Sequence record: PZ445406.1
From: a phage
Reading direction: 5' to 3' (one strand)
Length of the DNA: 47,149 bases
The position numbers and the translations under genes are program-made. Positions 1-47,149 of this stretch are shown here, piece by piece. The notes under the pieces are model-generated. The model was not told where the DNA came from. It saw nothing but the letters and a program-made list of their open reading frames with translations, and ran no database searches. Position 1 is the first letter of the stretch, and each line of letters opens with the position of its first letter.

Positions 1-13
1 GCCGTGATAAACT

Positions 14-35
14 AGCCCCTACATGGGGCTTTTTT
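14..35 (+). terminator. intrinsic terminator
   Basis: AGCCCC-tacat-GGGGCT hairpin plus T6. Confidence 0.6.
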
Positions 36-48
36 ATTGGAGAAAAAC

Positions 49-1314
49 ATGGTCAAGACAGACAGCTACGCCAATATCTTTCTAGGCGGCAGTGATGGCA
101 GTGAGATTTACGGAAGTTTACAGAATCAGGCGCCTACAATTCTGGCTTCGCTTTATGCGGATAATGCACTGGTGCGTCGAATTATAGACACAATCCCTGA
201 AACGGCATTGGCGGCAGGATTCCACATTGATGGTATTGATGACGAACCTGCATTCTGGTCACGCTGGGATGACCTGGAAATGACACAGAATATTAACGAT
301 GCCTGGTCATGGGCGAGATTATTCGGTGGAGCGGCAATTGTCGCTATCGTTAAGGACAATAGAGCGCTAACAAGTCCGGTAAGGGAAGGTGCCGAGCTTG
401 AAACTGTTCGCGTTTACGACCGTACTCAAGTAAAAGTGCAGACACGCGAGGAGAATCCCCGCAACGCACGTTTTGGCAAGCCTCTGACCTATCGGATCAC
501 TACTAATGAGAGCGATATGTTCTACGATGTGCACTACAGCCGAATTCACATCATTGACGGAGAGCGAGTACCTAACGTAATGCGTCGACAGAATGATGGC
601 TGGGGCCGTAGCGTTCTTTCCATTGACATCCTTGACTCAATTAAGGATTACACCAAATGCGAACAACTGGCAACTCAGTTGCTGAAGCGTAAGCAGCAAG
701 CGGTCTGGAAAGTAAAAGATTTAGCCTTGTTGTGTGATGATAGCGAAGGGGTTGGTGCTGCCAGATTGCGACTTGCCCAGGTAGATAACAATAGCGGCGT
801 TGGTCAGGCGATTGGCATTGACGCTGAATCTGAAGATTACAGCATTCTAAACTCTGATATTGGCGGGATTGATGCGTTCCTGGATAAGAAGTTTGATAGA
901 ATCGTTGCTCTGAGCGGCATTCATGAAATCATCTTGAAGAACAAGAACGTTGGCGGCGTATCATCAAGCCAGAACACAGCACTTGAGACATTCCACAAGC
1001 TGGTTGACCGCAAGCGCAACTCTGAACTTCTTCCGATTCTTGAGTTCTTAATCCCGTTCATCGTTAACGTTGACGAATGGTCAGTTGAGTTTAATCCTTT
1101 AGCTCAGGAATCAAGCAAGGACAAAGCAGAGATTCTGGAGAAGAACGTAAACAGCATTGCGGCGCTAATTGCAGCTGGCGCTATGGATACTAACGAGGCA
1201 CGTGATACACTACGAACTATCGCGCCAGAGATTAAGATTTCAGATGGCGATATTGACGCTCAACAACAAGAACCACCAGAGGAGGATGTAATTAATGAGC
1301 AAAATCCGCTATGA
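49..1314 (+). CDS. portal protein (putative)
   Basis: First gene after terL; ATG 49 with GGAG SD (track start 37 is TTG); size and position fit a siphovirus portal. Confidence 0.55.
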   Translation: MVKTDSYANIFLGGSDGSEIYGSLQNQAPTILASLYADNALVRRIIDTIPETALAAGFHIDGIDDEPAFWSRWDDLEMTQNINDAWSWARLFGGAAIVAIVKDNRALTSPVREGAELETVRVYDRTQVKVQTREENPRNARFGKPLTYRITTNESDMFYDVHYSRIHIIDGERVPNVMRRQNDGWGRSVLSIDILDSIKDYTKCEQLATQLLKRKQQAVWKVKDLALLCDDSEGVGAARLRLAQVDNNSGVGQAIGIDAESEDYSILNSDIGGIDAFLDKKFDRIVALSGIHEIILKNKNVGGVSSSQNTALETFHKLVDRKRNSELLPILEFLIPFIVNVDEWSVEFNPLAQESSKDKAEILEKNVNSIAALIAAGAMDTNEARDTLRTIAPEIKISDGDIDAQQQEPPEEDVINEQNPL

Positions 1315-2386
1315 CAGCGCAAAGGTGAAAGCCAGATTTGATGAAAACGGCTTTCTGGTTGATACCCCGATTGTTGCTCGCGTCGGGGTGCAAACATACT
1401 ACCTTCCGGACGGCACAGAACGCAGAGAATTTAGACCAGCCTCAGAGGTCTTTAAACCTGATTCTCTGGCTAGTTATCAGGGAAAGCCAATTACCTTAGG
1501 TCATGTGTTTGTTAACGCAGATAATGCTAAAGAGGTCGTTGTAGGTTCGGTATCTGGCTCGGCAATGCGTGAAGATTCAAATGTGATTGTTCCGCTAACT
1601 GTTTACGACAAGGAATCAATCGAGAAGGCCAAGAATGGCATCGCTGGTGAGTTGTCAGTAGGCTACCATACTGTTGATATTGAGTCTAAGGGCTGGGGTA
1701 GCAACGAAACCGGTGAGTATAAGCTGGATGGAGAGTATCAATCACAAGATGAGATTCCTACTGACTGGGTTAGATTTGATGCCCTGCAAACTGAAATTAA
1801 GGTAAACCACGTCGCCCTGGTATATAAAGGTCGCGCTGGTGTGGCCAAACTTAACTTTGACGCTCAACAGGAAAACCCGTATACTACTGACGTTGATATC
1901 AATAAAGAGGATAAACAGGAAATGACAGTTAAAATTAAACTCGACGGCGCGCAGGAATTCGAAGTTGCCACGGAAATCGCTTCTCACATCGAAGCACTGA
2001 ACGCAAAGGCTGACACCGCAATCGCAGAGCGTGATGCGCTGAAAGCTAAAGTAGATGCAATTCCCTCTGAAATCGAGGCAGCCGTAGCTAAAGCTAAAGC
2101 TGATGCTGACGCCCTGGCGGCACTAGTTGCTGTTGCTGCTGAAGCTGGCGTTAAGGCTGATGGTATGGATGCTAAAGGCATTAAAGTTGCTTACGTTAAA
2201 GAAGTCTCCGGCCTTGATGTTTCTGAGAAATCCGACGCATACATCGACGCAGCGTTCGACATTGCCAAAGAATCTGATAAAATGGCTGAAGTACGTAAAG
2301 CGACTACCGCTTCCGACAAATCTGACAGCGCCAATGAGCCTAAGAAATTAGACCCGCGTGCTCGTTTAGCTAAAATCAAGAAATAA
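1295..2386 (+). CDS. head scaffolding protein, possible protease-scaffold fusion
   Basis: GAGGAGG SD; Ala/Lys/Glu-rich coiled-coil C-terminus; sits between portal and capsid genes. Confidence 0.45.
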   Translation: MSKIRYDSAKVKARFDENGFLVDTPIVARVGVQTYYLPDGTERREFRPASEVFKPDSLASYQGKPITLGHVFVNADNAKEVVVGSVSGSAMREDSNVIVPLTVYDKESIEKAKNGIAGELSVGYHTVDIESKGWGSNETGEYKLDGEYQSQDEIPTDWVRFDALQTEIKVNHVALVYKGRAGVAKLNFDAQQENPYTTDVDINKEDKQEMTVKIKLDGAQEFEVATEIASHIEALNAKADTAIAERDALKAKVDAIPSEIEAAVAKAKADADALAALVAVAAEAGVKADGMDAKGIKVAYVKEVSGLDVSEKSDAYIDAAFDIAKESDKMAEVRKATTASDKSDSANEPKKLDPRARLAKIKK

Positions 2387-2398
2387 GGAGTTATAAAC

Positions 2399-2893
2399 AT
2401 GGCAATTCGTTCTGTAGCACTCGCTGGTATGATTTCTGATACCTCTCTGTATAACATCGACGGCGCTTGTGTGGTTGGCGGCGCGACTGCAATTCCAGCT
2501 GGGACCGCGGTTTCTGTTACCTCAGCCCAGCCGGTTGATGGTCACAAGATTGTTACTGCTGCTAACGTAGCGGCGGACCCGGCAACCGGCGCAGGCGCTC
2601 TCGGCGTTGTAGTTCGCTCTCATTATGATACTCCTGACGGCACCGCGCGAGTAAATGAGGCAGTGAACGTTCTCACTGCTGGCAGAATCTGGATGCGAAC
2701 CACGCTTTCTTCAGCACCCACCTTTGGAGCTTCAGTGTTGATTAACGAAGCTGGTGTCGTGGCAGCTGGTGGCGTAGCAACTGGCTGGACATTCGCAGGT
2801 GGATTTGTGACTGGTTACACTGGTACTGACCCAATTCAACCTGGCCAATCAGTTGATGGCGCGCTTGTTGAAGTCCAGGTTAAGCAGAAGTAA
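2399..2893 (+). CDS. head structural or decoration protein (putative)
   Basis: AAGGAG SD; Gly/Ala/Thr/Val-rich; immediately upstream of major capsid gene; terminator follows. Confidence 0.4.
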   Translation: MAIRSVALAGMISDTSLYNIDGACVVGGATAIPAGTAVSVTSAQPVDGHKIVTAANVAADPATGAGALGVVVRSHYDTPDGTARVNEAVNVLTAGRIWMRTTLSSAPTFGASVLINEAGVVAAGGVATGWTFAGGFVTGYTGTDPIQPGQSVDGALVEVQVKQK

Positions 2894-2911
2894 TTGAGTA
2901 AAATATAAACC

Positions 2912-2936
2912 AACCTCCTTCGGGAGGTTTTTTTTT
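2912..2936 (+). terminator. intrinsic terminator
   Basis: AACCTCC-ttcg-GGAGGTT hairpin plus T9. Confidence 0.65.
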
Positions 2937-2942
2937 ACACCA

Positions 2943-2970
2943 TTGCGTGGGCTAAAAACTCGTGTATAAT
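2943..2970 (+). promoter_or_regulatory. sigma70-like promoter for major capsid gene
   Basis: TTGCGT, 16-bp spacer, TG-extended TATAAT. Confidence 0.5.
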
Positions 2971-3008
2971 GAATCCGTAGACACCTAACTGAAAAGGAAC
3001 AATAAAGA

Positions 3009-3953
3009 ATGGCCATTAAATTTGATGCAGAACAAGCAAAAATCACCGCTCACCTCGAGCAAATGGGCGTAGAGAAGGCCGATGCCGCCGGTATCTGGAC
3101 CGTCAATCAGCTGACCGCCGCTCTGAATCGTGCTTACGAAAAAGAATATGCAGACAATTCTGTTGTTAATATCTTCCCGGTAACCAATGAAATTCCTGGT
3201 CACGCTAAGTATTTCGAATATCCAGAATTTGATGGCGTTGGTATTGCTCAGATTATCGCTGATTACTCTGACGACCTGCCGCTGGTTGATGCTTTCATGA
3301 CCGAGAAACAAGGTAAAGTGTTCCGTTTCGGTAACGCATTCCTGATTTCTACTGATGAAATTAAGGCTGGGGCTGCAACTGGTCAGTCGCTATCAACTCG
3401 CAAACAAGCACTGGCTTTCGAGGCGCACGACAACCTGCTGGATAAACTGGTTTGGTCTGGCTCCACTCCGCACGGTATCGTGAGCGTGTTCGACCAGCCG
3501 AACATCAACAACGTTGTTGCGACGCCAGACTGGAGTGAACCTCTGAACGCAATCAATGACGTCACTGCGATGATTGATGCAGTTGAGACTTCAACTCATG
3601 GTGTCCATCATGTGACTGACATTCTGCTTCCGGCATCAGCTCGCCGAGTAATGCAGCGCCTGGTTCCGAACACCACCCTGAGCTACGGTGAGTTGTTCAC
3701 TCGTAACAACCCAGGTCTGACAATTCGTTTCTTGCAGTTCCTGGATAACTACGATGGTGCTGGTGGTAAAGCTGCCCTGGCGTTTGAAAAGAACCCGTTG
3801 AACATGTCTATCGAGATTCCAGAAGCTACCAACGTACTTCCTGGTCAACCGAAAGATTTGCACTTTAAGTACCCAGTAACTTCTAAAGCGACCGGTCTGA
3901 TTGTTTATCGCCCTCTGACGATGGCAGTAATCAAAGGCATTACCTTCGCGTAA
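3009..3953 (+). CDS. major capsid protein (putative)
   Basis: Own strong sigma70-like promoter upstream and intrinsic terminator downstream; 314 aa; position in head module. Confidence 0.6.
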   Translation: MAIKFDAEQAKITAHLEQMGVEKADAAGIWTVNQLTAALNRAYEKEYADNSVVNIFPVTNEIPGHAKYFEYPEFDGVGIAQIIADYSDDLPLVDAFMTEKQGKVFRFGNAFLISTDEIKAGAATGQSLSTRKQALAFEAHDNLLDKLVWSGSTPHGIVSVFDQPNINNVVATPDWSEPLNAINDVTAMIDAVETSTHGVHHVTDILLPASARRVMQRLVPNTTLSYGELFTRNNPGLTIRFLQFLDNYDGAGGKAALAFEKNPLNMSIEIPEATNVLPGQPKDLHFKYPVTSKATGLIVYRPLTMAVIKGITFA

Positions 3954-3959
3954 TAAATC

Positions 3960-3981
3960 GCCCTCTTCGGAGGGCTTTTTT
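3960..3981 (+). terminator. intrinsic terminator after capsid gene
   Basis: GCCCTC-ttcg-GAGGGC hairpin plus T6. Confidence 0.65.
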
Positions 3982-4045
3982 ACGTCTGTACCAAATGGAT
4001 TTGTTGGGTTATAATCACCAAATCAGATAAACAAAGGAGACAAAA

Positions 4046-4291
4046 ATGATTCGCTTAGAACACACTGGCGCCTGCCTAATCGTTTACAAGGGTGAGAAAT
4101 ATTTGCCTGGTGACACTTTCGAGGTTGATGCCATTTGCGACGGTCTTAAGCGTTTAATCGCAGAGGGTAAGCTCACGATTGAGGGTGACGCCAAAACAAC
4201 CAAGCAGATCGCGCAAGAAATTGTTAGCAAGAAAAAGCGCAAAGAACCGAAAACCATCTCCGAGGCTGAGGCTGGCAACGAGTACAAATAA
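4046..4291 (+). CDS. hypothetical small protein with Lys-rich C-terminus
   Basis: AAGGAG SD; bracketed by two hairpin terminators inside the structural operon. Confidence 0.5.
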   Translation: MIRLEHTGACLIVYKGEKYLPGDTFEVDAICDGLKRLIAEGKLTIEGDAKTTKQIAQEIVSKKKRKEPKTISEAEAGNEYK

Positions 4292-4297
4292 CAAACA

Positions 4298-4318
4298 GGG
4301 CGCTTCGGCGTCCTTTAT
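4298..4318 (+). terminator. weak terminator or attenuator
   Basis: GGGCGC-ttcg-GCGTCC hairpin with short interrupted T-run. Confidence 0.35.
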
Positions 4319-4332
4319 TGTATGGAGCTAAT

Positions 4333-4731
4333 ATGAATGATGCAATTTTGGCATTTATGCGATCGCTTGTACCTGCGCTCAAGGCAGTGGATGACGAATC
4401 AATTAATGTGTGGATCGATTTGGCACGTCTCTACGTATGTGAGGGTAAGTTTGGTAATGATGCAGATCGCGCTGTGGGCCTTTATGCACTACACCTGATG
4501 CTTGCTGATGGTGCATTTAAGGGTGAGAGTGAAGGGCTGGAAACATACAGTCGCAGAATGGCAAGTTACGCACTGAGCGGTGAATTCTCTATCACTTATG
4601 ATAACCAGTCGGCAATCCAGGGTGACTTATCATCTTCATCGTGGGGCCGTATGTATAAGGCACTCCTCCGCAAGAAAGGTGGAGGCTTTGGGTTGATTAC
4701 TTCCGCTCGTGGCGGTGGGTGCGGTTGCTGA
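4333..4731 (+). CDS. head-tail connector/adaptor protein (putative)
   Basis: ATG 4333 with GGAG SD (track start 4318 is TTG); synteny after capsid gene. Confidence 0.4.
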   Translation: MNDAILAFMRSLVPALKAVDDESINVWIDLARLYVCEGKFGNDADRAVGLYALHLMLADGAFKGESEGLETYSRRMASYALSGEFSITYDNQSAIQGDLSSSSWGRMYKALLRKKGGGFGLITSARGGGCGC

Positions 4732-5102
4732 TGAACTACAACGAAATCGAATCAATCACTCGCGCTGGCATTAACTTCTTTAGTGATTCTAATGGCGTTT
4801 ACGAGATGAGTACAGGCGCTGGATATGTTGAAGTCGTTAACGGTGTTGAGGTTAATATTCCAGCAAGAATATTCCAGCTAAAGGGCTTGGTGAGAGAAAT
4901 CAAGACGCGCGATATCGATGGCGATTTTATCCAGTTTGGCGATAAGCGTGGAATATTCACAGCTCAGGTGGAAATCAAGCAGGGTTATCAGATCAAAGTT
5001 GATGGCGAGACTTTTGTTGTTGTTGACCCGCGCCCCGTTAAACCAACAGGTACAGTGGTTGGTTATAGACCAATCCTTCGTAGGGTGGCTACTTATGGCT
5101 AG
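4731..5102 (+). CDS. head-tail joining protein (putative)
   Basis: ATG overlaps upstream stop (translational coupling); synteny. Confidence 0.4.
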   Translation: MNYNEIESITRAGINFFSDSNGVYEMSTGAGYVEVVNGVEVNIPARIFQLKGLVREIKTRDIDGDFIQFGDKRGIFTAQVEIKQGYQIKVDGETFVVVDPRPVKPTGTVVGYRPILRRVATYG

Positions 5103-5532
5103 AAATATTGGAAGCGTGGCTACCTTTGAGAAATCTATTGCTGACTGGATTGACAGGGCTGATAAAGGTTTCGATATTGTAGTGGCTAATACTGTCATTA
5201 AGACAGCTAACGCAATTGTAGACCTTTCCCCTGTCGACACAGGTAGGTTCAAAGCTAACTGGCAAATCACCGCAAATTCACCAGCCCAGCAATCATTGAA
5301 TGAGTACGATCAGACTGGTGGGCAGACGAAAACATATCTCGCCAGACAGGCTAGGGCAGTCGCCAACTCAAAAGCCACTAGTGTTATTTATATCACCAAC
5401 CGACTTGATTACGCAGCAGACCTTGAGTACGGGGCTTCAAATCAGGCTCCGGCTGGCGTTCTTGGTGTGGTGCAAGCAAGGTTGGGCAGGTATTTCCAGG
5501 AAGCGGTAGAGGAGGCTCGTCGTGCAATATGA
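5095..5532 (+). CDS. HK97 gp10-like neck/tail component (putative)
   Basis: ATG 5095 overlaps upstream stop; track ORF 4918 extends upstream in same frame; synteny. Confidence 0.4.
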   Translation: MARNIGSVATFEKSIADWIDRADKGFDIVVANTVIKTANAIVDLSPVDTGRFKANWQITANSPAQQSLNEYDQTGGQTKTYLARQARAVANSKATSVIYITNRLDYAADLEYGASNQAPAGVLGVVQARLGRYFQEAVEEARRAI

Positions 5533-5923
5533 ATTATCATTAGCAGCAAGGAAATTCGTCAACGATTTGTTGGTAAATGAATTTCCGGTCAGGTATCCAG
5601 TTGCGTGGGAGAATGCTGCATTCACTCCTCCGGCTGATGGCTCAATCTGGCTTAAGTACGACTACACAGAAGCTGACACGGTAACCTATGGCCTGAGCAG
5701 GAAGTGCAAATACTACTTAGGCATGGTCCAGATTTCTGTTTTCTTCAGCCCGGGCACTGGAGTTGATAAGCCTAGGCAAATCGCTAATCAATTGGCAGAA
5801 TCTATCGTTGATGGTACAATGCTTGACAGCGGGACCATTTATGAGTCTGGAGTTGTTAACCCGGTTATCAAATCCAAATCTGGGTGGTTTATCCCGGTTC
5901 GTTTTTATGTTCGTCTAGACTAA
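5522..5923 (+). CDS. tail terminator/completion protein (putative)
   Basis: GTG start with GGAGG SD 8 nt upstream; overlaps upstream stop; directly precedes major tail gene. Confidence 0.4.
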   Translation: MQYELSLAARKFVNDLLVNEFPVRYPVAWENAAFTPPADGSIWLKYDYTEADTVTYGLSRKCKYYLGMVQISVFFSPGTGVDKPRQIANQLAESIVDGTMLDSGTIYESGVVNPVIKSKSGWFIPVRFYVRLD

Positions 5924-5938
5924 CAAAAGGAAAAATAC

Positions 5939-6595
5939 ATGGCTCATTTATCAAACGGCACTCAGGTGTTCGTAGAAGGCTCTCGCGGAGCTGCAATTGA
6001 CGTAACTGCAATCTCTAACGCAGTTACCCCTGTTTTAACTGTATCTGACGCATCCGGATTGGTTGTTGGTGATTATCTGCTTTTCACCTCCTCAGCCTCC
6101 ACGCTTCTGGCTGATAAGCAAGTTCGCGTAACTGCAATCACTGGCACGTCAGTAACTGTTGAGGGTATTGATACCTCCAGCACCACCAAGTTCCCGGCTG
6201 GCTTAACTGGTGAAGTTGTTAAGATTACTTCCTGGTTCGAAGTTCCGTGCGTTCAGGACGTATCTACTGATGGCGGCGAACAGCAGTTCGTTAACTTCCA
6301 GTGTCTTTCTGATGACCGTGAACAGCAGATTCCGACTTACAAGTCTGCCGTAACAAACACCTTTACCTTTGCTCACGAGTACACTAACCCGGTTTACCCG
6401 GTTCTGCGTAACTATGATGAGTCTGGTCAGGTTGTTGCAATTCGTCTGTTCGTACCTCGCGCTCAGGAAATGCGCTTGCAGTCCGGAACCATCGCTTTCA
6501 ACGACACCCCTACCATTGGTGTTAACGAAATCGAGACGGTATCCATCGCAGTATCCATTCGTGGTCGCCTGTCATCTGTGGCAGCTGAAGTTTAA
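5939..6595 (+). CDS. major tail (tube) protein (putative)
   Basis: AAAGGA SD; 218 aa; followed by strong terminator; lies before chaperone and tape measure genes. Confidence 0.55.
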   Translation: MAHLSNGTQVFVEGSRGAAIDVTAISNAVTPVLTVSDASGLVVGDYLLFTSSASTLLADKQVRVTAITGTSVTVEGIDTSSTTKFPAGLTGEVVKITSWFEVPCVQDVSTDGGEQQFVNFQCLSDDREQQIPTYKSAVTNTFTFAHEYTNPVYPVLRNYDESGQVVAIRLFVPRAQEMRLQSGTIAFNDTPTIGVNEIETVSIAVSIRGRLSSVAAEV

Positions 6596-6601
6596 AACAC
6601 A

Positions 6602-6622
6602 AACCCTCTTCGGAGGGTTTTT
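6602..6622 (+). terminator. intrinsic terminator after major tail gene
   Basis: ACCCTC-ttcg-GAGGGT hairpin plus T6. Confidence 0.65.
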
Positions 6623-6627
6623 TATTG

Positions 6628-6671
6628 CATAGCACTTTTTGATAAAGCGTTAATTCAATCTTCCTGTATAG
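6628..6671 (+). promoter_or_regulatory. phage-type promoter module
   Basis: ATAGCAC-N4-TTGATA, 22-bp spacer, TATAGT; leader CATCTAAACGAAA follows. Confidence 0.5.
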
Positions 6672-6705
6672 TTAACTCATCTAAACGAAATGAGAGATTA
6701 AAGAA

Positions 6706-6954
6706 ATGAATAACGTTAAAAACATCATCAAACTTACTGCGGTTCTTGTTGCTTTTTATGCAGTGGTTCAGATTGTTAACCCAACTAGCGAGGCTGATGC
6801 CAGCAGCAAGGTAAATAAATATACTGTTGAATTTGCTAAGGCTGAGAGAGCATGTCAGGAGCTTGTAGGAGGAAAAGTTGACCAAATCATGAAATATGGC
6901 AAAGAGGTTTGTAAGGACTCGGCTGCTAAGATTGCAAAAGAAAACACTAAGTAA
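6706..6954 (+). CDS. small secreted protein (signal peptide, moron-like)
   Basis: N-terminal hydrophobic signal with ADA/SS cleavage-like site; own phage-type promoter after a terminator. Confidence 0.5.
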   Translation: MNNVKNIIKLTAVLVAFYAVVQIVNPTSEADASSKVNKYTVEFAKAERACQELVGGKVDQIMKYGKEVCKDSAAKIAKENTK

Positions 6955-6993
6955 TAGAATACATACTCACAAACAATAAGAGGATTAACTAAG

Positions 6994-7308
6994 ATGGCAA
7001 AGTTCAAACTTTCACTGGCGGCACTGCCAGACTTCAAGCTACCAGTAAAATTCAAACTGGCTAACGACCAGGATGTAGAGGTTATTTTTACAGTTAAGCA
7101 CAAGAAGACCTCTGAGCTTCAGGAGTTACTACAGAAAGAAGACCTGAGTACTAAAGAATTGATTATGGCAATCGCCTCTGATTGGGACTTGGAAGAGGAA
7201 TACAACGAAGATAACGTCAATGAGTTCTCCGACCTGTTCCCTGCTTCAACTGTAGCGCTAACTACCGCTTACATGCAGGCGCTTGCTGGTCAGCGAGTAA
7301 AAAACTAA
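6994..7308 (+). CDS. tail assembly chaperone (lambda G-like)
   Basis: Position between major tail and tape measure genes; slippery A AAA AAC at its 3' end. Confidence 0.6.
   Translation: MAKFKLSLAALPDFKLPVKFKLANDQDVEVIFTVKHKKTSELQELLQKEDLSTKELIMAIASDWDLEEEYNEDNVNEFSDLFPASTVALTTAYMQALAGQRVKN
7299..7305 (+). promoter_or_regulatory. -1 programmed ribosomal frameshift slippery site
   Basis: A AAA AAC in X XXY YYZ register, one codon before chaperone stop; -1 frame open to 7616. Confidence 0.6.
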
Positions 7309-7616
7309 AACGAGCGGTGTATCTTCAGTACCAGTCAGAGCCAACAGATGCCGAACTGGAAGCTATTGGGATGCGCCGCTCTGATTACGAAGGTGAAGAG
7401 CCTGAAGTTTTACACTTCGATGACAACATGATGAAGGCGTGGGACATTTATTGTTCAATGGCTACACAGTGGCGAGTCGGAGTTAACGGAGCTACAGGAC
7501 TTGATTACAACGTGCTAAATTTCCTCTTTAGAGTGTATAATGTTTCTGAAGAAGAATTGGTGCTCAGCGATTTACGCATCCTTGAAGCTAAGGCTCTTGA
7601 GATGATGAAAACCTGA
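7299..7616 (+). CDS. tail assembly chaperone frameshift extension (lambda GT-like, -1 PRF)
   Basis: -1 frame open from slippery heptamer 7299-7305 to 7616; acidic extension typical of T domain. Confidence 0.55.
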   Translation, partial: KKLKRAVYLQYQSEPTDAELEAIGMRRSDYEGEEPEVLHFDDNMMKAWDIYCSMATQWRVGVNGATGLDYNVLNFLFRVYNVSEEELVLSDLRILEAKALEMMKT

Positions 7617-7627
7617 GAAAAAAAATA

Positions 7628-7647
7628 ACCCGCTTCGGCGGGTTTTC
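7628..7647 (+). terminator. terminator or attenuator before tape measure gene
   Basis: ACCCGC-ttcg-GCGGGT hairpin plus TTTT. Confidence 0.45.
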
Positions 7648-7663
7648 TATTATGGAGGCTTAG

Positions 7664-10639
7664 ATGGCAACAAATGAATTAGCCGGAATCACGCTAGCCG
7701 TAGACGTATCGCAGGTAGATAGGGGAACGCAATCCCTACAGAAGTTCAGGCAGGCTAACCAACAGGCCGCTTCCGGGATTAGTGAATTCATAAACGCTGA
7801 GCAGGTTGCTAAAAACCAGGCGAGAGATACAGCTCGCGCACTTGCTGAGCAACAGGCATCACTGGCTAAGCTGCAAACTGCGATTGATCCAACTGCGGCA
7901 AAGTTCCGTAAGCTGCAAGAGGCGGCCGTAGGTCTTGATAAGGCGTTCGCTGCTGGCGTAGTTCCTGATGAGGAATTTTTCCGATTAGGTGAGGCTCTTG
8001 AAACGCAGAATGCAAAACTTGCGCGTTCACGCGCAGCTTTAACCGAGGAGGGGAGGGCGGCGGCTCAAGCGGCAAAGGAGAAAGCGGCAGCAAAAGCAGC
8101 AGCGGATAGATTTATCGCATCACTTGAGCGACAAGCTCAAGCTGCGACGCTGACTCGTGAGGAGTACTTAAAGCTACAGGCTGCACAGCTTGGTGTTAGT
8201 TCTCAGGCTGCGCCTATTATTGACAGAATCGCTGAGGCTTCAGAGCGAGCAAATGTTCAATTAGCAAACCAAAGCAAGGCTTTTCAGAAGTCCGGGCTAA
8301 GTGCCGGGCAATACAAGAACGCCATTAGCCAACTGCCAGCACAGATTACAGATATTGGAACATCACTTGCTGGTGGCATTCCGATTTGGCTTATTGCAAT
8401 TCAGCAGGGCGGACAAATTAAGGATGCATTCGGAGGTATTGGTAACACATTTAGATTCGCGCTGGCTGCACTAAACCATTTTAATGTTGCTGTTGGCGTT
8501 TTGGGAGGCGCACTCGTCGCTCTCGGTATTGGCGCGGCTCAGGCTGAAAGTGAATTCAGGGCATTGAACTCTGCCATTGCATTCTCAAACAACTCGACAA
8601 TCACTTCAATCTCGCAAATTAGACAGTTGGTTAGCTCTGTTTCTGACGCTACCGGCGCCACCAGAGGACTGGTAACCAGCATCGCAACAAGCCTTGTTGA
8701 GCAAGGAAACCTTACGCTAACGCAGATTGATAAGATTACTAAATCAACAGCAAGATGGGCGCAGTTGACAGGTAAGGATGCAAAGGAGATTACTGGTTAC
8801 TACAACCAGATTGCAAGCGACCCAATCCAGGGTTTAGTTGACTTGGATAAGCGCTTTAACTTCCTCACACAGGGGCAGCTGACGACAATCGAAAACCTGA
8901 GAAAGACAAAGGGGGAGGTCGAGGCCGTTACCGCCGCGATTGATATTTTCAGCAAGTCGCAGGAAGCCAACCTTAACGACATTGCAGCTCAATTAACTCC
9001 ACTTGAGTTAGCATGGAATGACTTCAAGAAGTACATCTCTGATGTCTGGGATGCAATTAGCCGTAGAACACTAGGTGCTTTAAACCTGTTTGTTGACGTA
9101 ATAGCAGGAACAATTGAGCAAATCAGGGTCTTCCTTAACCAGGGTGACGTTCTGATTGGTGAATTCGTAATCAGCGCAACTCAGGCATTGCAGAACATAC
9201 CTGGCCTTGATGGTGTTGGTGATGATGTTATCAAGGGGCAGCAGAAGATTATCGATGCCGCCAAGAAGCAAAACCTTGAGCTAGAGAAGTCCATCAGGGA
9301 GCGAGATGCCAGAATCAGAGAGGGAGAGCTTGGTTACGTTAATCGCAGAGAGAATCAGAATACCAATGAGCAATCAGGGACCGATGAGGAATTCGCAAAA
9401 AGGAAGAAGGCACTTCAGGATGAGCTTGACGCGATCAAGAAAAACAGGAAAGAGGAAAATGGGAGGGTTAATGAGCAAAGGGATTTAACAATAGGTTATG
9501 AATCTGGCGTTCTGGCACTTCAGGCTCAACTCAAGGTTCTTCAGGAAAATCGGGATATTGGCGCAGTAATAAGCAATGAGCGCAAGCAGTATCTTCAGGA
9601 GGAGGCTAAATTCAGGATCCTTGAGCAGAGGCAGCTTGATGGCTCGATTACCAAAGAGCAAGCGAGACTTATCGTTGAAAAGGACAAAGTTCTTGAGTTG
9701 GCCAAGCAGAAGGCTGAACTAGGTGATCAGATTGTTTTGCAGGAGCGCGCCAATAAGTTAGCTGAAGATAACCGCAAGAAGATTCTTCAGATTAACAATG
9801 AGGCAAATAACATTGATTTAGGCGCTGGATTGTCATCTCGAGAGCAGCAGAGAGCCAAAGAGATTCAGGCCCTCCAGTCCAATCAGGTTAATGCTGGTGG
9901 CGCACTTGATGACGTGGATTTTCAGCAACTCCTCGAAGCAAGACGCAACTTTTACGCTCAGGAGGATGCGCTACGTGAAAACTGGCTCGCTGGCGTGAAT
10001 CAATCCTTTGCCAATTGGGCTGAGAGCGCTAAGGATGCATTCTCAATTGCTGGAAGTTTAACCACAACAGTCTTTGAGGGCATTACCGACCAGATTACAA
10101 ACCTTGTAACAACTGGCGAGACAAACTTCAGGGAGTTTACTGTAAGCATCCTTAAGCAGATTGCTAAGATTGCGGCTCAGCTTCTTGTTGTCAAGGCAAT
10201 TGAGTCTAGCTTAAGTAGCTTCGGTGGCACTGGTGGCGCTATTGGTTCAATTGCCTCAGCTATAGGTTTTGCTGGTGGCGGCTACACTGGTGATGGCGGG
10301 AAGTATCAGCCAGCAGGAACCGTACACCGCGGTGAGTTTGTATTCACAAAAGAAGCAACAAGCCGAATTGGTGTTAAGAACCTTTACGCGCTAATGAAGG
10401 GATACGCAAACGGTGGCGCTGTAGGTGGTCCATCTGGTTATGCTAATGGCGGTTTGGTTTCTGGTGGGTCAGATGTTAATGTTAGTGGCATCACCGTTAA
10501 CGTTAATGGTGGCGTTGGTAGCGACCCAGAACAGGCCAAGGCATTGCAGAGTGGCGTTAAGGCTATCGTTGCGGAAGAAATTGCTCAGTCTTTCCAGCAG
10601 GGTGGAAAAGCGTATGCCTACCTGAGGGGCTTTAACTAA
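7664..10639 (+). CDS. tail tape measure protein
   Basis: 991 aa, Ala/Gln-rich coiled coils, Gly-rich C-terminus; position after chaperone. Confidence 0.8.
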
Positions 10640-10682
10640 TAGCACTAAATGGTAAAGCCAAAAGGATTTGGCTTGCTATAAT
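10639..10682 (+). promoter_or_regulatory. phage-type promoter module (drives HNH 10711)
   Basis: ATAGCAC-taaa-TGGTAA, 22-bp spacer, TATAAT; tape measure stop abuts TAGCAC. Confidence 0.5.
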
Positions 10683-10710
10683 CAACTCATTAAAACTGTG
10701 AGGTGATAAA

Positions 10711-11187
10711 ATGAACTGGAATGATATTTTCGATTATAGGGATGGTGTTCTTTATTGGAAGATAAGTCCGAGGTCAAGAACCCCAATCGGATCAGTTGCC
10801 GGACATTTATCAAAGGCTGGCTATATAACAACGTCATACATGAAGAGGGCTCTTCTTGCCCATAGGGTTGTGTGGGAAATGCATAACGGACCAATACCAG
10901 AAGGAATGCAGATAGACCACATAAATCACAACAGAAGTGATAACAGGATTTGCAATTTAAGACTTGCTACTGTTTTTGATAACAATCAAAACATGAGCAG
11001 AGGTAAGGGAAATAGAAGTGGCGTTGTTGGTGTTAGCTGGCATAAGAGCGCAAAAAAGTGGTGCGCTGAGATTCATGCGAATGGCAAAAAGAAATACCTC
11101 GGCGTGTTTGATAGTTTTGATGATGCGGTTCTCGCTAGAAAGAGCGCAGAGTTACATTTTGGTTTTCATGAAAATCACGGAGCATAA
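10711..11187 (+). CDS. HNH homing endonuclease (HNH plus AP2-like domain)
   Basis: HINHNRSDNR motif then AP2-like GVSWHKSAKKW; free-standing with own promoter between tape measure and M genes. Confidence 0.75.
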   Translation: MNWNDIFDYRDGVLYWKISPRSRTPIGSVAGHLSKAGYITTSYMKRALLAHRVVWEMHNGPIPEGMQIDHINHNRSDNRICNLRLATVFDNNQNMSRGKGNRSGVVGVSWHKSAKKWCAEIHANGKKKYLGVFDSFDDAVLARKSAELHFGFHENHGA

Positions 11188-11189
11188 AA

Positions 11190-11540
11190 ATGGCAATAGA
11201 CAGTTTTAACTGGTGCACTCAGATACAAAATGGAGGAGCCGCATTTTCCAACACGAACAATGTGCGAATCGTTAGCTTTGGTAATGGCTACGAGGCTAGA
11301 GGAACGGGAGGCTACCGCAGCAACAAGCGCAGTTACCAGATGACCTACACCAACAAGGACTGGCGGGATGTGATGGATTTCTGCTTCAACCACATCATTA
11401 CACCGTTCTTCTGGACTACTCCGCAGGGAGATACATCAATGTTCGTTATCCAGCAAGATAGCATTAGCGTTACACCACTCAGTAAGGAAGTTCAGACTGT
11501 GAATATGCAATTCGTGGAAGTCTTTAGCTCAATGCGTTAA
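11190..11540 (+). CDS. minor tail protein M (lambda gpM-like)
   Basis: 116 aa; synteny with L/K/I/J. Confidence 0.7.
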   Translation: MAIDSFNWCTQIQNGGAAFSNTNNVRIVSFGNGYEARGTGGYRSNKRSYQMTYTNKDWRDVMDFCFNHIITPFFWTTPQGDTSMFVIQQDSISVTPLSKEVQTVNMQFVEVFSSMR

Positions 11541-11544
11541 ACTA

Positions 11545-11566
11545 AGCCCCATTAGGGGCTTTTTTT
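11545..11566 (+). terminator. intrinsic terminator between M and L
   Basis: AGCCCC-atta-GGGGCT hairpin plus T7; near-identical to element at 14-35. Confidence 0.55.
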
Positions 11567-11579
11567 ATTGGAGAAATGT

Positions 11580-12335
11580 ATGTTAAGTCCAAAGTTTGAA
11601 AATCAGTTACAAAGCCTTTTTCCTGGCGAGATTGTTACTCTAATCCAGGTGGACGGGACCTCGTTTGGTTCTAACGTTTATTCGTTCCACAATGAGAACA
11701 TTTCATACACGCCAGAAGAAATCATGCTAGCCCAAATGAACGGCGAGCCACTGCCAGAAAAGACAATTACATTTCGTGGTGAAGAGTACGGCCCAAGACC
11801 ATTTGGAATCTCGGGTATCAATATGACCTCTGACGGCAAGGCCAACAAGGTTACGCTAACGGTATCAAACGTAGACCAGAGAATTAGCGCGCTTATCCGC
11901 ACCTACAATGGATTGGTTAAGGCAAAGGTTACTATCTGGATTACTACGCGCGATAACATCAATGAGGATGGAAGCATTGCTGACGGGGACTATCGCAGAT
12001 TCGTTTACTTTATTGAGCGACCGAAGCAGGTTGATTACAAGACGGCATCATTTGAGCTTAGCTCACCTATGGATATGGATGGAATTTACATCCCTGCGAG
12101 ACTTGTTCAGTCGGTTTGCTATTGGGCGTCAAGGGGTTGGTATCGTAGCGGTAATGGTTGCGACTATTCAGGCAATAGATACTTCGATAAAGACGACAAC
12201 CCGGTCAGCGATCCTTCCTTAGACTTCTGTGCTGGTACTGTTAACAGTTGCAAGATTAGATTCGGCGAGAATAACCAGCTTTCATTTGGTGGATGCGCGG
12301 CTGCAAGCCTGCAAGCCAAAGCGAATCAGAGCTAA
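11580..12335 (+). CDS. minor tail protein L (lambda gpL-like)
   Basis: ATG 11580 with GGAG SD (track start 11568 is TTG); C-terminal Cys cluster. Confidence 0.75.
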   Translation: MLSPKFENQLQSLFPGEIVTLIQVDGTSFGSNVYSFHNENISYTPEEIMLAQMNGEPLPEKTITFRGEEYGPRPFGISGINMTSDGKANKVTLTVSNVDQRISALIRTYNGLVKAKVTIWITTRDNINEDGSIADGDYRRFVYFIERPKQVDYKTASFELSSPMDMDGIYIPARLVQSVCYWASRGWYRSGNGCDYSGNRYFDKDDNPVSDPSLDFCAGTVNSCKIRFGENNQLSFGGCAAASLQAKANQS

Positions 12336-12345
12336 GGGGAAATAA

Positions 12346-13104
12346 ATGTTAACACCGAAAGTTAAACTGGAAATATTCCAGCACGCAAAAGAAGTTTACC
12401 CGCACGAATGCTGCGGGGTTGTCACACAGAAGGGGCGGGCGCAGAAATATCACAGAATCACTAACGCCAGCAAAGACCCTGAAAATGAGTTTATCCTTGA
12501 TTCAAATGAGTATGGTGAAATTGTTTTCAGTCTGGCTTATAACGAATCAATTGTTTATGTAGTTCACTCTCACACTGGTGACGGAGCGACAACAAGACCG
12601 AGCCCCGCGGATATCTGTAGCTGCAACGAGTGCGAGATTCCTTACGTTATCGTAAGCATCCCAGAGGGAGATATGCGAATTCTTGAGCCATCAACCATGC
12701 CGCTGATTGGTCGCCCCTGGGGTCTTGGTGGCTTCGATTGCTGGGAGCTGGTGATGGCATTTCACAAGAAATACGGCGTCAAACTGAATGACTACCGTGT
12801 TAATTACCCGTGGTGGGAGAAGCGGTACAATGAAAATATCTATGACGACAACTGGGTTAAGGAAGGCTTTGAGCTGTTAAAAACTTCAGATATTCCGATT
12901 GGTTCCATGATTATGATGCAAGTGCAAAGTGAGGTGACAAACCACGCCGGAATCTACATTGGCAATAACAGATTCATCCACCATCTCTATGGTAAAATGA
13001 GCTCTGTTGATATCTACTCCGATTACTGGCGAGAGCGCACAGTGCGAATCGTTCGCCATAAGGATTTACCAGAGGACGTGATTTATGACCCAGAAACTGA
13101 TTGA
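12346..13104 (+). CDS. tail assembly protein K (MPN/JAB plus NlpC/P60-like)
   Basis: HSHTG...SPADI JAB-like motif and Cys/His peptidase-like C-terminal half; synteny. Confidence 0.75.
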   Translation: MLTPKVKLEIFQHAKEVYPHECCGVVTQKGRAQKYHRITNASKDPENEFILDSNEYGEIVFSLAYNESIVYVVHSHTGDGATTRPSPADICSCNECEIPYVIVSIPEGDMRILEPSTMPLIGRPWGLGGFDCWELVMAFHKKYGVKLNDYRVNYPWWEKRYNENIYDDNWVKEGFELLKTSDIPIGSMIMMQVQSEVTNHAGIYIGNNRFIHHLYGKMSSVDIYSDYWRERTVRIVRHKDLPEDVIYDPETD

Positions 13105-13657
13105 TATTAAGTTAGGCCTATCTCTAGGCCGAAAGTTTGGCAAGATTCACCAAATGGCTGTGAGTAGCGTGCCAGAGGCAATGAGAGCACTTTGTTCTCA
13201 GATCCCAGCCTTCAAGGAGTTCATGAATAGCCATGTAGGTCAAAACACAAGGTACGCCGTGTTCGTTGATGGTAAAAATGTGAACGAGCATCGAATCTCT
13301 GATTTTAGCGCCGTTCAGGAGATACGCATCTTACCAATTCCCCAGGGTCGTAAGTCTGGCGGTTTGTTTCAGACAATTTTAGGTGCCGCTCTTATCACGG
13401 TTGGCATCTTTACTGGTCAGATTTATCTTGTTGGCGCTGGTGTGTCTTTAGCTGCTGGTGGTATTGCGCAATTACTTTCACCACAAGCAACAGGATTAAA
13501 GACTCAGGACAACAAAACAAGCAACAGAGCATCTTACGCATTTGGTTCAGCTGTGAACACGGTGGCTGCTGGTTATCCAATCTGTCTCCCGTATGGCTAT
13601 AGAACGGTTGGCGGTTCTGTGTTTAGTGCCGGCAGTTATTCCGAAGACATTGCTTAA
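13085..13657 (+). CDS. tail assembly protein I (lambda gpI-like)
   Basis: Overlaps K stop; hydrophobic Gly-rich C-terminal segment; synteny. Confidence 0.7.
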   Translation: MTQKLIDIKLGLSLGRKFGKIHQMAVSSVPEAMRALCSQIPAFKEFMNSHVGQNTRYAVFVDGKNVNEHRISDFSAVQEIRILPIPQGRKSGGLFQTILGAALITVGIFTGQIYLVGAGVSLAAGGIAQLLSPQATGLKTQDNKTSNRASYAFGSAVNTVAAGYPICLPYGYRTVGGSVFSAGSYSEDIA

Positions 13658-13664
13658 ATATCAT

Positions 13665-13687
13665 ACCCGCCTAGTGCGGGTTTTTTA
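13665..13687 (+). terminator. intrinsic terminator before J
   Basis: ACCCGC-ctagt-GCGGGT hairpin plus T6. Confidence 0.55.
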
Positions 13688-13698
13688 TTTAGTGTAGA

Positions 13699-16600
13699 AT
13701 GGCACAAATGATCAAAACAAACGTGAGGCTTTGTGATATGGCTGAAGAGATTAAGATTTATGGTGCTAAAGGCGGTAGCCAGAAGCAGCATCAACCAGTG
13801 GAGCAGGAAGATAACCTTATTTCACTTAACAAGGTTAAGGTATTGCTTGCGGTTGCTGACGGAGAGGTGGATCCAAACTTCTCAATGAAGGATTTATACC
13901 TTGCTGACGTTCCGGTGCAAAACCAGGATGGTAGCTACAACTACGAAGGTGTTCGCGCTGAGTTCCGTGCTGGCACGCAGTATCAGGACTATATCGCTGG
14001 CCTTGATGGTGCAAACTCAGAGATTCAGGCATCCAGAGAAATCACGAACGATACCCCGTATATCATCGCGGTTAACAATACTCAGCTATCAGCAATTCGA
14101 GTTAAGCTATTTTGGCCTCGACTAGTTAAGCAAGAAAGTAACGGCGACCTGAACGGTACGACATGTGAGTATGCAATTGACCTATCTGTTAATGGTGGAG
14201 TATATCAGGAATACACTCGCGGAGTTGCTAACGGTAAGACAACTACAGGTTACGACCGCAGCATTCGTGTCAACCTTCCGGCAGAGTTTGATAGCGCACT
14301 GGTTCGAATCCGTAAGATTACGCCAGACTCAACTAGTAGCACGCTGGTCAACGGAATGCAGATTACAACCTATCAGGAAGTAATCGACGCTAAATTCCGC
14401 TATCCGCTTACCGCCCTGGTTTATGTTGAGTTTGGCTCTGACTTGTTCCCTAACGGAATCCCAACAATTTCTATAAAGAAGCGCTGGAAGTTGATTCAGG
14501 TACCGACAAACTACGACCCGGAGACGAGAACTTACAGCGGGACATGGAATGGACTGTTCAAAATGGCATGGTCAAACAACCCAGCTTGGGTTCTTTATGA
14601 CTTAGTGACAAACCGCCGATATGGTCTTGACCAGCGAGAACTAGGTGTAGAGATTGATAAGTGGGGTCTTTACGAGGCTGCGCAATTCTGCGACCAGATG
14701 GTGCCGGATGGTAAGGGTGGTTTAGAGCCTCGTTATCTTTGCGATATGGTTGTACAGAACAAGGTTGAGGCCTACACGCTAATTCGTGATATCTGTTCAA
14801 TCTTCCGTGGTCTGACTTTCTATGATGGAGAAAAGATTGGCATCGTAGTTGATAAGCCTCGTAATCCATCATACATCTTCACGAATGATAACGTTGTAAA
14901 CGGATTGTTCAGCCGCACCTTTGCCAGTGATAAGAGTCTTTACACCACTGCAAACGTTCAGTTTGATGATGTTGAGAACAACTATCAGCAGGATGTTGAG
15001 CCAGTTTTTGAACTCGAGGCTACTCGAAGATTTGGCTTTAACCCTGTTGACCTCACGGCTATTGGCTGTACTCGCAGAAGTGAGGCAAACAGGCGCGGCA
15101 GGTGGCTCCTAAAAACCAACCTGAGAAGCGAAACTATCAGCTTCACTACCGGGTTGGAAGGTATGATTCCGATGGTTGGCGAGGTAATTGCGGTCAATGA
15201 CGCTGCATGGTCGAGCAACTATCAGTTAAACCTTTCTGGTCGCATTGAATCAGTTCAGGGATTGCAGGTTTTCACCCCTTTTAAAGTTGACGCAGCGCCT
15301 GGTGACAGAATTCTTCTGAACAAGCCAGACGGAAGTCCAGAGGCAAGAACTATTGCCAGCGTTTCGGAGGATGGAAGAACAATCAACCTTAACACTGCTT
15401 TTAGTTTTGTAGCTCAACCTGACACTGTTTTCGCAATCGATAAGGATAATATCGCGCTTCAACAGTATGTTGTGACCGGGATTCAAAAAGCAGACTCTGA
15501 TGGTTCGGATTCATTTCAGTATACGATTACAGCAGTAGAGTATGACCCGAACAAGTATGACGAGATTGACTACGGGGTTAACATTGTTGACCGTCCAACT
15601 TCAATTGTGGAACCTGACAGATTGTCGCCGCCCGAGAACTTAACAGTATCAAGCTACAGTAAGGTTGTTCAGGGTTTGTCGGTTGAGACGATGGTTATCG
15701 GATGGGATAAAGCGCCATACGCTAAAACATACAATGTTCAGTGGAGAAAAGAAAATGGCAACTGGATTAACGTACCCAGAACAGCAAGTACAGAGGTTGA
15801 TATTGAGGGCATTTACGCAGGAATCTATGACGTTAGGGTTCGCAGCGTATCAGATACTGAAAACGTATCTGCCTGGTCTGACATTGTAACGGTATCGCTA
15901 ACTGGCAAGATTGGTCGCCCATCTGCGCCTACGGTTATCACGGCTTCAACTGATGAGGTATTTGGAATTCGTGTTAAGTGGGGTTTCCCTGAAGGATCCG
16001 GTGACACTGCTTACACTGAACTTCAGCAGGTCGCTGATAATGGTGACGGCACTTACAATCCTGATAACGCAAGTTTGCTTACGTTACTGCCGTACCCAGC
16101 ATATGAATACTGGCACACGCCAATTCAGCCAGGAAAGGTTATCTGGTATCGCGCTAGATTGATCGACAGAATAGGTAATACCTCTGATTGGTCTGACTTT
16201 GCTAGAGGTATGAGCACTGACGATGCCAACATCATCAACGATTACATCAAAGTTGATATTGAAGGCTCAGAAGGATTCAAATATCTCGAGCAGAATGCGA
16301 TTCAAAAGAATCAGGACATTCAGAATCAAGCTGAGGCAATTATCGAGAACGCATTAGCTAATGACACTGATGTTCGTCGCATGACTAAGGAGAACGGAAA
16401 ACGTAAGGCTGAATATGTTCAGGCAGTGAATCTCATAGCTGATGAAACTCAGGCGCGTGTGGAGGCTCTCACGGCCCTTAAAGCACAGATAGATGATGAG
16501 ATTGTTGGTCAGATTACGACTATTGAAACGGCGCTGGCTACAGAGACTGAAGCTAGAGCTACGGCTGACACTCAGCTATCAGCAAGGATTGGTGATAACG

Positions 16601-17109
16601 AGGCGGCGCTAAACCAGAAGCTAGACGCTTTTGCTAACGCTGAGTCAACTGGAGTTCAGTATGGGATTAGTTTGGGCCTTAACTATAATGGTCAGACTTA
16701 TTCATCCGGCATGAGCATGGAGCTAGTTGGTACTGGTGGTAATGTTCGTAGTCAGTTCATCTTTGACGCAAACAGATTCGCTATCAGTAACGGTATTGGT
16801 TCTGGTTCCGGTCAGTGGCAGCTGCCCTTTGTTGTCGAGAACGGAAACGTAATCATCCAGAGCGCAGTAATCGGTGACGGTTCAATCAGTAACGCTAAGA
16901 TTGGTAACTTTATTCAGTCTAACAACTACGTAGCAGGAACTACAGGTTGGAGGATTGATAAGTCTGGAAACGCCGAGATTCACGGAAGGCTGTACGCCAA
17001 CAGTGGGGAGTTCGCTTTTAATGGAACAAACAACACAGTACAGATTAACGGTAACGGAATCACAGTAAACTTACCTGGAGGTGGAAGAGTTGTGGTAGGT
17101 ACGTTCTAA
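13699..17109 (+). CDS. central tail fiber / host specificity protein J
   Basis: 1136 aa; blocks such as IQVPTNYDPETRTYSGTWNG match lambda J from memory; alternative ATG at 13738 has better SD. Confidence 0.85.
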   Translation: MAQMIKTNVRLCDMAEEIKIYGAKGGSQKQHQPVEQEDNLISLNKVKVLLAVADGEVDPNFSMKDLYLADVPVQNQDGSYNYEGVRAEFRAGTQYQDYIAGLDGANSEIQASREITNDTPYIIAVNNTQLSAIRVKLFWPRLVKQESNGDLNGTTCEYAIDLSVNGGVYQEYTRGVANGKTTTGYDRSIRVNLPAEFDSALVRIRKITPDSTSSTLVNGMQITTYQEVIDAKFRYPLTALVYVEFGSDLFPNGIPTISIKKRWKLIQVPTNYDPETRTYSGTWNGLFKMAWSNNPAWVLYDLVTNRRYGLDQRELGVEIDKWGLYEAAQFCDQMVPDGKGGLEPRYLCDMVVQNKVEAYTLIRDICSIFRGLTFYDGEKIGIVVDKPRNPSYIFTNDNVVNGLFSRTFASDKSLYTTANVQFDDVENNYQQDVEPVFELEATRRFGFNPVDLTAIGCTRRSEANRRGRWLLKTNLRSETISFTTGLEGMIPMVGEVIAVNDAAWSSNYQLNLSGRIESVQGLQVFTPFKVDAAPGDRILLNKPDGSPEARTIASVSEDGRTINLNTAFSFVAQPDTVFAIDKDNIALQQYVVTGIQKADSDGSDSFQYTITAVEYDPNKYDEIDYGVNIVDRPTSIVEPDRLSPPENLTVSSYSKVVQGLSVETMVIGWDKAPYAKTYNVQWRKENGNWINVPRTASTEVDIEGIYAGIYDVRVRSVSDTENVSAWSDIVTVSLTGKIGRPSAPTVITASTDEVFGIRVKWGFPEGSGDTAYTELQQVADNGDGTYNPDNASLLTLLPYPAYEYWHTPIQPGKVIWYRARLIDRIGNTSDWSDFARGMSTDDANIINDYIKVDIEGSEGFKYLEQNAIQKNQDIQNQAEAIIENALANDTDVRRMTKENGKRKAEYVQAVNLIADETQARVEALTALKAQIDDEIVGQITTIETALATETEARATADTQLSARIGDNEAALNQKLDAFANAESTGVQYGISLGLNYNGQTYSSGMSMELVGTGGNVRSQFIFDANRFAISNGIGSGSGQWQLPFVVENGNVIIQSAVIGDGSISNAKIGNFIQSNNYVAGTTGWRIDKSGNAEIHGRLYANSGEFAFNGTNNTVQINGNGITVNLPGGGRVVVGTF

Positions 17110-17111
17110 AA

Positions 17112-17135
17112 TAAAAGCCCCGAAAGGGGCTTTGT
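17112..17135. terminator. bidirectional terminator between convergent genes
   Basis: AAAGCCCC-gaaa-GGGGCTTT with A-run upstream and T-run downstream. Confidence 0.6.
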
Positions 17136-17137
17136 CT

Positions 17138-18073
17138 TTAATACATGTCTGGAAGGTAAGGCAATGGAGTGGATATTGTTACGTCAGGTCTGTTTCCAAT
17201 CTCATATCTTACAATCCTTGATCCAGTTCCCGATCGAACATAACCATTACTCATTACGATTCCTTTGTTTCTTAACTCCTTGTAAGCTGGAATTGCCCTG
17301 GTGTTAAATCCGCATCTTAATATTGGGAAGTAGGATTCGCCAATATACTGATTGCTACCTGATAGGTTTATGAATCCAGAAACAACCAACGGCCTTGTAA
17401 CGGTTGATAAAGTGCAAACACCATTAGAGTTAAATATGTTCAATCCGGGTCCTGGTATTGGCGCAACCATCTGAAAAATAATCAAGTCCATAGTGACACT
17501 TCCAGGAGTGTCTCCAGTATCTTCAGTGTTTATGTTTGTGCATATCAGTTGATTGCTCCCGTTGTATTCAACCGAGACGCCGGAGTTATTCCACTTTCCA
17601 AATGGTATCCCATAAATTGGCAGCGTGTATGTGTTGGTGAAAGATATCCTCTGAGCAAACTTGCACACCAACAACCTGTCAGTGGTGGTTATCGAAGTAA
17701 AATCTGTGCTATTGGCAACATAAATACCCTGACCAGTAGATGCTCTTAGTACCTCAACAACAGTACCAGAAAATTGAGTTATACGGTCAGAATATCCATT
17801 CTTATAGCCAATCGATATTGTTCCGCTTGATGCTGTTGATGAGAATCCATTTATGTAGTAAACCTCAACGCCCCTATCAAGTTCGAATGAGTAGGCACCA
17901 TTATTAGGGATTAGGAACCTTGACGCTCCTTCATTACCCTGGATTGAAAAAGTTTTGCTAAATCCACCACTAGAAACGTTGAAGTTGCCAGCAAAGTTCA
18001 AGGCACGCATCCCTGCGGTTATTGTCATTGGCTTTCTTCCGTCATTGAGGTCTATATAAATACCTTGAGCCAT
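17138..18073 (-). CDS. hypothetical beta-rich Gly/Ser/Asn-rich protein (possible receptor-binding or tail-associated)
   Basis: ATG 18073 with AAGGAG SD (track start 18082 is GTG); convergent with J across a bidirectional terminator. Confidence 0.5.
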   Translation of the reverse strand: MAQGIYIDLNDGRKPMTITAGMRALNFAGNFNVSSGGFSKTFSIQGNEGASRFLIPNNGAYSFELDRGVEVYYINGFSSTASSGTISIGYKNGYSDRITQFSGTVVEVLRASTGQGIYVANSTDFTSITTTDRLLVCKFAQRISFTNTYTLPIYGIPFGKWNNSGVSVEYNGSNQLICTNINTEDTGDTPGSVTMDLIIFQMVAPIPGPGLNIFNSNGVCTLSTVTRPLVVSGFINLSGSNQYIGESYFPILRCGFNTRAIPAYKELRNKGIVMSNGYVRSGTGSRIVRYEIGNRPDVTISTPLPYLPDMY

Positions 18074-18303
18074 TAATTCCACTCCTTAGAACCATAATCA
18101 CGAACGGACCCACTGGAGCCTTTAATTCCATCGTAGCGAATATCAATTTCACCAGCCGGAACAATTACGCCGCTTTTCCATTTAGCTACGCACACTCCGT
18201 TTGAGGATGTAGCGCACCAACCATCTGGGCGAGGACCAGATGAGCAGCCTACCATCATGATTGCTGCTGCGGAGATGATTACTGATTTGATGAAGTTATT
18301 CAT
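18073..18303 (-). CDS. small lipoprotein (candidate Cor/Llp-like superinfection exclusion protein)
   Basis: ATG 18303 with AAGGA SD; signal peptide ending in lipobox MVGC; about 76 aa; own phage-type promoter. Confidence 0.5.
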
Positions 18304-18342
18304 TTTTAAGTCCTTATTAAGTTTTCTCGTTTCGATGTGGTA

Positions 18343-18386
18343 ATGATAACTCATCCCTGCGGATTGTCTTTAGCAATTCGTGCTAT
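18343..18386 (-). promoter_or_regulatory. phage-type promoter module (drives lipoprotein gene)
   Basis: Minus strand ATAGCACGAATTGCTA, 22-bp spacer, TATCAT, leader CCACATCGAAACGAG. Confidence 0.5.
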
Positions 18387-19059
18387 TTGCAATGAAAACC
18401 GCCCTTGCGAATCCTCTCGGTGTAAGACTGCGGACTACCTTCGTTTTCTTACTCTTACCGCCTAGCTTCTTGTATTGGTCTGAGAATCCGTCATTAACAG
18501 GCACGGGAATAGCATCAGGCCATTTAAACCCATTGCCAGACCAAATACATGTCTTCTTAGGATATGCGTCGCGAGGCTTTATTAGGTCGCTAAAAAACGG
18601 GTGTAAATCATCTTCCGGCAAATAGCCTCCGTATTCGTAAGGGTGGAAAGTGTTATCAGGCTTTCGCCAAAGTGATGAAAGTACGCTTATCGGGTTCTCA
18701 ATCATGTATGGCACTTGGTACTTATTAGCCAGGTTAAAGGCAACTTTACACGCTTCAGCAGCTTCAATTTGGAAATTGGGGTTAGCAAGGCGCTTGCGCT
18801 CAAAGTGTCTTGACCCGCTCACCGCTAAATCCGTACAGGGCGGGAATGCCAAAATGAAATCAGGCTTCACATTAAAATCGAAGTCAGCATCTATCCATGC
18901 GTTAACATAGGTGATGTTGTGATGCTCAACCTTTGCATTTAAGTCACCGTAGCTCCCATGGTCAGAATCATCAAAGTTGAAACAGTAGCAAGTGTGACCA
19001 GCTTCAGCCCAATCTTTCACCGCAAGACCAGAGCCATCAAATAAAGACCAGATAACCAT
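18370..19059 (-). CDS. DNA cytosine-C5 methyltransferase-like protein
   Basis: Motif I-like LFDGSG, motif IV-like FPPCT, motif VI-like ENP; GAGAGGA SD. Confidence 0.45.
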   Translation of the reverse strand: MVIWSLFDGSGLAVKDWAEAGHTCYCFNFDDSDHGSYGDLNAKVEHHNITYVNAWIDADFDFNVKPDFILAFPPCTDLAVSGSRHFERKRLANPNFQIEAAEACKVAFNLANKYQVPYMIENPISVLSSLWRKPDNTFHPYEYGGYLPEDDLHPFFSDLIKPRDAYPKKTCIWSGNGFKWPDAIPVPVNDGFSDQYKKLGGKSKKTKVVRSLTPRGFARAVFIANSTNC

Positions 19060-19442
19060 TTTACAATCCTCTCTCGTTGTTTGTGCGACTAACTATACCA
19101 GGTTTTGCGTCTGAGTTTTAGCTATTCGTGCTATTGCATACACGTAACAGATGTAACTTGATGTATACAATCTAATCCGCGGAAAATGATATACGCCAAG
19201 TTACGCATGGTTACGCTATATTTACATTAAAATATCTATATATATCAACCATTTACTCTTATTATTATTATTATATATATTACTGTGTATATCATGTAAC
19301 TACCTCTATAGAGTGTTCCGGTTGCAATTTTAATATCATGTGGATTTATACAGTGTTGCACGGTGCTATACCAATGCACCCTCAGCAATAAATGATATAC
19401 ACGATATACACACTAGTTACATTGAGCTATAGCTGATCTGAG
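19060..19442. repeat. AT-rich divergent control region A with iterons and (TTA)5 microsatellite
   Basis: No credible ORF; tandem GATATACAC x2 at 19394-19411; (TTA)5 at 19259-19273; 19-mer ATATCTATATATATCAACC at 19232-19250 shared with region B. Confidence 0.6.
19092..19134 (-). promoter_or_regulatory. phage-type promoter module (leftward from region A)
   Basis: Minus strand ATAGCACGAATAGCTA, 21-22 bp spacer, TATAGT. Confidence 0.5.
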
Positions 19443-19787
19443 GTGCCAGAAAACGTAACTAGTGGCAATGCATACATGGAATTACAAGAATTCACACGTA
19501 AACTTAATAAATTGATAGGCACAAACGATTGGATTCCAGCAAGCCACGCGGATATAGTTAACCCATCGAAAGCAAGCAACCAAATAGATACGAAAATGGG
19601 AAAGAAAATAGATAGATACTCAGCTCACACCGTAATACTACCCAGCTATGCTCCGGTTTTTATTGGTGTAACTTACGAAGTGGCTCTTAGATTATGCGAG
19701 TCATCATATGGTAAAGACTGGAAAAACAAATCAATTAGAATAGAGAAGACAACTAGAGAACATATCAAAATCATCGCGGGGGTATAA
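19443..19787 (+). CDS. hypothetical protein
   Basis: First ORF rightward of control region A; start ambiguous (GTG 19443 or ATG 19476). Confidence 0.4.
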   Translation: MPENVTSGNAYMELQEFTRKLNKLIGTNDWIPASHADIVNPSKASNQIDTKMGKKIDRYSAHTVILPSYAPVFIGVTYEVALRLCESSYGKDWKNKSIRIEKTTREHIKIIAGV

Positions 19788-19788
19788 A

Positions 19789-19983
19789 ATGACTTACTAC
19801 ATTATCAAAGAGAAAAACAACGCGTTGTTCGGAGACTGCTACTTTGGCGGCCCAGCTGGATACACCACAGATAAGAACGAGGCCGACAGATTCGAGACTA
19901 AAGAAGAGGCTAGAGATGTACTGACCGGGTACTTCACTGAAGAAGATTTGAAGTCTGTTAAAGTTGTTAAAGTGAAGGAATAG
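19789..19983 (+). CDS. hypothetical protein
   Basis: 64-aa ORF, tightly packed. Confidence 0.45.
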   Translation: MTYYIIKEKNNALFGDCYFGGPAGYTTDKNEADRFETKEEARDVLTGYFTEEDLKSVKVVKVKE

Positions 19984-19986
19984 AAT

Positions 19987-20952
19987 ATGAGCTTTAAAGT
20001 TTTTACGAGAGAGGAACTAAGCAACGAGGCTTACCACGCTGAAACTGACCACATCTCAGGCTCCTCACTTGTTGAGATTATCCAGGGTTCACCAGCCAAG
20101 TGGAAGTTCAAGCAGCGCAATGGCGATAGCAAGGCTCTTAAATTCGGCACGCTGAGTCACACTTACATCCTGGAAGGTGACATGTTTGATAAAGAATACC
20201 TTCGCGCAACCGACCTTGACGCGATTGAAGGCTTAATTACAAGCCAGACCGGATTAGCAGCAGCACTTAAAAAAGTCGGTGTGGCTGGTACGTCAGGGAA
20301 GGGCTATAGCGAGCTAGTAGAGATGATGTATCGTTCAGGTGAGGATTGGCCTGTTAAATGGCTAATTGAGCAGCAGGAGAGCGCTCAGGCGCTTTTGGAG
20401 GGTAAGCAGCTAGTTAGCGCAGCAGACTATGACAAAGTGGTGGCAATGCGTGAAGTTCTTTGCAATATCCCGGCATACAATGCAATCGTGAATAGCGACA
20501 CCGCACAGAAAGAGCTATCAATCTTCGGTGAGATTCTCGGTGTCGGAGTAAAGATTCGAATCGACCATGTTGACGTTGTTGATGGAGTGGTCCGCATTAC
20601 AGATTATAAAACCACAGCGGACGCAAGCCCTGAAGGATTCGGTAAGTCTGCATTCTCTCACGGATACCTTGCAAAAATGGCTCTTCAGCGCGATCTGCTT
20701 GTGAAGGCGTTCAACGAGAAGCGAAAGGTTGTTGTGGGTTTGCTGGCGCAGGAGAAGGTGGAGCCATACTTACCAATGCTGTATACCCTAACTGACGAGC
20801 AGCTACGAATTGGCCGACTCCAGTATCTTGAGGCGCTAGCAAATTACAAGAAGTGCAGGGAGCTAGATATCTGGCCTGGCTACTCGAATGGCATTACAGA
20901 GCAAGAATTGATGATTCCTGAGTGGGCAATTAAACAATATAGAGAGATATAA
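19987..20952 (+). CDS. PD-(D/E)XK recombination exonuclease (putative)
   Basis: RIDHVD...ITDYKT nuclease-like motifs; adjacent to Erf and SSB. Confidence 0.5.
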   Translation: MSFKVFTREELSNEAYHAETDHISGSSLVEIIQGSPAKWKFKQRNGDSKALKFGTLSHTYILEGDMFDKEYLRATDLDAIEGLITSQTGLAAALKKVGVAGTSGKGYSELVEMMYRSGEDWPVKWLIEQQESAQALLEGKQLVSAADYDKVVAMREVLCNIPAYNAIVNSDTAQKELSIFGEILGVGVKIRIDHVDVVDGVVRITDYKTTADASPEGFGKSAFSHGYLAKMALQRDLLVKAFNEKRKVVVGLLAQEKVEPYLPMLYTLTDEQLRIGRLQYLEALANYKKCRELDIWPGYSNGITEQELMIPEWAIKQYREI

Positions 20953-20953
20953 A

Positions 20954-21418
20954 ATGAACAAAGATTGCTGGCAGACTCCTTTAGAGTTATTTAAACCAAT
21001 AGATGAAAAATACAACTTCGAGGTTGACGTATGTGCCAGTCCAGAGAACGCGCTTTGTGAATACTTCTGGACCGTAGATGATGACTGCTTGCAACAGGAT
21101 TGGGGTGATGATGGCGGTTTCGTTTGGTGTAATCCACCATATAGCAATCCATTACCATTTGTTGAAAAGTGCCAGCAATACGGATATGCAGTCATGCTAT
21201 TGAATCAGGATACGTCAACAAAATGGGCTAAGATAGTCTTTGAAAAAGCATCAAAGGTTATACTTTTATCAGACAGGGTTAGATTTATAAATCCAGTAAC
21301 ACTTGAGGTTGGCAAGTCAAACCCAAAATGCCAGATGATTGTTGTTTTCGACAAGAGCAGTAATACTGGTGTTGATATACGCTGGTGCTCAATAAAAGAA
21401 ATTCATAAGCACATATAA
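20954..21418 (+). CDS. dam: DNA N6-adenine methyltransferase (phage Dam family)
   Basis: WQTP N-terminal motif and catalytic NPPY. Confidence 0.75.
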   Translation: MNKDCWQTPLELFKPIDEKYNFEVDVCASPENALCEYFWTVDDDCLQQDWGDDGGFVWCNPPYSNPLPFVEKCQQYGYAVMLLNQDTSTKWAKIVFEKASKVILLSDRVRFINPVTLEVGKSNPKCQMIVVFDKSSNTGVDIRWCSIKEIHKHI

Positions 21419-21462
21419 ATAGCACTTTTTGTTAAAACGAAATTAATGTTTTTCGTTATAGT
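21419..21462 (+). promoter_or_regulatory. phage-type promoter module
   Basis: ATAGCAC-tttt-TTGTTA, 22-bp spacer, TATAGT; overlaps dam stop. Confidence 0.5.
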
Positions 21463-21494
21463 TAAAGAACACAAGAAAACAATGGGGGTTAGTC

Positions 21495-21710
21495 ATGTTA
21501 AAATTAGAATGCATCAATTTTCCAATCACGTTTAACAGCAATGGGAATGGTGAAATCACTTTCAACACAAAAGATAATGGGGTGTGGGAAGACGATGAAG
21601 TTTCCACTATTGGCCTGGATCATTTCATTGAACAACACAACATAAAGAACCCTAAGAACTCAAGCAAAAAAGATTACTATTACTACAGTATGGGTAACGA
21701 ACGAGGTTAA
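21495..21710 (+). CDS. hypothetical protein
   Basis: Phage-type promoter upstream; GGGGG SD. Confidence 0.45.
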   Translation: MLKLECINFPITFNSNGNGEITFNTKDNGVWEDDEVSTIGLDHFIEQHNIKNPKNSSKKDYYYYSMGNERG

Positions 21711-21714
21711 AAAC

Positions 21715-21789
21715 ATGAATCTTCACCCGCTTACATATATACACATTATCGCCTGGATCGGTTTATTCATTTACTTATTCAATCTATAA
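21715..21789 (+). CDS. 24-aa hydrophobic micro-ORF (MNLHPLTYIHIIAWIGLFIYLFNL)
   Basis: GAGG SD 8 nt upstream; fills the gap before erf; absent from ORF track (under 60 aa). Confidence 0.3.
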   Translation: MNLHPLTYIHIIAWIGLFIYLFNL

Positions 21790-21800
21790 GGATTCATATA

Positions 21801-22451
21801 ATGCAAATTTCAGAATCATTCAAGTCCATTTTAAGTGCGCTTCACAGAGCTAAATCGATGTTTGCTAAAGCTGAGAGATCGCAGCAAAACTCACATCTTA
21901 AGAACAGATACGCTAAATTAGAAGATGTTTTAGCGGCAGTTGAGCCCGGGCTTGATGAGTGCGGATTAGTGATGTTCCAAAGCGTAATTGACGATGAATC
22001 AACTAACCGATTAAAGGTTGAGACAAAAATCTTCCACGCGGAATCTGGAGAGTGGGTTAGCTTCTTAATGATTGTTCCAATCAGCAAGCAAGACGCTCAA
22101 GGTTACGGATCCGCACTTACATATGCTCGACGATATGGCATTACATCGGCTTTAGGGCTTAGCCAGGCTGATGATGATGGCAATCTCGCAGCTAAAGGCG
22201 TCAAGGACTTTAAACGAGAGCTTGAGAAGTGCAATACTCTTGATGAGCTTCGTAATGTATGGAAGGAGGCTAAGCAGTCACTTGATGCAGCAGGATGGAA
22301 GGTTTTCGAACCTCACATTATAGAGCGAAAAGCTGAAATCGAAGCAAACGCAGCAACTGGATTCAACCCAGCCACACCCAAGAAAGTTGCAGAAAAAAGT
22401 AGTGATAAAGAAAAGATTGAAGTAGAATCTCAACAAATCGACACATTCTAA
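21801..22451 (+). CDS. erf: Erf-family single-strand annealing protein
   Basis: 216 aa; placed between exonuclease and SSB; family call from memory. Confidence 0.55.
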   Translation: MQISESFKSILSALHRAKSMFAKAERSQQNSHLKNRYAKLEDVLAAVEPGLDECGLVMFQSVIDDESTNRLKVETKIFHAESGEWVSFLMIVPISKQDAQGYGSALTYARRYGITSALGLSQADDDGNLAAKGVKDFKRELEKCNTLDELRNVWKEAKQSLDAAGWKVFEPHIIERKAEIEANAATGFNPATPKKVAEKSSDKEKIEVESQQIDTF

Positions 22452-22491
22452 ATTTAACGGGGCTACGTCCCCAACAATAGAGAGATAAAAA

Positions 22492-22920
22492 ATGCACGTA
22501 ATTACTGGTCAGATTCGCCGCGCTCCGTTCACTAAAGAAGGTCAAAACGCCAATGGTACATGGAAAATGTTTGCTGTTGATTTGAGTGAGAGATACAAGG
22601 ATAAAGATGGGCAGACTCAGTATAGTAACTATCGCGCAGTCTTCTTCGCGAAAGAGTCTATGCTGGATTGGTATAACGAGGCATTTCAAGAAGGTAAAGT
22701 TGTTAGCGTTAGCGCAGATACTCTTTCTGTTGATGTTCGTGATAAAGATGGTAAGACTTACGTAACAATCAACATGAACAACCCTAGACTTGAGTTTAGT
22801 CAGCGAGGTGAAAGTGGTGTTCAGCAGCAACAGCCAAGACAACAGCAGCAACAACCGCAAGCACAACAGCAGAAGCTTCAGCCGCAGCAGCAGCAATTTG
22901 ATGACTCCATTCCATTCTAA
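22492..22920 (+). CDS. ssb: single-stranded DNA-binding protein
   Basis: Gln/Pro-rich linker and acidic C-terminal tip DDSIPF resembling E. coli SSB DDDIPF. Confidence 0.7.
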   Translation: MHVITGQIRRAPFTKEGQNANGTWKMFAVDLSERYKDKDGQTQYSNYRAVFFAKESMLDWYNEAFQEGKVVSVSADTLSVDVRDKDGKTYVTINMNNPRLEFSQRGESGVQQQQPRQQQQQPQAQQQKLQPQQQQFDDSIPF

Positions 22921-22927
22921 TAAAAGA

Positions 22928-22951
22928 TAAAGCCCCTTTCGGGGCTTTTTT
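22928..22951. terminator. bidirectional terminator between ssb and tail fiber gene
   Basis: AAAGCCCC-tttc-GGGGCTTTTTT. Confidence 0.65.
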
Positions 22952-22952
22952 A

Positions 22953-25481
22953 TTAACCTATCTTAGTATAAGTCCATTGGTATGTTGCAGCGCCCTGTGC
23001 AGTTATCCCGACAGTTCTTCCGCTTACATCCATTGAAGTGAAAACGCCAGTTTTTGTAATTGTTATTGATGATGTTGTACCATCAAAAAGTACATCAGCA
23101 ATTACACTATAGTTAGCCCCGGCCCCAGTAACCCAGGTCGAAACCTTGTATAAACCTGCGTTGTTTGGCAACTCAAAAAGACCAGTTGAAACATTAGCCT
23201 GAACAGCCATAGCGCCCTTTCCGGTGTATACACCGTCAGTTTTAAGTCCTAATGATGAATACGTTTGCTTATAACCGCCAACGATCATGCCACCCATTGG
23301 TTCAGTAAACCAGTTCACATTACCCTGACTAACAACCGATATAGCAGGAGAGCCACCTTTAGCTGACTGGAACCTACCGCTCAAAACGTCAATTCTAGAT
23401 GTTGAATCCTGGGCGTAGATAGTTACAGGATACCCACCAGAACCAGTGTAAACCAAGCCGTTATCATTAATATCATCTTCAGATGAGTCAATGATTACAT
23501 GGGAAGTTCCAGACGCCTTGATGTACGAAACAACACCACCGGAACCAGCGCCTGTTGTTCTAACTTCATTCTTCCATGATGTTAGGCCTGAAATCCTGCC
23601 ATTTGAGTTATTAAACCTAATCAGGCAACAATCCTGAGAACCGTTCGTGTCAATAATGTTACCTTCGACGTCCATTCCCAGTATGTTTACGCTATGACTG
23701 TTAATAAAGTTAATTCCAGCACCACCGTAAGAACCAGATGTTGATGATATATTGCTGGCATCCATTGCGCAGTTAATCATCGTCACGCTCATCACTGAAC
23801 CAAATTCATAAGGTGAAATGCAATCTGATGCGTAACAAGTCTCAAGCAATATTGTCGTCCCAGTCGCCTTGATGAATCCCGTCCTGCAATTCCTGGCCCA
23901 AACATTCTGTAACTTAGTTTGGTATGTTCCAGTGGTATCCGTGTAACAGCCCCACGCTCCATGTACCGTGCAATCTTTGATGCATGAATTTTCCAGACCA
24001 GTTGCAGAACCAACATTAGAAACGAAGTTAAATGCTATCTTTTGATCATTCCCTGGTGCTGAGGTAGGCGTAGTGCCTGGGTTATAAAAAATGTAAAGTC
24101 CCTCAATAAACACTTGATACATTCTTATGTTTTGCGCATCACCCTGAACCAGGGCAAACAGGTTAATGTTCCCATCAACTGAGATAAATGCTTGCGCCCT
24201 GTTAATTTGGTCTGTCCCCTCCCCAATAATTCTTGTGCTGTTCCCAATCCTTACCGTCCTGTTAATAAACATAAAACCTTTTGGTATGTATACAGTTTTA
24301 CCGGTATTAACTGCCGCCTGAAGCGCAACTGAGTCAAGTGACTCATTAAGGTTTGATGCAAATGGATAAACAGCCCGTGCAGCCTCAATTGTAGAGAATT
24401 TAGATGACAGCGGAACTAAAGTGCCATTGTTTGTAGCACCAAAATCCATGACGTTAACAAAGTCACCAAGTTTACTTTCCTTGCTCCTTTCTACAGATGA
24501 GGTCAATGTCGATTTGTAATTCATCGAACTGAATCGTGATTGAGCCTCAGTCGTTGAATAAACATCAAGCAGACCCCTTACCCTTAAGGCGCTGGATCCA
24601 CCAGTAGCTCCATCTCCACCAGGAACGCTTAGAAGTTCCCTTACATAAAAATTCCTAGAACCAGTAGCTCCAGTAATGGTAATTTCCGCAACCCTAAAAA
24701 CGGCGTTTGAGGTTGTAGAAGGAGAAATTCTTACTACGTTACTTCCATTAACACCACGCGTCGCAAGAACATCAATACAAATAGTAGTGTTTGTCGCCGG
24801 GAACATTGAACTTAAGGCTGACGGAATGTTAACCATGTTTGCAATTTTGCACTGGTAGCTACCACCTGAATAAAATTGCATTGTCTGCCAGTCAAGGGAT
24901 GTAAGCAGTGGTGTTGTAGTACTTCCTATGCCGTGTTCTGCAAAGTAAGCCACTGCGGCCGTATTCCCAGCTGCATTTATTGCGTTAACGGTTCTGTTGT
25001 ATGAGTTCAGTGCATTATTGCTAGCACCAACGGCAGTTGATGCACTTTCTGCGGCAGAAATTTGACTAGCAAGTGCCTCTGCAGCTCCGGTAGTTGACTG
25101 AGTTGCTAACTGTTCAAATCGAGGCCAATCGAAGGTGTCTTGACCAATAAATTGCAGCAATCCTTCGATGGATGTCTCCTTTGACTGATAGTAACGCAGA
25201 GTCTCAGCAACATTCTGAGCTAAACCCGGAGCGGTAATCCCATCGTGCGCAAGAATCGCGTAACCAGTTCCGGCAGGAACAGTTTCAGAGTTAGGGTTAT
25301 AAACATTAATCTTAGTGTCGCTGACAATTTCCGAGATGGCGTAGATCTTTATCGGGTTAGTTTTGAAAATGATAGTAGCACCTACGCGAATCAGTGTAAG
25401 CGGTGCTTTCCATGTTGTACCAACACCAGTTACCTCTCCATTCGCGGCTAGTGACGCTGTTCCTAAGTCATAAATTGCCAT
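22953..25481 (-). CDS. tail fiber / tailspike protein
   Basis: About 840 aa, Thr/Ser/Gly/Asn-rich; probable ATG at 25481 (track start 25511 is GTG). Confidence 0.6.
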   Translation of the reverse strand: MAIYDLGTASLAANGEVTGVGTTWKAPLTLIRVGATIIFKTNPIKIYAISEIVSDTKINVYNPNSETVPAGTGYAILAHDGITAPGLAQNVAETLRYYQSKETSIEGLLQFIGQDTFDWPRFEQLATQSTTGAAEALASQISAAESASTAVGASNNALNSYNRTVNAINAAGNTAAVAYFAEHGIGSTTTPLLTSLDWQTMQFYSGGSYQCKIANMVNIPSALSSMFPATNTTICIDVLATRGVNGSNVVRISPSTTSNAVFRVAEITITGATGSRNFYVRELLSVPGGDGATGGSSALRVRGLLDVYSTTEAQSRFSSMNYKSTLTSSVERSKESKLGDFVNVMDFGATNNGTLVPLSSKFSTIEAARAVYPFASNLNESLDSVALQAAVNTGKTVYIPKGFMFINRTVRIGNSTRIIGEGTDQINRAQAFISVDGNINLFALVQGDAQNIRMYQVFIEGLYIFYNPGTTPTSAPGNDQKIAFNFVSNVGSATGLENSCIKDCTVHGAWGCYTDTTGTYQTKLQNVWARNCRTGFIKATGTTILLETCYASDCISPYEFGSVMSVTMINCAMDASNISSTSGSYGGAGINFINSHSVNILGMDVEGNIIDTNGSQDCCLIRFNNSNGRISGLTSWKNEVRTTGAGSGGVVSYIKASGTSHVIIDSSEDDINDNGLVYTGSGGYPVTIYAQDSTSRIDVLSGRFQSAKGGSPAISVVSQGNVNWFTEPMGGMIVGGYKQTYSSLGLKTDGVYTGKGAMAVQANVSTGLFELPNNAGLYKVSTWVTGAGANYSVIADVLFDGTTSSITITKTGVFTSMDVSGRTVGITAQGAATYQWTYTKIG

Positions 25482-25504
25482 TGTGTAAAGTCTCCATTTG
25501 TAAA

Positions 25505-25522
25505 ATAGCACGATTTGCTAAA
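25505..25522. promoter_or_regulatory. isolated copy of the TAGCAC/TGCTA palindrome (operator-like)
   Basis: ATAGCACGATTTGCTAAA between primase terminator and tail fiber start, with no matching -10 at the usual spacing. Confidence 0.35.
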
Positions 25523-25546
25523 GTTGATTGTAGCATCTTTAGGGCA

Positions 25547-25570
25547 TAAAAAAACCTCCCGAAGGAGGTT
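25547..25570 (-). terminator. intrinsic terminator after primase (minus strand)
   Basis: ACCTCC-cgaa-GGAGGT hairpin with A7 on plus strand (T7 on minus). Confidence 0.55.
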
Positions 25571-26492
25571 AGTCTAGTAATTCGCTTGCTTTATATATTC
25601 TCTTCCTTATGCCTGACTTGAAAAAATTATCATCATTTGGGATTACAACATCAAGATTGCGATCATCAGCAACAGCGAGTAAATCAAAAGCGTGGCGAGT
25701 ACAAGCGATGCGTAACTTGTAGTTTCTAAGCGCGTAAGCAACCATTTCCATGTTGTAACTGGAGTGGCAAACAAGCACGCAGCGGTTGCCAGTAGCAATA
25801 TTGACGCGAACACCATCAATCCAATTATCGACCAGATAAGCGTACTCATCATCCTTAAAGGAACCAATAACAGAAACAGATTGGCGAGTATAATCTTTTG
25901 CAGCATAACTAACATTTCCCTCTTCATTGATAAACATTACATTGCACATTTCTTCTGATATACCTTCACTATAAGCCATAAAGCACGGTACTGCGTGGAT
26001 TAGTTCGCCTGACTTTGCCCTGCCAACATCAAAACCGAACTCACTATAAATACCCTCGTATGTACTTAGCGGCGTTGATTCTACTCTTTCCGTCCTTTCC
26101 ATTATCTCTAGGCATCTTTCGTGGTCAATCTGAGCGCCCATCTTGTAGAGCTGGGTTCTTGATGCTTGCTTATTTGCCTTATTAACAACTTCTACAGGGA
26201 TAAGGTTTAGCCACTCACCGAGAACGTCGATACATTCACTGAATGACTGCCCTCTCATTTTTTGAACCCAGACAATTCCATCTCCCGAGCCGCACTGGTT
26301 GCAGATAATTCCACCGTCACCATCTACACTAACCTTGTTTGTCCACCTTGCCCTATCGTGACCTCCACAATAAATACATGGCTGGTGCTTCTTGGTCTGG
26401 AAGAACTTTGGGTCAGCGCCGCAGATATTGATAAGCGCCTTATCCCACAGGCCGCGCATTCTGGGTAAAACCTCTTTCTTATCGTGGTGCAT
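25569..26492 (-). CDS. DNA primase (zinc-ribbon plus Toprim-like)
   Basis: CIYCGG...CNQCGS zinc-binding motif; terminator on minus strand directly downstream. Confidence 0.55.
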   Translation of the reverse strand: MHHDKKEVLPRMRGLWDKALINICGADPKFFQTKKHQPCIYCGGHDRARWTNKVSVDGDGGIICNQCGSGDGIVWVQKMRGQSFSECIDVLGEWLNLIPVEVVNKANKQASRTQLYKMGAQIDHERCLEIMERTERVESTPLSTYEGIYSEFGFDVGRAKSGELIHAVPCFMAYSEGISEEMCNVMFINEEGNVSYAAKDYTRQSVSVIGSFKDDEYAYLVDNWIDGVRVNIATGNRCVLVCHSSYNMEMVAYALRNYKLRIACTRHAFDLLAVADDRNLDVVIPNDDNFFKSGIRKRIYKASELLD

Positions 26493-26550
26493 ATCAGTCT
26501 ATCTCTTAACAAATAAAAAAGGATGTACCGATTATGGCACATCCAATTCT

Positions 26551-27024
26551 TTACTCTTTAGCTTTTCGTGCTGCTTCGTTGGCGGCCTTGATCTTGCGCC
26601 ATGATCGACACTCTGGCTTGGTGGCTAATTCAGCCTCAGTAACAACGCGCAGCATGTGACGTTTTTTGCATCGTAGTGTAAGCGGTTTTCCGTTACCGTC
26701 GAATTGCAGGTCCGGTCGACAGAATGTAGCGCGAAAACCTTCCCCAGTTCGTTTGTAGTAGTTATGCGACAGTTGAGCGCCACGTGCAGAAATCATACCA
26801 CGCTTAAACCATTCTTCCACGGCCTGAGGAGTTACCTTTAGCTGCTTTGCGATATTCGCCTTTGTGCCGAAGAAATCAAGTAGCATCTCAAGCCGCGCAC
26901 GTAGCCCTGCCCTTACTTCATCTTTTAAAACGTAGTAGCCTGAAGGTCGTTTGCGCTTCTTTTTGTCTTCAGTGCGGACGGTTCCGTTATTCCCGTTAAT
27001 GGTTCGCTTGTCTACTGCATTCAT
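26551..27024 (-). CDS. HTH DNA-binding protein (candidate transcriptional regulator)
   Basis: Basic protein with Cro-like segment IAKQLKVTPQAVEEWFKRG; divergent from helicase promoter. Confidence 0.5.
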   Translation of the reverse strand: MNAVDKRTINGNNGTVRTEDKKKRKRPSGYYVLKDEVRAGLRARLEMLLDFFGTKANIAKQLKVTPQAVEEWFKRGMISARGAQLSHNYYKRTGEGFRATFCRPDLQFDGNGKPLTLRCKKRHMLRVVTEAELATKPECRSWRKIKAANEAARKAKE

Positions 27025-27036
27025 TTCATCACCTCA

Positions 27037-27080
27037 ATAGCATTTTTTGTTAAAAGTCATTCTGGTTTAATGGTATTATT
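27037..27080 (+). promoter_or_regulatory. phage-type promoter module (drives helicase)
   Basis: ATAGCAT-tttt-TTGTTA, 21-22 bp spacer, TATTAT. Confidence 0.45.
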
Positions 27081-27106
27081 GTAATCAATTAAACGCTACA
27101 AGACAA
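27078..27106 (-). promoter_or_regulatory. sigma70-like promoter for HTH gene 26551-27024
   Basis: Minus strand TTGTCT, 17-bp spacer, TACAAT; overlaps helicase promoter back-to-back. Confidence 0.4.
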
Positions 27107-27125
27107 TTTTTATAGGAATTTAGAT

Positions 27126-29120
27126 ATGTTACCTATCGAGAAGCTGGTTGCAAACTTTGATAAAGAAAGAATTAAACAGATTCAGAAAGATTACCAGTTT
27201 GGCGAGATAACCCCTTACGAGTTCCAGTGCGTTACATTTGATGCAATTGGGAAGGCTATTGGCAAGTATGAGGCCCCATTTATCGCAGATCTTTCTGTGT
27301 CTGCTGGTAAGACAATCATTCTTGCCATGATTGGTAAGCGCATGGAGCAATTGGGATTGCCTTACATGGTTCTATCTCGCCAGTCAGAGATAATCAGCCA
27401 GAACTCAGAGGAACTTCGTAACTTCGGCATCCGTAACAGCGTATATTGCGCCGGCCTTAACGTTAAATCAGTTTATTACCCAACCATAGTTGCTAGTGAG
27501 GGCACGGCAGCCAACGGCTTGTTTAAGGGGCTTGGTGACTACGTCCCTGCAGTTATCGCAATAGACGAATGTCACATGGTCGATCACATGGATATTGTAG
27601 AAGCTGAGGAGAACGAAGAAACATTTGAGCAAATGAGCACAAAGAAAGGAGAAATGGTATTTAAAGATGGCGTTAATACCGGATTGCTTGGCACTGGTCG
27701 TGCGCAGTACACGCTAATCATCACCGAAATGAAAAGGCGATGCCGCGAGAAGTACGGTCGCGAGCTTAGAATTTTTGGCCTAACTGGCAGCCCGTATCGA
27801 AATAACGATCACATAGTGGTTAGCAATCCAAATGTTCGTGGATTCTGGCGCAAGACAGTGATTCAGGTGCCAACTAATTACCTTGTTGATTTGGGATTTG
27901 TTGTGCCTACTGTTTATGGCGAGGTTGGCGATTTGGGTTACGATCTTAGTGAGTTTGTGCCCGATGGGAACGATGGCGTGAAGGACTTTGGCAAGAAAGA
28001 AATGGATGCAATGGAAGAGAAAATCCACCAAAGCCAATCCATGACGCAAAAGATTATGCAATTTGCTGCAAAGTTCATGGAGACTCGTAACTCGGCTCTT
28101 GTGACATGTTCTGGTAAGCGTCACTGCGAGGAAGCGGCAGCGTCGCTTCCTGATGGTGTGACATGGGCTATAGTAACTGACTCTACAGGTGAGAAAAAGC
28201 GCCGTGAGATTCTGGCTGATGCATATGAAGGTAAGTATAAATTCATATTTCAGATAGGTTGCCTCACAACCGGCGTTAACGTTCCACCATGGGATACATC
28301 AATCATTCTGCGCAAAGTTGGTAGTATCACGCTTCTTATTCAGCTTTTGGGTAGAGGAATGCGAATTCTTAAGAAGAAGCATAAGGAAATGGGAATGGTT
28401 AAGGATGATCACGTGGTGCTTGACTTTGCTGGTACTCTTGATGACATGGCAGAATTGTACTTTGACCCAATCATAGAAGAAGTTCAGGACCAGAAGTTCA
28501 AATCGTCACGAAAAAGTGGCGACAATCCAAGGGTATGTCCTGCCTGCGGCTATGAGAACTCTCCTTTTGCTCGTCGCTGCAATAACGTAATTGATGGGAA
28601 ACGTTGTGAGCATTTTTTTAAATTTCGCTTGTGCGAAGACATAGAGGACCAGCAGACAAAAGTTACTATTAAGAAAGGTTGTGGTGAGAAGAATGATATT
28701 GCCGCTAAAAACTGCAGGTGCTGTGGCGAGATGCTTATTGACCCTAACGCAAAGTTGTCTGGAAAGATGTATCGACAAGGGGATTGGTTGAGAGTTTACG
28801 GATTCAGTATTGGGTTAACTAAAAACCAAACCGGAATCGTTGCTCGATATGAAATCATGGCTCACAGCGGGGATAGGTTTGTTGCTTACGAAACTTTCTT
28901 TCCAGAGAGTGATCATCGCGTCTGCTCTGTAAAGTGGAAGGCGTTTTGCCAAACCCACATCGCCAACAAAACAGAAGCATTTCGCATCGGAAGACTTCGA
29001 AACACTAAAATGATTATGACCAATGCAAGTCAATTCCGTGAACCTATGAGAGTGACGCACAGAAAAAACCAGAAAGGTCAGGATATTATCGCAAATAAAT
29101 CTTTTACTATGGAGGATTGA
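27126..29120 (+). CDS. SF2 DNA helicase with C-terminal zinc ribbons
   Basis: Walker A-like SAGKT, DECH box, multiple CxxC pairs at C-terminus. Confidence 0.65.
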   Translation: MLPIEKLVANFDKERIKQIQKDYQFGEITPYEFQCVTFDAIGKAIGKYEAPFIADLSVSAGKTIILAMIGKRMEQLGLPYMVLSRQSEIISQNSEELRNFGIRNSVYCAGLNVKSVYYPTIVASEGTAANGLFKGLGDYVPAVIAIDECHMVDHMDIVEAEENEETFEQMSTKKGEMVFKDGVNTGLLGTGRAQYTLIITEMKRRCREKYGRELRIFGLTGSPYRNNDHIVVSNPNVRGFWRKTVIQVPTNYLVDLGFVVPTVYGEVGDLGYDLSEFVPDGNDGVKDFGKKEMDAMEEKIHQSQSMTQKIMQFAAKFMETRNSALVTCSGKRHCEEAAASLPDGVTWAIVTDSTGEKKRREILADAYEGKYKFIFQIGCLTTGVNVPPWDTSIILRKVGSITLLIQLLGRGMRILKKKHKEMGMVKDDHVVLDFAGTLDDMAELYFDPIIEEVQDQKFKSSRKSGDNPRVCPACGYENSPFARRCNNVIDGKRCEHFFKFRLCEDIEDQQTKVTIKKGCGEKNDIAAKNCRCCGEMLIDPNAKLSGKMYRQGDWLRVYGFSIGLTKNQTGIVARYEIMAHSGDRFVAYETFFPESDHRVCSVKWKAFCQTHIANKTEAFRIGRLRNTKMIMTNASQFREPMRVTHRKNQKGQDIIANKSFTMED

Positions 29121-29121
29121 T

Positions 29122-29541
29122 ATGAAAATTACAGATAAGGTTGATTACATTGAGTTTTACCCAGGCCCTGTTAATTCATGCCCTAAAGAGGATGACGAAC
29201 AAATCTTTTGCTCTGATTGGGTTAAGTATAACTATCCAGACATGGTGTTTTTCCACTGCGTGAATGAGGGTAAGAAAACAATTGGACAAGCAAGAAAAGA
29301 CCAGGCTAAGGGTTTATTGAAGGGCGTATCTGACTGCATGTTTCTGATACCTGAATCTATCCGAGGCAAATACCCTTTCGGAGCCATAGAGCTAAAGAGG
29401 GCAGGAAAAACACAGGCAAGCCCAGTCAGTGACGAACAGAAGTCCTTCCTGAAAAGCGTAAGAGAATCAGGCGGCTTCGCGGCTGTAGCCTATGGTCGCG
29501 AGGGTTTTCTGGCAGCATTCAAAGAAATGATTTCAAAATAG
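29122..29541 (+). CDS. VRR-NUC-like PD-(D/E)XK nuclease
   Basis: D...ELK signature (SDCMF...IELKRAGK); GGAGGA SD. Confidence 0.5.
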   Translation: MKITDKVDYIEFYPGPVNSCPKEDDEQIFCSDWVKYNYPDMVFFHCVNEGKKTIGQARKDQAKGLLKGVSDCMFLIPESIRGKYPFGAIELKRAGKTQASPVSDEQKSFLKSVRESGGFAAVAYGREGFLAAFKEMISK

Positions 29542-29581
29542 CACGAATTGCTAAAGGTATTTCGCAGGGATGCGATATAGT
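29538..29581 (+). promoter_or_regulatory. phage-type promoter module
   Basis: ATAGCACGAATTGCTA, 22-bp spacer, TATAGT, leader TTACCCCATCGAAACGAAA. Confidence 0.55.
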
Positions 29582-29619
29582 TACCCCATCGAAACGAAAC
29601 ACTAAAAGAGAGAAACAAA

Positions 29620-29823
29620 ATGGCCACTATCTACACCACTAAGAAATACATTTCACGTAAAACTGGTTACGAGTATAACCTGGTTCTTGATGACTCGCTC
29701 GGCATGCTTCTCGCTGACGCTGAAGATGCTGAATACTGCTTTGAAGTTAGCTCGACTTACAAAGATGATTTAGAAACTGTTAAAAACGTATTCGGCGAAA
29801 AATTTGATGAGGTGTCAGAATGA
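29620..29823 (+). CDS. hypothetical small protein, paralog A1
   Basis: C-terminus identical to next gene; own phage-type promoter. Confidence 0.55.
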   Translation: MATIYTTKKYISRKTGYEYNLVLDDSLGMLLADAEDAEYCFEVSSTYKDDLETVKNVFGEKFDEVSE

Positions 29824-29863
29824 GAGTGGTAGTTGTAAACTGGAAAACTGGAGAGGATTCAAA

Positions 29864-29907
29864 ATAGCACGAATTGCTAAACTATGACGCATGGAAGCGT
29901 GTATTAT
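29864..29907 (+). promoter_or_regulatory. phage-type promoter module (duplicated copy)
   Basis: ATAGCACGAATTGCTA, 22-bp spacer, TATTAT. Confidence 0.55.
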
Positions 29908-29940
29908 CAACTCATCGAAAAGAAACTAGGAGAGAAAAAA

Positions 29941-30134
29941 TGAATACTATCTATACTGCTAAATTCTACGAATCACGCAAAACCGGTTACCAGTATGAAT
30001 TAGTAATTACAGATGACGGTTATTTTCTTGATGATGGTGAGGGGTACTCATTCGAAGTTAGCCCAACCTACAAGGATGATTTAGAGACTGTTAAAAACGT
30101 ATTCGGCGAAAAATTTGATGAGGTGTCAGAATGA
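29941..30134 (+). CDS. hypothetical small protein, paralog A2
   Basis: ATG 29941 after phage-type promoter; last 22 aa identical to A1. Confidence 0.55.
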
Positions 30135-30289
30135 GAGTGGTAGTTGTAAACTGGAAAACTGGAGAGGATTCAGAATTCTTCTTCAATACATTCTCGCAAT
30201 ACATTGATAAGTATGTTTTCGTTATTGATGGTGAGTGTGAGGTTGTTGTTCCTATTAAGCTAATTGATGGATTGGGAGTATCAGGATAA
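30131..30289 (+). CDS. hypothetical 52-aa protein
   Basis: ATGA overlap with A2; a 15-aa truncated copy follows A1; not in ORF track. Confidence 0.4.
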   Translation: MRVVVVNWKTGEDSEFFFNTFSQYIDKYVFVIDGECEVVVPIKLIDGLGVSG

Positions 30290-30510
30290 TGGCAATTTTT
30301 ACATTTGAGAATCAATGGGAAGCATTTAAGGTAATGGCAGCGGAGGAATTATACAAGGCATATTATAAGCGTGATTTATGGGGATTGGTGCATTGCCTGG
30401 ATATGAGCTTTGAAGAAGACTACCTGAACACCGATATCGAAACATGGCGAGACAGGATGGTTGCTGATATCGAAGAGATGAAAAAAGATTGCCCGGAGGA
30501 TTTTTTATGA
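30289..30510 (+). CDS. hypothetical acidic protein
   Basis: TAATG overlap with upstream ORF. Confidence 0.45.
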   Translation: MAIFTFENQWEAFKVMAAEELYKAYYKRDLWGLVHCLDMSFEEDYLNTDIETWRDRMVADIEEMKKDCPEDFL

Positions 30511-30692
30511 TTGGCATCTGCGTAAAAACGAATGGGCAATTTACACTACTCGAGGATTACGAAATCAACTCTCATTCAGATGAGGTAACAGTGTTTAGCG
30601 ATGATGGATGCTATTGGTTCCTTAGTTATCAAGGTGATGGCTACTACGGATGCATTGATTCAAACGGAAAAGAAGTTAGTTTCTTAGTCTAA
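30507..30692 (+). CDS. hypothetical protein
   Basis: ATG 30507 with GGAGGA SD (track start 30489 is TTG). Confidence 0.45.
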   Translation: MIGICVKTNGQFTLLEDYEINSHSDEVTVFSDDGCYWFLSYQGDGYYGCIDSNGKEVSFLV

Positions 30693-30735
30693 TAGCACTT
30701 TTTGTTAAAACTAAAATCCACGGATGGATTATATT
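30692..30735 (+). promoter_or_regulatory. phage-type promoter module
   Basis: ATAGCAC-tttt-TTGTTA, 22-bp spacer, TATATT. Confidence 0.5.
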
Positions 30736-30767
30736 AAGCACATAAACAACGCAGAGGATTTTGAATA

Positions 30768-30893
30768 ATGAAAATCGTAGACAAAGAAATGTTTGAAATT
30801 GCACAGACTTATGCAAATGAAGCAGTTAAAACCGGCTCATATTTCTACTGGATGTGCGCTAAAGAATACCTGAAAATGGCTTACGGGTTATGA
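30768..30893 (+). CDS. hypothetical 41-aa protein
   Basis: After phage-type promoter; ATGA coupling to next gene; not in ORF track. Confidence 0.35.
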   Translation: MKIVDKEMFEIAQTYANEAVKTGSYFYWMCAKEYLKMAYGL

Positions 30894-31138
30894 TAATTGA
30901 AACTGGGCGCGAAGCTGTATGGGCGCATTGCGGGGAGGCTGGATTGCAAGATGACATTAAGCAGATATCCCGCTTCTTTGAAATAAAAGATATCAGCGTT
31001 GTCTTTAATGGTAAATTCTCATACATGGATGAGCGACCAAGAAAATACGTAAGAGTTAAGCCAGGTGTCAGGATTGATGTTAATGAATTCCTTAAATCTG
31101 AGGGATTCAAGTTTAAGATAACGAAGTCTAAGGATTAA
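30890..31138 (+). CDS. hypothetical protein
   Basis: 82-aa ORF. Confidence 0.45.
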   Translation: MIIETGREAVWAHCGEAGLQDDIKQISRFFEIKDISVVFNGKFSYMDERPRKYVRVKPGVRIDVNEFLKSEGFKFKITKSKD

Positions 31139-31140
31139 GT

Positions 31141-31392
31141 ATGTTGGGTTTAGATTTTCAGCCAGAGCATTATGATTTAGTGTATGGGCAAAGTGGATCG
31201 AAGTTTAGAGCGATACCTATTGCTGACTGGTTCCCTCCTGACTATGTTGATGTGAACGCAAAAACTAAAGAAGGAAAGTGGGTACAGATTTACTACTCCC
31301 CAGCATGCGGAAACCTTTGCATGACTGACCTTGATCAGAAATTAGCAATTAGTGCGGAAGTGATAGACTACTGGTTGAAAGAAGTTGAATGA
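31141..31392 (+). CDS. hypothetical protein
   Basis: AAGGA SD. Confidence 0.45.
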   Translation: MLGLDFQPEHYDLVYGQSGSKFRAIPIADWFPPDYVDVNAKTKEGKWVQIYYSPACGNLCMTDLDQKLAISAEVIDYWLKEVE

Positions 31393-31475
31393 CGAGCCTA
31401 ATACTAGTAGCATCGTTACCACTGTTTAGCTTTACTATCTTATACTTTATCGTAATGAATTAAGGAACTTTTATA

Positions 31476-32606
31476 ATGGCAACCGCAAAAATCACCAACG
31501 AACAATTGCGCGAAGAGTTAGCAAATGGCATGACCAACAAGGCAATCGCAGAGAAGTACGGAATGAACATTCGCAACGTTGAATTGCGTCGCAGTAAATT
31601 AGCTAAACAAGGCGAAGGGCATGGTCGCGATGTAAGCAACTTAATCCCTCAGGGCTATGCAGTTAAAGGCGTCTCCAGCTTAATTGGTGCTGATGGCGAG
31701 ATTAAGCAACAGTGGGTTAAATCAGATATCGACAAGGAGAAGCAAGAAGAGATGATGCTTCAGGCAATTCAGGCCCTAACTGATGAGTTGCCGCGTGAGA
31801 AAGCTAAAGCTTTAAGGGTTGGTTTATGGGAAGATACTTTAAGCCTTTACCCCGTGTTCGACCTCCACATTGGAGCAATGGCTCATCATGCTGAGTGTGG
31901 TGAGAACTATAGTACTGAAATCGCTGAGAGAGTTCTTAATGATTACTTTGATTACGCGGTTGCAAAGGCCCCCAACTCCAAGAAAGCTGTATTGCTGATT
32001 GGGGGTGACTTCCTTCACTCTGACGGAATGGAAGCGGTAACACCAACCAGTCGTCATGTTCTTGATCAAGATAGCCGTTATCACAAACTTGTTTACGTAG
32101 CAGTGCGAGCGACACGTCGAGCAATTAGCCGTATGCTTGATAAGCACGCCGAGGTTGAGGTTCAGATTATTCCAGGTAACCACGATCTCTCAGGTATGAT
32201 TTGGCTTCGTGCTGCAATGGCAGCTTTCTATATGGATGAGCCTCGAGTTAATGTTGATGCGTCCCCCGCTGCGCTTCACGTAACGCAATTTGGGAAGACG
32301 CTGCTTGGTTACTGCCATGGGCACGAACTCAAAAAGCCTGATACCCGACTATCAGCACTGGCTCGTGACCATCGCAAAGCATTTGGTGAATCAGAGTATG
32401 TTTACACCCATTCAGGCCACTATCACCATCAAACTATTACGGAAGGAAATCTGGGTATTGATGAATCACACGGCCAGCTTGGAGCGAAAGATGCGTACAG
32501 TGCTAACGGAGGTTATCGCTCTTACCGACAGGCTTCGGTGATAATTTATAGTCCTGAGTTTGGTGAGATTGGACGATTTACTTGCCGCCCGGAAATGTTT
32601 AGTTAA
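31476..32606 (+). CDS. calcineurin-like metallophosphoesterase with N-terminal HTH-like segment
   Basis: DLHIG, GGDFLHSDG and IPGNHD motifs in phosphoesterase order; HTH-like KAIAEKYGMNIRNVELRRSKL. Confidence 0.5.
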   Translation: MATAKITNEQLREELANGMTNKAIAEKYGMNIRNVELRRSKLAKQGEGHGRDVSNLIPQGYAVKGVSSLIGADGEIKQQWVKSDIDKEKQEEMMLQAIQALTDELPREKAKALRVGLWEDTLSLYPVFDLHIGAMAHHAECGENYSTEIAERVLNDYFDYAVAKAPNSKKAVLLIGGDFLHSDGMEAVTPTSRHVLDQDSRYHKLVYVAVRATRRAISRMLDKHAEVEVQIIPGNHDLSGMIWLRAAMAAFYMDEPRVNVDASPAALHVTQFGKTLLGYCHGHELKKPDTRLSALARDHRKAFGESEYVYTHSGHYHHQTITEGNLGIDESHGQLGAKDAYSANGGYRSYRQASVIIYSPEFGEIGRFTCRPEMFS

Positions 32607-32649
32607 TAGCACTTTTTGCCTAACGCATGCCGTAGAAATGCGGCATAAT
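32606..32649 (+). promoter_or_regulatory. phage-type promoter module
   Basis: ATAGCAC-tttt-TTGCCT, 22-bp spacer, CATAAT, leader TACCACATCGAAACGAAA. Confidence 0.5.
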
Positions 32650-32690
32650 TACCACATCGAAACGAAATGAACTAAACGAGGAAACACAAA

Positions 32691-32867
32691 ATGACTAAAA
32701 TGATTTATTGCACCAAAAACAACTCCAAGACGCTACCATTTACAGTTAACCAGCCGTACAATGCAGAGTACCAGGGTGATGGATATTACAAGATTTACGG
32801 CGACGATATGACGTGGATTTTAGCGCCGATTGAAGGTTCACTGGTTGAATTCATTATCGCTGACTAG
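32691..32867 (+). CDS. hypothetical 58-aa protein
   Basis: Phage-type promoter and leader upstream, terminator downstream; not in ORF track. Confidence 0.4.
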   Translation: MTKMIYCTKNNSKTLPFTVNQPYNAEYQGDGYYKIYGDDMTWILAPIEGSLVEFIIAD

Positions 32868-32893
32868 CACAGAAAAAACATAGCGTTACGAAC

Positions 32894-32919
32894 GGGGAGC
32901 CTTTTGGCTCCCTTTTTTT
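32894..32919 (+). terminator. intrinsic terminator before lysis cassette
   Basis: GGGAGCC-tttt-GGCTCCC hairpin plus T7. Confidence 0.6.
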
Positions 32920-32997
32920 GTGCTTCTTTTACGAGCAGGGCTAATGTATCATTCTTTTACTAACTTAAACATTGACAAATACATAAAGGTGGATCAC

Positions 32998-33213
32998 ATG
33001 AGGGAAGTAATTAACGCCGCTACGGCATCAACTGGCGGTGCCGCGGTAACTGGCGCAGCAACTGGTCAAATGACCATAGCAATAATCAGTCTTATCGCTC
33101 TTATCATTTTTGGTGCGTGGGGGGCTTACTGGAAGTATAAGGACAGCCAGGCGATTCGCAGAGCACTTGAGTCGGGAGATTTAAAGACAGCAATCAAGAT
33201 AAGGAGCAAATAA
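32998..33213 (+). CDS. holin (putative)
   Basis: ATG 32998 with AAGGTGG SD; one strong TM helix; directly upstream of endolysin. Confidence 0.5.
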   Translation: MREVINAATASTGGAAVTGAATGQMTIAIISLIALIIFGAWGAYWKYKDSQAIRRALESGDLKTAIKIRSK

Positions 33214-33699
33214 ATGAAGCAGAAGCTGCTAATTAGCGCGGCTACGGCTGCGGCAATATACATCGCAGCACCGCTTATTGAGCTCGTTGAGGGTGTGGAG
33301 AACGAGACTTACATAGACATTGCCGGGGTGAAAACCGTATGCGCAGGTGTCACTGGCCCTGACGTGGTTTGGGGTAAAACATACAGCAACAGTGAATGCC
33401 GGAAGCTGCTGGAGAAACACATTCAAATTCACGCAAAGCATGTTCAGAATGCAGTTACCCACCCAATTGCACCGCAGACAATGGCGGCTTTAATCAGTTT
33501 TAGCTACAACGTTGGCGGTCATGCCATGAAGAATTCAACGGCAATCCGACTAATCAATCAGGGTAAAGTGGAGCAGGGTTGCAAGGCTCTCGGGATGTGG
33601 ACAAAGGCTACCGTTAATGGCAAGAAGGTTGTCGTTAAGGGGTTAGTGAATCGCAGGAATGAGGAGATTAAGTTATGCTTAAGTGGGTTGCAGCGTTAG
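33214..33699 (+). CDS. SAR endolysin (lysozyme, P1 Lyz / phage 21 R-like)
   Basis: Ala-rich weakly hydrophobic N-terminal SAR-like helix; blocks resembling P1 Lyz from memory. Confidence 0.8.
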   Translation: MKQKLLISAATAAAIYIAAPLIELVEGVENETYIDIAGVKTVCAGVTGPDVVWGKTYSNSECRKLLEKHIQIHAKHVQNAVTHPIAPQTMAALISFSYNVGGHAMKNSTAIRLINQGKVEQGCKALGMWTKATVNGKKVVVKGLVNRRNEEIKLCLSGLQR

Positions 33700-34064
33700 T
33701 AATGTGCGTATCTTTATCTGGATGTTCAGCGACTGATGCACTGACCGGATTGATTGGCAGTAAGCCGGAAATTAGTGCGCAGGCTGGTGCAGAGAATAAC
33801 AAGGTTGGAGTTGGGTTAACGAATAAGGTTGACTCAAGTAACTCCAGCGAAGCCACTGTGAAAGACTCTAAAGTTGGCTCGCTAGATAGCTCAAGCGGGA
33901 AAAAGACTGCTGACAACTCTATTAAGGCATCTACAATCACCGCGGAAAAGATTGAGATTACCAACAACGAATCATCCGCACTTCCGTGGATTGGAACTGG
34001 AGCAATGGGGTTGCTGGTTCTGATTCTCATGGCATTAATCTTAAGACGTAAAAAAGCCTCCTAA
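33675..34064 (+). CDS. unimolecular spanin (T1 gp11-like)
   Basis: Lipobox LSGC plus C-terminal TM helix; overlaps endolysin 3' end. Confidence 0.6.
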   Translation: MLKWVAALVMCVSLSGCSATDALTGLIGSKPEISAQAGAENNKVGVGLTNKVDSSNSSEATVKDSKVGSLDSSSGKKTADNSIKASTITAEKIEITNNESSALPWIGTGAMGLLVLILMALILRRKKAS

Positions 34065-34080
34065 TGGAGGCTATATTTTT
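34051..34080. terminator. bidirectional terminator after spanin
   Basis: AGCCTCC-taat-GGAGGCT with flanking A-run and T-run. Confidence 0.55.
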
Positions 34081-34414
34081 AGCTAAATAACTCGTCGTCA
34101 GTCATTGTTCCTATATTCATCATCTCTTTTATGTACTTGCTTTGATACCCGTTAAGCGCCTCGAAGTTAAACTCAAATGGCCTCTTCAAGCTACCCTTGC
34201 TAGCAAACTCACCGCACTTACCATCAATGTATCCCATGCTAAGCATCTTCGCGCAGAACTCCTTTGAAGCGGCGCTGCAAAATTCTCTGTGAGATAATCC
34301 TGCTGCTTTGCTAAATCTCTCAGAGTCCTTGTGTTGGTAGATGAATCGCGCCAAATGCTGGCGCGTAAAGTATGAATACGACTCACAGAAGCGGTATAAA
34401 TCCAAAATGAACAT
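34079..34414 (-). CDS. hypothetical protein
   Basis: 111-aa ORF downstream of ATPase gene; bidirectional terminator at its 3' end. Confidence 0.45.
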   Translation of the reverse strand: MFILDLYRFCESYSYFTRQHLARFIYQHKDSERFSKAAGLSHREFCSAASKEFCAKMLSMGYIDGKCGEFASKGSLKRPFEFNFEALNGYQSKYIKEMMNIGTMTDDELFS

Positions 34415-34417
34415 TCA

Positions 34418-36001
34418 TCACCCCAGCAATCTCGGATTAATATAAACTTTATCACCAATCAGGCACGTATAGTTTTTCTCATCAAGCATTGGCAGTAAGT
34501 GATCTTTAATCTTCGTCATCACCCCAGCCTGAGCCTCGAACGGCTTAACCTTGCGCGCTGCCTCATACAATGAACGAACACCAACAACTCCCTTACCGTT
34601 TTTGCCTTGCTTGATCAGGATATCAATAAGCTTATTCATCTCGGCATTGTCTCCAGCGTGACCCGCAGCGTTGGCAGATGATAGATACGTCTTGCTCAGC
34701 TCCTGGAACATAATTACTGCCTCTTGCATGGTGTCTAGCTCAATCTCTCTTGACTTCTGTGGACTTCCACCGTTAGGGTTGAACCAGTTACGCACAGTGT
34801 GAAGAACCGCTGCAATCCTGATGGCCTGTTTATCGAACTTCCCCAACGCGCCGCGCAACATTGTGTGGGAATACTTACCGCCGTCAGCAAGGTGAGGTTC
34901 CATTTCCTGACGAGCGCGGTTTAGGTATTTCATTGCTGAATTACTCACTGTCAACTTTACTTCTTGCTCGTTCATTATTTCGTGAACCAATCGGAAGTAG
35001 TCAGCCTTCAACCCGCCATCAATTGGTTCATAAGTCGATTCGCCATTTTCATCAACGAATACACGCTCACCCAGGAATGACTTTTCACGAACCAAAAGGA
35101 AACGTTCAGATACACCGATACCGCGCGCACCAGCATTCATGATTGCGTTAATTGTTTCGTCTTGCGCAATTACAGAGATGCAGCCCATAGCAACGAAGCT
35201 CATGTTGTTCTCTGCGTTCGCACGGGCGATAGATACGTTACCAGCATCCCATGCTTTAAGCACAAGCTCGCTGTTCGTTTTCTTTGAGCCATCGCCATAC
35301 GTCATGCCAAGAAGTGAATTCACGCTCGTTGCTTCATCCGAGATTACTGCGAAGTTTCCCTGGCGGTTGTTTATTCGGGCCAAGCCTTCAGGCGTAGTGT
35401 CTGATACGGGGAAAACGATATCGCAAAGTTTCTCGAGCTTCTCCTCTAAATCTTCTTTTTCCTCAAATAGTGAAGCCATCTCTGACGGAGATTTTTCCTG
35501 CTTCATCTCTTTGGATAATGCAGATAGTTTGGCCATGATCTTTTTACGCTCACGCTTTCGCACTTCATTCAGTCGCTCAGTCTCGGCAATCATTGGAGCA
35601 ATTGAAAGTGAGTTAATAGCTGATTTACCAGTAGATGGTGGCTGGCTTGTTACGACGTAAAGCGACGTGGGCTGCTGAGTTCCGTGATACTCTACAGTGA
35701 ATCGACCAAGCATAGCAGCGGAAATACACCCCAGGAAGTGCATGTAAGCTGAAGATTCAGGGAACTGAACCGAACGAGCAATGTTGGCTGACAGTTTACC
35801 AACAACATCAATATCATTTCCTAGTGAGATTACAGGATACTTGTCATTGGCAGCGTCAATCTCTACTGGCGCCTTCCAGAATGATTGGGACTGTCGATAG
35901 CCATTAGCATTGATGGCGACACGCAAAGGCGGGAGGTTGTCTGCGGCAGCGATTGCCATAACCTGTTCAACAGATAGTTTATCTTCGTTGAAATCAAACA
36001 T
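34418..36001 (-). CDS. P-loop ATPase (possible replication helicase-like protein)
   Basis: Walker A-like PPSTGKS and Walker B-like VISDEA; coiled-coil insert; termini shared with 39187-39714 protein. Confidence 0.5.
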   Translation of the reverse strand: MFDFNEDKLSVEQVMAIAAADNLPPLRVAINANGYRQSQSFWKAPVEIDAANDKYPVISLGNDIDVVGKLSANIARSVQFPESSAYMHFLGCISAAMLGRFTVEYHGTQQPTSLYVVTSQPPSTGKSAINSLSIAPMIAETERLNEVRKRERKKIMAKLSALSKEMKQEKSPSEMASLFEEKEDLEEKLEKLCDIVFPVSDTTPEGLARINNRQGNFAVISDEATSVNSLLGMTYGDGSKKTNSELVLKAWDAGNVSIARANAENNMSFVAMGCISVIAQDETINAIMNAGARGIGVSERFLLVREKSFLGERVFVDENGESTYEPIDGGLKADYFRLVHEIMNEQEVKLTVSNSAMKYLNRARQEMEPHLADGGKYSHTMLRGALGKFDKQAIRIAAVLHTVRNWFNPNGGSPQKSREIELDTMQEAVIMFQELSKTYLSSANAAGHAGDNAEMNKLIDILIKQGKNGKGVVGVRSLYEAARKVKPFEAQAGVMTKIKDHLLPMLDEKNYTCLIGDKVYINPRLLG

Positions 36002-36075
36002 TACTTCTCTCCGTATTGTTTTTGAGAGGCCATTATATCAACGACCTCTTATAAAGCATTATCAATTTGTGCTAT

Positions 36076-36429
36076 TTACAGGTATTGAGCTTCAAATAAG
36101 TAAGTCTGGCAAAGAGTGTAAAAACCAACGTCCTCGCTGCGGTAAAGCTGCCAGGCATTACCATCTTCATCGTAAATGTAACCGGCAGACTGACCAAGGC
36201 CAGCATGAAGTGCCACCTGATAGCGCTTCCCTTCTTTAAAGTCTTTTTTAACACCTGATTTGTGGTTAACCCTTGTGCAGTAAAGCGTCTTAGTCTTGAT
36301 GTACTTACCGCGTTCTTCAAGGTTAATCCATTTTCCACCTTTCTTGATCTGCTCTACACCATCTTTAACGCGAGCTTTGTAGAGTACGTTTTCTTTGCTG
36401 ATGAAGTTTTTAGTCAGTGTAGTAGTCAT
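36076..36429 (-). CDS. hypothetical protein
   Basis: 117-aa ORF. Confidence 0.45.
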   Translation of the reverse strand: MTTTLTKNFISKENVLYKARVKDGVEQIKKGGKWINLEERGKYIKTKTLYCTRVNHKSGVKKDFKEGKRYQVALHAGLGQSAGYIYDEDGNAWQLYRSEDVGFYTLCQTYLFEAQYL

Positions 36430-36589
36430 TTTTTACTCTCTTCGTTGTCCACATGAATTTGTTAGGTACTGACTTGCGCACGATACGCACAACAATCTTG
36501 TCAACCTTCTGAACTAAGCCGTAAATCTTTCCATCAAGTGATGCTCTATAGGTGGCCTCTTCCATTGCGTCATTGAAGTTGTCGAACAT
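36410..36589 (-). CDS. hypothetical 59-aa protein
   Basis: Hand-translated; overlaps next gene start; not in ORF track. Confidence 0.3.
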   Translation of the reverse strand: MFDNFNDAMEEATYRASLDGKIYGLVQKVDKIVVRIVRKSVPNKFMWTTKRVKNDYYTD

Positions 36590-36592
36590 TTT

Positions 36593-36784
36593 CTATCTCT
36601 TTGTTGCGTAAGTAATGTTGCTTGCTGGAGTTGAGCATATGATATCAAGTGGTTTGCTATTGTGCTTAATTGTCTTGCTTTGTTCTCTAGCTGCCAAAAT
36701 TGAATCAATAATCCTTTGAATGATAACCTTATCTCGCTTGCTTGACAGCTTGTGGCGTCTCATTAAAGTTTTGATGTCTTGCAT
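36593..36784 (-). CDS. hypothetical basic protein
   Basis: Phage-type promoter and GGAGGGG SD upstream on minus strand. Confidence 0.5.
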   Translation of the reverse strand: MQDIKTLMRRHKLSSKRDKVIIQRIIDSILAAREQSKTIKHNSKPLDIICSTPASNITYATKR

Positions 36785-36814
36785 TTTTCGTACCCCTCCC
36801 GTTTCGATGAGATT

Positions 36815-36858
36815 AATATACAGGAAAAGCCCCTAAGGGCTTTAGCAATTCGTGCTAT
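36815..36858 (-). promoter_or_regulatory. phage-type promoter module with terminator hairpin in its spacer
   Basis: Minus strand ATAGCACGAATTGCTA, 22-bp spacer containing AGCCCTTAGGGGCT hairpin, TATATT. Confidence 0.5.
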
Positions 36859-37006
36859 TTTGTGCCTTTTCTATCGCCTTGAGCATAATTTCATGACTCT
36901 CAAGCAAGTCTTCTCGGAACCAGTCTCCGCAAGGCCAACCCTTTCCGCTGTAGGCACTTATGACCTCAAGATCAAAATAATTTATCTCAGATGGTAATAG
37001 CATCAT
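36842..37006 (-). CDS. hypothetical 54-aa protein
   Basis: Hand-translated; ATGA overlap with upstream gene; stop lies in TGCTAA half of promoter palindrome. Confidence 0.3.
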   Translation of the reverse strand: MMLLPSEINYFDLEVISAYSGKGWPCGDWFREDLLESHEIMLKAIEKAQNSTNC

Positions 37007-37242
37007 TTCACCTCGTCAAAAGTTGCAATACCAGGGATAAACATTCCAACCTTCCAGCGCGCAATGGCAATCCACCCAGAATCGTGCTTGTGAGGTCGCT
37101 CAGCGCCATTAATCAACCACTCGTTCGGGATTGTCTTGCCGTTAATGATTAGCGGCTCAGCGTCGTATACACAGCCTTTAACGAATGGCGTTAAGACTTT
37201 TTTGTCGGTGCTGGTAATAACATTGGTGCAGCGAATTTTCAT
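37003..37242 (-). CDS. hypothetical protein
   Basis: 79-aa ORF. Confidence 0.45.
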   Translation of the reverse strand: MKIRCTNVITSTDKKVLTPFVKGCVYDAEPLIINGKTIPNEWLINGAERPHKHDSGWIAIARWKVGMFIPGIATFDEVK

Positions 37243-37412
37243 TGCACCACCTCAAACTCATCAGGGTGAATAACAAGTGGCTTACCACTCCCATCAATAA
37301 TTACCACTCTACCATCGCCACACTCATTTAATACCGCGTAGACTCCACCAATCTCAATCCCGTAATAACATGGCGTGTAAATCGTATCAAACTTAACTAA
37401 CTTAATTTTCAT
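37239..37412 (-). CDS. hypothetical 57-aa protein
   Basis: GAGGA SD; ATGA overlap with next gene; not in ORF track. Confidence 0.35.
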   Translation of the reverse strand: MKIKLVKFDTIYTPCYYGIEIGGVYAVLNECGDGRVVIIDGSGKPLVIHPDEFEVVQ

Positions 37413-37422
37413 ATCTCAATCC

Positions 37423-37599
37423 TCAAAATGGTAAGCATTCAGTGCAGCCGAGGCCGTCACAACAGAAAAACTCATCCTCTGACTGGAATTGCTTGGCTAA
37501 ATCTATATCCAGTTTTCCACGAACCACAAGGTCGGTGTAATCTTCATTAAGCCCAATCAGTGCACATTCGTGGCGTAGCACGTCTTTTCTGTTCATCAT
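37423..37599 (-). CDS. hypothetical 58-aa Cys-rich protein
   Basis: GGAG SD; CCDGLGCTEC cluster; not in ORF track. Confidence 0.35.
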   Translation of the reverse strand: MMNRKDVLRHECALIGLNEDYTDLVVRGKLDIDLAKQFQSEDEFFCCDGLGCTECLPF

Positions 37600-37931
37600 T
37601 TTTTCAACTCCGCTTTCTGAACACTTGAAATCTCACCTTTGCTTAACAACCGCCCTTTACTGAACCGATGACAAATGAACTTAACGGAAAAGTAGTCACT
37701 CGGATCGAGCGCCACACGCTTTTCCATGAAGACCTTGCGGCTTGAGGCCAGAAATACTTTGCTGCCTTTCTTACCCACTCTTGATCGCAACAGCTCATAG
37801 GTTGAATCGACAAACTGATACTTAAAGCGCCAGGCTCCGTAAGCCCACAAATACATCCGGCCAGACGGAGTCATGAACCTGGTCTTTCCGTCAGTTGCGT
37901 CCTTCCAGACAACTCCGTAAACAATGCTCAT
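37596..37931 (-). CDS. hypothetical protein
   Basis: First leftward gene from control region B; phage-type promoter and AAAGGAG SD. Confidence 0.5.
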   Translation of the reverse strand: MSIVYGVVWKDATDGKTRFMTPSGRMYLWAYGAWRFKYQFVDSTYELLRSRVGKKGSKVFLASSRKVFMEKRVALDPSDYFSVKFICHRFSKGRLLSKGEISSVQKAELKK

Positions 37932-37964
37932 TTATTTCTCCTTTCCTCTCGTTTCTAGGACTGA

Positions 37965-38009
37965 ATCATAGCAACCAACCACTGATAGGTCATTAGCAAA
38001 AAGTGCTAT
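37965..38009 (-). promoter_or_regulatory. phage-type promoter module (leftward from region B)
   Basis: Minus strand ATAGCAC-tttt-TGCTAA, 22-bp spacer, TATGAT. Confidence 0.5.
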
Positions 38010-38569
38010 TCGTTAGATTTATGGATTGTTGCAGATATTGAAATTATTATCATGATTATTGCACATATAGCAATATTGCTTCAGATGCAATGATGTTTTT
38101 GATTGTTGCGGATTGAGCAATGAAGTGGTGGGGGAGTGAATGAAAGATGGATGGACTAACATACAAGTTGATTTTGACTCCCGATAACCTATCCTGTGGT
38201 ATACACGTAACCGCCGTATACTCAGTGTCGTCACAAAAGTTAGTGGACACTAACCTACGTTTTTTACGCCAATATACACTCGATATACAATATAATATCT
38301 ATATATATCAACCTTTTACTTTATTATTATTATTATTATTATATATATGTATACCGTGTATACCGGTCATGGATGGAATAGTTGATATGTTCCGCGCAGA
38401 TATTCTGACACTTGTCAGAAAGGGATGACATTGTAGGAATAAAAAGGCACATATATAGGAAATATCCTCAAAAATCTGTACACAGTGGATACGGCAGGTT
38501 TACAACCAGTGCCGGAGCGGGCTTGAGAGGCAAAATGCGTATCCATGATAAAATATACTAAAATATACA

Positions 38570-38598
38570 TTGACCGACACGTAAATAGGTGGCAATAT
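38570..38598 (+). promoter_or_regulatory. sigma70-like promoter (rightward from region B)
   Basis: TTGACC, 17-18 bp spacer, CAATAT/AATATA; leader CACTGAAACGAAG follows. Confidence 0.4.
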
Positions 38599-38638
38599 AG
38601 CAATCACTGAAACGAAGTAAACCAAACGAGGTATTAAC

Positions 38639-39187
38639 ATGCAGAAAGTAACACTAGGTGAAGTTATCCGCGAGATGGTTCGTAACGCGATGGCGTCTGA
38701 TGGTGGTGAATTCAAAGTTCCGGTTAGCCAGATATTCAAGCTGGTTCGCGGGAAAGAATACCCTGAGATGCGGTATGATGAGGATACCAGTGAGATCCTA
38801 AACCTTGCAGATAGGGCGATGCCGGAACTAAAGAACTCATACATTTATAATACGGTTTCGAGAATGACCGAGCTTCGAGATGCAAACAAGCGAGCGCGCT
38901 ATAAGTTCATCTGGATTGATGAGGATGGCGAGCAGGTAAGCCCTGGTAGCTTCGATGGTGATGGCGCCGATAAATACCTGGTAATATACATTGAGGACGG
39001 CGCGCACTGGACTGGAAGTCGCGAGAAGAAAAAGCAGGAATCGGAGAGGGAGGCAGCAACCATTGAAAGGTTTAAATCTCGATTGCTCAAGCTGTCACCT
39101 AGCGTCGCTGGGCTGGAAGGTGATGAACTTAAGGGTGCTGTTGCAATGATTAATGCTTATCAGGAAATGATTAAGGAAACCAAATAA
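38639..39187 (+). CDS. hypothetical protein (first rightward early gene)
   Basis: sigma70-like promoter and conserved leader upstream. Confidence 0.5.
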   Translation: MQKVTLGEVIREMVRNAMASDGGEFKVPVSQIFKLVRGKEYPEMRYDEDTSEILNLADRAMPELKNSYIYNTVSRMTELRDANKRARYKFIWIDEDGEQVSPGSFDGDGADKYLVIYIEDGAHWTGSREKKKQESEREAATIERFKSRLLKLSPSVAGLEGDELKGAVAMINAYQEMIKETK

Positions 39188-39714
39188 TGTTTGATTTCAA
39201 CGAAGAAAAGCTGACAGATGAGCAGGTCATGAGTATTGCGAAGCAGGATGGGATTCCCCCGCTACGGGTTGCAATCAATGCAAACGGGTATCGTCATGTT
39301 CAACACCTCTGGAGTCATCCTGATGCGTCATCAATCCACAAGGGTGAGGCTGTTGAGGTTCTGCTGACAGCGATAAGGACTGAATCTATAGCTCGCAGGG
39401 GAGTTGTTGGCTTACAGAAGTCTTATGACCTAATTAGGAAGCTAAAGAGGTTTAAAGGTGACAATGACGGGCTAATGGAGAGGATTAAGGACGAAATGAT
39501 TCCAGAGCTAGAGAAAGCGAATCTCGTTTGCCTCATTGGAGATAAGATTTATGTCCACCCGGCTATCATTGAGGAGTCCTGGCAACCCAACTTCAAAACT
39601 TACGAAGGTGATCACACTAGTAGACTACCATACCACTTGCGGTACAGTGAGGCGGAGGTGGAAGAGGCTATTGAGTTCTACCGGAAGACTAAATCACTCC
39701 TGAATGGCGAATAG
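39187..39714 (+). CDS. hypothetical protein sharing N- and C-termini with the 34418-36001 ATPase
   Basis: First ~40 aa and last ~30 aa align with the 527-aa protein; central domain absent. Confidence 0.5.
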   Translation: MFDFNEEKLTDEQVMSIAKQDGIPPLRVAINANGYRHVQHLWSHPDASSIHKGEAVEVLLTAIRTESIARRGVVGLQKSYDLIRKLKRFKGDNDGLMERIKDEMIPELEKANLVCLIGDKIYVHPAIIEESWQPNFKTYEGDHTSRLPYHLRYSEAEVEEAIEFYRKTKSLLNGE

Positions 39715-39754
39715 CACGAATTGCTAAACAATGGATCGGGTAGTCAGCTATGAT
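39711..39754 (+). promoter_or_regulatory. phage-type promoter module
   Basis: ATAGCACGAATTGCTA, 22-bp spacer, TATGAT. Confidence 0.5.
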
Positions 39755-39784
39755 TACCCTATCAACAACGAAGAGGAAATGAAG

Positions 39785-39994
39785 ATGGAAGCTGTAATTA
39801 TCGAAGATTTCGCAGGTGACAGCACGGAGGTGTCGACTTCAGTATATTACGACGGCATCGTGAGCATTGACATTGACCTGGATAACTTAGGCGATAGATA
39901 CACGCTCGCCCACTATACACCAGAGGCGGCCCGCAAATTGGCGGCGGCATTAATCCTGGCGGCGGACGAGGCGGACGAGGTGGAGAAAAAATGA
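39785..39994 (+). CDS. hypothetical acidic protein
   Basis: ATG 39785 downstream of phage-type promoter; track start 39731 lies upstream of the -10. Confidence 0.4.
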   Translation: MEAVIIEDFAGDSTEVSTSVYYDGIVSIDIDLDNLGDRYTLAHYTPEAARKLAAALILAADEADEVEKK

Positions 39995-40254
39995 AACGTT
40001 TAATGACATGCATGACCATTATTGCGGCAATTATTGCTCTTACTGGTTGCGAGAAAGCACCGGAGGTTCAGATTCAGTCAGGTGAATTCAATGTGGAGCG
40101 TCTATTCACAGTGGATGGATGTACCGCCTACCGATTCCGAGATAGCGGTAAAGCCGTCTACTACACAAATTGCCATGGCAGTACGCAGAGTGAGTACAAG
40201 TCCGGCAAGGTCACGAAACAAGAAATAGTTCAGACAAATCGCACGAATTGGTAA
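39991..40254 (+). CDS. small lipoprotein (early-expressed; candidate exclusion or envelope effector)
   Basis: Signal peptide with lipobox LTGC; ATGA overlap with upstream gene. Confidence 0.5.
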   Translation: MKRLMTCMTIIAAIIALTGCEKAPEVQIQSGEFNVERLFTVDGCTAYRFRDSGKAVYYTNCHGSTQSEYKSGKVTKQEIVQTNRTNW

Positions 40255-40281
40255 AAGGGGATTCATCCTGACTGGTATAAT
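40238..40281 (+). promoter_or_regulatory. phage-type promoter module (variant)
   Basis: ATCGCACGAATTGGTA, 22-bp spacer, TATAAT. Confidence 0.45.
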
Positions 40282-40436
40282 CCAACGCATCAACCAAATG
40301 AATGGAAGTTAAGTGACGATATACGAACATAAATTCAGTAGCAGGGGTATTGATATGCTCCTGCACTATGTAGACGAAAAATACGCAAAGCTAATGCTTA
40401 AGACGCATGGCGGCACAATAACGAGGATTAACATAA

Positions 40437-41054
40437 ATGGCTAAAATAATCATTCTTAATGGACCTGCTTCTATTGGTAAGGACACTATCGGTAACGCGC
40501 TTGTGAAAGATTACAATTGCATCCCGACAAGCTTTAAGCTTCCTATTTTTGAGATCGCAGCTTCAGTCCTTGGCACTCGGGCGTTCAGTAAGTTCATCAC
40601 GGCTTATAATGACCGAGATCAGAAAGAGATGCCTCATGATTTTCTCGGTGGGAAAACGTGTCGAGAGTTCATGATCTGGATTAGCGAGTCGGTGGTCAAG
40701 CCGCTATTTGGCAATCAGCACTTCGGTAAGCTGACGAGCGAGCGTATCCAGCTTTGTGACGAGGGATTTAGCTTTGTTTGCACTGATGGCGGTTTTCCTG
40801 ATGAGGTTATACGCCTGGTGGAAGATGGTCACTATGTTACCGTTGTGCGCCTGTTCATGGATGGCAAGACCTTCGCGGGAGATAGCCGTGATTATATCCG
40901 CATCAAGGAATCGCACTTCCCTGATTATAGGCAATATAACGAGCATGATGTACATCTGGTGAATGGTGATATTGACGGCGGCGTCATGGCAGTGGTTCGC
41001 GCCTGCGGTATCCGTCCTGCAATCGACGAGTGGGCCGACGATATTCCCTGGTAA
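40437..41054 (+). CDS. P-loop nucleotide kinase (dNMP kinase-like)
   Basis: Walker A GPASIGKDT resembling T4 gp1 P-loop; ~155-nt leader after phage-type promoter. Confidence 0.5.
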   Translation: MAKIIILNGPASIGKDTIGNALVKDYNCIPTSFKLPIFEIAASVLGTRAFSKFITAYNDRDQKEMPHDFLGGKTCREFMIWISESVVKPLFGNQHFGKLTSERIQLCDEGFSFVCTDGGFPDEVIRLVEDGHYVTVVRLFMDGKTFAGDSRDYIRIKESHFPDYRQYNEHDVHLVNGDIDGGVMAVVRACGIRPAIDEWADDIPW

Positions 41055-41098
41055 ATAGCACGAATTGCTAAACCAGCTCCGGCGGGTTCTGTTATAGT
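41055..41098 (+). promoter_or_regulatory. phage-type promoter module
   Basis: ATAGCACGAATTGCTA, 22-bp spacer, TATAGT. Confidence 0.55.
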
Positions 41099-41127
41099 TA
41101 GTTCACACCAAACGAGAGGAAAGATAA

Positions 41128-41319
41128 ATGATTACGATTAACCTATCAGAAGAAATGGCCGCTGACCTTATTGATTCACTAAGCCTGGTTAAAATTCGAT
41201 ATGGAACTTACCACATGAGCGAATCAGTAAAGGAAGTGGTAAAGCAAGTTAAGCAGCAGGTCGGAGCTACCAAAATCGAATTGCAGAACACCCCATACGA
41301 TTTTAATAAAGGTGAATAA
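41128..41319 (+). CDS. hypothetical small protein (MITINLS family, copy 1)
   Basis: Phage-type promoter and GAGAGGA SD. Confidence 0.5.
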   Translation: MITINLSEEMAADLIDSLSLVKIRYGTYHMSESVKEVVKQVKQQVGATKIELQNTPYDFNKGE

Positions 41320-41320
41320 G

Positions 41321-41548
41321 ATGATTACAATCAACCTGTCAGACAAGCAGGCGGCAGAACTCAAGTCCATGATGAACTCTTTCATGCCAACGCGCTGCGA
41401 CGGTCAGCGTAATGTGGTAGATGAGGTTAGAGACCAAATCAACAATCAGCAATTCGACGTCAGTGACTTCGAGTCATCACGTCAGTACGAGGCGCTTAGC
41501 GTTAATGCTGCATACCTGGCTAACTGGGATAAGGCAACGAAGAAATGA
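41321..41548 (+). CDS. hypothetical small protein (MITINLS family, copy 2)
   Basis: ATG 41321 with AAGGTGA SD; same N-terminus as copy 1. Confidence 0.5.
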   Translation: MITINLSDKQAAELKSMMNSFMPTRCDGQRNVVDEVRDQINNQQFDVSDFESSRQYEALSVNAAYLANWDKATKK

Positions 41549-41691
41549 TTTACATCCACACTTACTACACTGGCAAGTTCAATAGCGTTAAGCACGTTCG
41601 GGTTTATGAGGATTTTAAAGAAGCATTCAAGCAGCAGGAGGTTCTTGGTGGAGTTGTCCAGGAATGTGAAATTCTAGAAGAATACAAATAG
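41545..41691 (+). CDS. hypothetical 48-aa protein
   Basis: ATGA overlap; stop TAG is part of next promoter TAGCAC; not in ORF track. Confidence 0.35.
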   Translation: MIYIHTYYTGKFNSVKHVRVYEDFKEAFKQQEVLGGVVQECEILEEYK

Positions 41692-41731
41692 CACTAATTG
41701 TTAAAACAACATTGGGGTAATTTGATATAGT
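41688..41731 (+). promoter_or_regulatory. phage-type promoter module
   Basis: ATAGCAC-taat-TGTTAA, 22-bp spacer, TATAGT, leader TTACCCCATCGAAACGAA. Confidence 0.55.
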
Positions 41732-41761
41732 TACCCCATCGAAACGAATGAGGACAAACAG

Positions 41762-42007
41762 ATGGATAAAGACCCAATATTTGACATGATGATGAGTCAG
41801 TGTGAGGCAGTGGGTAAAGAAATGGCAATGCGGTTCCACCAATCAGAGCCCAAGCTACAGGCCAACCACTTCGACGGCTACGCAACATTCATCATTGCCC
41901 AGGCGTGCGGTATGCGTGAAGAGCCACAGGTTCACAGCATTCACTTGACCGAAGAACAGGCTAGAGAACTGGCTTACGAAATTCTAGAGCAACTTAATAA
42001 AATTTGA
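41762..42007 (+). CDS. hypothetical acidic protein
   Basis: Phage-type promoter, leader and GAGGA SD. Confidence 0.5.
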   Translation: MDKDPIFDMMMSQCEAVGKEMAMRFHQSEPKLQANHFDGYATFIIAQACGMREEPQVHSIHLTEEQARELAYEILEQLNKI

Positions 42008-42016
42008 GGTTACAAA

Positions 42017-42172
42017 ATGGCTACTTGGGTTCTTGTTATAATGATTTACAATGCTGGAGTTGAGAGCATTGAGATGGATAGTAAGCAAACCTGCATAGAG
42101 GCAGTGGAAATTATAATGGATAATAAGGTGTCATCTCAAACAAAGGCTGTTTGCATCAGGAAAAAAGAATAA
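42017..42172 (+). CDS. hypothetical 51-aa protein with hydrophobic N-terminus
   Basis: GAGGT SD; not in ORF track. Confidence 0.35.
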   Translation: MATWVLVIMIYNAGVESIEMDSKQTCIEAVEIIMDNKVSSQTKAVCIRKKE

Positions 42173-42217
42173 CAACACGCATTCTAACTAACAATAATTT
42201 AAGCAAGGTGATTCATC

Positions 42218-42349
42218 ATGAAAGTGCAAGAAAGCCCAGTGGAGTGGTGTAAGCGAATGCAGGACAAAGCCGAGACTGGTGAAGAGGCGATGGCTTATTA
42301 CGAGCTGGCGCAAATGTGGATGGAACGGGAGAAGAAGAGCGATGATTAA
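42218..42349 (+). CDS. hypothetical 43-aa protein
   Basis: AAGGTGA SD 6 nt upstream; not in ORF track. Confidence 0.35.
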   Translation: MKVQESPVEWCKRMQDKAETGEEAMAYYELAQMWMEREKKSDD

Positions 42350-42494
42350 CACTTGTATATTTTTCTATGGCCATGAATTTATTGATGACCTAATCTACTT
42401 TCATGAAAAGTATGGTGACACATTCGAGTGTGACGGCGACAAAATTGAGGTGCTAGCGGTGTTTTATAGAGGTGGCAAAAATGAGCTTCACTGA
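42342..42494 (+). CDS. hypothetical 50-aa protein
   Basis: ATG 42342 overlaps upstream stop; in frame with track ORF 42279. Confidence 0.35.
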   Translation: MINTCIFFYGHEFIDDLIYFHEKYGDTFECDGDKIEVLAVFYRGGKNELH

Positions 42495-42633
42495 ATACGT
42501 TATCGCATGTGAACGACTGGTCTTTGATATGAAGACTTTTCACTGGTTCATCATTAAGGATTTGATTAAGCCTTATAAGCAGGGTGTGACACCTGAGGCA
42601 TTTATCAAGAACTTCTATAGCACTAAAAGCTAA
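42481..42633 (+). CDS. hypothetical 50-aa protein
   Basis: GAGGTGG SD; 3' end overlaps next phage-type promoter. Confidence 0.35.
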   Translation: MSFTEYVIACERLVFDMKTFHWFIIKDLIKPYKQGVTPEAFIKNFYSTKS

Positions 42634-42660
42634 ACGCAGTCGCCAGGGATGGCATATAAT
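42617..42660 (+). promoter_or_regulatory. phage-type promoter module (variant)
   Basis: ATAGCAC-taaa-AGCTAA, 21-22 bp spacer, TATAAT, leader TACCCCATCAACACAACGAG. Confidence 0.45.
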
Positions 42661-42690
42661 TACCCCATCAACACAACGAGAGACTGAGAA

Positions 42691-42930
42691 ATGTTCGGAC
42701 TAAATGAAGCGATGTTCAATGCGGTAAAGCGCCAGGCTAAAAAGCTCAACGATAAGTATGAGTCACTAAGCAAGCTGGACCGCAAGAATGATAAGTTGGT
42801 TGCTGGTATCATAACTGAGATTTGGCAGCCTGTTTCCACAGTTATCAGTAGGGATCGATTTGTGTGGGTATCTGGTTATCTTAAGGGTCGCGTTGGTCAT
42901 GACGAGAATGGGAATAGTCTTTATGAGTGA
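42691..42930 (+). CDS. hypothetical protein
   Basis: Phage-type promoter and leader upstream. Confidence 0.5.
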   Translation: MFGLNEAMFNAVKRQAKKLNDKYESLSKLDRKNDKLVAGIITEIWQPVSTVISRDRFVWVSGYLKGRVGHDENGNSLYE

Positions 42931-42991
42931 GTTGACAATCTGGTTTATTGCTGGGCTTATTACTTGGGCTTACTTTGGGGTATTGGCATGA
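42923..42991 (+). CDS. 22-aa hydrophobic micro-ORF (MSELTIWFIAGLITWAYFGVLA)
   Basis: Start overlaps upstream stop; its stop overlaps next ATG (ATGA); single TM-like segment. Confidence 0.3.
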   Translation: MSELTIWFIAGLITWAYFGVLA

Positions 42992-43215
42992 GAACATTGA
43001 GACAGATTTTACACGGTTGTAAGAAGCATCATTATGTTTACTTTCGTGATATTAAGTGGTTCGAGGATGCTCACTTTTTAGATGGCTACAAGACAAAGTT
43101 AGTATGCAAGAAATGCATGCACGTGGAGAACAGCATGGTGGATATGATGATTTGCCGCAGCACACTAGACTACATTGCGTATGGAAAGCTCAAACATCCA
43201 CCAGTTAAACCGTAA
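42988..43215 (+). CDS. hypothetical Cys/His-rich protein
   Basis: ATG 42988 (track start 42964 is upstream alternative); CKKHH and CKKC motifs. Confidence 0.4.
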   Translation: MRTLRQILHGCKKHHYVYFRDIKWFEDAHFLDGYKTKLVCKKCMHVENSMVDMMICRSTLDYIAYGKLKHPPVKP

Positions 43216-43229
43216 TTTTTAGAAAGAGC

Positions 43230-43258
43230 TTGCATCACTGACTGGAACCATCTAAAAT
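43230..43258 (+). promoter_or_regulatory. sigma70-like promoter upstream of tRNA leader
   Basis: TTGCAT, 17-bp spacer, TAAAAT. Confidence 0.45.
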
Positions 43259-43485
43259 TAACCACGTAGACAAACGAGGCCACCAATTGGCAACGGCGCA
43301 CGGAGCGCGCTACAAGGTAAGTCCGTTGCTCATTAAGTAGCGTATGCGGCACATAAGGCCAGTGAGGATAAGGCGAAAACCTCGATAAGTCGGCCCCAAG
43401 TCGAATAGTACGAGTCGATGTAAGGTTGCAGAATACAACCGGTCGTTTCAGCCGACCCCGGAGCCGTAACCGGGACTCATTCAAA

Positions 43486-43563
43486 GCTCTGCTAGCTCAA
43501 CAGGACAGCAGCAACGACCTTCTAAGTCGTAGGTTACTGGTTCGAATCCAGTGCGGAGCGCCA
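43486..43563 (+). tRNA. tRNA-Arg (anticodon UCU)
   Basis: Hand-folded cloverleaf: 7-bp acceptor with one GU, anticodon arm ACGAC/CTTCTAA/GTCGT with U33 and A37, T-arm with GGTTCGAATCC, encoded CCA. Confidence 0.7.
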
Positions 43564-43594
43564 GATTTAACCAATAACTCTAGGGAGTTTAATT

Positions 43595-43816
43595 ATGAAA
43601 ACTGTAACAATCATCGTAAAAGATTCAGAAACCGGAACCATTCAGAAGTTTAACGCAAAACTCGACTTTGAGCATCAGTGCTTAAAGGGCGTAATCGGTG
43701 GCGTATCAGTAAATGCAAATATTTACGGCTGGCTAATGAATTCAAATAACAAAGATGAAGTCTCTTTGGCTGGTAAAAAATTCGAATTTAAAGAAGCGGC
43801 CAATGACGACGAGTAG
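43595..43816 (+). CDS. hypothetical protein
   Basis: GGGAG SD; first ORF after tRNA. Confidence 0.45.
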   Translation: MKTVTIIVKDSETGTIQKFNAKLDFEHQCLKGVIGGVSVNANIYGWLMNSNNKDEVSLAGKKFEFKEAANDDE

Positions 43817-44000
43817 ACTGTGGAACGTCAAACTTTCAATCAGATTGATGGGCCGCTCGTGCAAAAATTGCACTCAAGATTATATCGCGTCAGTTGCCGC
43901 AACCAGCGCTGAGGATGCGGTAGCGAAAGTAAAAGAGATGTCGGGTGCTGACCCTGACACTCACAAATTCCTGGTAGCTTACGTTCGTGAGCGAAAGTAA
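43803..44000 (+). CDS. hypothetical protein (start uncertain)
   Basis: In frame with track ORF 43755; ends before terminator 44044-44067. Confidence 0.3.
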   Translation: MTTSRLWNVKLSIRLMGRSCKNCTQDYIASVAATSAEDAVAKVKEMSGADPDTHKFLVAYVRERK

Positions 44001-44043
44001 AAAGTGTTATACCCTCGTTAAGTTTCGTTTCTCTCGTTGTTTT

Positions 44044-44067
44044 AGCCCTCGCTTGAGGGCTTTTTTT
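44044..44067 (+). terminator. intrinsic terminator
   Basis: AGCCCTC-gctt-GAGGGCT hairpin plus T7. Confidence 0.65.
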
Positions 44068-44077
44068 CGTCTGTATG

Positions 44078-44106
44078 TTGACAATAATATATAGGTGCAT
44101 TAGTAT
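44078..44106 (+). promoter_or_regulatory. sigma70-like promoter
   Basis: TTGACA, 17-bp spacer, TAGTAT; directly after terminator. Confidence 0.5.
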
Positions 44107-44147
44107 TAACTCATCGGGGCGACCCACTAACCAGAAGGAGATTCAAA

Positions 44148-44387
44148 ATGATTACATTAAAAGCAATTCACAAAGATGGTAGCGAGCAGGTTTTTGAAGT
44201 TAAGAACTTCGGCCACAGAGCAATGCAGAACCGGATTGATGCTGTTGATTGTGATCGCGAGCCATTCAGTATTTACCTTAATGATGACTCGGTTGTCGTT
44301 GTGTACGCAATGAATTCGGCGGGTTCAACTGTTGGCAAGTACTTTTATTTTGATTCAGCAGGAGCCCGAGAAGATTACATATCTTAA
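44148..44387 (+). CDS. hypothetical protein
   Basis: sigma70-like promoter, AAGGAG SD, terminator downstream. Confidence 0.5.
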   Translation: MITLKAIHKDGSEQVFEVKNFGHRAMQNRIDAVDCDREPFSIYLNDDSVVVVYAMNSAGSTVGKYFYFDSAGAREDYIS

Positions 44388-44392
44388 AGCAT

Positions 44393-44415
44393 AGCCCCTT
44401 AATTGGGGCTTTTTT
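44393..44415 (+). terminator. intrinsic terminator
   Basis: AGCCCC-ttaatt-GGGGCT hairpin plus T6. Confidence 0.65.
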
Positions 44416-44436
44416 ACGTCTGCAGTATGGTATAAT
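44408..44436 (+). promoter_or_regulatory. extended -10 promoter for membrane peptide gene
   Basis: TGgTATAAT directly after terminator; weak -35. Confidence 0.4.
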
Positions 44437-44460
44437 CTGACCTCAAGAAAGGAGGATTTA

Positions 44461-44553
44461 ATGCATAATATTATTGCTACAATTATCTTTGGTGCCACTT
44501 GCCTATCATTTATCCTTGGCGTGGTATGGTTACTAACTTTATTGGGGTTTTAA
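44461..44553 (+). CDS. 30-aa hydrophobic membrane peptide (MHNIIATIIFGATCLSFILGVVWLLTLLGF)
   Basis: Extended -10 promoter and AAGGAGG SD 7 nt upstream; not in ORF track. Confidence 0.4.
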   Translation: MHNIIATIIFGATCLSFILGVVWLLTLLGF

Positions 44554-44557
44554 TGAC

Positions 44558-45064
44558 ATGAGCAAAGCAGCATTAAAGATGGGTGAGGGAAATTTCAAGG
44601 CACTCTACAACAAGAAGTATGGCGATATTGCTATGGTGGCAATCAACCGTAAGTATACGCCTGAGGAGGTTTTCGATTTCGCAGTGAGATACTTCTCCTG
44701 GGCTGAGGGTGAGGCAATTAAAGCCATTGAGACGGCGGCATTCCGGGGTGTGGTTAGTGAGAGCTTAGTGCACAAGCCTAGAGTGTTCACATTAACCGGC
44801 CTGGCACTATTCATGGGTGTTAACATCAATAGATTCGCTCGTTGGCGTGCTGAGGCTGGATACTCTGACGTGATGGAATTCATTGATAACGTAATCTACG
44901 AACAGAAATATCAGCTCTGCGTTGCAGGCATTATCAACTCCACCATTGTTGGTAAAGAGCTTGGCATTGATAAGCCGCAGGAGATCACCATTAGCAACAA
45001 CTCCACAGCCAACGACGTTGATAGCATGAAGGAAGCGCTTGAGTCTGTTATTGGTAAGTTGTAG
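44558..45064 (+). CDS. terminase small subunit (putative)
   Basis: 168 aa; position upstream of terL with an HNH gene between; call by synteny only. Confidence 0.45.
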   Translation: MSKAALKMGEGNFKALYNKKYGDIAMVAINRKYTPEEVFDFAVRYFSWAEGEAIKAIETAAFRGVVSESLVHKPRVFTLTGLALFMGVNINRFARWRAEAGYSDVMEFIDNVIYEQKYQLCVAGIINSTIVGKELGIDKPQEITISNNSTANDVDSMKEALESVIGKL

Positions 45065-45104
45065 CACTTATTGTTAAAAGAAGAGCCCCAATCAGTGAGA
45101 TAAT
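45061..45104 (+). promoter_or_regulatory. phage-type promoter module (drives HNH 45133)
   Basis: TAGCAC-ttat-TGTTAA, 22-bp spacer, GATAAT; terS stop TAG is part of TAGCAC. Confidence 0.45.
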
Positions 45105-45132
45105 GGTCCCAATAAACTAACGAGGTGATGAT

Positions 45133-45609
45133 ATGGATTGGGGTGATTTTTTCTATTTAAGCAGCGAATCTCCTAGTGGTCTAAAATGGAAAGTTGACAA
45201 AGGGAGGGTAAGGGCTGGCGATAACGCTATAACGGCAATTGGTAATGGCTATTACAAGGGCAGGTTAAACCAGGTGACTGTTTATGCCCACAGGGTAGTT
45301 TATTTTCTTGCGTACGGAGTAAAGCCAGAGGTAATAGATCACATTGATGGTGATGGCCTTAATAACTCAATAGACAATCTTCGAGACGGAACAACAAGGC
45401 AGAATATGCAAAACAGAGCGTGTAAGGGCTACAGCTACAACAAAAGGGATGACGTTTATTACGCGCAGATAACAAAGAATGGGGTGACTAGACATATTGG
45501 GTCTTTCTCCACAAAGGAATCAGCCATAGCTGCATACCTAAGAGAGAAGTCTTTAGTTCATGAGTTTTATAATGAGGAAAGAGATATATGCTCATCTGGG
45601 AAGAAATGA
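45133..45609 (+). CDS. HNH homing endonuclease (HNH plus AP2-like domain)
   Basis: HIDGDGLNNSIDNLR HNH motif and AP2-like C-terminus; stop overlaps terL ATG. Confidence 0.75.
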   Translation: MDWGDFFYLSSESPSGLKWKVDKGRVRAGDNAITAIGNGYYKGRLNQVTVYAHRVVYFLAYGVKPEVIDHIDGDGLNNSIDNLRDGTTRQNMQNRACKGYSYNKRDDVYYAQITKNGVTRHIGSFSTKESAIAAYLREKSLVHEFYNEERDICSSGKK

Positions 45610-47149
45610 CAAGTCAGGAGAAGCTAGCCGTTAAGGCCATCTCAGAGCATAGTTTTGAGGGCTTTTTAAGGTGTTGGTTTTCAATAACGCAAGGAGAGCG
45701 ATACATCCCCAATTGGCATCACAAGTACTTGTGCAGAATTATCGACGAGATTATTGCCGGAGAGCGGAAAGACACCATCATTAACATAGCTCCGGGTAGC
45801 GGAAAGACAGAAATTACATCAATCCACTTCCCGGTTTACTCGATGCTAAAGCTAAAGAAGGTTCGCAACCTGAACATCTCGTTCGCCGACTCAAACGTGA
45901 AGCGAAACTCAAAGCGCGTCCGTGACTTGATATCATCAAAGGAGTTCCAGGAGCTATGGCCTTGCAAGTTCGGGACAAATAAAGATGACGAGATTCAGAT
46001 CGTTGATGACAATGGAAAGGTTAGATTCGAGTCCATATCAGCATCAAAAGGAGGTAGGATTACTGGCACGCGTGGTGGGTATATTACCGACACATACAGT
46101 GGCGCGGTAATGCTGGATGACTTCGATAAACCCGACGAGATGTTTTCATCTGTATACAGAGCCAAGAGTCACACGCTGCTTGGTAATACCATTCGTTCGC
46201 GTCGAGCAAGCTCGGTAAAGGGGAAGGCAACTCCAATTATCCAGATTCAGCAGAGACTTCACGTCAATGACTCAACATGGTTCATGCTTAGCGGCGGCAT
46301 GGGGATTGATTTTGATTTGGTTAAGATACCAGCACTGGTTACTGAAGATTACGCCGATACATTACCTGACTGGATTAAGCAGCAATTTATTGATGATGTA
46401 TTATCAAGCGAATATGTTGAGCGTGATGGGGTGAGGTATTATAGCTACTTTCCAGGAAAGGAGTCTGTGCATGACCTGGTTGCGATGTGGGATAGTGACC
46501 CGTACACGTTCCTTAGCCAGTATCAACAGGAACCCGTAGCGCTCGGCGGCAATCTGATTAACGTGGACTGGTTCCAGCGAATCAGTGATACATTCAGACC
46601 TCCAGCTAAGTACGATTACCGATTCATCACATGCGATACTGCAATGACTACAAAGAGTTATAGTGACTTCTCTGTACTTCAGCTGTGGGGCTATAAGGAT
46701 GCTAAGATTTACCTGATAGACCAGCGTAGAGGTAAGTGGGAGGCACCAGAGTTGGAGGCTGAGCTTCTGGATTTTGAGAAGAAATCAAGGGCAACCAGTC
46801 AGACGGATGGCATCCTTCGAAAGATTATCATCGAGAAGAAAGCCTCTGGCATAGGCTTGATTCAATCGGCGGGTAGAGTTATGCGAACACCGATAGAGCC
46901 ATACGTACCGGATAACGACAAGCTTACTCGCGTAATGAGCGCATTACCACAGATTAAGACTGGTAACGTCGTTCTTCCAGAGTCAGCGACATGGCTAAAT
47001 GGATTGCTTACTGAGGTTGCGGCTTTTACCGCAGACGACTCACATAAGCACGATGACCAAATTGACTGTCTAACAATGGCAGTAAACCTTGTTCTCAATA
47101 TCGCAGATGATCCTAAGTCCAGATTAATGCGCATAGCGGGAATTAAATA
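45606..47149 (+). CDS. terL: terminase large subunit (3' end runs off window; TAG completed by base 1 if circular)
   Basis: Walker A-like APGSGKT; not in ORF track because no in-window stop; ATGA overlap with HNH stop. Confidence 0.8.
   Translation, partial: MTSQEKLAVKAISEHSFEGFLRCWFSITQGERYIPNWHHKYLCRIIDEIIAGERKDTIINIAPGSGKTEITSIHFPVYSMLKLKKVRNLNISFADSNVKRNSKRVRDLISSKEFQELWPCKFGTNKDDEIQIVDDNGKVRFESISASKGGRITGTRGGYITDTYSGAVMLDDFDKPDEMFSSVYRAKSHTLLGNTIRSRRASSVKGKATPIIQIQQRLHVNDSTWFMLSGGMGIDFDLVKIPALVTEDYADTLPDWIKQQFIDDVLSSEYVERDGVRYYSYFPGKESVHDLVAMWDSDPYTFLSQYQQEPVALGGNLINVDWFQRISDTFRPPAKYDYRFITCDTAMTTKSYSDFSVLQLWGYKDAKIYLIDQRRGKWEAPELEAELLDFEKKSRATSQTDGILRKIIIEKKASGIGLIQSAGRVMRTPIEPYVPDNDKLTRVMSALPQIKTGNVVLPESATWLNGLLTEVAAFTADDSHKHDDQIDCLTMAVNLVLNIADDPKSRLMRIAGIK

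What the first reader, a model, noticed from the sequence alone, without database searches (positions are those of the whole stretch)
44408..44553. 30-aa membrane peptide with its own promoter and strong SD just before terS
Directly after a terminator lies an extended -10 promoter, an AAGGAGG SD and a 30-aa wholly hydrophobic ORF (MHNIIATIIFGATCLSFILGVVWLLTLLGF). Stand-alone expression signals for such a small peptide point to a dedicated function, for example a membrane-targeted host-takeover or exclusion factor.
Basis: seen in the sequence. Interest (0 to 1): 0.45.

Follow-up and report, generated by a model that had tools for sequence, protein, structure and literature searches.

The report
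Small membrane-peptide gene inserted before terS
A 30-codon gene for a single membrane-spanning helix sits on a ~98-base insertion, found in only two phage lineages, that landed between the terminase small-subunit gene and that gene's own ribosome-binding site; it is a rare, dispensable accessory gene, not a unit with its own expression signals.

Summary
The window is Escherichia phage JeanPiccard (Bas02, MZ501080.1). The ORF (44461-44553) is real and is already annotated as hypothetical protein bas02_0084. The terminator, the TGgTATAAT extended -10 and the AAGGAGG SD are all present as described.

They are not the peptide's own signals. They form the family-wide terS expression module. In 26 of 27 IMG/VR Drexlerviridae loci, in Rtp, IME253, EC3a and SU57, and in same-genus T145P1, the same SD lies 3-7 nt before the terS ATG. 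JeanPiccard and one other phage, IME542, carry a net 97-98-nt insertion between that SD and terS. The small ORF therefore takes the strong SD (-11.6 kcal/mol), and terS keeps a weak one (-5.9 and -4.0).

The two copies are as diverged as terS (88%). Nine of their 11 differences are synonymous in the ORF frame (P~8e-4), so it has evolved as a protein-coding gene. It encodes one uncharged helix (AF2 pLDDT 95).

It has no homologue among 1.84 billion representative proteins and matches no known family. In IME542 it is frameshifted after codon 13.

Best reading: a lineage-specific, non-essential small membrane peptide, translated as a new first cistron and coupled to terS. Its function is unknown, and nothing specifically supports host takeover or exclusion. 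Interest is low.

The parts
44393..44416 (+). Rho-independent terminator (hairpin 44393-44410 plus T run) ending the upstream Rtp18-like gene. It is part of the conserved terminator-promoter module upstream of terS.
   Evidence: 6-bp stem, 5 GC pairs, T run. An equivalent hairpin precedes the terS promoter in all aligned relatives.
44428..44436 (+). Extended -10 promoter TGgTATAAT with no -35. This is the family-wide terS promoter, not one specific to the small ORF.
   Evidence: Seen directly. The TATAAT hexamer and flanking bases are invariant in the 6-phage alignment; the base between TG and TATAAT varies (G in five phages, C in IME542). The motif is retained as TGGTAAAAT or TGGTACAAT in loci with 50-65% terS identity. 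SU57's depositors annotated it as a promoter.
44449..44455 (+). Shine-Dalgarno AAGGAGG. Ancestrally the terS SD, here 5 nt upstream of the small ORF's ATG.
   Evidence: Anti-SD duplex energy -11.6 kcal/mol, identical to the terS SD of Rtp, EC3a, SU57, IME253 and T145P1, and in the strongest ~10% for long ORFs in this genome. Alignment.
44459..44557 (+). Lineage-specific inserted segment: 99 nt lie between GGATT and the terS ATGAGC, where relatives have 1-2 nt (net +97/98 nt). It is T-rich (43% T against 26% for the genome). It is flanked by the imperfect direct repeat GGATTTAATG (44454-44463) / GGTTTTAATG (44546-44555).
   Evidence: Alignment A1. Two-piece BLAST matches in all other relatives. 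The segment alone matches only JeanPiccard and IME542. Composition. No source elsewhere in the genome or in E. coli genomes.
44461..44553 (+). 30-codon ORF bas02_0084: MHNIIATIIFGATCLSFILGVVWLLTLLGF. It is a single uncharged hydrophobic helix with a small-residue face at A12-S16-G20.
   Evidence: Coding-type substitution pattern against IME542: 11 nt differences give 2 aa differences, against 9 in each other frame, P~8e-4. AF2 helix over residues 2-29, pLDDT 94.9. Small-xxx-small motif.
44544..44547 (+). Residual weak SD-like GGGG, formed by the Gly29 codon region of the small ORF, 10 nt before the terS ATG. IME542 has AGGA at the same place.
   Evidence: Duplex energy -5.9 kcal/mol (JeanPiccard) and -4.0 (IME542), against -11.6 in relatives.
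44558..45064 (+). terS (terminase small subunit), now the second cistron. Its start lies 4 nt after the small ORF's stop.
   Evidence: PHROG 606 at E=1.7e-55 and Pfam GP3_package at E=4.8e-12. Annotated as terS in the record.

Best explanation
A segment of about 98 nt was inserted exactly between the Shine-Dalgarno sequence and the start codon of terS in an ancestor or donor shared by JeanPiccard and IME542. It carries a 30-codon gene.

Shown:
- The terminator, extended -10 promoter and AAGGAGG SD belong to terS in every other relative.
- In JeanPiccard they now drive the small ORF as a new first cistron.
- terS is left with a weak SD-like element made from the small ORF's last codons, and its start lies 4 nt after the small ORF's stop.
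- The ORF has evolved under purifying selection on its amino-acid sequence.
- It encodes one uncharged hydrophobic helix long enough to span a membrane.

Inferred:
- The peptide is made abundantly, whenever terS mRNA is made.
- It inserts into the inner membrane as a single-pass helix.
- It acts there through helix-helix contact, using the A12-S16-G20 face, with a host or phage membrane protein.
- terS is translated by termination-reinitiation (translational coupling) plus its weak SD. The insertion thus also lowers terS synthesis or ties it to translation of the small ORF.
- The gene is an accessory, not an essential gene. Most relatives lack it, and IME542 replicates with it frameshifted.
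For: Conserved terS module and insertion:
- Alignment of 6 phages.
- 26 of 27 IMG/VR Drexlerviridae loci have the SD 3-7 nt before the terS ATG.
- Same-genus T145P1 lacks the insert.
- All other BLAST relatives match in two pieces and lack about 98 nt.
- The insert alone hits only JeanPiccard and IME542.

SD takeover: -11.6 kcal/mol for the small ORF, against -5.9 and -4.0 for terS in the two carriers and -11.6 for terS elsewhere.

Coding selection:
- 11 nt differences, of which 9 are synonymous and 7 fall at codon position 3.
- 2 aa changes (H2S, I18V), against 9 aa changes in each alternative frame. Simulation gives P=8e-4.
- Divergence equals that of terS: 88.8% nt identity, with codon-position counts of 8/2/47.

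Helix and hydrophobicity:
- AF2 helix over residues 2-29, pLDDT 94.9.
- GRAVY 1.95, zero charged residues, 57% T at codon position 2. Only 0.2% of shuffles are open and equally hydrophobic.

Dispensability:
- The frameshifted copy is present in IME542, in an independent 46.7-kb contig, and in 33 Logan contigs.
- No intact IME542-type variant is on record.
Against: - There are only two independent copies, so the selection test rests on 11 substitutions.
- There is no expression data of any kind.
- The IME542 frameshift shows that the C-terminal 17 residues, the very part that carries the synonymous-change signal, are not needed in that lineage now. The peptide may therefore be decaying rather than functional.
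- The peptide has no flanking positive charges, which is unusual for stable single-pass membrane proteins.
- No partner or phenotype is known.
- Coupling of terS translation is inferred from geometry only. The leader RNA shows no structure that would enforce it (z = +0.5 and -0.3).
Confidence: 0.6

Rival explanations
1. It is a cis-acting upstream ORF. What is selected is translation across the segment up to the terS start, which tunes or couples terS synthesis. The peptide is a by-product with no function of its own.
For: - Both versions stay open right up to terS. JeanPiccard's stop lies 4 nt before the ATG. The frameshifted 33-codon IME542 ORF ends in an ATGA overlap with the terS start.
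- terS has lost its strong SD in both carriers.
- The IME542 lineage tolerates a completely different C-terminal half.
Against: - The substitution pattern shows selection on the amino-acid sequence in one frame (2 aa changes against 9 in the others, P~8e-4). A pure 'keep it open' constraint would not produce this.
- All other relatives express terS directly from the strong SD without any uORF.
- No RNA structure links the two starts.
- The shifted IME542 frame staying open for 20 codons is not improbable: roughly a fifth of comparable random or shuffled 29-codon stretches stay open.
Confidence: 0.2
2. It is a membrane-active toxin or effector: a host-takeover, lysis-timing or superinfection-exclusion factor. 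It would be comparable to type I toxin peptides or the small lysis proteins of RNA phages.
For: - Its size and extreme hydrophobicity resemble Ibs, ShoB and TisB-class peptides and small single-gene lysis proteins (from general knowledge).
- The strongest class of SD predicts high expression.
- The small-xxx-small face suggests helix packing.
Against: - No match to any Pfam, NCBIfam, PADLOC or PHROG family. The best is PHROG 15285 at E=0.049, a non-significant match of one hydrophobic segment to another.
- There is no lipobox and there are no charged flanks (from the sequence).
- It is not in the lysis cassette; the record annotates endolysin and u-spanin elsewhere.
- It is absent from nearly all relatives with the same host and the same LptD receptor.
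- It is frameshifted in IME542 without loss of viability.
- Antisense promoter-like sites occur at chance level.
Confidence: 0.12
3. It is a neutral insertion scar. A T-rich fragment happened to be open in frame with the hijacked start, and it is tolerated but functionless.
For: - An open 30-codon frame arises in 17-20% of random sequence of this composition.
- T-rich sequence tends to encode hydrophobic residues.
- It has a patchy distribution, a frameshift in one of its two carriers, and no homologues anywhere.
Against: - The codon-periodic, mostly synonymous divergence (P~8e-4) accumulated over the same divergence as terS. This argues for a period of purifying selection.
- Only 0.2% of shuffles are both open and as hydrophobic.
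- An insertion that strips terS of its strong SD should be costly unless compensated.
Confidence: 0.08

Closest known systems
Phage morons (accessory genes inserted between conserved genes, as defined for lambdoid phages such as HK97)
   Same: It is present in a few genomes and precisely absent from close relatives. It is inserted between conserved neighbours. Its composition is atypical (43% T against 26% for the genome). It is small and probably accessory.
   Different: A classical moron brings its own promoter and terminator. This insert brings neither. It uses the resident terS promoter and SD, and no terminator lies between it and terS.
Upstream ORFs and translationally coupled cistrons in bacterial and phage operons
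   Same: It is a short ORF on the same mRNA, and its stop lies 4 nt from the downstream start (an ATGA overlap in IME542). The downstream gene has only a weak SD.
   Different: Here the amino-acid sequence itself shows purifying selection. There is no stalling motif and no attenuator-type RNA structure. The arrangement is derived and rare rather than ancestral.
Small hydrophobic bacterial membrane peptides: type I toxins (Ibs, ShoB, TisB, Ldr, Hok) and small regulatory subunits (KdpF, AcrZ, MgtS, CydX)
   Same: It is about 30 aa and forms a single hydrophobic helix with a small-residue packing face.
   Different: There is no sequence match to any of these families. There is no antisense RNA or repressing leader. 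It has no charged residue at all. It is phage-encoded and strongly translated.
De novo membrane peptides arising from thymine-rich sequence (described for yeast proto-genes; recalled from general knowledge)
   Same: It is a T-rich segment with T concentrated at codon position 2, which gives a transmembrane-like peptide. It is an orphan with no homologues.
   Different: The origin of this segment is unknown. It may have been captured from an unsampled phage rather than born in place.

Membership tests
Moron (autonomous accessory-gene cassette) | Present in some genomes and precisely absent between the same flanking genes in close relatives | tested here: met
   Only JeanPiccard and IME542 carry it. 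Rtp, IME253, EC3a, SU57, T145P1 and about 80 other records lack it.
Moron (autonomous accessory-gene cassette) | Own promoter upstream and own terminator downstream | tested here: not met
   The promoter and SD are the conserved terS signals. No terminator lies between the ORF and terS, only a 4-nt gap.
Moron (autonomous accessory-gene cassette) | Base composition differs from the surrounding genome | tested here: met
   T is 43% and G+C 34% in the ORF, against T 26% and G+C 44.5% in the genome.
Translationally coupled upstream ORF | Stop codon overlapping, or within a few nt of, the downstream start on one mRNA | tested here: met
   TAA at 44551-44553 and ATG at 44558. The frameshifted IME542 ORF ends in ATGA.
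Translationally coupled upstream ORF | Downstream gene lacks a strong independent ribosome-binding site | tested here: met
   -5.9 and -4.0 kcal/mol, against -11.6 in relatives. The JeanPiccard value is still about the genome median, so some independent initiation is possible.
Translationally coupled upstream ORF | Downstream translation depends on upstream translation | not testable with these tools
   This needs reporter fusions with start and stop mutants of the small ORF.
Type I toxin peptides (Hok/Gef, Ldr, Ibs, ShoB, TisB, Fst) | Sequence membership in a described toxin family | tested here: not met
   No Pfam or NCBIfam hit even at E<=10.
Type I toxin peptides (Hok/Gef, Ldr, Ibs, ShoB, TisB, Fst) | Overlapping or adjacent antisense RNA that represses translation | tested here: inconclusive
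   Two weak minus-strand promoter-like sites (9 of 12 matches) lie inside the ORF. Such sites are at chance frequency in the region: 8 found against 9.1 expected.
Type I toxin peptides (Hok/Gef, Ldr, Ibs, ShoB, TisB, Fst) | Toxic on expression | not testable with these tools
   This needs an induction experiment.
Holin / antiholin / single-gene lysis protein | Located in the lysis cassette, or otherwise a transmembrane segment with a charged, usually basic, C-terminal tail | tested here: not met
   Endolysin and u-spanin are annotated elsewhere in the record. The peptide has zero charged residues.
Cor/Llp-type lipoprotein exclusion factors of T1/T5-like phages | Signal peptide with a lipobox [LVI][ASTVI][GAS]C | tested here: not met
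   The only Cys (C14) is preceded by G-A-T, which is not a lipobox, and there is no basic n-region (read from the sequence).

The most novel reading that the evidence does not exclude
The insertion is a dual-purpose innovation. First, it adds a new, selected single-pass membrane peptide with a specific partner, for example a host inner-membrane protein or a membrane-associated defence. Second, by taking over the terS SD, it makes synthesis of the packaging initiator depend on, and proportional to, translation of that peptide. It would then be a clean natural example of gene gain in the few nucleotides between an SD and a start codon, possibly by de novo birth from T-rich DNA.
Probability: 0.1. 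Interest if true: 0.45.

Novelty: new member of a known kind. Interest (0 to 1): 0.2.

Why it matters
As found, it matters little. It is one more orphan small hydrophobic ORF in a phage, already annotated as hypothetical, confined to two lineages and broken in one of them.

Two points have some value. First, it shows that a strong promoter and SD in front of a tiny ORF need not be dedicated to that ORF. Comparison with relatives shows that the signals belong to the next gene. Second, the geometry is neat: a gene inserted into the 1-2 nt between an SD and a start codon, demoting an essential packaging gene to a coupled second cistron. It could serve as a small, tractable case for studying gene gain and translational coupling in the BASEL collection, which is genetically accessible.

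Tried and rejected
- The search for related loci and the search for homologous proteins both refuse queries under 40 aa. I replaced them with degenerate back-translated DNA patterns for both halves of the peptide.
- **Pattern scans.** IMG/VR returned only IME542 itself. The metagenome and GTDB genome scans returned IME542-like DNA in one contaminated assembly, plus seven chance hits inside unrelated, longer or closed reading frames.
- **Exact-sequence look-ups.** These found only the GenBank record for the peptide and for JeanPiccard terS.
- **Full HMMER search.** Against 1.84 billion representatives the peptide hit only itself.
- **Family and structure libraries.** Pfam, NCBIfam, PADLOC and PDB sequence searches gave nothing significant. 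PHROG 15285 at E=0.049 is a non-significant match between hydrophobic segments.
- **Origin by duplication or host capture.** There is no similar DNA or peptide elsewhere in the genome or in 5,426 complete E. coli genomes.
- **Structured RNA element or riboregulator in the leader.** The folds are no better than shuffles.
- **Member of a repeated phage promoter family.** The full terminator-promoter module is unique in the genome.
- **The IME542 frameshift as a sequencing error.** Rejected, because the same extra T appears in an independent assembly and in 33 Logan contigs. Most of the Logan contigs come from one run series, so they are not independent lineages.
- **Programmed +1 frameshifting in IME542.** Considered, but nothing supports it.
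- **Link to LptD receptor use.** Rejected, because the LptD-dependent phages Rtp, AugustePiccard and OzMSK lack the insert.

Full report
**Identity of the window.** The window is a rotated copy of Escherichia phage JeanPiccard (Bas02, MZ501080.1, 47,149 bp; Drexlerviridae, Braunvirinae, genus Veterinaerplatzvirus). The record starts at the terS ATG, which is window position 44558. The phage belongs to the BASEL collection and uses LptD as its terminal receptor (PMC8594841).

**The observation.**
- a terminator hairpin at 44393-44410 with a T run;
- a perfect extended -10, TGgTATAAT, at 44428-44436, with no -35;
- AAGGAGG at 44449-44455, 5 nt before the ATG at 44461;
- a 30-codon ORF ending in TAA at 44551-44553, 4 nt before the terS ATG.

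The peptide MHNIIATIIFGATCLSFILGVVWLLTLLGF has no charged residue. Its GRAVY of 1.95 is the highest among 266 ATG ORFs of 20-60 aa in the genome. AlphaFold2 predicts one uninterrupted helix over residues 2-29, with mean pLDDT 94.9. The ORF is already annotated in GenBank as bas02_0084, hypothetical protein.

I aligned the region with Rtp, IME253, CEB_EC3a, SU57 and IME542. The terminator, the extended -10 and the AAGGAGGATT SD are conserved, with most of their bases invariant. In Rtp, IME253, EC3a and SU57 the SD is followed after 3-4 nt by the terS ATG.

The same layout holds in the same-genus phage T145P1. It also holds in 26 of 27 IMG/VR Drexlerviridae loci recovered with terS, down to about 50% terS identity. 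In the more distant loci the promoter reads TGGTAAAAT or TGGTACAAT and the SD AGAGGA or AGGAGG. The literature describes the late regions of T1-like phages as strings of modules bounded by terminators and containing σ70 promoters (PMC11447400). The module is therefore the terS expression module.

JeanPiccard has 99 nt between GGATT and ATGAGC, where relatives have 1-2 nt. The small ORF lies entirely on this extra segment and uses the resident SD. An imperfect direct repeat flanks the segment: GGATTTAATG at 44454-44463 and GGTTTTAATG at 44546-55.

**Distribution.**
- In 50,697 GenBank phage records the segment occurs only in JeanPiccard and in vB_EcoS_IME542 (genus Christensenvirus).
- Every other Braunvirinae record matches the flanks in two pieces and lacks about 98 nt.
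- Degenerate back-translated patterns for both halves of the peptide found only IME542 in IMG/VR.
- In the metagenome and GTDB genome collections they found only an IME542-like 46.7-kb contig inside a Nitratidesulfovibrio assembly, plus chance matches in unrelated frames.
- No complete E. coli genome carries the segment, and no similar sequence exists elsewhere in the phage.
- A full phmmer search of 1.84 billion representative proteins returned only the query.
- Pfam, NCBIfam, PADLOC and PDB gave nothing. PHROGs gave one non-significant match to a hydrophobic segment.

**Is it a real gene?** The IME542 copy has one extra T after codon 13. With that T removed, the two copies differ at 11 of 90 nt. 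Seven differences are at codon position 3, and nine of the 11 are synonymous. Only two amino acids change (H2S, I18V). The same differences would change 9 residues in either alternative frame. In 100,000 random placements of the same number and type of substitutions, two or fewer amino-acid changes arose with P = 8e-4.

The segment's divergence (88%) equals that of terS between the same two phages (88.8%, with codon-position counts of 8/2/47). The segment is therefore as old as that divergence, and it spent that time under purifying selection as a protein in the JeanPiccard frame.

T is enriched at codon position 2 (57%). Only 0.2% of shuffles of the segment are both open and as hydrophobic.

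**The frameshift.** The IME542 +T is real. It recurs in an independent assembly and in 33 Logan contigs, most of them from one run series. No intact IME542-type variant is on record. It yields a 33-codon ORF, MSNIIATIIFGATLPFICSRCGMVTNFTRILIT, whose TGA overlaps the terS ATG. The C-terminal half of the peptide is therefore dispensable in that lineage today, whereas an ORF reaching terS persists.

**Consequences for terS.** The anti-SD duplex energy is -11.6 kcal/mol for the small ORF and for terS in all insert-free relatives. It is only -5.9 (JeanPiccard, GGGG) and -4.0 (IME542, AGGA) for terS in the carriers. These weak elements are formed by the last Gly-Phe codons of the small ORF. Together with the 4-nt stop-start gap, or the ATGA overlap, this geometry is typical of termination-reinitiation coupling. 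That is an inference. The leader RNA is no more structured than shuffled sequence.

**Conclusion.**
- The reading that the ORF has its own promoter and SD, and therefore a dedicated function, is not supported.
- The most likely account is a lineage-specific, non-essential minigene that landed between the terS SD and the terS start. It is translated from the hijacked SD into a single-pass membrane helix with an A12-S16-G20 packing face, and it converts terS into a coupled second cistron.
- The peptide's own function remains unknown. Nothing points specifically to host takeover or exclusion.
- The rivals cannot be excluded with two sequences. They are a pure cis-acting uORF, a membrane toxin or effector, and a neutral scar, and I rank them in that order.

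It is a new member of a known kind (small orphan hydrophobic phage ORFs, moron-like insertions), of low general interest. The insertion geometry is a neat and tractable oddity.

Noticed in passing
window 44075-44387: The GenBank record splits this stretch into three tiny overlapping CDSs (bas02_0081, 0082 and 0083, of 35, 45 and 25 aa). A single 79-aa ORF at 44148-44387, with the SD AGAAGGAGA, is the orthologue of Rtp18 (67% identity, E=5e-28) and of an IME253 protein (55% identity). It matches PHROG 3909 (E=7e-14). This is probably a mis-annotation in MZ501080.1.
   Followed up: yes
window 44019-44110: A second terminator-promoter module lies here: hairpin AGCCCTCGCTTGAGGGCT at 44044-44061, then TTGACA-17-TAGTAT at 44078-44106. 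In EC3a, SU57, IME542 and T145P1 this same terminator directly precedes the terS promoter. The Rtp18-like gene and its promoter are therefore themselves a cassette that is present or absent among relatives, and the region just upstream of terS is an indel hot spot.
   Followed up: partly
window 45133-45609: An HNH homing-endonuclease gene (Pfam HNH_3, PHROG 99) sits between terS and terL. Rtp has one in the same place. IME542, EC3a, SU57 and IME253 have none, and in them terL follows terS after about 18 nt.
   Followed up: no
L011 (NZ_VSMK01000220.1, 46,669-bp contig); also MG065688 and PP134917: A near-complete IME542-like coliphage genome is deposited as a contig of a Nitratidesulfovibrio liaohensis assembly. 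Records named 'Campylobacter phage A110b' and 'Pseudomonas phage PsgS01F' are about 92% identical to E. coli Braunvirinae in this region. These are likely contaminants or host mislabels. T1-like phages are notorious laboratory contaminants (PMC13035648).
   Followed up: partly
L034-L047, about 60-25 nt upstream of terS (T1-like loci): In T1-group phages the terS promoter reads TGGTAAAATAGCACTAAATGTTAAAC. This overlaps the 21-nt direct-repeat consensus aaATAGCACnnnTTGnTAAAA, which is reported at 21 sites in phage TLS with unknown function (PMC11447400). The repeat begins inside an extended -10 (TGnTAAAAT), so those TLS repeats may mark extended -10 promoters that a -35/-10 search would miss.
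   Followed up: no
window 43486-43563: A tRNA-Arg (AGA) gene is annotated in the record (bas02_0078), about 1 kb upstream of terS. It is shared by many Braunvirinae.
   Followed up: no
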